DNA from: Eledone cirrhosa
Taxonomy: Eukaryota
DNA length: 64,000 nucleotides
Direction: 5' to 3'
Assembly (NCBI GenBank): GCA_964016885.1
Contig: OZ024743.1
Span: 299,708,001-299,772,000, forward strand
Position numbers and translations under genes: made by a program. Numbering within the stretch: position 1 is the stretch's first letter; every line of letters begins with the position of its first letter. Under the pieces are notes generated by a model that saw only the letters and a program-made list of their open reading frames with translations, did not search any database and was not told the DNA's origin. This document shows, piece after piece, positions 1 to 64,000 of this stretch.

Positions 1-522
<522 letters not shown>

Positions 523-725
523 ATATTTCGTTTCTGAATTTGTTTAGCAAGATTCTTTATCTGAAATCGTGTGTTGAAACCGATATTGTTATACTTTGGG
601 AGGGTCATGTTGCCAATAAGAAACACACGCACCAGTTGCTTTCACTTCAATTTTATTTATTAAATATTTATAAATTTCTGGTTGGTTGGTTGGTTCCACA
701 ACCAGATAGTTGTTTATATATATAT

Positions 726-770
726 AGTCATAGTTCTTTCGTCACACACTCTGTGACCTCTTCAGTGACT
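726..770 (-). ncRNA. Type I hammerhead ribozyme in the PLE-A pLTR (inverted copy)
   Basis: Reverse complement of 6920-6964. Confidence 0.8.
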
Positions 771-1067
771 GGGGATTTATTTCTTCGTTTCTGTGCCTTT
801 CCTTTCTTCTATCCTACGCCATTTTGTTTGTGTGTGGGTTGCGTGCTCAGTTTGCGCATGCGCCACATCCGGGTGTCTGTGTGTGTTTGTGTTCATTTTT
901 CTATTTTTCTATTTATATTTTTCTATTTGTTTGTTTATTTATTTATTGTTGGTTGGTTGTTTGTTCTATGTGTGTGTGTGTTTTCATTTTGTCTTGTGTG
1001 TGTTTTCATTTTGTGTGTGTTTTCAATTGTAAGTTGTTTGTTCTATGTGTGTGTTTTCATTTTGTCC

Positions 1068-2800
1068 TTAATTGTAAGTTGTGATGTTGCTGTTCCACTC
1101 ATATTTTCTATTTAATTTTGGTTTTAATTCTTTTATGCTTACTGCCTCTGTAATTTGCCTAAACATTGCGTCTTTCTTGTGTGTGGATTCTATTTTTATT
1201 TCTATGCTCTCTAATTTACCCCTGTGTTCTATCTTAGCATGTTGGTAGAGCACAGATGATTCTTTACTATCTTGGAGGTCTCGCCAGTGTTCATTTATTC
1301 GTTCCCCTATACTACGAGCTGTCTCACCTATGTACACTATATTTTTGTTTCTACATTGTCCTTCAGTACATCTTATGCTATATACTACATTTCTAGTTTT
1401 ACAGTTAATATGGGGGCTTATTTTACAGGTTATACATTTCTTATCTATACATGAGGGTCTTTGGAACGGGTATGTCTTGCTAATAAGTGTTTTTACGGAG
1501 GTACCAGGTCTTTCTACTATCTTAATATTGAGATTATGTTTCTTTAGGGCCCTTCTAAATTTGTAGGCTAGTTCGCCTCTAGGGGTTGTATTGATGAACA
1601 TTACACTCTGGTATTTATTGCTATCATACCATGAGTTTATTCTATTGGCCTTGTTCTTAGTTCTTTCTATTCTACCAAAATTTGCTCCTATACAAGGGGC
1701 AGGTCCCATTTATGTCATTATTTACCATTTTTTCCCATTTGGTTCTGGCTCCTTTATACACTCTGATTCTATCTCTCTGATTGTAGCCAGAGAACTGCAT
1801 ACGGTGGATGAAGTGTTGTATGTGTCTCTCTAGTTCTTCGGGGTTGCACATGCGGGACACATTTCTCATCACCCGTACCAAATCCGCAATCAGTATGTTG
1901 ATTTTGGTATGGTCCGAAATGGCCGAGTTTCGGTGGATCAGATGTTTGGAAGTCATGGGTTTGGCATAATGGGAATGGAGGATTTGCTTTTGGTTGTTAA
2001 TAGTATCTAACCAGAGCTCTGTGTCTAGTACAGGTAATCGATGGTTGGGGTGTCTACTTGGGTAGTCTATAGTAACTCTAATGCTCTGGTGGATGGAGTT
2101 TGCTATTTGCTGGATGCTTTCCATAGTGTTTTTCTCTAGTTCCTGACTGTTCTTTAGTGGGGGTGTCTTAACTACGATGTTTATATCATCTACGTAGCGG
2201 GAGTACATTATCAGGGTTAAGCTGTCTTCTAATTGTTCATTAAGTTTTTGTTTAAGTCTACTGTCCCACCATACCATGAATAAGTTAGCTATGTCGCCTG
2301 CAATGCTAACACCAATGGCTGCTCCTTCCTCTTGGGCATATGTTTTACCATTAAATTTGAACATATGTTCCTTAAGGGTTAATTTTATGCTGGCCCCTAC
2401 CGCATGTGCAATCAATTTCTTCAGTTCATCGTGGTTTTCGGGTGTCCGTATGGCTCTGGTCCACCCGTTCCATCTATCTGTGTGGGTTTTCTTGGCCATT
2501 GAGGTAATGGTAGGTGGTCTGCCTCTTGCTGGTCTTGTAGGGCACAGGTTGCTAAGGTCATAAGTGTCTAGGTAACTATTACTATGGGTAAGCTTAAGTA
2601 GAAGTCCCAGCTCACTGGTATCAATCCCACGGAACTCAACCTTGCTCTCGCCGATCATTTCGACGCATTTCTCCACAGCAAAATCCACGTCAATAGATGG
2701 ATACAGGGACACAACATCCATACTGCCTATTATGCAGTTTGTTAGGTCCCCAGATCGGTTACCCGCGCCGATTCTGCTGAGAAGGTTCTCCGTGCTGTCA
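1068..2800 (-). pseudogene. Truncated, frameshifted RT/GIY-YIG ORF of the inverted PLE-A copy
   Basis: ORFs 1672-2814 and 1068-1709 match the forward protein. There is a 2-nt deletion near 1674 (TTTTGGTAGA vs TTTTGGAATAGA) and a few substitutions. Confidence 0.9.
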
Positions 2801-2801
2801 C

Positions 2802-3620
2802 ATGACCCTCCCAAAGTATAACAATATCGGTTTCAACACACGATTTCAGATAAAGAATCTTGCTAAACAAATTCAGAAACGAAATATCGTAAGCCTTAGC
2901 CAGGCTAACAAGATACTGAAAACCACCATGTTCTGTTGTCTACGAAAAACCATAACATCTCGACAACTACACTTCATAAAACTGTGCACCACTTCTAGAA
3001 TCTACACCAACACCATCAATACCGACGTTAGAAGATTACAACTCACCAAAAAACAAGCAGATAGGCTAAAACGAACTTTAATTCTAAACATAAAAAAGAA
3101 GATCTATAGAGAATTAAGTCATCAAGAAAAACTAAAGCGTAACCTAATAGATGAAATATCTAAAATCACCACACCAGCAGAAAAACTAACATTTATAAGC
3201 CTTATACGCCCCGAAGAACAGTACATTACTCAAGAATGTAATAAGCACTTTAACAGAAAATTAAAGTGGCTTAAACAGGCAAAGCTAAATCGGGATACTA
3301 TAGAGTATACCAATAGATATCCCGACAAAATTGACGGTATCAACATGGCCGACACCTCATTATCTGAAGAGTTCAACAATGAAAATACCAACATTTATGG
3401 AAACACGGAAATAGATAATAATGAAATGTCTGTGTTACGTCTGCCACCCAAATTTGCGACATTCCAGAAGGTAAATATGATTAGTTGTCTGTCAGAAATA
3501 GAAAAATCATTTACGAAACTACGCTGGAGCATCAAAAACAAAAACAAAAGCAACAATATACGCACACACATATACAACACACATCCCAACAACAAGACAC
3601 ACAGACACAAACAACAATAA
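2802..3620 (+). CDS. N-terminal part of PLE-A polyprotein (basic, helical; ends with LPPKFA...EIEKSFTKLRW)
   Basis: 272-aa ORF starting at the ATG that follows the pLTR. It has a PLE-like N-terminal motif and overlaps the RT ORF, which is in the -1 frame. Confidence 0.7.
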   Translation: MTLPKYNNIGFNTRFQIKNLAKQIQKRNIVSLSQANKILKTTMFCCLRKTITSRQLHFIKLCTTSRIYTNTINTDVRRLQLTKKQADRLKRTLILNIKKKIYRELSHQEKLKRNLIDEISKITTPAEKLTFISLIRPEEQYITQECNKHFNRKLKWLKQAKLNRDTIEYTNRYPDKIDGINMADTSLSEEFNNENTNIYGNTEIDNNEMSVLRLPPKFATFQKVNMISCLSEIEKSFTKLRWSIKNKNKSNNIRTHIYNTHPNNKTHRHKQQ

Positions 3621-6600
3621 CAACAACAATAGCAACATACCCAGATACAACAACAACAATAGCAACATACCCAGATACAACAGACACGCAGACACAAACA
3701 ACAATAACAACACACACGGAGACAATAATAACAACACACACATCAACAACAACAACAATAGCAACATACCCAGATACAACAACAACAGACACGCAAACAC
3801 AAACAACAATAACAACACACACAACAACGATAACACACACACACGGAGACAACAACAACACACATCAACAACAACACACATCAACAACAACAACACACAC
3901 GCATTCAATGCCTCTCACCACCACCACAATCTTAACAAACACACAGACACAGAAAACAAGTAATGACAGTAGCACAGAAATCAGAGAAATAAGAGAAAGT
4001 AATAGGATTAAAAGGAAAAGGAAAAGGAGATGGGAGACTAAGGACAAAGAGAATAACCAAGACGAACACACAGACACACAAAATAGGGTAGATAACAACA
4101 TTGAGCCAGTGGAAAGAGACAGGAGTAATTATGAGAGACATAGAAACAACCATGAAGCTGAGGCTGCTGCTGTTGGTGGAAATAGAAACAACACAACTAA
4201 CAATAACAATAGCACTAGTACACATAAAGCAGCAGCCTGGAACTCTCCGTTTTATAACCCCTCCGATAAATCATTCGACCTGCGACGAGTCCACGCCACG
4301 ACTTTGCCATTTAACAAACGCACGCAGTTGCCGTCGCAGGTCGATGAACAAACAGAAGCACAATTTAGTATAGCTAAATCCGAACTTAGAAATATTATAG
4401 AACAGTATAGCAAGAAGCATAATAGAATAGAGGCCCAGCAACTGGGAGAAGAATCTGCAAATGGCTTGCGTAAGCTCATGCAGCGCTCGCGTAATGGAGA
4501 GATAGCTTGCTTTCCAACAGACAAGTCTGGCAGAATGTCGGTTGACAGCCTGCCAAACTACATCCAGGCAATGCAACCCCACATCACTAACACAAGAGAG
4601 GTAACACCACAGGAGCATGAGGATAGAGAAAAAACCCTCAATGCCCATATGGTGATGTGGACAAATATAATGCAGCCCAACAAAAGGACTGCCAACAACT
4701 TCCAGGCCTGGAACAATGACGTGCCGGCGTTGTATGGGCTTCGAAAAGACCATAAAACGGGCTGGGACCCTGTCGCGGGACCACCAACACGGCCAGTCTG
4801 TGGGGCTAACATTGCTAGTAACTACAGACTGTCCTACTTCCTCTCCCTGATCATACGCCCCATCATTGAGATGTCCCCAGATGTGTGTGACAGCACGGAG
4901 GACCTCCTCAGCAGAATCGGCGCGGGTAACCGATCTGGGGACCTAACAAACTGCATAATAGGCAGTATGGATGTTGTGTCCCTGTATCCATCTATTGACG
5001 TGGATTTTGCTGTGGAGAAATGCGTCGAAATGATCGGCGAGAGCAAGGTTGAGTTCCGTGGGATTGATACCAGTGAGCTGGGACTTCTACTTAAGCTTAC
5101 CCATAGTAATAGTTACCTAGACACTTATGACCTTAGCAACCTGTGCCCTACAAGACCAGCAAGAGGCAGACCACCTACCATTACCTCAATGGCCAAGAAA
5201 ACCCACACAGATAGATGGAACGGGTGGACCAGAGCCATACGGACACCCGAAAACCACGATGAACTGAAGAAAATGATTGCACATGTGGTAGGGGCCAGCA
5301 TAAAATTAACCCTTAAGGAACATATGTTCAAATTTAATGGTAAAACATATGCCCAAGAGGAAGGAGCAGCCATTGGTGTTAGCATTGCAGGCGACATAGC
5401 TAACTTATTCATGGTATGGTGGGACAGTAGACTTAAACAAAAACTTAATGAACAATTAGAAGACAGCTTAACCCTGATAATGTACTCCCGCTACGTAGAT
5501 GATATAAACATCGTAGTTAAGACACCCCCACTAAAGAACAGTCAGGAACTAGAGAAAAACACTATGGAAAGCATCCAGCAAATAGCAATCTCCATCCACC
5601 AGAGCATTAGAGTTACTATAGACTACCCAAGTAGACACCCCAACCATCGATTACCTGTACTAGACACAGAGCTCTGGTTAGATACTATTAACAACCAAAA
5701 ACAAATCCTCCATTCCCATTATGCCAAACCCATGACTTCCAAACATCTGATCCACCGAAACTCGGCCATTTCGGACCATACCAAAATCAACATACTGATT
5801 GCGGATTTGGTACGGGTGATGAGAAATGTGTCCCGCATGTGCAACCCCGAAGAACTAGAGAGACACATACAACACTTCATCCACCGTATGCAGTTCTCTG
5901 GCTACAATCAGAGAGATAGAATCAGAGTGTATAAAGGAGCCAGAACCAAATGGGAAAAAATGGTAAATAATGACATAAATGGGACCTGCCCCTTGTATAG
6001 GAGCAAATTTTGGAATAGAATAGAAAGAACTAAGAACAAGGCCAATAGAATAAACTCATGGTATGATAGCAATAAATACCAGAGTGTAATGTTCATCAAT
6101 ACAACCCCTAGAGGCGAACTAGCCTACAAATTTAGAAGGGCCCTAAAGAAACATAATCTCAATATTAAGATAGTAGAAAGACCTGGTACCTCCGTAAAAA
6201 CACTTATTAGCAAGACATACCCGTTCCAAAGACCCTCATGTATAGATAAGAAATGTATAACCTGTAAAATAAGCCCCCATATTAACTGTAAAACTAGAAA
6301 TGTAGTATATAGCATAAGATGTACTGAAGGACAATGTAGAAACAAAAATATAGTGTACATAGGTGAGACAGCTCGTAGTATAGGGGAACGAATAAATGAA
6401 CACTGGCGAGACCTCCAAGATAGTAAAGAATCATCTGTGCTCTACCAACATGCTAAGATAGAACACAGGGGTAAATTAGAGAGCATAGAAATAAAAATAG
6501 AATCCACACACAAGAAAGACGCAATGTTTAGGCAAATTACAGAGGCAGTAAGCATAAAAGAATTAAAACCAAAATTAAATAGAAAATATGAGTGGAACAG

Positions 6601-6622
6601 CAACATCACAACTTACAATTAA
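3485..6622 (+). CDS. PLE reverse transcriptase plus GIY-YIG endonuclease, preceded by a Thr-rich low-complexity insert
   Basis: PLE RT motifs TDKSGR, LYGLRKDHK, RPVC, SMDVVSLYPSI, GAAIG, RYVDD, LPVLD. Linker CxxxxCxxC..C. EN motifs VVYSIRC...YIGET.R...R..EH...H and LNRKYE. Confidence 0.93.
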   Translation: MSVRNRKIIYETTLEHQKQKQKQQYTHTHIQHTSQQQDTQTQTTITTTIATYPDTTTTIATYPDTTDTQTQTTITTHTETIITTHTSTTTTIATYPDTTTTDTQTQTTITTHTTTITHTHGDNNNTHQQQHTSTTTTHTHSMPLTTTTILTNTQTQKTSNDSSTEIREIRESNRIKRKRKRRWETKDKENNQDEHTDTQNRVDNNIEPVERDRSNYERHRNNHEAEAAAVGGNRNNTTNNNNSTSTHKAAAWNSPFYNPSDKSFDLRRVHATTLPFNKRTQLPSQVDEQTEAQFSIAKSELRNIIEQYSKKHNRIEAQQLGEESANGLRKLMQRSRNGEIACFPTDKSGRMSVDSLPNYIQAMQPHITNTREVTPQEHEDREKTLNAHMVMWTNIMQPNKRTANNFQAWNNDVPALYGLRKDHKTGWDPVAGPPTRPVCGANIASNYRLSYFLSLIIRPIIEMSPDVCDSTEDLLSRIGAGNRSGDLTNCIIGSMDVVSLYPSIDVDFAVEKCVEMIGESKVEFRGIDTSELGLLLKLTHSNSYLDTYDLSNLCPTRPARGRPPTITSMAKKTHTDRWNGWTRAIRTPENHDELKKMIAHVVGASIKLTLKEHMFKFNGKTYAQEEGAAIGVSIAGDIANLFMVWWDSRLKQKLNEQLEDSLTLIMYSRYVDDINIVVKTPPLKNSQELEKNTMESIQQIAISIHQSIRVTIDYPSRHPNHRLPVLDTELWLDTINNQKQILHSHYAKPMTSKHLIHRNSAISDHTKINILIADLVRVMRNVSRMCNPEELERHIQHFIHRMQFSGYNQRDRIRVYKGARTKWEKMVNNDINGTCPLYRSKFWNRIERTKNKANRINSWYDSNKYQSVMFINTTPRGELAYKFRRALKKHNLNIKIVERPGTSVKTLISKTYPFQRPSCIDKKCITCKISPHINCKTRNVVYSIRCTEGQCRNKNIVYIGETARSIGERINEHWRDLQDSKESSVLYQHAKIEHRGKLESIEIKIESTHKKDAMFRQITEAVSIKELKPKLNRKYEWNSNITTYN

Positions 6623-6919
6623 GGACAAAATGAAAACACACACATAGAACAAACAACTTACAATTGAAAACACACACAAAATGAAAACACACACAAGACA
6701 AAATGAAAACACACACACACATAGAACAAACAACCAACCAACAATAAATAAATAAACAAACAAATAGAAAAATATAAATAGAAAAATAGAAAAATGAACA
6801 CAAACACACACAGACACCCGGATGTGGCGCATGCGCAAACTGAGCACGCAACCCACACACAAACAAAATGGCGTAGGATAGAAGAAAGGAAAGGCACAGA
6901 AACGAAGAAATAAATCCCC

Positions 6920-6964
6920 AGTCACTGAAGAGGTCACAGAGTGTGTGACGAAAGAACTATGACT
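6920..6964 (+). ncRNA. Type I hammerhead ribozyme in the PLE-A 3' UTR/pLTR
   Basis: AGTCA-CTGAAGA-G-GTCACA gagtg TGTGAC-GAAAG-AA-CTA-TGACT. Confidence 0.8.
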
Positions 6965-7103
6965 ATATATATATAAACAACTATCTGGTTGTGGAACCAA
7001 CCAACCAACCAACCAGAAATTTATAAATATTTAATAAATAAAATTGAAGTGAAAGCAACTGGTGCGTGTGTTTCTTATTGGCAACATGACCCTCCCAAAG
7101 TAT

Positions 7104-7155
<52 letters not shown>

Positions 7156-7156
<1 letters not shown>

Positions 7157-9012
7157 ACCCTAAGGCCTTCTTTAAATTTGCAAAAGAAACTGCCTCAGTA
7201 CACTGCAAGATTGGACCACTCTTCCACACGGACGGTTCATTAACCGAAAATCCCCAAGAGATATGTGAAATACTGAACGAACAGTACAAAAGTGTCTTCA
7301 CATGTCCACTGAGGCACATGCAAATAACGAAGCCAAAGGGGTTCTTTGATGCCACAACACTACATCAAGAAATGGCAACCATCAACCACATAGACATAAC
7401 GGAGGAGGATGTGGTGTACGCCATTGATGAAATTAGAACAGACTCGGCTGCTGGACCTGATGGATTCCCAGCAATTCTCCTAAAAATATGTAAGCGGGCC
7501 TTAGCAACCCCACTGAAGATGCTCTTCAGAAGCTCCTTGGCTAGCGGTGTACTACCCAGGGAGCTGAAAGAAGGCACAATATGCCCTATCCATAAAGGAG
7601 GTAGTAGAGCGGAGGCCAAGAAATATAGGCCAGTCTCCCTGACGTCGCATATCAGTAAGGTCATGGAGCGAGTCGTCAGAAAGAAACTAATCACTTTCCT
7701 CGAAGAAAATGACCGCCTGACTAGCACGCAACATGGCTTCCGCCCAGGAAGAAGCTGCCTTACACAGCTGCTACATCACTACGACTGGGTACTGAGACAA
7801 CTACTAGACAGCTCACATGTGGACGTGATATATCTTGACTTTGCGAAGGCCTTTGACAAGGTCGACCACGGAATGATATGTCACAAACTACACGGACTCG
7901 GCATAACTGGAAAAGTAGGTGAGTGGCTGCATGGCTTCCTAAGGGACAGAAGCCAGGCAGTCGCAGCAAATGGGGCCCTCTCAAAGGAAACACCAATAAC
8001 AAGTGAGGTGTCCCAGGGGACAGTCCTGGGACCACTACTGTTTTTGGTGGCTCTCTCGGACATGCCCTCTGTGGTGCATGCAACAACATCCCTCACTAGC
8101 TATGCTGATGACACTAAGGTAGCACAGGCAATCAAAAACCCGGCTGACGCTGCCCTTTTACAGCAGGATCTGGATGCCATATACAGATGGGCGGAAGAAA
8201 ACAACATGCAGTTTAATGCTGGCAAATTCCAAGCCCTACAATACAAACCTGCAAACACAAATATAGTGGAACACAGTTACACAGGACCAGGAGAGACCGA
8301 TATCCCCGTGTCAAAATCGATACGAGACCTGGGCATAGACATGAGCGATGATGCATCTTTTTCTTCACACATCATGAAGGTGGCGACAGCATGTAGACGA
8401 TTCGCTGGCTGGATCTTGAGGACTTTCCTTACAAGAGATCGAGACACCATGTTGACACTGTGGAGGACTTCTGTCCTAAGCCGCCTGGACTACTGCTCCC
8501 AGCTGTGGTCACCCCATAGTGTCAAACTAACCACGGAGCTTGAGGCAATCCAGCGAAGCTACACCAAGAGTATTGCCAAGATGAGGGAGACAAGCTACTG
8601 GGAGAGGCTGAAGGAACTGAACCTCTACTCCTTGGAGCGAAGACGGGAGAGATACGCAGTGATCTACATGTGGAAAATCCTGGAGGGACTAGCACCAGAC
8701 TTTGGCATTGGGAGCTGGACCAACCGTCGAACAGGACGTCACTGTGTGGTGCCAAAGGTCCCGTCTTCCACATCTAGAATAAGGAGAAGGTATTGCAATA
8801 GCCTGGGATTCAAGGGCCCTCAACTCTTCAACAGGCTGCCGAGGCATCTGAGAGACTTGCATGACGCGGAGGTGGATGTCTTTAAGAAACATCTCGACAC
8901 CTTGTTATACAGGATCCCGGATGAGCCCACAGCAAGACATGAGGGAAACCTAAGGGCAGCAGCAACAAACTCCCTCCTACACCCGTGGCCAACCTATACA
9001 GGCTGGAGATAA
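7156..9012 (+). CDS. LINE ORF2 reverse transcriptase domain and C-terminus (APE endonuclease lost by truncation)
   Basis: AAGPDG, YRPVSLTS, QHGFRPGRSC, YLDFAKAFDKVDH, VSQGTVLGPLLF, YADD, RDLG, LDYCSQLWSP, LYSLERRR. Confidence 0.9.
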
Positions 9013-9086
9013 AATGTGTAGCAACAAGGGCGGTGCCCCAGCATGGCCTCAGCCGGATGGCTGTAACAGGTAAAAGAGTAAAAGAG
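7156..9086 (+). mobile_element. 5'-truncated CR1-group LINE inserted in (TA)n
   Basis: Frame open from 7156 (NPKAFFKF...) to stop 9012. The short 3' UTR ends with GTAAAAGA x2. Flanked by (TA)n on both sides. Confidence 0.9.
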
Positions 9087-10750
<1,664 letters not shown>

Positions 10751-11265
10751 TGAGAATAGGATGGCTGTGTAGTTGCTAGATAGGTTAGGCTTAATAATGG
10801 AATGAGAATAAGAATAAAGCCAGAACGGGGCAGGGGGGTGTTCCTCATCAGTTGTCTACTGTCGATCTCGGATATTTCAACGCTTTAAAGACACTATATC
10901 TACCACAAAGCGTTCAATAACTGGGTAAGTTATTGGGAAAACGGATGAGGGAGAGAAGGAAAATAGAGGGGAAAAGAGGAAGAACAGAGAAAACAGTGAA
11001 AACAACAACAAACCGAAGAATGTGCAAGAAACTGAAGGCAAGAGACTCCAAGACCACAGCAGTAACAGAGCTTAAGTTCAAGAGCGTGTGATCGAACGAA
11101 AAACACGTCTGACCCAAGCCTGTGTAAGTGAGAAAAGGACTGCTAGAAGGTAGAAGGTCAGGCGAGGGAAACAATGAAGTGACAGGCAGAGGAAGAGTAG
11201 ATAGTAACGAAATAGGTAGGTAGAAGGAGAGAGAAGACGGGTCACAGCGATATATATATGTATTA
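10751..11265 (-). mobile_element. Solo ~500-bp monomer structurally related to the 495-bp satellite unit (putative retrozyme)
   Basis: Same HHR-like motif with identical spacing, a purine-rich + strand, a similar end (CAGYG...ATATATGTATTA), and TA-rich flanks. Confidence 0.55.
10841..10939 (-). ncRNA. Putative non-canonical (scrambled-order) hammerhead-like RNA
   Basis: Minus strand: TTCC CAATAAC..GTTATTG AACGCTTT gtggt AGATAT-A-GTGTCT tt AAAGCGTT GAA-ATATC..AGACAA-CTGATGA-GGAA. Confidence 0.55.
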
Positions 11266-11285
11266 CCAAATATACTATATATACA

Positions 11286-11319
<34 letters not shown>

Positions 11320-11320
<1 letters not shown>

Positions 11321-11373
11321 GTTAGAACACGAAAAGTGTGAAACAACAGAATGTTCACTTTTCGTGTTCTAAC
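11320..11373. repeat. Short inverted repeat (18-bp arms) next to (TA)n
   Basis: GTTAGAACACGAAAAGTG ... CACTTTTCGTGTTCTAAC. Confidence 0.8.
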
Positions 11374-12311
11374 ATATATGCCTAGCTTCTTTAAAAATTT
11401 TTCGGGGATAGCCGTGGTGGTGGTGATCGTATGTCATTGGCTAATTTTCAACCAATCAGAGTACCTCTCTATATATCTCTTCCACTGTTACTTACACCTG
11501 TTTCTCTCTATCTGTTCCGTCTCTATATATATCTCTTACTCTTTCGCTTTGCACTCCTCCCCTTCAATACCATCTCTCCCCCTCTCTATATATTTGTTAC
11601 TCTATCGCTGCACGCTCCTCTCCTTCAATATATCAATTACACACGCTTTACACTCCTTTATCCCCAGCGCCCCTATATATACACCCCCCCCCCTCTCCCG
11701 CATCTATATTTTAATGTTCTGTTGCACCGTGAATATATGTGTCTATATATATATACATATATATTGTATATACACATTCATGTATGTGTATACACACTCA
11801 TGTATGTATATACACTGGTTTTATGTGTGTATTGTAAATTTGTACCGTTAAAACACGAAACTAACATTCGATTGACACTTTGATTACCTGTACAGGCAAT
11901 AGTTATTAGAATGCTGTTGAAGTGTGTATATATTTTTGGGGGACATCCTGTATATACACACATTATATATAATACAATAAACAGATAAATACACACATAT
12001 ATATATGAGCTTATTTAATTATAAATATTGTGAATTTTTAACTCAGTTCAATTATATATATAAATGGCTTCTACAGGACTAGAACTGTTTCATTCGAAAG
12101 AAATCATCATAATATTGAGAGGGGGGACTAGATAAAATATTTCAAATCAAATGTGTATAAGTTATAAGTTAAAATGTATAAATAGAGACGATAGTGGAGG
12201 TATATCTGTTTAGTGGAACAGTAGACGATAGAATTAAATACAGACGAGAATCTCCCTTTAATGAAACAGCAGACGATAGAATTAAGGCAATTTAAATTTT
12301 AAGCATTTGCA

Positions 12312-12365
12312 TTTTTGCCTTTCATCGTTACGGGGTCGATAAAATAAAGTACCAGTAATACACTG
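12312..12365 (+). mobile_element. SINE central-domain fragment
   Basis: GCCTTTCATCGTTACGGGGTCGATAAAATAAAGTACCAG, shared with the other SINE copies. Confidence 0.65.
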
Positions 12366-12740
12366 TCACTAGACGACTTTCAAATTGAATTGTTGGTTCC
12401 ATTTCTTTAGTATTTTCAATTGTAGTTATCTACTTAAAAAGCGTTACACGGTTAGAGACATAATTCGTAAGTTATATCTTCCCTATTAAACCATTGCATT
12501 ATTTCGCCTACAATAGAACAAAAATGAAATGTTCTTTAAAGAAACAGGAATATAACTTTATAAAAAAAAAAGTTGCATCCGCTTCTTTTATCATTGATAA
12601 TTTTTTCGTTTTAATATTAATTGTTTTTTGTAGTTGTTTATATTAAAAATCTTACTGTAATATTTACTTAAACGAAGGCAAACATCTAAACTTATAGATT
12701 AATCTTGAGCGAAGGACTAGATAAATCTCTCTCTCTCTCC

Positions 12741-12781
<41 letters not shown>

Positions 12782-13174
12782 AACGAAGAATGATAAAATT
12801 TCAAGCAAAGAGTTTAATTAGGTATATTTTGTAATATTATTAACTAATTATTATAATTAACGCGCATATTTTGCTATCCTCAAACACGTTTACACATGGC
12901 ATGAAATATAACTAATCCGAGATGGCTAGGTTTCATCTTCTAACTGGATAAATGAAATCCATTATGTCTTGACAACAACATGAGGTAACATTATGTTATT
13001 CACAGACACACTTTGTACACTGTTCCATATCAGAATGTATTTCCTTCGTCACATTCACAAACAGTATTGAAAATATGTTCTTCGGCAAATAAAAATGTTT
13101 TGTTCATAATATTTCAACTAGCGATTGCTCTACTCCACGCACGACCACCATAAATTAATGACCAGCTCAACACA

Positions 13175-13348
13175 AGTATTGGTAGAACGTCAGACACCAT
13201 GCTTTGCAGTATTGTTATGGTCCTTTGCATTATAAGTTCAAATCCTGCCGAGGTTAACTTCGACTTTCATACTTACTAATTCGATAAAATAAAGTACCAG
13301 TAATGGACTGCCGTAATGGATTTGTGCCGAAAAATAGAAACACTATTA
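13175..13348 (+). mobile_element. tRNA-derived SINE (Meta-domain-like), diverged
   Basis: B-box-like GTTCAAATCC, GATAAAATAAAGTACCAG, tail TTGTGCC..AGAAAC; homologous to 35765-35958. Confidence 0.7.
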
Positions 13349-13898
13349 ATGTGCAATAAGAGCAAAATATAACGACATTGCTCAATTATTTTATCTAATG
13401 TTGTAATAACACAAGGAAATGTTGTTTGTGTATTTTTTTTTATATTTGCTCATAGGCTTTTACAATTTCGCTCAGCCAACAACTATTAAAAAGTGAGTTG
13501 CTTAAGATAACAATTTAATCACAAATTGTTGCTATCTTTTAATACACTCCAACAAGTCATCAAATTATGTACAATAAAAACAAATCTTATTAATTTGCTC
13601 AGGGAATATAAAGAAAATGTATATACACTGATAATTGCAATTGTATGTAAATATTTTGTTTTTGTATTGTATATTTTATGTTTTCTATTATGTATAATAT
13701 ATTGATTTAATATTGATTGTTTTTTGTAGTTGTTTATATTAAAAGTCTGAAAATATTTTTATACATCTTACACTAATATTTATAAGATAATTTATAATAA
13801 CAATTACATAATCTAATTACATTACAACGATAATTTATTATTAATATATATCCTGTTTAACTAGAGTTATTACAAGCGTTGCCTTAAAAAAATATTAA

Positions 13899-14854
13899 AC
13901 TAGACATGAAAAATGCGCAAGCTCAAAAGTGCCACAGAATGTTATAATAAACCTTCAAAAGTGTGGGACTAGAGTTGTTGCTAAAAAATATTGTAATCAT
14001 TATATATCGTACATTCTGTGGCATCCTTTATAAAAATAGCTTAAACCGACGAAGCCTTTATTTTTACGCTATTTCACTTAGTTAATTCTTAGAGTGTAAC
14101 ATATAAAAATAAATACATCTATGTTTAATGTAATAACAGCTATAAATAATTACGTAATATTATTATCATATACTCATAGTAACAAAATAATTGTGTTGAA
14201 ACTTAATATGATGCTTATATGAACGATCAAATCTATAATGATAATTTCTTAAATATACTAATAGTAAAATAATTTAGTTATCTATTGATACATTTTCATA
14301 GAACTATAATATTAACAATCGTATTGCATTATCAAATTTTTATCACTACAAACTTTCATATTGGAATTACCTTAAGCCACTTATTATTACTTCGCTTTCG
14401 TACTTTTACAGCTGTAGATATTGCGCTGTATCTTATATCTAATATCAATATCTCGTGGTAATTTGCATGAAGTGTAAAATAGGTTTATTAATAACTTTAA
14501 TATGAAATGTATTATACAGGGCTGCGGAGTCGGCCAAAAATTGACTGGCTCCAACTCAGGATCCGATACTCCATTATTTCCTAAATTTCAGCTCCGCAGC
14601 TCTGTTATTATATTAATTAATTTATTTTATAGTTGTAAATCATATTTTTATATGTTACACTCTAAGAATTAACTAAGTGAAATAGCGTAAAAATAAAGGC
14701 TTCGTTGGTTTAAGCTATTTTTATAAAGGATGCCACAGAATGTACGATATATAATGATTACAATATTTTTTAGCAACAACTCTAGTCCCACACTTTTGAA
14801 GGTTTATTATAACATTCTGTGGCACTTTTGAGCTTGCGCATTTTTCATGTCTAG

Positions 14855-14855
<1 letters not shown>
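13899..14855. repeat. Long inverted repeat (~212-bp arms, ~530-bp spacer), fold-back element
   Basis: 13899-14111 is the near-perfect reverse complement of 14644-14855. Outer ends are ACTAG/CTAGT and the right end abuts (TA)n. Confidence 0.85.
14517..14604. mobile_element. 88-bp hAT-type MITE
   Basis: TIRs CAGGGCTGCGGAG / CTCCGCAGCTCTG; 8-bp TSD GTATTATA/TTATTATA (7/8 match). Confidence 0.7.
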
Positions 14856-14885
<30 letters not shown>

Positions 14886-16427
14886 ATGTGTGTGTGTGTG
14901 TGTTTATATATATATATATATATATGAATCTGTAATAATCAAGAAAGACGGTTCTATTCGTACATCCCTATTTTATTCGTTATACGTATTTCGATGATGT
15001 AAAGCAGTTACATAGTAACTGCTCTATATGTTCTCTTCAAGCAAATATACAAACGAGATGTAAAATTCCATTAATATGTTACCGGTCGGACGTGGTTTTC
15101 ACTTCACCGAACACGTCCGACAGGTAACCTGTCAATGGAATTTCAAATCTCGTTCGTATATTTGTGTGAAGAGAACGCAGAGGGAAGTTATTATATAACT
15201 GCCTTACGTCCTCGAAATAATTATAACAAATAAAATAGGATATAAGTATGTTTACGTACATACATATATGTATACAGACGCACAGTAGTATGTATATATA
15301 TACATATATACATACATGCACACACATATACATGTACGTATGGATTCACCGAACATTTATTATAATGCTCGGTGCGTTTGTAAACAAACATCCCGAATTA
15401 AGCCGTACAGTGTCTAGCAACCATCGTTGCTCATTTGTTCAACACTGACAAAGGAACGCTGTAATAGTTTCAAGCTTATTAGCTATCGTCAGCAACGTAT
15501 AAATAAAATAGTGATTTACGAATAAAAACGTACTTCCTGTTTATTGTAATAAAACTCCGGATGAATAAAAATCGTGGAATCGTCTTTTAAGAAAAGGTCG
15601 ACATATTTTTAATCAACCAACTTTCTTCAATTGATTATATAAATATATATAAATTCACAGTACATGTACATAAACCTATCTAACTATGTATCGATTTATT
15701 TATGTCTCTCTCGTTTTCTCTTTATATATGCAGCCCAAAACACGTTGGATACATGGTATTGCAGTTCTATCATGGTAACACACACATGACTTGCATATGC
15801 ATAATGTATCTCGTGGTGTAAATTCCGGTTACCCCAGAAACCTATCATAGATTTTTATCGATTTCTAAGGATTCTAATCGACTCGAGATTATCCATTTTA
15901 GTCTTCAATCTATTTGTATTTATCGTTGTTTTGGTATACGTGTGGCCACTGTTTTTGGTCACGTTTCTTGGTGTCACACTTTGTTACCTTTGTGTTTTCT
16001 CTGGATGATATTAACTTCTCGTTCCATTGAGTATTTTGTGACCGCTTCAAATAATTCGATTATTATCGGCTATATTGCGGTTAAAACTTCGATTCATACA
16101 CAATATCATTATCCTCCTAAATTTGTGTATCCAATTGATAACGTGTTAGTTATTTTTTGTTTATGATTGCTAATTGAGAGCTTTTATTTGAGGCTGTGAA
16201 AATCTCTTTGTACATGACCTAAATATAACCGCCAATATTTCGGCCAGTTTCCTCTTCCTCTTCTGGGAAAGGTCACGCGATGACACAGTACATTTACGAC
16301 TAAGATACATGGAACAAAGCATGCCGACGAAGGGAACTCCAGTTCGTCGTGGTAATGCACACATTTCTTTCATGTGCATTATGCAAATCGTGGTGAAGCG
16401 TCAAGGGGTCCCAGAAAGCTATCATTG

Positions 16428-16614
16428 CAGTGGATTGGCAGTATCGGTAGAGGGTCGGATGCCATGCTTTCCAGCATAGTTACGTCCCTTTGCGGTCTGA
16501 GTTCAAACCCCGCCAAGGTTAACTTTGCCTTTTATCCTTACGGGGTCGATAAAATAAAGTACCAGGAATGTACGGAGTATTTTGATGGCCTTGTGCCAAA
16601 AGTAGAAACAATTA
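16428..16614 (+). mobile_element. tRNA-derived SINE (Meta-domain-like)
   Basis: Closely similar to 35765-35958: A/B-box-like motifs and TCCTTACGGGGTCGATAAAATAAAGTACCAG. Confidence 0.8.
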
Positions 16615-17040
16615 TATATATATATATTAGTTACTATGCTTGTTTGTAGAGATTTTAATCCTAAGGCCGAACTTGAATGAGTTAATTACGTGTTTAACAT
16701 ACTTATCAAACCGATTGTCATTTACGCAGCAAGAGAGGCTGCATTACCATTCTTTGCGTAAAGATCTGAGTCTACTAATTTGAGTTTGCTTCTGAGTGTA
16801 CGATTGTATACAAATATCAGACACTTATACAGATACGCTTTCTCGTCTATTTATATTGACATTAAGTGGATTTTTCTTGTTTTTTCTCTATTACATTCAG
16901 TGGGGCGTTCAGATATTCGTACGTGTATGGTCCTATGGACACCTTTGAAATGTCAGTGTTTTTTATGAGTACCTCTATCTTTGTGAGAATATTTATCAAC
17001 AAACACACATACATAAAATCAAACGCACATACACATACAA

Positions 17041-17671
<631 letters not shown>

Positions 17672-17966
17672 TAAAAACAAATAACGAAACGAAATTAAAT
17701 TTCGTTTCGTTTGTAACTCACTTTTGTATGACTGACGCTTAAACAATTAAGTTAAAGATGTACATCCATATATGTATACTGAAATACTAGTATGTATATG
17801 AATACACACACGTATACATATGTAGGTGTACCAAGTTTTTTCACTGGTCACTTTACTGTGAGTGGCCAGCTATTCTGTATGTAAACACACAGACAAACCG
17901 GTTTTTAGAGTCATACTGGTTTTTGAGGAAACACCTCTCCTCTATTCTCCAGAAAGCCAGACAAGG

Positions 17967-18011
17967 AATATTGAACTAGTTTCGTTGTTGTTACAACTCA
18001 TCAGCAATATT
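17967..18011 (-). ncRNA. Minimal type I HHR (also at 18434, 18901, 19368 [stem III variant], 19835)
   Basis: AATATTG-CTGATGA-GTTGT aaca ACAAC-GAAAC-TA-GTT-CAATATT. Confidence 0.88.
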
Positions 18012-20342
18012 TACCCATCTTCCGGCCTCTCTAGAGAATCGTAAAAGCACATATCGTTATATGCTTTTTCTATGAAAATTAGTAGTGGGCAGACTAATTT
18101 GCATAGAGTGTGAGTAAGTACCGGTTCAACGGAGACGATAAAAACAAATAACGAAACGAAATTAAATTTCGTTTCGTTTGTAACTCACTTTTGTATGACT
18201 GACGCTTAAACAATTAAGTTAAAGATGTACATCCATATATGTATACTGAAATACTAGTATGTATATGAATACACACACGTATACATATGTAGGTGTACCA
18301 AGTTTTTTCACTGGTCACTTTACTGTGAGTGGCCAGCTATTCTGTATGTAAACACACAGACAAACCGGTTTTTAGAGTCATACTGGTTTTTGAGGAAACA
18401 CCTCTCCTCTATTCTCCAGAAAGCCAGACAAGGAATATTGAACTAGTTTCGTTGTTGTTACAACTCATCAGCAATATTTACCCATCTTCCGGCCTCTCTA
18501 GAGAATCGTAAAAGCACATATCGTTATATGCTTTTTCTATGAAAATTAGTAGTGGGCAGACTAATTTGCATAGAGTGTGAGTAAGTACCGGTTCAACGGA
18601 GACGATAAAAACAAATAACGAAACGAAATTAAATTTCGTTTCGTTTGTAACTCACTTTTGTATGACTGACGCTTAAACAATTAAGTTAAAGATGTACATC
18701 CATATATGTATACTGAAATACTAGTATGTATATGAATACACACACGTATACATATGTAGGTGTACCAAGTTTTTTCACTGGTCACTTTACTGTGAGTGGC
18801 CAGCTATTCTGTATGTAAACACACAGACAAACCGGTTTTTAGAGTCATACTGGTTTTTGAGGAAACACCTCTCCTCTATTCTCCAGAAAGCCAGACAAGG
18901 AATATTGAACTAGTTTCGTTGTTGTTACAACTCATCAGCAATATTTACCCATCTTCCGGCCTCTCTAGAGAATCGTAAAAGCACATATCGTTATATGCTT
19001 TTTCTATGAAAATTAGTAGTGGGCAGACTAATTTGCATAGAGTGTGAGTAAGTACCGGTTCAACGGAGACGATAAAAACAAATAACGAAACGAAATTAAA
19101 TTTCGTTTCGTTTGTAACTCACTTTTGTATGACTGACGCTTAAACAATTAAGTTAAAGATGTACATCCATATATGTATACTGAAATACTAGTATGTATAT
19201 GAATACACACACGTATACATATGTAGGTGTACCAAGTTTTTTCACTGGTCACTTTACTGTGAGTGGCCAGCTATTCTGTATGTAAACACACAGACAAACC
19301 GGTTTTTAGAGTCATACTGGTTTTTGAGGAAACACCTCTCCTCTATTCTCCAGAAAGCCAGACAAGGAATATTGAACTATTTTCGTTGTTGTTACAACTC
19401 ATCAGCAATATTTACCCATCTTCCGGCCTCTCTAGAGAATCGTAAAAGCACATATCGTTATATGCTTTTTCTATGAAAATTAGTAGTGGGCAGACTAATT
19501 TGCATAGAGTGTGAGTAAGTACCGGTTCAACGGAGACGATAAAAACAAATAACGAAACGAAATTAAATTTCGTTTCGTTTGTAACTCACTTTTGTATGAC
19601 TGACGCTTAAACAATTAAGTTAAAGATGTACATCCATATATGTATACTGAAATACTAGTATGTATATGAATACACACACGTATACATATGTAGGTGTACC
19701 AAGTTTTTTCACTGGTCACTTTACTGTGAGTGGCCAGCTATTCTGTATGTAAACACACAGACAAACCGGTTTTTAGAGTCATACTGGTTTTTGAGGAAAC
19801 ACCTCTCCTCTATTCTCCAGAAAGCCAGACAAGGAATATTGAACTAGTTTCGTTGTTGTTACAACTCATCAGCAATATTTACCCATCTTCCGGCCTCTCT
19901 AGAGAATCGTAAAAGCACATATCGTTATATGCTTTTTCTATGAAAATTAGTAGTGGGCAGACTAATTTGCATAGAGTGTGAGTAAGTACCGGTTCAACGG
20001 AGACGATAAAAACAAATAACGAAACGAAATTAAATTTCGTTTCGTTTGTAACTCACTTTTGTATGACTGACGCTTAAACAATTAAGTTAAAGATGTACAT
20101 CCATATATGTATACTGTATGGATGTACATCTTTAACTTAATTGTTTAAGCGTCAGTCATACAAAAGTGAGTTACAAACGAAACGAAATTTAATTTCGTTT
20201 CGTTATTTGTTTTTATCGTCTCCGTTGAACCGGTACTTACTCACACTCTATGCAAATTAGTCTGCCCACTACTAATTTTCATAGAAAAAGCATATAACGA
20301 TATGTGCTTTTACGATTCTCTAGAGAGGCCGGAAGATGGGTA

Positions 20343-20387
20343 AATATTGCTGATGAGTTGTAACAACAACGAAACTAGTTCAATATT
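20343..20387 (+). ncRNA. Minimal type I HHR (second plus-strand copy at 20810-20854)
   Basis: Same motif on the + strand after the inversion point. Confidence 0.88.
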
Positions 20388-21076
20388 CCTTGTCTGGCTT
20401 TCTGGAGAATAGAGGAGAGGTGTTTCCTCAAAAACCAGTATGACTCTAAAAACCGGTTTGTCTGTGTGTTTACATACAGAATAGCTGGCCACTCACAGTA
20501 AAGTGACCAGTGAAAAAACTTGGTACACCTACATATGTATACGTGTGTGTATTCATATACATACTAGTATTTCAGTATACATATATGGATGTACATCTTT
20601 AACTTAATTGTTTAAGCGTCAGTCATACAAAAGTGAGTTACAAACGAAACGAAATTTAATTTCGTTTCGTTATTTGTTTTTATCGTCTCCGTTGAACCGG
20701 TACTTACTCACACTCTATGCAAATTAGTCTGCCCACTACTAATTTTCATAGAAAAAGCATATAACGATATGTGCTTTTACGATTCTCTAGAGAGGCCGGA
20801 AGATGGGTAAATATTGCTGATGAGTTGTAACAACAACGAAACTAGTTCAATATTCCTTGTCTGGCTTTCTGGAGAATAGAGGAGAGGTGTTTCCTCAAAA
20901 ACCAGTATGACTCTAAAAACCGGTTTGTCTGTGTGTTTACATACAGAATAGCTGGCCACTCACAGTAAAGTGACCAGTGAAAAAACTTGGTACACCTACA
21001 TATGTATACGTGTGTGTATTCATATACATACTAGTATTTCAGTATACATATATGGATGTACATCTTTAACTTAATT

Positions 21077-21211
21077 ATATATATATATATATATTTATAT
21101 ATATTTATATATATATATATATTTATATATATTTATATATATATATTTATATATATATATATTTATATATATTTATATATATATATTTATATATATATTT
21201 TTATATATATA

Positions 21212-21290
<79 letters not shown>

Positions 21291-21312
21291 ATATTATATA
21301 TATATATATATA
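21077..21312. repeat. (TA)n microsatellite
   Basis: Seen directly. Confidence 0.97.
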
Positions 21313-21902
21313 TTCTTACACAAGTACAGAAATTTGATTCTCCTCCCAGTTCTTTTGTTACTTCTTGCTCATAAACTAACTTATTTACTCAACTCTGTTA
21401 AGATATTGTCGACTAACTTCTATGGCAATGACCGCGCTAGAAAACAATTCACACTACGCTGACAGGTGCAAATAAAACACAGTGTAAGAAAGAGGGACAC
21501 TGAGAGGAGATGGGAGAGACCTGAAGGGTGACTGAGTGGAATAGACAAAGAAACAGAGAGTGACAGAAGGAATTGGAAGTAGATAAAATGGTAAAGTCAT
21601 TATCTTCTTTTGACTATCATGTTTCGAAATGTCTTTATAAGTACACTAATGTGGACTATTGAAGGAATGAAATAAAGGAATTATCTCCTCACGTTGCCAC
21701 ACTCTCTTTTTATCTTTCATTCAATTTCTCTGTGTGTGTGTATATATATATAAATAGATATACGCGATATGTTTAATATACATAAGCATATCGCAAATTA
21801 TTTCATATACATATCTAAATCTAAGACGAATTATGCTATGCTATGACTAATGCCAAGACATACGCGAACAGACACACACACACACACACACGCATATATA
21901 CA

Positions 21903-21957
<55 letters not shown>

Positions 21958-21978
21958 TCACACACAAACAAACACACA

Positions 21979-22011
<33 letters not shown>

Positions 22012-22193
22012 CCCCCCCACATATATATATGTGTATGTGTGTGTATGTATGTATATGAAAACATATACGATATGTTTATGGTGTAATATACATATATAAA
22101 TCTCGCTATATTTATAAACAGAAATAACAACACAATCGGTACAGTATATGGAAGGTATATTTTAGGTTAACGCTTGATATAGCAGGAAGATTG

Positions 22194-22229
22194 TCTTAAC
22201 GTTTCGGACGCTAGTCCTTCATCAGAAGA
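22194..22229 (-). ncRNA. Minimal type I HHR in an old PLE 3'-UTR remnant (about 22120-23130)
   Basis: TCTT-CTGATGA-A-GGAC tagc GTCC-GAAAC-GTT-AAGA. The adjacent 22120-22191 recurs at 32710-32779. Confidence 0.75.
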
Positions 22230-22460
22230 AAGAATTATAAATAAAATAGAATGAGGGAACGGGTGGGATGGAATTGGAAAAATATGTCTTTAGATAAAAC
22301 TAAGAGGTCCATTTATGTTGACATCTCTTGCAAAACTGTTGGTGCTGCCGTTTTGTGTATGATTTGTTTTTTTATAAAAGTGGATGATGGGGCGCGTCTA
22401 CCTGAAATGGAAAAAAAAAACCGATTTGTAAAAAGAGCTATACTTGAGCACGTGCGTAAG

Positions 22461-22537
<77 letters not shown>

Positions 22538-23974
22538 GTGTGACTGGGTGTGTGTGTGTGTTATTATAGGTCTGTACGAAGCGAAGAAGAAATGAGTGTG
22601 TTTATGTGAGTACGAAGCTATGAGCAAAAGTATATTAATATAAGGGTGTGTATCGGCATGTATTAGTTGTAAGAGAAGCTGCTAATGATCAAGAGAAAGC
22701 GATATGAATCTAGGGGTGTGATACTGGACGGGGTATTAGAGAAATTGGGGAATTGAGTCCGTCCAAGAAGGGAATAGGACCCAAGACGTACAGGAGAAGG
22801 AATGGCGGATACGGAAAAACCCGTTAGGGTATGTAAGATTGGTGACGGTGGAAATAAAGGGACAAGTGTTGCAGCGGGAACGGGAACAAGGATGAGAGCC
22901 GCGCGGAGTCTTGGGAGAGGACGAAAAGGAACTACGAACCAGGAGGTCGCAGAGGTTGGGGTCGCGCCTAAAAGCAGTAATGGGTGGGTATACCTATGTA
23001 CATGTCGCGAAGTTTCCCTTCGATGACTTTTGCTATGGTGCGAAAACACCAACATTTCGTATCATATGTGATATTCGTCAATTCCGACGTCCATAACCCT
23101 TATAGACGACGCCAATGACAATACAGGGTAAATCAAAGCAATGGTAATGTTTTCTATTCTCTTTGCCTCATGTGACACACTTGTCATTCAAAACTGTTAA
23201 CAATCGTTGGGCTATGGCCAGTCAGCCACTGACAGAAGCTGTCAGTGGCTATATTTCCTTACTCTCACATTCTTTTCACACCCATCATTTACATCAAAGA
23301 TTCTCAACGGGGGGCATATGCGTTTCGGAGCTCCAAGGGGGTGTTTTGGAGCAAGCGGGCGTTAGGGGATCGTTTGATGCTTTGGGGGTGCTACGAGAGC
23401 AGTGGATGGCTATTTACTTAGGTAAGTTTCATAAGCCATATTTGTATGTCTCTGAGACAGCAAGTGTGAATGCATTTGAATGAAGAAAACGAAGAAAATA
23501 AATAAAAGAAGCTTGTCAACGAATTCCCTAGGGATAAAAGAAAAACGAAAGAAATCAAAGAAAATGAAAATAAGGACAACTTCAACTTTGTCATCAGTTA
23601 CAAGAACAACAGAAGCGACAAGAAAAAGAAGCAATGCATACGTACATAGATAAATACATGGTGGCTGCCAACTCGTTTTCGAGTACGGCCAGCACTTTAT
23701 AACCATGTAGGAGAACCCCTACCGATGCGCTGAACAAGTGTGACTTCTTAGTCCAGCCAGTGACTTGAAAACTCTGGTACAAACACTACACTTGTGACAA
23801 TTATTGACACATAGTGCTGGGCCCATGGTACAATGTGACGACAAATGCAAAGAGATCTCCACATATAAAGCAATGCCTGTGCCATGAAGCTTTTATAGTG
23901 AGCAAAGGCACTGCACAAAGCCAGTCCCACTCTCTTACCGAAGATGATATTTACCAAAAAGAAGAACAAGTCAA

Positions 23975-24266
23975 CATCATTGGATACCATCAGGGTTGCA
24001 GGTGTTCTATCAGAGTTTTCCTTCTCCTAGAATTCTGCCTTGACAAAGGCTAAGGGGTCATCTCTCCCGGTGATTTTGGATGGCCATTGACTCTTAAGAG
24101 CTACCTTGTCCTTTGACAGGTTTTGTTTTTAGCCCTTCAGGATGTCCAAAGTCACCCTCCTCACCAAGAAACCTTGGTGGGGTTGCCAGTTTAGTCGCCA
24201 ACGACCCGACCATGAGACAGTTTGTACTGGGATACATGTTACCAGTAGCACCAACTGGTGACCTGA
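23975..24266 (-). mobile_element. Probable RTE-type LINE 5'-UTR fragment
   Basis: GC-richer structured segment starting at (TA)n. It has CTGGCAACCCCAC and TAGGAGAAGGAAAACTCTGA motifs recalled from RTE 5' UTRs. Confidence 0.4.
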
Positions 24267-24497
24267 CATATATATATATATATATACATATATATACATA
24301 CATACATAAATACATATATATACATATACGATCGTAAAATGATGAATTTTGTAGTATAAGGAACTGTTTCTTTGTTTTTATTCATTATTTTTATTAATTT
24401 ATATATACACATATACATATACATACATAAACATATACACACATATATATACATACATAAACATATATATATATATATATATATACAATATATTAAC

Positions 24498-24600
24498 AAA
24501 TGGAAACTATATTTATAAAACCATATTTATTTAATTATACATATTTCAAGCGCCACCAAGGCAAATTATGGTGCGCTTTCATCATATAAAATACAATACA
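24498..24600 (-). mobile_element. PLE pLTR remnant with mutated HHR (ATGATGA...GAAA), related to the PLE-B pLTR
   Basis: AAATGGAAACTATATTTATAAAACCATATTTATTT is identical to about 28764-28798. Stem II AAGCGCACCA/TGGTGGCGCTT. Confidence 0.6.
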
Positions 24601-25451
24601 GATTAGTTTTATAAATAAATATTGATATACCCTGAACAAATGTATATATACATATACATATACATACATACATAAACACATATATATATACATACATACA
24701 TAAATAAATACATACATATGTATATATATATATACATATATACACAAATACACATACATATACATATACATACATACACACATATATACACCTATATACA
24801 TACATATACATACATATATATATATATACATTCATATACATATATATACACATACATATATATACATACATATCCATATATACATATATATACATACACA
24901 TACATATATACATATATATATACATACATATACATACACATATACATATACACACATATACATACATATACATACATGCATAAATATACATATATCATGA
25001 TCATCATTTCATTTTACGTCCACTCCTCCCCGCTTGCAAGGGTAGGACGAGAACTGAGGGGGCACCCAGCACTCACTGTAGATGTGGTTGGTGTTGGGAG
25101 GGGCGTCCGGCTGTAGAAGTCAAACCAGAACATAAATACATACATACATACATACATACATATACATATATACACACACAGGCCGGCGTTGGTGTTTGAT
25201 GAGGTTGAGAACCTGGTCAGCTTTCAGCCAGTGCTGTGGTATTTAATCCCCCTAGGTAATAAAATCTTGAGGCAAAATGTTCTCCTTACCAAAATAAAAA
25301 CCATAAATCATGTCAACTTCCTCACACACTTAAATATAAATGCATGTATATATATATATATATATACAAATGTATAAATGCATATCTATATACATAGGCA
25401 AATGTATGTATGTATACATGTACGTATGTAGATTTATATATAAATATATAT

Positions 25452-25528
<77 letters not shown>

Positions 25529-25647
25529 GTTTTTCAGTCAGGTCTACCTCTGGATAGAACTTAATGTAATCTTGTAAAATCCATAGAAAAGTTCTGTGTT
25601 TCGATGAATTAATTCTTTAGAAAGATACAGAGTCAGATATTAGGTAT

Positions 25648-26440
25648 CATCATTATCAGGTCGAGCTTGCTCGGCTTTCTACGACACGTTTCCTCCATCC
25701 ATCTCTGTCTCTCATAGCGTTTGCAGTTCTTCCGCAGTGCATCCAGTATATTCCTCAAGTTCCTTGACGTATGTCATCTTGGGACGACCAGCGTTTCTTG
25801 CTTCATGAGATGAACTCCATAACAACACATCACCTGCTATTTCCTCCTTGCTGCGCCAACAGTGGTCAGCAAATCTGAGTCTCTGTCCACGTATTGGCCT
25901 GCTGATAGGTGGTATGTTTCCATAGAGATCCTTATTTGTTGAGTGTTCCCTCCAAGACACGTTTAAAGCAGTACGGAGCATACGTGTGTATGCCCCGTCT
26001 AGCTTTTTCTCCAGTTTCGACGTTAGCGTCCAAGTGATAGAACCATAAACAAGCATAGATTCCACAGCAGCTCTGAAGAAATTCCTTTTCAGTTTGGCTG
26101 GCAGGTTTGATTTCCATATTTTTCCCATTGCATTCAATGCTCCCCAGGCTTTTCCCAGTCTGATGTTAACATCATGTTCTGTGGAGGCCATATAGCTACC
26201 CAGGTATTTGAAGTCGTCAACTTGCTTGATTATATCGCCGTTTAGACTTCGCATACCAACTGAGGAGTCTTGGTTCAGGCAAATATATTCTGTTTTGCCT
26301 GCGTTGACATAGAGTCCGATTTCCTTTGCAACTGATTCGATGCTGTGAAGTAGTGATGTTGCATCCTTAAGGTAGTCAGCGAGGACGGCTAAATCATCCG
26401 CATAGTCTGCATCGGTGATTTACTGAGCTGCATGGCGTCT
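25648..26440 (-). pseudogene. RTE-clade LINE 3' fragment (RT C-terminal part)
   Basis: [48 protein letters not shown]; (TGA)n-like tail; in-frame stop. Confidence 0.85.
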
Positions 26441-26618
26441 ATAGGTATTAGGTGTTAAATTAACAATAAAAATAAAAACAGCAAAATAAAAAAACAGTTA
26501 TGAAGTAACTTGACTTTGTTGTTTTTATTTTCATTGTTAATTTTTATAACACACACACACACACACACATACACCCATGCACCCACATACACGCACACAC
26601 ATACACATACACACACAT

Positions 26619-26667
<49 letters not shown>

Positions 26668-26668
<1 letters not shown>

Positions 26669-26858
26669 GCAGTGTGACAAGGAGCTTGCTTCCCAACCAT
26701 ATGTTTCCGGATTCAGTCCCACTCCCCGGGCCGACCAAAGCCCTGTGAGTGGATTTGATAGACCGAAACTAAATAAGCGCGTCGTACATATGTATATATG
26801 TCTGTGTGTCTTTGCGTTTGTGTTTGCGCTCCCACCAATGCTTGTTGGTTTGTTGACG
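26668..26858 (+). mobile_element. Second tRNA-derived SINE family, deleted copy
   Basis: GCTTGCTTCCCAACCA..TTCAGTCCCACT..GGGCCGACCAAAGCC.TGTGAGTGGATTTG. Confidence 0.55.
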
Positions 26859-26859
26859 T

Positions 26860-26929
<70 letters not shown>

Positions 26930-27034
26930 AGAGGGAACTCAAACTGAAGGACATAAAAGGGCCATTACGTCCTGGAGGTGAGGCACAGTGGGTCAAACGT
27001 GGTGGTGGATGATGATTTTCACCAGTTATAATCA

Positions 27035-27243
27035 GTTTTACTATAGGCACAAGGCATCACATTTAGGGTTTAGGGTCCCGTCGATTACATCGATCCGAGT
27101 TCACAACTGGTGCTTAATTTATCGACCGCAAATGGATGAAAGGCAAAGTTGAAACCGGCGGAATTTGAACTCGGAACGTAAAAACGGAAGAATTACCGCT
27201 AAGCATTTCGCCAGTTGTGCTAACGTTTCCACCAGATCACCGC
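27035..27243 (-). mobile_element. tRNA-derived SINE (Meta-domain-like)
   Basis: Reverse complement has GAGTTCAAATTCCGCC..TTTGCCTTTCATCC..GGTCGATAAATTAAGCACCAG. Confidence 0.75.
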
Positions 27244-27411
27244 GTTATTTACACCTGTTATAATGGAATCTGAAATATTTGTTCTACCACGGGCCATAGA
27301 AAAGTAGCTCGCGGGCCGCATGTTTGAGCCCCCTGTTGGAGAGATAGATAGATAGACGTGTACCAAACACACAAATGTCGCACTCTCTTTGTCTCTCCAT
27401 CCCCCTCTCTA

Positions 27412-27481
<70 letters not shown>

Positions 27482-27534
27482 AACACACACACACACACAC
27501 ATATATATATCTATATACACACACACACACACAC

Positions 27535-27570
<36 letters not shown>

Positions 27571-27581
27571 TACACACATAC

Positions 27582-27725
<144 letters not shown>

Positions 27726-27734
27726 ATATATATT

Positions 27735-27923
27735 TAGGAACCAGTAATACCCCGACAGCTGAGCTCAAGCCGTTTCGACGGGTAATTCTGAATTAGCCGT
27801 CGAAACGGCTTGAGCTCAGCTGTCGGGGTATTACTGGTTCCTATTACCCACTCTACTACCTCAAGTATTGAGTACTTTGGTGCGTTATGGTCCACCTGGT
27901 TCCTTACCACATTTCCTTCGTTA
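27735..27923. mobile_element. Fold-back insertion in (TA)n (hairpin 27735-27843), PLE pLTR-like
   Basis: Near-perfect palindrome; homologous to 39042-39259. Confidence 0.75.
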
Positions 27924-27933
27924 TATATATATT

Positions 27934-28033
<100 letters not shown>

Positions 28034-28135
28034 TATATATATATTTATATATATATTTATATATATATTTATATATATATATTTATATATATATTTATAT
28101 ATATTTATATGTATATATAATATATATATATATAT

Positions 28136-28520
28136 ATTAATAAGAGGAATTCCAACTTTGTCTGATTTACTCGTTTTATTTACAATCCTTTAAAATTTAT
28201 AATGGTATTATAAGGAAATAGTATGATAGAATATTAAATTCTAAGTGTTAATAGAACAAGTACTTTCATGCTTTCGCAATCTTCAGGTTCATAATATGTG
28301 GTGACAGTCAAGTTTGCAATTTTCAACTGTTGAAATTTGCAAACTTGACTGTCACCACATATTATGAACCTGAAAATTGCGAAAGCATGAAAGTACTTAT
28401 TCAATTAACACTTAGAATTTAATATTCTATAATACTATTTCCTTATAATACCATTATAAATTTTAAAGGATTGTAAATAAAACGAGTAAATCAGACAAAG
28501 TTGGAATTCCTCTTATTAAT
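28136..28520. mobile_element. ~385-bp near-perfect palindrome with a hammerhead in each arm
   Basis: Centre at ~28328 (TTTCAAC T GTTGAAA) with only a few arm mismatches. Confidence 0.85.
28254..28290 (-). ncRNA. Minimal type I HHR (mutated mirror copy 28366-28402, + strand)
   Basis: GAAC-CTGAAGA-TTGC gaaa GCAT-GAAAG-TA-CTT-GTTC. Confidence 0.7.
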
Positions 28521-28554
28521 ATAATCTTCTATACACAATCATATACACCCGTGT

Positions 28555-28660
<106 letters not shown>

Positions 28661-29120
28661 ATATGCAAAGTTTTATTTAAATTGTTGGGTTACAACGAGT
28701 AAATATTTATAACTGATATAAAAGCACTCAACAAGTATTTGGAGTATATTTACGATATTAAATAAATGGAAACTATATTTATAAAACCATATTTATTTCA
28801 TTATATATATTTCAGGGATATCATATTAAAAATACGGTATGCCTTCATCAGACAAAATACAATATAAACAGTCTTATAAATAGATAGATTTGACATACCT
28901 TACAACTTCAACTTCCATTTAAAAAGTTGATTTGGTAGTGAAAAATGTTAGGGACAGTTATAAAAAGAAAGAAAGAAAGAAAAAAAGCGAAGAAAAAGAA
29001 GAAATGCATGCAACGAAAAACTGAGAGAGATAGATATAGAGAGATAGATAGAGAGAAGAAATTCATGTAAAGAAAAAACAGAGAGAGATAGATAGAGAGA
29101 GAAAAAAAACATAGAGGGAG

Positions 29121-29171
<51 letters not shown>

Positions 29172-29537
29172 AGAGAGAGAAAAAATAGAGAGAGATAGAT
29201 ATAGATAGAGATAGAGAGAAAGAAAATAGGTAGTTGGGCACCAGTTGAATGACGTATCAATGATATATTTATTTATTTATTTATTTATTTAGTTCTAGTA
29301 TTAAGGTAGAGAGAGATATATGTGGTTAGGAGAGAAAACAGCGGTTACATAGAGAGAAAAGAAAAGTATCCAGAGATAAACGAGGCAGATTTAAAACATT
29401 ATGTTTCATCAATCTAAAAATATCAATTCGTATGAATTAGGTATTATAATGTAAATATCAGTATTCATGAATGAGACACGTATCAATAATGTGTGAAAAA
29501 TAATGATCATATGTCTAGTTTAAAATTCCTAACCTCA

Positions 29538-29622
29538 GAACTGAGGTAAAAAAACTGAGATAAAAAAACTGAGATAAAAAAACAGATAAAAAACTGAGAT
29601 AAAAAATCTGAGATAAAAAACT
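29538..29622. repeat. Minisatellite (AAAAAACTGAGAT)-like in the PLE-B 3' UTR
   Basis: About 6 imperfect copies. Confidence 0.75.
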
Positions 29623-30300
29623 TAAAAAAAAATTGAAATACATAAGTATATATGTACTTTCATGAAAAAAGAAAAAGAAAATAGAAGGTTATCCCAGATT
29701 CGATACTATAGACATCCATGTGAATTTACGTGATCAACTCTGCAAATTCCTATTTCACATGAAAACATTCTCATTGTGCTATAAAAATTCTAGTATACAT
29801 ATATGTGTACATACACACAAATATATATAGAATCTACATTAATTTTAACAATACTATTCTTGTCTTTACTCTACATGATTATCGTTCAAGCATAAATATA
29901 CAACAGCTATCAATATATCAATAAAAATATTAAAAATTAAAAAATATTAAAATAAAACACAGTATGCCCCGCAAATCAACCACAGAAATCAACCCTTCAA
30001 AATTAATTGACAATATATTGCCAAGTTCATTATAAGCATCAGAATCAAAAGCAAACAAAACCAAAATTATTTACCAAATCCTGTCTAGCAGAAATCATTC
30101 CAAAAGTTTAGGATACCCATTTGATCTACAGATGGTCTTATATTTATTATAAAAGTTTATCTAGTGTAAAATGTATTCGATATATTTGGAGCATCAGCTT
30201 TTAGGGTAGTTTAATTATTCATGAAGAATGTTTAAAAAAAAAGAAATCGAAAAATTTATCGGCGAGTTTCATAAATAATTACAAATCATAAGTAAATATA

Positions 30301-32521
30301 CTACATTTTAAATTTATATTTATATTTAAAAGTTGAGTTCAATCTATGTCTGCAGCAACTGAATAAATTTGTCCGTAAATTAAGGGAATTTTTAGATTTT
30401 AGTATAAAGAATATCTCCTCCGCGCAGAGGTCACATGTCTCAGAAGATGAATTAAAAGGAATCCCTCTTGAGACTATATTCCAAGCCGTCGAATATCCAA
30501 CGTTATCATGCTTAAGTTGCCAGAGTAAGCCTGATAGTGATGTTGAAGATTTTTTGCTTGGATCTGTGAAAGAAATCTTGTGGTTATTATAGCGAAGTTT
30601 AAATTGTCGAGGTGGAACCAACATAGTTAAAAGAATTTAAGTCCGTTTTAACATTACAGTTGTATATTATATTTTTAACTAAGCAATTGTTATTTAACGG
30701 ACATTTAGATCTATCACTAAAGTTACATTTGTTTACTTGGATATTATTTATGCTATTATCGTTATTTTGGCTAGGTTTTAAATTCCTATTATTTATTCTA
30801 TTAATATTTTGTGCTAAATTTTTGGTGGATGAGTAAGTTAATTTTATAGTATGTCTATTGAAAATTGAGTGATACTTATGTGGTCTAGGGAAGCGATTAT
30901 CAAGAGCATTAAAAAATAGTTTAGCGATGTGGGTTTTAATGTTTAGTGAGAAAGGGGGGGCAAACCATATTATATTCCTAGTTCTATTTCTTTTTTGGCT
31001 TTTGGAATTATTGTAATGCTTTCTATTATAGTTGTTAAAGTTGTTGCCGTAATTAAAATTCTTGTTATTTTGGTTAGTTTGTCTATTATTATCTATGTAC
31101 ATAATTTTATCACTATATCCTGCTCTAGCTAACGCTTCATTGTAATACTGGGCTTTTTCGTCGAAAATCTTTTTATTAGATGAGATTCTAGAGATACGTT
31201 TTTGCACAGAGTTCACTATAGTATTTTTAACAGATCTGGGGTGGTTAGAGTTAAAACTGACATAGTTTAAGTTTTCATTCAACTTGTGAAATGGATAGTG
31301 AAGACATGTGTTGAGATTTAATGTTACATCTAGGAAATTGACTATTCTATGGTTATTCTCAATTTCTATTTTTAGATTAAAGTAATTAAAAAATTGTGTA
31401 CTTTGTTTTCTTTTTCTATTTAGTTCAGAGATATTATTTTCAATAAGTAAAAGCATGTCATCTCTATATAATCCTCCGGTAGCACCGGGTATTTTCCTAT
31501 GCAGCGAATTGATTATAAATAGGCCCACAAGGTCAGTTACCTGAGCCGAGTCGGATGATCCCATAGTAATGTCGAAATTGTTATCTCTATCTGCTCTGGT
31601 CCATAGTTGATTATTAAATTCTATCAATGTTTTCCTAGCCGATAATATAATGTGCATTTCATTGCTAGTTAGGTCTGTACGTTTGAATGCGTAATTTAGT
31701 GCCTTATTTAGTAGATTAGGGGTAATAGATGAATAATAGTTAGCAATATCTAATTGAATAAATTTATTATTATTGTTATATTTAATTTCTTTAAACCACT
31801 CAATAACCTCTCCAGTTCCCTTCCACAAGCTCAAGTTAGGTAAACAATTCAAGTTTTTAATTTGCTGTATCACCCTGTCTAGAATGTTTTTGCTAAGTTT
31901 ACCCAGGTCAGGTTTTGATGGTGCAATCAATCTGACTGGCAGGTCATTTTCAAAATTTCTTTTGTGATCTTTCATATTGATCTTGGGTTTCCTGGGCACG
32001 AAAGGTTGTGTTTTGTTCTCAATTTCCAACTCATTCATTATACAAGATGCCTCAACATTCATTTTCTCAAGCTCGGCCTTATCTGCTACCTTGTACTTTT
32101 TCCTCAGTTCTTTCAGTATGAGGCCATTATACATGTCTTTTTGCACTCCATAGAGGTTGTTGGTCTTGTCAGATTTCACCAAGATCTTCTCAGTTTTCTC
32201 TAAGCTCTCAATATTATCCTTAATGCCTTTCAGATATTCCTGGCCTTTGAAGTTTCTCTTGAATCTGACTCCTTGTATGATAGAAATTATATCGTTTTCA
32301 AAGTCAAATAAAAGTTTGTTGGGGGGTGGATTTTTTTTAGATTTGAAAACTTTGTCTAAGTCCGAGACATTTTCATTTATATTAGATTTATCAAAGTGGA
32401 ATGCACGCCACCTGATTCTCCTTATAAAAGAGTCCGATTTATCTATTAATTGTTTAATAAAGTCTTTGTTTCTAGGTAGAGGTATGTCTTTTAAAGAGGA
32501 AGAAATCTTAAAGAATTCCAT
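30301..32521 (-). pseudogene. PLE RT plus GIY-YIG ORF with a single frameshift near 30610
   Basis: SLKDIP, FIRRIRW, SDKTNNLY, KDHK, LDIANYYSSI, MGSSDSA, GLYRDD, FLDVTL, IIWFAPPF, CPL...NIIY...YVGST; then in another frame FKLRYNNH...CDLC...LN.R...CRH. Confidence 0.9.
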
Positions 32522-32665
32522 TTTTTCAGTTATAATATAAAGCGCTCAACAGTATTGGAGCAAGATATATGCAAAGTTTTATTTAAATTGTTGGGTTACA
32601 ACGAGTAAATATTTATAACTGATATAAAAGCACTCAACATATATATATATATACATAAAAGCACT

Positions 32666-32696
<31 letters not shown>

Positions 32697-33641
32697 GTAA
32701 AGGGTAACCAGAAATAACACAATCGGTACAGTATATGGAAGGTATGTATTAGGTTAACGCTTGATATAACAGGAAGATATATATATATCTACGTGAGCTG
32801 ATAATCTACTGTGTGTAATATTTATATTACAATACAACGGAAAATACTGTATATATATATATATATATATATATAACATGTAATTTCATTAATATATGTC
32901 TGTATGTCAACCACGTAAATATATTTTGTGATATTTTGGTAATATTTATGCCAATGTAAAATGACTTGACCTCCGTGTATTTGTTACAATGGTGTAGATA
33001 TTTTTTCAACACTATTTAGTTCTATATGATTTTTTCTTACCCTGTGTAAAACTTTATACTATTTGTTAACCTTGAATTAATTATATATATGATGTCATTT
33101 TCTATATCTTTTGATGCCAATATATTATAATATTGTTATTATAATGTTATTATAATGTTTTTATATTGTTTATGCACACTGACAGCGAATTATATATTAT
33201 ATATTTTTTTTATTTTTATCTTTATTCTTATTTTATCTTTATTATATTATACTGTAAACAATATATACATATATATTTAAATACTTAATAAGTGTTAGTT
33301 TGTACTAATGTATATATGTATATATATATATATATATACATATATTAAGCTTTTTATTATCACCATCTATTATACTATATTATATTCTATATCGTACTGT
33401 AATTCTCGCATTATATTGCCATTTGTGTTTCAAGTTTTTGCATTATATAATATTTACAATGTGGGTTCAACATGTTAATCACTTCCTTGCTATTTGGTCT
33501 ATATCTATGTTTGTAACTGCTCGCTCTTAATCTTAGCCTACTTTTCCTTGATATCCTTCCTAGGCTTTAATAAATGTATACTCCATATTCTTCTGAGTTT
33601 TTGGCTTGTATTAGCCGATAGTGCTTCTTGTAGCTTTACTT

Positions 33642-33679
33642 GCCCTGATGAGTCCTTAATAGGACGAAACATTGTTGGC
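33642..33679 (+). ncRNA. Minimal type I HHR in a solo pLTR/3'-UTR-like segment (about 32880-33830)
   Basis: GCC-CTGATGA-GTCCT taat AGGAC-GAAAC-ATT-GTT-GGC followed by AATAAA. Confidence 0.85.
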
Positions 33680-35513
33680 TAATAAAGACTTGTGATGTAT
33701 TGAAGGCTTCTTTGGTTTATTTTTTATAATTCTTCGGCTCTGTTTAATTACATTGAACTATATCTTATACTGTCATTTCTATAATATGAAGAGTGTCTTT
33801 AACTCCAACACACTCTAGTATTTTAATTCTTATATATATATATATATATATGGCGTTGTTATTTGACGTTGTAGAAAAGAGCAGTGGCCTTTGACCTGGC
33901 AATAAAAAGTGGAGACAAAATTATTTTTGTACCAAAAACAAGGCACACACAGACACACACACACATTTGTTTGTGTGTGTGTGTGTGTGTTTGTGTGTGT
34001 TAGTGTGTGCGCGCGTATTTGTGTGTGCGTGCGTGTGTGTGTTTCTATATGTATATATATATAAGGGATGCAGATATTGTTTGTTCACTGTCACTGAGCA
34101 TCTCAATTCATTCGTTGCAACTTAGTTTGTGATCGCCTCGATCACAAACTTTATTTTGCAAGGTACTATTTTCACCTTGAGTTTGTGATTCAAGAGAAAG
34201 GTAAGCATTTCGTCATAATTGGCATCTTTTGTATTTTGACTTCACAGTTTGAATTGTAGACTCGTCTATCCATCAAAACATTACAACAGCTAACAGTGAA
34301 ATATAGAATTTAAAAGAAAAAGTCCTTTTCGACTGAGATCAAATCTTTGAAAACATTCACGTCTTTTTTTTTAAAATAGATAATTTAAAATAGTTTTGAA
34401 CTGAAACCTTTGTGTATTTAATTCGTACGAGTATTTTTTCAAGATCTTTTTAAAGATTCTAACATAACTTGATTTGACCCAGTAATCTACGGATATTAAA
34501 ATCAGTAGTATATTAAAAAATGGAAAAATATGGCAGGGGGGCGTTTCGTGATTTTGAGGGGCAGAATGGGGCGTTCGGCCGAAATGGGTTGAGAACCTTT
34601 GACTTAGATCATTTTCCCTATTAACATATGTTTCCCACAATATAATTACTTCTGATATGGTTGACCGAATATATATCTCTGAAATCAGAAAAATAATGGA
34701 ATGTTAAATGGTCTCGCTGCGTTCCATGCCTAAAATCAACATGCAATTAACTGTTTGTTTCACTGTTGGTTCATATCCACTCGAATAATAATGCGTTGGT
34801 AAAATCGCTTTACCAACGTGAATGCCTTGGTGAGATCGACTAACAATACAGCCAAGGAACATTTATTTTAAAGTGCTGACATCCTGACGTTTGATAAACG
34901 ATGTAACACAACAATTGTGTTCATATACATAAAATTGATCATATACTACTAAGGTATATTTTAGAATATACATTTAATAATTTACCACAATACCTGAAAC
35001 GACGATCGAACAAACGCTATTCAAATATAGAAAATGATTTTACTCATACGCTATTTCCAATCCACTTTAATATTCGCTTTCCTTTCCTCTATAGCTGTCA
35101 TTCGGCTTAAGTTGCACTCTTTTTCTCTGCATGTGACCTTAGCAGAAACTACTTCCGATAACGCTCATAGTCACACAAGCAGGTTGATAATGTCTTAAAT
35201 GACCGAGTACAATAGATACAAAAGATAGGAGAATAAAGTGGTTACCCATTTAACAAAAGAGGTAGGTACAACAGGCTTCAAAGGAGTCATTTATCAGCTG
35301 TAGAATGCTGTGCCTGGCTGCCTTCCAACTTAGTGATGGCCGTTGGCGAAAAGCCATTTTACATGGTAAGACAATAATTCAATGTAGTTTTAGGATTGGA
35401 AATATAGTTTAGGCGGATGGGTTGTGCTGGGAGAGAAATACCTTACGACTAAATAAATGCGTTCAGCAACAGGAAATACTGATTTTCTTTTTATTCACCG
35501 TTTTCTTTCTTAT

Positions 35514-35525
35514 GCTGCTACTGCA

Positions 35526-35582
<57 letters not shown>

Positions 35583-35641
35583 GCTGCTATTGCTGCTGCT
35601 GCTGCTGCTACTATTAATAATACTACTGCTACTACTACTAC
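35514..35641. repeat. (CTA)n/(CTG)n microsatellite
   Basis: Seen directly. Confidence 0.95.
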
Positions 35642-35672
35642 TCACCGCCATCAATATGTTTATCAACATCAT

Positions 35673-35703
<31 letters not shown>

Positions 35704-35764
35704 AATATAGACACACACACACACATACATACTTTCCTATACCCAATATTATTACTATTATTAT

Positions 35765-35958
35765 TGGTGGATTGGCAGTATCGGTAGAGGGTCGGGACGC
35801 CATGCTTTGAAGCATAGAGTTACCTCCCTTTATGATCTGAGTTCAAATCCCGCCGAGGTTAACTTTGCCTTTCATCCTTACGGGGTCGATAAAATAAAGT
35901 ACCAGTAATACACTGGGAAAATTGCTGGCCTTGTGCCAAAAGTAGAAACAATTATTAT
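35765..35958 (+). mobile_element. tRNA-derived SINE (Meta-domain-like)
   Basis: TGGCAGTATCGG (A-box-like), GTTCAAATCCC (B-box), GCCTTTCATCCTTACGGGGTCGATAAAATAAAGTACCAG, (ATT)n tail. Confidence 0.85.
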
Positions 35959-35979
35959 TGTTATTTTGGTTATTAATAC

Positions 35980-35980
<1 letters not shown>

Positions 35981-36014
<34 letters not shown>

Positions 36015-36158
36015 ATTGTTGTCGTTCTTCTTCTTCCTCTTCTTCTTCTTTTCCTTCTCCTTCTCCTTCTCTCCATTCTTCTTCTTCTTCTTCTTCTTCT
36101 TCTTCTTCTTCTTCTTCTTCTTCTTCTTCTTCTTCTTCTTCTTCTTCTTCTTCTTCTT

Positions 36159-36188
<30 letters not shown>
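35981..36188. repeat. (TTG)n/(TTC)n microsatellite
   Basis: Seen directly. Confidence 0.95.
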
Positions 36189-36189
<1 letters not shown>

Positions 36190-36642
36190 TTCCTATACCT
36201 TTTTCGATAACTCTATCATATACATTTTTCTCTTAAATCATTTTCATCATCACCGTCATCAACGTCATCATCATCATCAACTTCTTGTACATCATCTTCA
36301 CATAATTCCATCTCCATTATATCAGTTACATTTCGGATTTTCGCATTTGCAAAAATAATGGGAATATATTATCCGCTCTTCTTAACAAATAAATTTAATT
36401 ATATGAGTAGATGGATAGGATTTAGTATGATGAATGAACGATATATATATTCTCATTCTATTTCTACATTACGTTGCAGCATTTTCTTTATCCCGGGAAC
36501 GAAAATAAGAACTCCTGTTGTAAGATTATTATACAATGATATCTAACGCTACAAACTATTTTCCACGTTCCTGTGATACAAATGGAGCTGATGATTGATT
36601 AGTATATATATATTAGTATATACGTATACACACACAGACCCC

Positions 36643-36697
<55 letters not shown>

Positions 36698-37214
36698 CAC
36701 ACACTCACACACACTCATTCACGCACACACACACACACATACACACACACATACACATTCTTATATACACACGTGTTCACAGCTTTATTCTTACAAACGC
36801 ACACTCACAGACACGTGTAGCTCTATTACAAAGTTTTTTTCCTTTCAGATAGCAGCGCGCGATCGCCACGTGTCTGAGAAAGTATCGCATACTAGCTGCC
36901 AGCAGCATAAACAATTTTCAAAGAATGGCAACATGAATGAACCTGCTATTTTTCTCTAAAAAATTGTTTTTCTTTTCCACCTTTCTCGTCTTCTCAATCC
37001 TTTTATAACTTCTTTAATTTCCCATTCTGTTTTCTAAGGTATCAAGCGTAACACTAATAATATATTTCTTCATTGTACTCTGTCGTTTGCTCTCTTATTT
37101 CTGCTGGCCGTTTGCATATATATATATATATATGTTTATATATATATATATAACTAGTGAAAAACGTGTCGATTATATAATAAATATTTTATATATATAT
37201 ATATATACATATAT

Positions 37215-39259
<2,045 letters not shown>

Positions 39260-40679
39260 TATATATATATATAATGAATATGGACTCTCTCGACACGCGT
39301 GCTTTCAATGTCCACACTAGAAACTTCAGCGTTAATCTGTCTTGACTTCATCACCGTGCGAGGTTACTGAACAACGTGTTGCACAAATGATTTGTTTGAA
39401 ATGTATTAAGTCTACTAATCTGTGAAACATGTATGAAAGCCTAATACTAAGAACAATGTTAGTAAATGAAGAGCTTTTGAATGTAACAAATTGATCACAT
39501 TGCAATATAAAGGATCACATTTAGCTAATCTAACCAACAATAATGGTATAGAGGTCGGACGAATAGTAATACTACTGTTATTTGTCTAAACTTCTGAACG
39601 TAACCGGAGAAAGAAGTGCTATGTTGCAGTAGGCACTGCGGGAAAAATCTGAAAAATCTGTTTGATTATTATATGATTATTATACCTAGACCCGAATAAC
39701 CAGAAATACAAATTAATCGTTTTCTAGATATACAGACATATGATTGACTAAATTTGGGTGTTTGGCTATTTAACCTGCAATTGAATATCTTTATGAATGA
39801 TGGTGTTACTAATCAAATAGCGTTGCTATTGAATATAATTTCAAAACTATGAACTTCCCAATGCTATTGTTGTTACATATGAACATTCAGATATTGTCAA
39901 CAAAGTTTGCACTGGGTGTCTTGACACTTAGACAGAGTCCGTGTATCCCGAAATAGTATTATTTTGTTTCATAAAAACATCATGGATAAGGTTATAGAAA
40001 ATTATCTAAACGAATATACCGAGAATCACGATACAAATTTGGATGGTTAGGAGGTATACGAAAACGCCAGTTCAAGTTCGAGATTCGAGACAGACTTCGC
40101 TATAATGGAAATGTCACTCCATATTACAAAAATATATTCATGAATAAATACATCTCAAGGTGTGAAGATTTTCTCCAGAATTTATATTTGGGTAAGAAAA
40201 ATTATATGTTGATTTATGTCTGATAAAAATAGCACATCATGTAGGTAAGTAATATAGCTCGTCTTCTTCCATTGTACTCTATGTACTTTTCATAGCATGG
40301 CAGTACACTGATAATCCTAACTGGCTCTAAATATCAACCGGCTTTAACAAATGATTTGTTGTATAGAATAGAAATGTTGTCTTTTAGCAAAGAATTTCTA
40401 GTTGTGACTAGCATTTACTCAATCATCACATATTAGCAAAACTACTGAAAAATAATAGTCACAACATTATACACAATTCTAATCGAATAATATTTTCATA
40501 TGCAAGAAAAAATGCTAAAGAACTGGTCGCAAGTGACGGATAGCGGTGAGGCCAACATATGTTTACTTGTAGATGACGGATGAATGAGCTGCCATGGAAC
40601 AACAGTGGTAAACTACTAGGGAAGATGGAGCAATGGGTGACACCTCTAGCTCCAAAGAAATCTCTTACAAAGCAATATG

Positions 40680-41082
40680 ATCGCGAATACAAGTGGCCGA
40701 TACGGGTGTTCCTCCGCAGGATCTCTGGAGTAGCGTTACTCGATAAAGTGCGTAGCTCAAAGATATAGAGAGCCACGCCATGTAGAGCCGCTACTTTTTC
40801 CGAATTGAGAGATCACAGCTCCGATACTATGGGAATGTGGTTACAATGTCTCAAGAAAGAATCGCTGGGTAGATTTTACGGGCCAAACCAACCGGTAGGA
40901 GACCCAGGTGTATTTTCCAAGCAAATTGATTGAATAACTACCATAAGATTTGCTCGTCTTGCTTGAAAATCCAGCCGGATCAGTTGGAGGCGGTTACTTC
41001 TGACAGGATCTGATGGAAGGATTGTTTGGGGACACTGCTACCACGAACCTCCCAGGAATAAGTGAGTGAAGAAGAAGAAGAA
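40680..41082 (+). pseudogene. Decayed RTE-group LINE 3' end
   Basis: FLRRISGVALLDKVRS, EPLLFRIERSQLRYYGNV, PTGRRPR; (GAA)n tail. Confidence 0.7.
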
Positions 41083-41817
41083 ATATTATTCTCACGAGAA
41101 AAGGCCGTGATTCAGCGCAAGGCAATATACGAAAAAAAAAGAAAGTCTAGGCATCATCACCGTCTCAGTAAGGCCAAGTAAATGAGGGGGAGATCGAAGA
41201 AAAAAGTGGAATAATATGTTGGAAAATTCGTTTGAAATGGTTGTTAGATTGTTAGTTTAGTACATCGGAAGTGAGAGTTTGTTTACCTTGAAATATTTGT
41301 AAATAAATAAGAATTAACGTAAAACACATTTTATAACGCAAGAGGAATTGATTTGCATCTGCTGCATTAACTGAAAGTATGTTTATAGAAACATATGCTA
41401 CTAGCTGCAGGGCAGCTCTTGCATAAGAAGGTTTTTAAACATGGTTTTGGTTTTTGATTTAATTATATCACTACATTTGCTTCGGAAAAAAAAAAACATG
41501 TCTAAGAGATGAACAACAGAATATCGTATTTTACATTTTCTACACACTGATAAATTTTCAAGGAGAACCACATCGTGACAGTCTAGTTTGTATACCAGAA
41601 ATATAGACATGCCTGAACACAATATTCTAACTATGCAAAAGAGTTATTTTGTAAGTGGAAGAAAACGGAAAGCTAGTATTCCGTATATGCCCTTCAAGTT
41701 CAAGCATTCGTTTTATTTTTCTACTGCATTAACACCATGTTATGTTATGCTAATGCATGATATAACATAAACTTCTAAACTATTTTGTTTTAATCTCTGT
41801 ACATTAATAATATCACA

Positions 41818-42010
41818 ATAATTGTTTCTACTGTTGGTACAAGGCCAGCAATTAGCCAGTGCATTACTGGTACTTTATTTTATCGACCCCGTAAGGATGA
41901 CAGGCAAAGTTAACCTCGGAGGAATTTGAAATCAGAATGGTAAGGGCCGGAACTCTATACGTCAAAGCATGGCGTCTGACACTCTACCAATACAGCCAAT
42001 CTACCGCCCT
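41818..42010 (-). mobile_element. tRNA-derived SINE (Meta-domain-like)
   Basis: Reverse complement matches the 35765-35958 family. Confidence 0.8.
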
Positions 42011-42210
42011 TAATAATATCACAATAATGTTGATTAATTTGTAAAACATATTTCTTAAATATTTTTCGGATGCTCAGAAAAATAACTGCCAAGCGAAGAA
42101 CATAATGGTGTTTCAAATTTTATTTGCCATCACTTTGCCTCATTTGCACAGATACTTAGACAACAGCATTCGTATATTTTCTACTCAGGCAGAGCACATT
42201 TAGGGAAATA

Positions 42211-42214
<4 letters not shown>

Positions 42215-42289
<75 letters not shown>

Positions 42290-42291
42290 AA

Positions 42292-42325
<34 letters not shown>

Positions 42326-42329
42326 AATG

Positions 42330-42427
<98 letters not shown>

Positions 42428-42435
42428 AATGTATA

Positions 42436-42519
<84 letters not shown>

Positions 42520-42614
42520 AATGTATATATATATATATATATATACATATATATATAAATATATATATATACATATATATATATATAAATATATATATAT
42601 ATAGATAGATATAC

Positions 42615-42673
<59 letters not shown>

Positions 42674-42685
42674 TATAAATATATA
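42215..42685. repeat. (TA)n microsatellite bounding the satellite
   Basis: Seen directly. Confidence 0.97.
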
Positions 42686-45600
42686 TATTAAAATATAGAG
42701 AAAAATACTGCAGGTAGCACATGGTAACATGTAATAAAATACGTCCCTCATCAGTGATTTGCCGAAGATCATAGATATTTCATTGCATTAAAAATCATAT
42801 ATCTCACTTCGGTGCAATAATAACCAAAATAAGTTATTAGGACAATTAAAACGCGTAAAGCGAGTGAGACAGGAGAACAACAGAAAATATAGCATACCGT
42901 GGGAGAGAAACAAGCTTCAAAAATTATTCTGTTAGCGTAAGCTAGGTGAATATATGAGCGCTTAGAGAATAGTGCCAGCACGAACGAAGGCCATTGAGCA
43001 GAGAGAGAAAAAATAGCGTCCGTGAGTGCAGGATGAAATGAAGAGAAGAGGGAGAAAAACAGTGAGTGAGTGAAAGTGTGAGGAAGAGTTAACGGACAAG
43101 ACAGAGGGGGAGAAACAGAGAGAATGGGGGAACAGTAAGAGAGAGAGAAAAAAACACTGAATCGCAGTGGTAAATATATGTATTAAAATATAGAGAAAAA
43201 TACTGCAGGTAGCACATGGTAACATGTAATAAAATACGTCCCTCATCAGTGATTTGCCGAAGATCATAGATATTTCATTGCAATAAAAATCATATATCTC
43301 ACTTCGGTGCAATAATAACCAAAATAAGTTATTAGGACAATTAAAACGCGTAAAGCGAGTGAGACAGGAGAACAACAGAAAATATAGCATACCGTGGAAG
43401 AGTAACAAGCTTCAAAAATTATTCTGTTAGCGTAAGCTAGGTGAATATATGAGCGCTTAGAGAATAGTGCCAGCACGAACGAAGGCCATTGAGCAGAGAG
43501 AGAAAAAATAGCGTCCGTGAGTGCAGGATGAAATGAAGAGAAGAGGGAGGAAAACAGTGAGTGAGTGAAAGTGTGAGGAAGAGTTAACGGACAAGACAGA
43601 GGGGAAGAAACAGAGAGAATGGGGGAACAGTAAGAGAGAGAGAAAAAAACACAGAATCGCAGTGGTAAATATATGTATTAAAATATAGAGAAAAATACTG
43701 CAGGTAGCACATGGTAACATGTAATAAAATACGTCCCTCATCAGTGATTTGCCGAAGATCATAGATATTTCATTGCATTAAAAATCATATATCTCACTTC
43801 GGTGCAATAATAACCAAAATAAGTTATTAGGACAATTAAAACGCGTAAAGCGAGTGAGACAGGAGAACAACAGAAAATATAGCATACCGTGGGAGAGAAA
43901 CAAGCTTCAAAAATTATTCTGTTAGCGTAAGCTAGGTGAATATATGAGCGCTTAGAGAATAGTGCCAGCACAAACGAAGGCCATTGAGCAGAGAGAGAAA
44001 AAATAGCGTCCGTGAGTGCAGGATGAAATGAAGAGAAGAGGGAGAAAAACAGTGAGTGAGTGAAAGTGTGAGGAAGAGTTAACGGACAAGACAGAGGGGG
44101 AGAAACAGAGAGAATGGGGGAACAGTAAGAGAGAGAGAAAAAAACACAGAATCGCAGTGGTGAATATATGTATTAAAATATAGAGAAAAATACTGCAGGT
44201 AGCACATGGTAACATGTAATAAAATACGTCCCTCATCAGTGATTTGCCGAAGATCATAGATATTTCATTGCATTAAAAATCATATATCTCACTTCGGTGC
44301 AATAATAACCAAAATAAGTTATTAGGACAATTAAAACGCGTAAAGCGAGTGAGACAGGAGAACAACAGAAAATATAGCATACCGTGGGAGAGAAACAAGC
44401 TTCAAAAATTATTCTGTTAGCGTAAGCTAGGTGAATATATGAGCGCTTAGAGAATAGTGCCAGCACGAACGAAGGCCATTGAGCAGAGAGAGAAAAAAAT
44501 AGCGTCCGTGAGTGCAGGATGAAATGAAGAGAAGAGGGAGAAAAAAAGTGAGTGAGTGAAAGTGTGAGGAAGAGTTAACGGACAAGACAGAGGGGGGGAA
44601 ACAGAGAGAATGGGGAACAGTAAGAGAGAGAGAAAAAAAAACAGAATCGCAGTGGTAAATATATGTATTAAAATATAGAGAAAAATACTGCAGGTAGCAC
44701 ATGGTAACATGTAATAAAATACGTCCCTCATCAGTGATTTGCCGAAGATCATAGATATTTCATTGCATTAAAAATCATATATCTCACTTCGGTGCAATAA
44801 TAACCAAAATAAGTTATTAGGACAATTAAAACGCGTAAAGCGAGTGAGACAGGAGAACAACAGAAAATATAGCATACCGTGGGAGAGAAACAAGCTTCAA
44901 AAATTATTCTGTTAGCGTAAGCTAGGTGAATATATGAGCGCTTAGAGAATAGTGTCAGCACGAATGAAGGCCATTGAGCAGAGAGAGAAAAAATAGCGTC
45001 CGTGAGTGCAGGATGAAATGAAGAGAAGAGGGAGAAAAACAGTGAGTGAGTGAAAGTGTGAGGAAGAGTTAACGGACAAGACAGAGGGGAAGAAACAGAG
45101 AGAATGGGGGAACAGTAAGAGAGAGAGAAAAAAACACAGAATCGCAGTGGTAAATATATGTATTAAAATATAAAGAAAAATACTGCAGGTAGCACATGGT
45201 AACATGTAATAAAATACGTCCCCCATCAGTGATTTGCCGAAGATCATAGATATTTCATTGCATTAAAAATCATATATCTCACTTCGGTGCAATAATAACC
45301 AAAATAAGTTATTAGGACAATTAAAACGCGTAAAGCGAGTGAGACAGGAGAACAACAGAAAATATAGCATACCGTGGGAGAGAAACAAGCTTCAAAAATT
45401 ATTCTGTTAGCGTAAGCTAGGTGAATATATGAGCGCTTAGAGAATAGTGCCAGCACGAACGAAGGCCATTGAGCAGAGAGAGAAAAAATAGCGTCCGTGA
45501 GTGCAGGATGAAATGAAGAGAAGAGGGAGAAAAACAGTGAGTGAGTGAAAGTGTGAGGAAGAGTTAACGGACAAGACAGAGGGGGAGAAACAGAGAGAAT

Positions 45601-48600
45601 GGGGGAACAGTAAGAGAGTGAGAAAAAAACACAGAATCGCAGTGGTAAATATATGTATTAAAATATAGAGAAAAATACTGCAGGTAGCACATGGTAACAT
45701 GAAATAAAATACGTCCCTCATCAGTGATTTGCCGAAGATCATAGATATTTCATTGCATTAAAAATCATATATCTCACTTCGGTGCAATAATAACCAAAAT
45801 AAGTTATTAGGACAATTAAAACGCGTAAAGCGAGTGAGACAGGAGAACAACAGAAAATATAGCATACCGTGGGAGAGAAACAAGCTTCAAAAATTATTCT
45901 GTTAGCGTAAGCTAGGTGAATATATGAGCGCTTAGAGAATAGTGCCAGCACAAACGAAGGCCATGGAGCAGAGAGAGAAAAAATAGCGTCCGTGAGTGCA
46001 GGATGAAATGAAGAGAAGAGGGAGAAAAACAGTGAGTGAGTGAAAGTGTGAGGAAGAGTTAACGGACAAGACAGAGGGGGAGAAACAGAGAGAATGGGGG
46101 AACAGTAAGAGAGAGAGAAAAAACACAGGATCGCAGTGGTAAATATATGTATTAAAATATAGAGAAAAATACTGCAGGTAGCACATGGTAACATGTAATA
46201 AAATACGTCCCTCATCAGTGATTTGCCGAAGATCATAGATATTTCATTGCATTAAAAATCATATATCTCACTTCGGTGCAATAATAACCAAAATAAGTTA
46301 TTAGAACAATTAAAACGCGTAAAGCGAGTGAGACAGGAGAACAACAGAAAATATAGCATACCGTGGGAGAGAAACAAGCTTCAAAAATTATTCTGTTAGC
46401 GTAAGCTAGGTGAATATATGAGCGCTTAGAGAATAGTGCCAGCACGAACGAAGGCCATTGAGCAGAGAGAGAAAAAATAGCGTCCGTGAGTGCAGGATGA
46501 AATGAAGAGAAGAGGGAGAAAAACAGTGAGTGAGTGAAAGTGTGAGGAAGAGTTAACGGACAAGACAGAGGGGAAGAAACAGAGAGAATGGGGGGAACAG
46601 TAAGAGAGAGAGAAAAAAACACAGAATCGCAGTGGTAAATATATGTATTAAAATATAGAGAAAAATACTGCAGGTAGCACATGGTAACATGTAATAAAAT
46701 ACGTCCCTCATCAGTGATTTGCCGAAGATCATAGATATTTCATTGCATTAAAAATCATATATCTCACTTCAGTGCAATAATAACCAAAATAAGTTATTAG
46801 GACAATTAAAACGCGTAAAGCGAGTGAGACAGGAGAACAACAGAAAATATAGCATACCGTGGGAGAGAAACAAGCTTCAAAAATTATTCTGTTAGCGTAA
46901 GCTAGGTGAATATATGAGCGCTTAGAGAATAGTGCCAGCACGAACGAAGGCCATTGAGCAGAGAGAGAAAAAATAGCGTCCGTGAGTGCAGGATGAAATG
47001 AAGAGAAGAGGGAGAAAAACAGTGAGTGAGTGAAAGTGTGAGGAAGAGTTAACGGACAAGACAGAGGGGGAGAAACAGAGAGAATGGGGAACAGTAAGAG
47101 AGAGAGAAAAAAAACACAGAATCGCAATGGTAAATATATGTATTAAAATATAGAGAAAAATACTGCAGGTAGCACATGGTAACATGTAATAAAATACGTC
47201 CCTCATCAGTGATTTGCCGAAGATCATAGATATTTCATTGCATTAAAAATCATATATCTCACTTCGGTGCAATAATAACCAAAATAAGTTATTAGGACAA
47301 TTAAAACGCGTAAAGCGAGTGAGACAGGAGAACAACAGAAAATATAGCATACCGTGGGAGAGAAACAAGCTTCAAAAATTATTCTGTTAGCGTAAGCTAG
47401 GTGAATATATGAGCGCTTAGAGAATAGTGCCAGCACGAATGAAGGCCATTGAGCAGAGAGAGAAAAAATCGCGCCCGTGAGTGCAGGATGAAATGAAGAG
47501 AAGAGGGAGAAAAACAGTGAGTGAGTGAAAGTGTGAGGAAGAGTTAACGGACAAGACAGAGGGGGAGAAACAGAGAGAATGGGGGAACAGTAAGAGAGTG
47601 AGAAAAAAACACAGAATCGCAGTGGTAAATATATGTATTAAAATATAGAGAAAAATACTGCAGGTAGCACATGGTAACATGAAATAAAATACGTCCCTCA
47701 TCAGTGATTTGCCGAAGATCATAGATATTTCATTGCATTAAAAATCATATATCTCACTTCGGTGCAATAATAACCAAAATAAGTTATTAGGACAATTAAA
47801 ACGCGTAAAGCGAGTGAGACAGGAGAACAACAGAAAATATAGCATACCGTGGGAGAGAAACAAGCTTCAAAAATTATTCTGTTAGCGTAAGCTAGGTGAA
47901 TATATGAGCGCTTAGAGAATAGTGCCAGCACGAATGAAGGCCATTGAGCAGAGAGAGAAAAAATAGCGTCCGTGAGTGCAGGATGAAATGAAGAGAAGAG
48001 GGAGAAAAACAGTGAGTGAGTGAAAGTGTGAGGAAGAGTTAACGGACAAGACAGAGGGGAAGAAACAGAGAGAATGGGGGAACAGTAAGAGAGAGAGAAA
48101 AAAACACAGAATCGCAGTGGTAAATATATGTATTAGAATATAAAGAAAAATACTGCAGGTAGCACATGGTAACATGTAATAAAATACGTCCCCCATCAGT
48201 GATTTGCCGAAGATCATAGATATTTCATTGCATTAAAAATCATATATCTCACTTCGGTGCAATAATAACCAAAATAAGTTATTAGGACAATTAAAACGCG
48301 TAAAGCGAGTGAGACAGGAGAACAACAGAAAATATAGCATACCGTGGGAGAGAAACAAGCTTCAAAAATTATTCTGTTAGCGTAAGCTAGGTGAATATAT
48401 GAGCGCTTAGAGAATAGTGCCAGCACGAACGAAGGCCATTGAGCAGAGAGAGAAAAAATAGCGTCCGTGAGTGCAGGATGAAATGAAGAGAAGAGGGAGA
48501 AAAACAGTGAGTGAGTGAAAGTGTGAGGAAGAGTTAACGGAAAAGACAGAGGGGGAGAAACAGAGAGAATGGGGGAACAGTAAGAGAGAGAGAAAAAAAC

Positions 48601-51600
48601 ACAGAATCGCAGTGGTAAATATATGTATTAAAATATAGAGAAAAATACTGCAGGTAGCACATGGTAACATGAAATAAAATACGTCCCTCATCAGTGATTT
48701 GCCGAAGATCATAGATATTTCATTGCATTAAAAATCATATATCTCACTTCGGTGCAATAATAACCAAAATAAGTTATTAGGACAATTAAAACGCGTAAAG
48801 CGAGTGAGACAGGAGAACAACAGAAAATATAGCATACCGTGGGAGAGAAACAAGCTTCAAAAATTATTCTGTTAGCGTAAGCTAGGTGAATATATGAGCG
48901 CTTAGAGAATAGTGCCAGCACAAACGAAGGCCATGGAGCAGAGAGAGAAAAAATAGCGTCCGTGAGTGCAGGATGAAATGAAGAGAATAGGGAGAAAAAC
49001 AGTGAGTGAGTGAAAGTGTGAGGAAGAGTTAACGGACAAGACAGAGGGGGAGAAACAGAGAGAATGGGGGAACAGTAAGAGAGAGAGAAAAAACACAGGA
49101 TCGCAGTGGTAAATATATGTATTAAAATATAGAGAAAAATACTGCAGGTAGCACATGGTAACATGTAATAAAATACGTCCCTTATCAGTGATTTGCCGAA
49201 GATCATAGATATTTCATTGCATTAAAAATCATATATCTCACTTCGGTGCAATAATAACCAAAATAAGTTATTAGAACAATTAAAACGCGTAAAGCGAGTG
49301 AGACAGGAGAACAACAGAAAATATAGCATACCGTTGGAGAGAAACAAGCTTCAAAAATTATTCTGTTAGCGTAAGCTAGGTGAATATATGAGCGCTTAGA
49401 GAATAGTGCCAGCACGAACGAAGGCCATTGAGCAGAGAGAGAAAAAATAGCGTCCGTGTGTGCAGGATGAAATGAAGAGAAGAGGGAGAAAAACAGTGAG
49501 TGAGTGAAAGTGTGAGGAAGAGTTAACGGACAAGACAGAGGGGGAGAAACAGTGAGAATGGGGGAACAGTAAGAGAGAGAGAAAAAAACACAGAATCGCA
49601 GTGGTAAATATATGTATTAAAATATAGAGAAAAATACTGCAGGTAGCACATGGTAACATGTAATAAAATACGTCCCTCATCAGTGATTTGCCGAAGATCA
49701 TAGATATTTCATTGCATTAAAAATCATATATCTCACTTCGGTGCAATAATAACCAAAATAAGTTATTAGGACAATTAAAACGCGTAAAGCGAGTGAGACA
49801 GGAGAACAACAGGAAATATAGCATACCGTGGGAGAGAAACAAGCTTCAAAAATTATTCTGTTAGCGTAAGCTAGGTGAATATATGAGCGCTTAGAGAATA
49901 GTGCCAGCACAAACGAAGGCCATTGAGCAGAGAGAGAAAAAATAGCGTCCGTGAGTGCAGGATGAAATGAAGAGAAGAGGGAGAAAAACAGTGAGTGAGT
50001 GAAAGTGTGAGGAAGAGTTAACGGACAAGACAGAGGGGGAGAAACAGAGAGAATGGGGGAACAGTAAGAGAGAGAGAAAAAAACACAGGATCGCAGTGGT
50101 AAATATATGTATTAAAATATAGAGAAAAATACTGCAGGTAGCACATGGTAACATGTAATAAAATACGTCCCTCATCAGTGATTTGCCGAAGATCATAGAT
50201 ATTTCATTGCATTAAAAATCATATATCTCACTTCGGTGCAATAATAACCAAAATAAGTTATTAGGACAATTAAAACGCGTAAAGCGAGTAAGACAGGAGA
50301 ACAACAGAAAATATAGCATACCGTGGGAGAGAAACAAGCTTCAAAAATTATTCTGTTAGCGTAAGCTAGGTGAATATATGAGCGCTTAGAGAATAGTGCC
50401 AGCACGAACGAAGGCCATTGAGCAGAGAGAGAAAAAATAGCGTCCGTGAGTGCAGGATGAAATGAAGAGAAGAGGGAGAAAAACAGTGAGTGAGTGAAAG
50501 TGTGAGGAAGAGTTAACGGACAAGACAGAGGGGGGGGGGGAAACAGAGAGAATGGGGAACAGTAAGAGAGAGAGAAAAAAACACAGAATCGCAGTGGTAA
50601 ATATATGTATTAAAATATAGAGAAAAATATTGCAGGTAGCACATGGTAACATGTAATAAAATACGTCCCTCATCAGTGATTTGCCGAAGATCATAGATAT
50701 TTCATTGCAGTAAAAATCATATATCTCACTTCGGTGCAATAATAACCAAAATAAGTTATTAGGACAATTAAAACGCGTAAAGCGAGTGAGACAGGAGAAC
50801 AACAGAAAATATAGCATACCGTGGGAGAGAAACAAGCTTCAAAAATTATTCTGTTAGCGTAAGCTAGGTGAATATATGAGCGCTTAGAGAATAGTGCCAG
50901 CACAAACGAAGGCCATGGAGCAGAGAGAGAAAAAATAGCGTCCGTGAGTGCAGGATGAAATGAAGAGAAGAGGGAGAAAAACAGTGAGTGAGTGAAAGCG
51001 TGAGGAAGAGTTAACGGACAAGACAGAGGGGGAGAAACAGAGAGAATGGAGGAACAGTAAGAGAGAGAGAAAAAACACAGGATCGCAGTGGTAAATATAT
51101 GTATTAAAATATAGAGAAAAATACTGCAGGTAGCACATGTTAACATGTAATAAAATACGTCCCTCATCAGTGATTTGCCGAAGATCATAGATATTTCATT
51201 GCATTAAAAATCATATATCTCACTTCGGTGCAATAATAACCAAAATAAGTTATTAGAACAATTAAAACGCGTAAAGCGAGTGAGACAGGAGAACAACAGA
51301 AAATATAGCGTACCGTGGGAGAGAAACAAGCTTCAAAAATTATTCTGTTAGCGTAAGCTAGGTGAATATATGAGCGCTTAGAGAATAGTGCCAGCACGAA
51401 CGAAGGCCACTGAGCAGAGAGAGAAAAAATAGCGTCCTTGCGTGCAGGATGAAATGAAGAGAAGAGGGAGAAAAACAGTGAGTGAGTGAAAGTGTGAGGA
51501 AGAGTTAACGGACAAGACAGAGGGGGAGAAACAGAGAGAATGGGGGAACAGTAAGAGAGAGAGAAAAAAACACAGAATCGCAGTGGTAAATATATGTATT

Positions 51601-54600
51601 AAAATATAGAGAAAAATACTGCAGGTAGCACATGGTAACATGTAATAAAATACGTCCCTCATCAGTGATTTGCCGAAGATCATAGATATTTCATTGCATT
51701 AAAAATCATATATCTCACTTCGGTGCAATAATAACCAAAATAAGTTATTAGGACAATTAAAACGCGTACAGCGAGTGAGACAGGAGAACAACAGAAAATA
51801 TAGCATACCGTGGGAGAGAAACAAGCTTCAAAAATTATTCTGTTAGCGTAAGCTAGGTGAATATATGAGCGCTTAGAGAATAGTGCCAGCACAAACGAAG
51901 GCCATTGAGCAGAGAGAGAAAAAATAGCGTCCGTGAGTGCAGGATGAAATGAAGAGAAGAGGGAGAAAAACAGTGAGTGAGTGAAAGTGTGAGGAAGAGT
52001 TAACGGACAAGACAGAGGGGGAGAAACAGAGAGAATGGGGGAACAGTAAGAGAGAGAGAAAAAAACACAGGATCGCAGTGGTAAATATATGTATTAAAAT
52101 ATAGAGAAAAATACTGCAGGTAGCACATGGTAACATGTAATAAAATACGTCCCTCATCAGTGATTTGCCGAAGATCATAGATATTTCATTGCATTAAAAA
52201 TCATATATCTCACTTCGGTGCAATAATAACCAAAATAAGTTATTAGGACAATTAAAACGCGTAAAGCGAGTGAGACAGGAGAACAACAGAAAATATAGCA
52301 TACCGTGGGAGAGAAACAAGCTTCTAAAATTATTCTGTTAGCGTAAGCTAGGTGAATATATGAGCGCTTAGAGAATAGTGCCAGCACGAACGAAGGCCAT
52401 TGAGCAGAGAGAGAAAAAATAGCGTCCGTGAGTGCAGGATGAAATGAAGAGAAGAGGGAGAAAAACAGTGAGTGAGTGAAAGTGTGAGGAAGAGTTAACG
52501 GACAAGACAGAGGGGGGGAAACAGAGAGAATGGGGAACAGTAAGAGAGAGAGAAAAAAACACAGAATCGCAGTGGTAAATATATGTATTAAAATATAGAG
52601 AAAAATACTGCAGGTAGCACATGGTAACATGTAATAAAATACGTCCCTCATCAGTGATTTGCCGAAGATCATAGATATTTCATTGCATTAAAAATCATAT
52701 ATCTCACTTCAGTGCAATAATAACCAAAATAAGTTATTAGGACAATTAAAACGCGTAAAGCGAGTGAGACAGGAGAACAACAGAAAATATAGCATACCGT
52801 GGGAGAGAAACAAGCTTCAAAAATTATTCTGTTAGCGTAAGCTAGGTGAATATATGAGCGCTTAGAGAATAGTGCCAGCACGAACGAAGGCCATTGAGCA
52901 GAGAGAGAAAAATAGCGTCCGTGAGTGCAGGATGAAATGAAGAGAAGAGGGAGAAAAACAGTGAGTGAGTGAAAGTGTGAGGAAGAGTTAACGGACAAGA
53001 CAGAGGGGGAGAAACAGAGAGAATGGGGAACAGTAAGAGAGAGAGAAAAAAAACACAGAATCGCAATGGTAAATATATGTATTAAAATATAGAGAAAAAT
53101 ACTGCAGGTAGCACATGGTAACATGTAATAAAATACGTCCCTCATCAGTGATTTGCCGAAGATCATAGATATTTCATTGCATTAAAAATCATATATCTCA
53201 CTTCGGTGCAATAATAACCAAAATAAGTTATTAGGACAATTAAAACGCGTAAAGCGAGTGAGACAGGAGAACAACAGAAAATATAGCATACCGTGAGAGA
53301 GAAACAAGCTTCTAAAATTATTCTGTTAGCGTAAGCTAGGTGAATATATGAGCGCTTAGAGAATAGTGCCAGCACGAACGAAGGCCATTGAGCAGAGAGA
53401 GAAAAAATAGCGTCCGTGAGTGCAGGATGAAATGAAGAGAAGAGGGAGAAAAACAGTGAGTGAGTGAAAGTGTGAGGAAGAGTTAACGGACAAGACAGAG
53501 GGGGGGAAACAGAGAGAATGGGGAACAGTAAGAGAGAGAGAAAAAAACACAGAATCGCAGTGGTAAATATATGTATTAAAATATAGAGAAAAATACTGCA
53601 GGTAGCACATGGTAACATGTAATAAAATACGTCCCTCATCAGTGATTTGCCGAAGATCATAGATATTTCATTGCATTAAAAATCATATATCTCACTTCAG
53701 TGCAATAATAACCAAAATAAGTTATTAGGACAATTAAAACGCGTAAAGCGAGTGAGACAGGAGAACAACAGAAAATATAGCATACCGTGGGAGAGAAACA
53801 AGCTTCAAAAATTATTCTGTTAGCGTAAGCTAGGTGAATATATGAGCGCTTAGAGAATAGTGCCAGCACGAACGAAGGCCATTGAGCAGAGAGAGAAAAA
53901 TAGCGTCCGTGAGTGCAGGATGAAATGAAGAGAAGAGGGAGAAAAACAGTGAGTGAGTGAAAGTGTGAGGAAGAGTTAACGGACAAGACAGAGGGGGAGA
54001 AACAGAGAGAATGGGGAACAGTAAGAGAGAGAGAAAAAAAACACAGAATCGCAATGGTAAATATATGTATTAAAATATAGAGAAAAATACTGCAGGTAGC
54101 ACATGGTAACATGTAATAAAATACGTCCCTCGTCAGTGATTTGCCGAAGATCATAGATATTTCATTGCATTAAAAATCATATATCTCACTTCGGTGCAAT
54201 AATAACCAAAATAAGTTATTAGGACAATTAAAACGCGTAAAGCGAGTGAGACAGGAGAACAACAGAAAATATAGCATACCGTGGGAGAGAAACAAGCTTC
54301 AAAAATTATTCTGTTAGCGTAAGCTAGGTGAATATATGAGCGCTTAGAGAATAGTGCCAGCACAAACGAAGGCCATGGAGCAGAGAGAGAAAAAATAGCG
54401 TCCGTGAGTGCAGGATGAACTGAAGAGAAGAGGGAGAAAAACAGTGAGTGAGTGAAAGTGTGAGGAAGAGTTAACGGACAAGACAGAGGGGGAGAAACAG
54501 AGAGAATGGGGAACAGTAAGAGAGAGAGAAAAAAAACACAGAATCGCAATGGTAAATATATGTATTAAAATATAGAGAAAAATACTGCAGGTAGCACATG

Positions 54601-57600
54601 GTAACATGTAATAAAATACGTCCCTCATCAGTGATTTGCCGAAGATCATAGATATTTCATTGCATTAAAAATCATAAATCTCACTTCGGTGCAATAATAA
54701 CCAAAATAAGTTATTAGGACAATTAAAACGCGTAAAGCGAGTGAGACAGGAGAACAACAGAAAATATAGCATACCGTGGGAGAGAAACAAGCTTCAAAAA
54801 TTATTCTGTTAGCGTAAGCTAGGTGAATATATGAGCGCTTAGAGAATAGTGCCAGCACGAACGAAGGCCATTGAGCAGAGAGAGAAAAAATAGCGTCCGT
54901 GAGTGCAGGATGAAATGAAGAGATGAGGGAGAAAAACAGTGAGTGAGTGAAAGTGTGAGGAAGAGTTAACGGACAAGACAGAGGGGGGGGGAAACAGAGA
55001 GAATGGGGAACAGTAAGAGAGAGAGAAAAAAACACAGAATCGCAGTGGTAAATATATCTATTAAAATATAGAGAAAAATACTGCAGGTAGCACATGGTAA
55101 CATGTAATAAAATACGTCCCTCATCAGTGATTTGCCGAAGATCATAGATATTTCATTGCATTAAAAATCATATATCTCACTTCGGTGCAATAATAACCAA
55201 AATAAGTTATTAGGACAATTAAAACGCGTAAAGCGAGTGAGACAGGAGAACAACAGAAAATATAGCATACCGTGGGAGAGAAACAAGCTTCAAAAATTAT
55301 TCTGTTAGCGTAAGCTAGGTGAATATATGAGCGCTTAGAGAATAGTGCCAGCACAAACGAAGGCCATGGAGCAGAGAGAGAAAAAATAGCGTCCGTGAGT
55401 GCAGGATGAAATGAAGAGAAGAGGGAGAAAAACAGTGAGTGAGTGAAAGTGTGAGGAAGAGTTAACGGACAAGACAGAGGGGGAGAAACAGAGAGAATGG
55501 GGGAACAGTAAGAGAGAGAGAAAAAACACAGGATCGCAGTGGTAAATATATGTATTAAAATATAGAGAAAAATACTGCAGGTAGCACATGGTAACATGTA
55601 ATAAAATACGTCCCTCATCAGTGATTTGCCGAAGATCATAGATATTTCATTGCATTAAAAATCATATATCTCACTTCGGTGCAATAATAACCAAAATAAG
55701 TTATTAGAACAATTAAAACGCGTAAAGCGAGTGAGACAGGAGAACAACAGAAAATATAGCATACCGTGGGAGAGAAACAAGCTTCAAAAATTATTCTGTT
55801 AGCGTAAGCTAGGTGAATATATGAGCGCTTAGAGAATAGTGCCAGCACGAACGAAGGCCATTGAGCAGAGAGAGAAAAAATAGCGTTCGTGAGTGCAGGA
55901 TGAAATGAAGAGAAGAGGGAGAAAAACAGTGAGTGAGTGAAAGTGTGAGGAAGAGTTAACGGACAAGACAGAGGGGAAGAAACAGAGAGAATGGGGGGAA
56001 CAGTAAGAGAGAGAGAAAAAAACACAGAATCGCAGTGGTAAATATATGTATTAAAATATAGAGAAAAATACTGCAGGTAGCACATGGTAACATGTAATAA
56101 AATACGTCCCTCATCAGTGATTTGCCGAAGATCATAGATATTTCATTGCATTAAAAATCATATATCTCACTTCGGTGCAATAATAACCAAAATAAGTTAT
56201 TAGGACAATTAAAACGCGTAAAGCGAGTGAGACAGGAGAACAACAGAAAATATAGCATACCGTGGGAGAGAAACAAGCTTCAAAAATTATTCTGTTAGCG
56301 TAAGCTAGGTGAATATATGAGCGCTTAGAGAATAGTGCCAGCACAAACGAAGGCCATTGAGCAGAGAGAGAAAAAATAGCGTCCGTGAGTGCAGGATGAA
56401 ATGAAGAGAAGAGGGAGAAAAACAGTGAGTGAGTGAAAGTGTGAGGAAGAGTTAACGGACAAGACAGAGGGGGAGAAACAGAGAGAATGGGGGAACAGTA
56501 AGAGAGAGAGAAAAAAACACAGAATCGCAGTGGTAAATATATGTATTAAAATATAGAGAAAAATACTGCAGGTAGCACATGGTAACATGAAATAAAATAC
56601 GTCCCTCATCAGTGATTTGCCGAAGATCATAGATATTTCATTGCATTAAAAATCATATATCTCACTTCGGTGCAATAATAACCAAAATAAGTTATTAGGA
56701 CAATTAAAACGCGTAAAGCGAGTGAGACAGGAGAACAACAGAAAATATAGCATACCGTGGGAGAGAAACAAGCTTCAAAAATTATTCTGTTAGCGTAAGC
56801 TAGGTGAATATATGAGCGCTTAGAGAATAGTGCCAGCACAAACGAAGGCCATGGAGCAGAGAGAGAAAAAATAGCGTGCGTGAGTGCAGGATGAAATGAA
56901 GAGAAGAGGGAGAAAAACAGTGAGTGAGTGAAAGTGTGAGGAAGAGTTAACGGACAAGAGAGAGGGGGAGAAACAGAGAGAATGGGGGAACAGTAAGAGA
57001 GAGAGAAAAAAACACAGAATCGCAGTGGTAAATATATGTATTAAAATATAGAGAAAAATACTGCAGGTAGCACATGGTAACATGTAATAAAATACGTCCC
57101 TCATCAGTGATTTGCCGAAGATCACAGATATTTCATTGCATTAAAAATCATATATCTCACTTCGGTGCAATAATAACCAAAATAAGTTATTAGGACAATT
57201 AAAACGCGTAAAGCGAGTGAGACAGGAGAACAACAGAAAATATAGCATACCGTGGGAGAGAAACAAGCTTCAAAAATTATTCTGTTAGCGTAAGCTAGGT
57301 GAATATATGAGCGCTTAGAGAATAGTGCCAGCACAAACGAAGGCCATTGAGCAGAGAGAGAAAAAATAGCGTCCGTGAGTGCAGGATGAAATGAAGAGAA
57401 GAGGGAGAAAAACAGTGAGTGAGTGAAAGTGTGAGGAAGAGTTAACGGACAAGACAGAGGGGGAGAAACAGAGAGAATGGGGGAACAGTAAGAGAGAGAG
57501 AAAAAAACACAGAATCGCAGTGGTAAATATATGTATTAAAATATAGAGAAAAATACTGCAGGTAGCACATGGTAACATGAAATAAAATACGTCCCTCATC

Positions 57601-60600
57601 AGTGATTTGCCGAAGATCATAGATATTTCATTGCATTAAAAATCATATATCTCACTTCGGTGCAATAATAACCAAAATAAGTTATTAGGACAATTAAAAC
57701 GCGTAAAGCGAGTGAGACAGGAGAACAACAGAAAATATAGCATACCGTGGGAGAGAAACAAGCTTCAAAAATTATTCTGTTAGCGTAAGCTAGGTGAATA
57801 TATGAGCGCTTAGAGAATAGTGCCAGCACAAACGAAGGCCATTGAGCAGAGAGAGAAAAAATAGCGTCCGTGAGTGCAGGATGAAATGAAGAGAAGAGGG
57901 AGAAAAACAGTGAGTGAGTGAAAGTGTGAGGAAGAGTTAACGGACAAGACAGAGGGGGGGAAACAGAGAGAATGGGGAACAGTAAGAGAGAGAGAAAAAA
58001 ACACAGAATCGCAGTGGTAAATATATGTATTAAAATATAGAGAAAAATACTGCAGGTAGCACATGGTAACATGTAATAAAATACGTCCCTCATCAGTGAT
58101 TTGCCGAAGATCATAGATATTTCATTGCATTAAAAATCATATATCTCACTTCAGTGCAATAATAACCAAAATAAGTTATTAGGACAATTAAAACGCGTAA
58201 AGCGAGTGAGACAGGAGAACAACAGAAAATATAGCATACCGTGGGAGAGAAACAAGCTTCAAAAATTATTCTGTTAGCGTAAGCTAGGTGAATATATGAG
58301 CGCTTAGAGAATAGTGCCAGCACGAACGAAGGCCATTGAGCAGAGAGAGAAAAATAGCGTCCGTGAGTGCAGGATGAAATGAAGAGAAGAGGGAGAAAAA
58401 CAGTGAGTGAGTGAAAGTGTGAGGAAGAGTTAACGGACAAGACAGAGGGGGAGAAACAGAGAGAATGGGGAACAGTAAGAGAGAGAGAAAAAAAACACAG
58501 AATCGCAATGGTAAATATATGTATTAAAATATAGAGAAAAATACTGCAGGTAGCACATGGTAACATGTAATAAAATACGTCCCTCATCAGTGATTTGCCG
58601 AAGATCATAGATATTTCATTGCATTAAAAATCATATATCTCACTTCGGTGCAATAATAACCAAAATAAGTTATTAGGACAATTAAAACGCGTAAAGCGAG
58701 TGAGACAGGAGAACAACAGAAAATATAGCATACCGTGAGAGAGAAACAAGCTTCTAAAATTATTCTGTTAGCGTAAGCTAGGTGAATATATGAGCGCTTA
58801 GAGAATAGTGCCAGCACGAACGAAGGCCATTGAGCAGAGAGAGAAAAAATAGCGTCCGTGAGTGCAGGATGAAATGAAGAGAAGAGGGAGAAAAACAGTG
58901 AGTGAGTGAAAGTGTGAGGAAGAGTTAACGGACAAGACAGAGGGGGGGAAACAGAGAGAATGGGGAACAGTAAGAGAGAGAGAAAAAAACACAGAATCGC
59001 AGTGGTAAATATATGTATTAAAATATAGAGAAAAATACTGCAGGTAGCACATGGTAACATGTAATAAAATACGTCCCTCATCAGTGATTTGCCGAAGATC
59101 ATAGATATTTCATTGCATTAAAAATCATATATCTCACTTCAGTGCAATAATAACCAAAATAAGTTATTAGGACAATTAAAACGCGTAAAGCGAGTGAGAC
59201 AGGAGAACAACAGAAAATATAGCATACCGTGGGAGAGAAACAAGCTTCAAAAATTATTCTGTTAGCGTAAGCTAGGTGAATATATGAGCGCTTAGAGAAT
59301 AGTGCCAGCACGAACGAAGGCCATTGAGCAGAGAGAGAAAAATAGCGTCCGTGAGTGCAGGATGAAATGAAGAGAAGAGGGAGAAAAACAGTGAGTGAGT
59401 GAAAGTGTGAGGAAGAGTTAACGGACAAGACAGAGGGGGAGAAACAGAGAGAATGGGGAACAGTAAGAGAGAGAGAAAAAAAACACAGAATCGCAATGGT
59501 AAATATATGTATTAAAATATAGAGAAAAATACTGCAGGTAGCACATGGTAACATGTAATAAAATACGTCCCTCGTCAGTGATTTGCCGAAGATCATAGAT
59601 ATTTCATTGCATTAAAAATCATATATCTCACTTCGGTGCAATAATAACCAAAATAAGTTATTAGGACAATTAAAACGCGTAAAGCGAGTGAGACAGGAGA
59701 ACAACAGAAAATATAGCATACCGTGGGAGAGAAACAAGCTTCAAAAATTATTCTGTTAGCGTAAGCTAGGTGAATATATGAGCGCTTAGAGAATAGTGCC
59801 AGCACAAACGAAGGCCATGGAGCAGAGAGAGAAAAAATAGCGTCCGTGAGTGCAGGATGAACTGAAGAGAAGAGGGAGAAAAACAGTGAGTGAGTGAAAG
59901 TGTGAGGAAGAGTTAACGGACAAGACAGAGGGGGAGAAACAGAGAGAATGGGGAACAGTAAGAGAGAGAGAAAAAAAACACAGAATCGCAATGGTAAATA
60001 TATGTATTAAAATATAGAGAAAAATACTGCAGGTAGCACATGGTAACATGTAATAAAATACGTCCCTCATCAGTGATTTGCCGAAGATCATAGATATTTC
60101 ATTGCATTAAAAATCATAAATCTCACTTCGGTGCAATAATAACCAAAATAAGTTATTAGGACAATTAAAACGCGTAAAGCGAGTGAGACAGGAGAACAAC
60201 AGAAAATATAGCATACCGTGGGAGAGAAACAAGCTTCAAAAATTATTCTGTTAGCGTAAGCTAGGTGAATATATGAGCGCTTAGAGAATAGTGCCAGCAC
60301 GAACGAAGGCCATTGAGCAGAGAGAGAAAAAATAGCGTCCGTGAGTGCAGGATGAAATGAAGAGATGAGGGAGAAAAACAGTGAGTGAGTGAAAGTGTGA
60401 GGAAGAGTTAACGGACAAGACAGAGGGGGGGAAACAGAGAGAATGGGGAACAGTAAGAGAGAGAGAAAAAAACACAGAATCGCAGTGGTAAATATATCTA
60501 TTAAAATATAGAGAAAAATACTGCAGGTAGCACATGGTAACATGTAATAAAATACGTCCCTCATCAGTGATTTGCCGAAGATCATAGATATTTCATTGCA

Positions 60601-63600
60601 TTAAAAATCATATATCTCACTTCGGTGCAATAATAACCAAAATAAGTTATTAGGACAATTAAAACGCGTAAAGCGAGTGAGACAGGAGAACAACAGAAAA
60701 TATAGCATACCGTGGGAGAGAAACAAGCTTCAAAAATTATTCTGTTAGCGTAAGCTAGGTGAATATATGAGCGCTTAGAGAATAGTGCCAGCACAAACGA
60801 AGGCCATGGAGCAGAGAGAGAAAAAATAGCGTCCGTGAGTGCAGGATGAAATGAAGAGAAGAGGGAGAAAAACAGTGAGTGAGTGAAAGTGTGAGGAAGA
60901 GTTAACGGACAAGACAGAGGGGGAGAAACAGAGAGAATGGGGGAACAGTAAGAGAGAGAGAAAAAACACAGGATCGCAGTGGTAAATATATGTATTAAAA
61001 TATAGAGAAAAATACTGCAGGTAGCACATGGTAACATGTAATAAAATACGTCCCTCATCAGTGATTTGCCGAAGATCATAGATATTTCATTGCATTAAAA
61101 ATCATATATCTCACTTCGGTGCAATAATAACCAAAATAAGTTATTAGAACAATTAAAACGCGTAAAGCGAGTGAGACAGGAGAACAACAGAAAATATAGC
61201 ATACCGTGGGAGAGAAACAAGCTTCAAAAATTATTCTGTTAGCGTAAGCTAGGTGAATATATGAGCGCTTAGAGAATAGTGCCAGCACGAACGAAGGCCA
61301 TTGAGCAGAGAGAGAAAAAATAGCGTTCGTGAGTGCAGGATGAAATGAAGAGAAGAGGGAGAAAAACAGTGAGTGAGTGAAAGTGTGAGGAAGAGTTAAC
61401 GGACAAGACAGAGGGGAAGAAACAGAGAGAATGGGGGGAACAGTAAGAGAGAGAGAAAAAAACACAGAATCGCAGTGGTAAATATATGTATTAAAATATA
61501 GAGAAAAATACTGCAGGTAGCACATGGTAACATGTAATAAAATACGTCCCTCATCAGTGATTTGCCGAAGATCATAGATATTTCATTGCATTAAAAATCA
61601 TATATCTCACTTCGGTGCAATAATAACCAAAATAAGTTATTAGGACAATTAAAACGCGTAAAGCGAGTGAGACAGGAGAACAACAGAAAATATAGCATAC
61701 CGTGGGAGAGAAACAAGCTTCAAAAATTATTCTGTTAGCGTAAGCTAGGTGAATATATGAGCGCTTAGAGAATAGTGCCAGCACAAACGAAGGCCATTGA
61801 GCAGAGAGAGAAAAAATAGCGTCCGTGAGTGCAGGATGAAATGAAGAGAAGAGGGAGAAAAACAGTGAGTGAGTGAAAGTGTGAGGAAGAGTTAACGGAC
61901 AAGACAGAGGGGGAGAAACAGAGAGAATGGGGGAACAGTAAGAGAGAGAGAAAAAAACACAGAATCGCAGTGGTAAATATATGTATTAAAATATAGAGAA
62001 AAATACTGCAGGTAGCACATGGTAACATGAAATAAAATACGTCCCTCATCAGTGATTTGCCGAAGATCATAGATATTTCATTGCATTAAAAATCATATAT
62101 CTCACTTCGGTGCAATAATAACCAAAATAAGTTATTAGGACAATTAAAACGCGTAAAGCGAGTGAGACAGGAGAACAACAGAAAATATAGCATACCGTGG
62201 GAGAGAAACAAGCTTCAAAAATTATTCTGTTAGCGTAAGCTAGGTGAATATATGAGCGCTTAGAGAATAGTGCCAGCACAAACGAAGGCCATGGAGCAGA
62301 GAGAGAAAAAATAGCGTGCGTGAGTGCAGGATGAAATGAAGAGAAGAGGGAGAAAAACAGTGAGTGAGTGAAAGTGTGAGGAAGAGTTAACGGACAAGAG
62401 AGAGGGGGAGAAACAGAGAGAATGGGGGAACAGTAAGAGAGAGAGAAAAAAACACAGAATCGCAGTGGTAAATATATGTATTAAAATATAGAGAAAAATA
62501 CTGCAGGTAGCACATGGTAACATGTAATAAAATACGTCCCTCATCAGTGATTTGCCGAAGATCACAGATATTTCATTGCATTAAAAATCATATATCTCAC
62601 TTCGGTGCAATAATAACCAAAATAAGTTATTAGGACAATTAAAACGCGTAAAGCGAGTGAGACAGGAGAACAACAGAAAATATAGCATACCGTGGGAGAG
62701 AAACAAGCTTCAAAAATTATTCTGTTAGCGTAAGCTAGGTGAATATATGAGCGCTTAGAGAATAGTGCCAGCACAAACGAAGGCCATTGAGCAGAGAGAG
62801 AAAAAATAGCGTCCGTGAGTGCAGGATGAAATGAAGAGAAGAGGGAGAAAAACAGTGAGTGAGTGAAAGTGTGAGGAAGAGTTAACGGACAAGACAGAGG
62901 GGGAGAAACAGAGAGAATGGGGGAACAGTAAGAGAGAGAGAAAAAAACACAGAATCGCAGTGGTAAATATATGTATTAAAATATAGAGAAAAATACTGCA
63001 GGTAGCACATGGTAACATGAAATAAAATACGTCCCTCATCAGTGATTTGCCGAAGATCATAGATATTTCATTGCATTAAAAATCATATATCTCACTTCGG
63101 TGCAATAATAACCAAAATAAGTTATTAGGACAATTAAAACGCGTAAAGCGAGTGAGACAGGAGAACAACAGAAAATATAGCATACCGTGGGAGAGAAACA
63201 AGCTTCAAAAATTATTCTGTTAGCGTAAGCTAGGTGAATATATGAGCGCTTAGAGAATAGTGCCAGCACAAACGAAGGCCATTGAGCAGAGAGAGAAAAA
63301 ATAGCGTCCGTGAGTGCAGGATGAAATGAAGAGAAGAGGGAGAAAAACAGTGAGTGAGTGAAAGTGTGAGGAAGAGTTAACGGTCAAGAGAGAGGGGGAG
63401 AAACAGAGAGAATGGGGGAACAGTAAGAGAGAGAGAAAAAAACACAGTATCGCAGTGGTAAATATATGTATTAAAATATAGAGAAAAATACTGCAGGTAG
63501 CACATGGTAACATGTAATAAAATACGTCCCTCATCAGTGATTTGCCGAAGATCATAGATATTTCATTGCATTAAAAATCATATATCTCACTTCGGTGCAA

Positions 63601-64000
63601 TAATAACCAAAATAAGTTATTAGGACAATTAAAACGCGTAAAGCGAGTGAGACAGGAGAACAACAGAAAATATAGCATACCGTGAGAGAGAAACAAGCTT
63701 CTAAAATTATTCTGTTAGCGTAAGCTAGGTGAATATATGAGCGCTTAGAGAATAGTGCCAGCACGAACGAAGGCCATTGAGCAGAGAGAGAAAAAATAGC
63801 GTCCGTGAGTGCAGGATGAAATGAAGAGAAGAGGGAGAAAAACAGTGAGTGAGTGAAAGTGTGAGGAAGAGTTAACGGACAAGACAGAGGGGGGGAAACA
63901 GAGAGAATGGGGAACAGTAAGAGAGAGAGAAAAAAACACAGAATCGCAGTGGTAAATATATGTATTAAAATATAGAGAAAAATACTGCAGGTAGCACATG
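42686..64000 (-). repeat. ~495-bp tandem satellite, about 43 units, continuing past the window end; each unit carries an HHR-like motif on the minus strand
   Basis: Period 494-497 bp with highly similar units; diagnostic variants reveal higher-order duplications. Confidence 0.97.
42743..42843 (-). ncRNA. Putative non-canonical (scrambled-order) hammerhead ribozyme, first unit; repeated every ~495 bp
   Basis: Minus strand: GTCC TAATAAC..GTTATTA TTGCA CCGAAG tg AGATAT-A-TGATTT ttaa TGCAA T GAA-ATATCT atgat CTTCGG c AAATCA-CTGATGA-GGGAC. Confidence 0.62.

Follow-up and report, generated by a model that had tools for sequence, protein, structure and literature searches.

A predicted S-G-C hammerhead variant with a divided stem II in retrozyme-like repeats of Eledone cirrhosa

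The closest described relatives of the motif reported here are the hammerhead ribozymes of type SGC (HRIMA-1 and the SGC variants; Eckert et al. 2023, PMC10085705), which share with it the S-G-C order of the core blocks, a full core, stems I and III, and a short linker, beginning with UU, that leads from stem I into the strand preceding GAAA. In the parts of that paper drawn on here, these ribozymes have a direct stem II of 4-5 bp with G10.1-C11.1 and a 3' tail that pairs just 5' of stem I, and they cleave at 0.007-0.19 per minute without protein. They come from metatranscriptomes, with none given there from genomes of known organisms. The discoverers assumed CUGANGA and its stem II to be inseparable, and a match to their descriptors must contain CGAAA, CUGAUGA(U)G and additional stem II pairs. 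Our motifs do not fit these descriptors and were therefore missed in that search. A stem II of a single pair is known from a hammerhead that also has a pseudoknot and whose cleavage rate exceeds 1.2 per minute (Perreault et al. 2011, PMC3088659). It resembles the present motif in that a neighbouring helix props the one pair but, as described in the part used, it is permuted circularly (type II), has a single pseudoknot and lacks a four-way junction or kink.

Animal retrozymes are defined by tandem non-coding units with one hammerhead each, and in the parts of the two reports used here the non-LTR retrozymes are defined by type I hammerheads and type I descriptors (Cervera and de la Pena 2020, PMC7229834; Li et al. 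2026, 10.64898/2026.07.22.740005). The integration marks of Penelope-like elements are target sites in (TA)n and insertions in the form of partial tandems or inverted pieces; the Naiads, which encode GIY-YIG and a reverse transcriptase (RT), are described in the portion consulted as having no canonical hammerhead, with 10 'core' and 8 'half core' cases outside the descriptors (Craig et al. 2021, PMC8557442). Among the open papers within our scope (subscription papers and bioRxiv supplements lay outside it), we found no SGC hammerhead in an animal genome, no split stem II and no permuted hammerheads in Naiads; the part of PMC13725137 that touches on the subject mentions only the existence of other variants.

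Layout of the motif in a solo and a satellite copy

We regard the motif examined here as an architecturally new form of the hammerhead that is borne by a large superfamily of retrozyme-like repeats. It lies on the minus strand of the window, the 64,000-nt stretch of the E. cirrhosa genome that was analysed, in a solo element and in a tandem satellite array. The features are as follows, with the parts of the solo motif in 5' to 3' order:

42676-64000, minus: family-A tandem array, 43 units of 495 bp, first motif at 42739-42848
9087-10750, no strand: (TA)n microsatellite at the 3' end of the solo element, the likely insertion target
10749-11250, minus: solo family-B element, about one full monomer turn, predicted ribozyme junction internal
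10765-10776, minus: shared 3' motif GYAACHACRCAG, in most cases 12-45 nt upstream of the (TA)n junction
10840-10941, minus: permuted (S-G-C) hammerhead motif with four-way junction, probably an impaired copy
10936-10941, minus: helix a, 5' strand; its partner is 10844-10840, the strand after CUGAUGA
10915-10935, minus: hairpin arm of 7 bp, part of the four-way junction
10909-10914, minus: helix b, 5' strand; its partner is the strand before GAAA; putative stem II surrogate
10901-10908, minus: helix c, 5' strand, and non-bulged strand of the kink-turn; G-G mismatch, one base shorter than in family-B copies
10889-10900, minus: block S, comprising the stem III 5' strand, U16.1, A17 (10895) and a stem I strand
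Between 10895 and 10894, minus: predicted cut within block S; the G at 10894 mismatches A2.1
10879-10888, minus: UUAA linker, helix b 3' strand and nucleotide 11.1
10871-10878, minus: block G, GAAA and the stem III 3' strand
10859-10870, minus: 3-nt bulge, G1b and A2b (kink-turn type), helix c 3' strand
10845-10857, minus: block C, stem I strand and CUGAUGA

Read from 10941 to 10840, the solo motif opens with a short strand, the 7-bp hairpin, two more strands and AGAUAUA, continues with a stem I strand, UUAA and a strand ending in GAAAUAUC, and closes with the stem I strand that carries CUGAUGA, followed by GGAAC. Hairpin, AGAUAUA, GAAAUAUC and CUGAUGAG follow one another in the same order on the minus strand of the satellite. 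By hammerhead numbering the blocks stand in the order S, G, C, which is the type SGC of Eckert et al. (2023), and all three are intact in 38 of the 43 array units. The identical spacing claimed in the sequence-only reading, made before this analysis, was borne out: in both copies we measured 21 nt from the 3' end of the hairpin to the cleavage A, 17 from that A to G12, and 27 from G12 to C3 (25 when counted, as it was there, from the last A of GAA), and the hairpin loop differs by one base (7 in the solo copy against 8). BLAST of the solo element against the satellite returned no similarity at an E value of 0.001, and the common features therefore form an island within diverged sequence.

That reading had also listed helices altered on both strands between the copies. 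The changes in stem I, in the closing helix and in the hairpin-closing pair (C-G against U-A) are all present, but when families A and B are compared the closing helix is displaced by one base with respect to A9. The helix before GAAA likewise exists and has changed on both strands, but its homologous part measures 5-6 bp and not the proposed 8; the longer version was rejected as copy-specific, its extra UU occurring in 2 of 34 family-B copies and its AA being part of the conserved UUAA linker. Helix c, which covaries, and the kink-turn-type loop were absent from the earlier account.

The solo element belongs to family B, and its best relatives are only 82-86% identical, from which it follows that family B is old. 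It starts about 14 nt past the AU-rich end point of other copies and finishes at that point; it is permuted relative to the cleavage site and has a deletion of ~50 nt near its 5' end. The G-A mismatch that had been noticed next to the cleavage site is real and rare, position 1.1 being G in 2 of 49 family-B-like copies and U in the other 47. Helix c has suffered a one-base deletion and a G-G mismatch. The minimum-energy fold of the solo copy loses c and III, and that of an intact family-B copy recovers a, the hairpin, c and III. The earlier suspicion that this copy is inactive gains support from the rare lesions, the G1.1 mismatch and the damaged helix c, and we regard it as probably an impaired member of its family.

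Rfam gave no match at the gathering score anywhere in the window and none up to an E value of 10 over the solo element; in six loci it returned only sub-threshold microsatellite and other unrelated matches.

Pairing, covariation and the divided stem II

The two strands that would make up stem II pair instead with the upstream strand, the one after A9 in helix a and the one before G12 in helix b. The hairpin, placed between the upstream strands of a and b, completes a four-way junction, and stem III continues through an internal loop into the 6-bp helix c. We scored these pairings in 23 hand-picked natural copies that covered the subfamilies then known. Pairing held in 94.6% of 781 cells, 18 of 34 pairs change on both sides, and the covariation score was reached by 0 of 500 shuffles, with slid controls at 29-49%. 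Stem I was paired in 98.6% and stem III in 100% of cells; helix a reached only 79% in the 23-copy alignment A2, a consequence of its one-base change of register from family to family, and half-compensated variants of helix c exist (3 of 23 rows at one pair). Because relatedness inflates covariation counts, events were also counted on a tree, which gave at least 20 changes from one Watson-Crick pair to another at 15 of 29 pairs, helix a excluded. Compensatory change thus keeps the pairings across many subfamilies, as expected if the fold is under selection, which the sequence-only reading had proposed.

Of 50 newly retrieved loci (L401-L450), 49 were searched with a model that held only a, the hairpin, c and III (L402 was left out since it overlaps L401); this yielded 53 matches, truncated and fold-back copies included. 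Although stem I, helix b and the 10.1-11.1 pair all lie outside this search model, they continue to covary and were paired in 93.9%, 80.7% and 72.5% of cells, against 28-49% for slid controls. Dropping the 17 lower-scoring rows leaves the best 36 of the 53, to which the following core counts refer: G12 is kept in 34, A13 in 36, A14 in 36, A15.1 in 35 and U16.1 in 34; position 17 is A in 22 and C in 14 but never G; and the core is nearly invariant, with N7 varying (U in 30, C in 4, A in 2). Conservation of the C block is partly circular, because the search pattern selected this block in many copies. The linker from stem I to the stem II strand has four bases, of which positions 2-4 are U, A and A in all of the best 36; in D1 it reads UUCA.

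A direct stem II of at least two pairs, as a hammerhead would have it, was not found. Over four pairs it is paired in 34.8% of cells, and among the best 36 of 53 its first pair forms in 29 of 36 copies and pairs 2-4 in 8 of 108 cells. In these best 36, positions 10.1 and 11.1 form A-U 13 times and U-A 11 times; their pair fails in 14 of 51 new matches and is absent in B2/B3 copies with A at 11.1, and helix b lacks its fifth pair in 23 of 50 cells of the new matches. Helix a, by contrast with the published type-SGC arrangement, joins the 3' tail to the far 5' strand (135 of 144 cells in the best 36 of 53), and the segment 5' of stem I is engaged in helix c. Published type SGC is marked by a direct stem II and by a helix that joins the 3' tail to the segment lying 5' of stem I, and neither was present: stem II has 0-1 bp, its strands pair with an upstream strand around the hairpin, and stem III is extended through a kink, unlike the type-SGC ribozymes in the sections of PMC10085705 used here.

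Fifteen copies of the D families, which have a GUC site and wholly different helices, are paired in 94.9% of 390 cells of a, the hairpin, b, III and I. Their 10.1 covaries within helix a (U-A in 9, A-U in 5) and their 11.1 pairs in b, which leaves stem II without any pair; a 2-bp GG/CC register of stem II is possible by eye, in competition with helices a and b.

Stem III and helix c are separated by a loop in which G and A come after a 3-nt bulge and face GA; at the level of sequence this is the standard kink-turn consensus. In the best 36 of 53 new matches, G1b is found in 36, A2b in 35, A1n in 33, G2n in 28 (with U in 7) and U at L3 in 31. Most families have this consensus, family C with box C/D-like U-U and G-C neighbours, and in the D families a plain bulge takes its place. 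Family B1 has U at 2n, which we take to be a Kt-23-like exception. The standard kink-turn, as set out in the part of Huang and Lilley (2016, PMC5061560) relied on, shares the 3-nt bulge and the G-A and A-G pairs, followed by an adjoining Watson-Crick helix; here the element lies inside stem III of a predicted ribozyme.

A structure filter passes 157 of 215 pattern matches from the E. cirrhosa genome, 0 of 90 from viral contigs and 0 of 122 from metagenomes (about one eighth of the metagenome collection scanned). Energy folding alone recovers a, the hairpin, c and III in family-A copies and in the intact family-B copy, with modest z-scores for the motif (-0.9 to -3.2). Helix c or a is missing from 4 of 9 minimum-energy folds, those of the solo copy and of one copy each from C, D and E. 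Circular folding of whole monomers, with 12 shuffles each, is unremarkable in A, B, C and F (z from -0.6 to -1.9) and strong in D (z about -4).

In X1 and X2, contigs of unrecorded kind over positions 42700-43800 of the window, both sides of two helix-c pairs vary at similar shares (90% and 84%; 37% and 49% in X1), matching compensatory subfamilies of the genome. In all three data sets of this type the depth fits DNA of a multicopy repeat, and a single contig from an organism B carries no weight.

Repeats that carry the motif

Across the 3.0-Gb genome, the pattern proposed in the sequence-only reading matched 1,134 times, against a single match in the reversed control, which rules out a chance motif as that reading had argued. 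The CUGACGA form gave 647 matches (23 in the control) and the form with a GUC site 744 (2 in the control). CUGANGA followed by the shared 3' motif was found 6,714 times against 4, and with a longer gap 1,203 times against 0. Together with 1,801 plus 769 matches to the family-A core pattern, with which they overlap little, the CUGANGA/3'-motif patterns sum to ~10,400 pattern matches; among the CUGANGA/3'-motif matches listed, family sequence was seen by eye upstream in 30 of 30 loci.

These copies form many non-coding families with monomers of 488-804 nt (spacing 495-515 in A, 488-529 in C, 632 in F, 753-804 in D and about 530-575 in B). The longest ATG frame in six monomers spans 148 aa, with nothing recognisable encoded, and a Pfam search of 60 of the 93 long frames in motif loci returned only LINE, DDE or host domains. 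Upstream of the motif, copies run into the previous monomer and not into an open reading frame (ORF). The placement of the hits, which had been put forward as a check, proved to be in tandem or solo non-coding repeats, rarely near Penelope-like coding sequence. Of the postulated family of ~500-nt mobile RNAs, the non-coding mobile repeats, tandem and solo, stand; their size extends over 488-804 nt, and that they are RNAs bearing a ribozyme is what we infer.

Terminal copies end at (TA)n at a family-specific distance past the ribozyme motif, mostly 48-72 nt in A, 56-86 in C, F and G, 81-117 in B and 83-113 in D. The 12-nt 3' motif precedes this end in sense orientation in 95 of 172 copies and in antisense in none, and (TA)4 lies within 70 nt after it in 90 of 118 copies, compared with 143 of 780 random windows. 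An inverted adjacent piece was found in 15 of 94 loci. Inserted copies retain the uncut junction, 120-170 nt from the 3' end. Insertions start from a fixed position downstream of the junction and extend across it, which makes a ligated circle or multimer their probable template.

The repeats resemble non-LTR retrozymes in being non-coding units of a few hundred bases, each with one (here predicted) hammerhead, found as anything from monomers to long arrays and with a GC content below about 46%. They differ in the order of their hammerhead, which is permuted to S-G-C where the retrozymes are defined by type I, and in their greater length (PMC7229834; 10.64898/2026.07.22.740005, in the parts used). 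With Naiads, as the portion of PMC8557442 used describes these, they have in common the (TA)n targets, the partial tandem and inverted insertions and, by eye, the fold of a, hairpin and b with S-G-C order, near the 3' end of several consensus records; Naiads encode GIY-YIG and an RT, whereas nothing recognisable is encoded here.

Six loci (L113, L126, L407, L423, L428 and L430) hold fold-back copies with the inversion breakpoint inside the motif, often between stem III and GAAA.

Naiads and the origin of the repeats

The Naiad supplement of PMC8557442 was searched for occurrences of the C block, and the pairings in those passages were worked out by eye, with nothing computed; this covered 61 of 62 occurrences of CTGATGA, 22 of 23 of CTGACGA, 15 of 43 of CTGAAGA and 15 of 25 of CTGAGGA, and matches broken by a line end were missed. 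Nine passages show, by eye, the full fold of a, hairpin, b, c, III and I in S-G-C order. Three of them are near-identical Acropora records with a UUAA-led linker and two are Octopus records with the kink-turn, the names being taken from the following header and the metadata order; the other four can be located only by where they stand in the file, one in part 9 (Clytia region), two in part 12 (Morbakka region) and one in part 19. A tenth, in part 8, has only two stem I pairs. In the consensus records the fold lies near the 3' end, and in some records a plain bulge replaces the kink-turn. Some passages of the arthropod region have S-G-C order with other peripheral pairings, and most other C-block matches in the parts of the supplement covered are coding sequence or the authors' canonical hammerheads.

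Six further passages, in parts 13-16 and including three Nippostrongylus records, are by eye of type CSG with a normal stem II, a type represented by only two sequences in the part of Eckert et al. (PMC10085705) used here. If nematode Naiads do use CSG, non-circular permutations would be common in animals and overlooked through search descriptors.

We consider it likely, from the sequence evidence, that the motif, with its hammerhead core in S-G-C order, its stem II of at most one pair and its four-way junction, is a self-cleaving ribozyme of retrozyme-like elements, and that these release monomers which are circularised and copied into (TA)n by a Penelope-like RT. Helix b would stack on the core as a surrogate for stem II, and the UUAA linker would close, with helix c, a further three-way junction by which stems I and b are held together. 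The kink-turn, or the plain bulge of other families, would bend stem III back, so that helix c could reach the outer ends of stems I and b. Cleavage after the NUH triplet would free monomers, which could then be ligated to circles, and target-primed rolling reverse transcription would set out from a site 120-170 nt downstream of the junction. The elements may descend from Naiad-type 3' ends. With less assurance, we lean towards the view that the motif is the missing ribozyme of Naiads, ancient and active from cnidarians to cephalopods and amplified here to about ten thousand copies; this would offer a possible answer to the puzzle that Naiads seemingly lack the hammerhead borne by other Penelope-like elements. 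Non-circularly permuted hammerheads have hitherto come only from environmental sequences. Here the CUGANGA/stem II block is itself split, and covariation is drawn from many independently amplified families in one animal genome. The fold is also a directly testable ribozyme design with a putative built-in protein-binding motif, and its abundance indicates that retrozyme surveys limited to type I miss abundant families.

Other explanations have to account for the same observations. The fold could be real without being self-sufficient, needing either an L7Ae/Snu13-class kink-turn binder or the element's own RT, or serving as a ligase or switch that keeps circles closed. The kink-turn consensus in most families (with the box C/D-like neighbours of family C), the weak stem II and the uncut junction that inserted copies keep 120-170 nt from the 3' end all speak for this. 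We nevertheless judge it improbable: the D families and some Naiad records have a plain bulge instead, so that kink-turn binding is not essential, and published SGC ribozymes cleave without protein, according to the part of PMC10085705 used. A shade less probable still is an origin of the repeats as 5'-truncated 3' ends (pLTR pieces) of an autonomous Penelope-like element, expanded as DNA satellites with no RNA circle stage of their own. Such pieces would be at odds with the previous monomer, rather than an ORF, upstream of the motif, with Penelope-like protein similarity within about 1.5 kb in only 4 of 190 motif loci, and with the many separate subfamilies that have spread with their own monomers; they would agree with the by-eye position of the fold near the 3' end of the Naiad consensus records consulted, with the partial tandems and the inverted pieces in 15 of 94 loci, and with long homogeneous arrays such as the 43-mer, which may grow by DNA recombination.

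To a chance arrangement, or to two decayed canonical hammerheads, we give almost no credence, even though AT-rich sequence pairs easily and no Rfam family matches, given 1,134 matches against 1 in the control and 6,714 against 4, covarying stems that link all three blocks, and the absence of a direct stem II. The idea of decayed hammerheads is refuted because stems I and III, which covary across families, tie the three blocks together, and pairs 2-4 of a direct stem II occur in only 8 of 108 cells.

The preferred reading, a retrozyme-like element copied by a Penelope-like RT, can be set beside the Penelope-like elements of this genome, which are abundant. A young family in (TA)n has an intact frame of 938 aa and, by its linker cysteines, appears to be Neptune-like; its members (L381:4309-7122 on the minus strand, L382, L386, L389, L390 and L392) encode RT and GIY-YIG, with 93-99% protein identity between copies, and no CUGANGA lies within 2.2 kb downstream of the stop codon in L381 or L389. 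Other Penelope-like families (L384, L394 and L391) have canonical minimal type I hammerhead-like motifs downstream of the ORF, 350-410 nt beyond the stop codon. The N-terminal GIY-YIG of Naiads was seen in none of 62 GIY-YIG loci examined, and no Naiad-type ORF (N-terminal GIY-YIG and C-terminal RT) was found in the monomers or beside the motif loci. On the autonomous elements examined, neither the motif nor the 3' motif was seen. Five motif copies lie within 50 GIY-YIG loci, and in the two inspected (TA)n lies between the copy and the element with the ORF. Two short patterns based on the motif of the octopus Naiad gave 2 and 4 matches, with no Naiad ORF beside those inspected. One of the four motif loci with nearby Penelope-like protein similarity was inspected and has it on the opposite strand. 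At L412:236-1394 (minus strand), a diverged fragment of Penelope-like RT and endonuclease abuts the motif head to head, without a (TA)n spacer.

Elsewhere in the window, at 17671-21076, a separate 467-bp tandem array sits in (TA)n and is inverted at about 20109. Its units carry a type I (C-G-S) hammerhead, unreported by Rfam, whose stem II has 4 bp and whose stem III is short and palindromic; we presume it to be like the minimal forms that act as dimers. On the plus strand at about 7160-9010, a fragment of LINE-type reverse transcriptase, recognised by eye, lies between (TA)n arrays.
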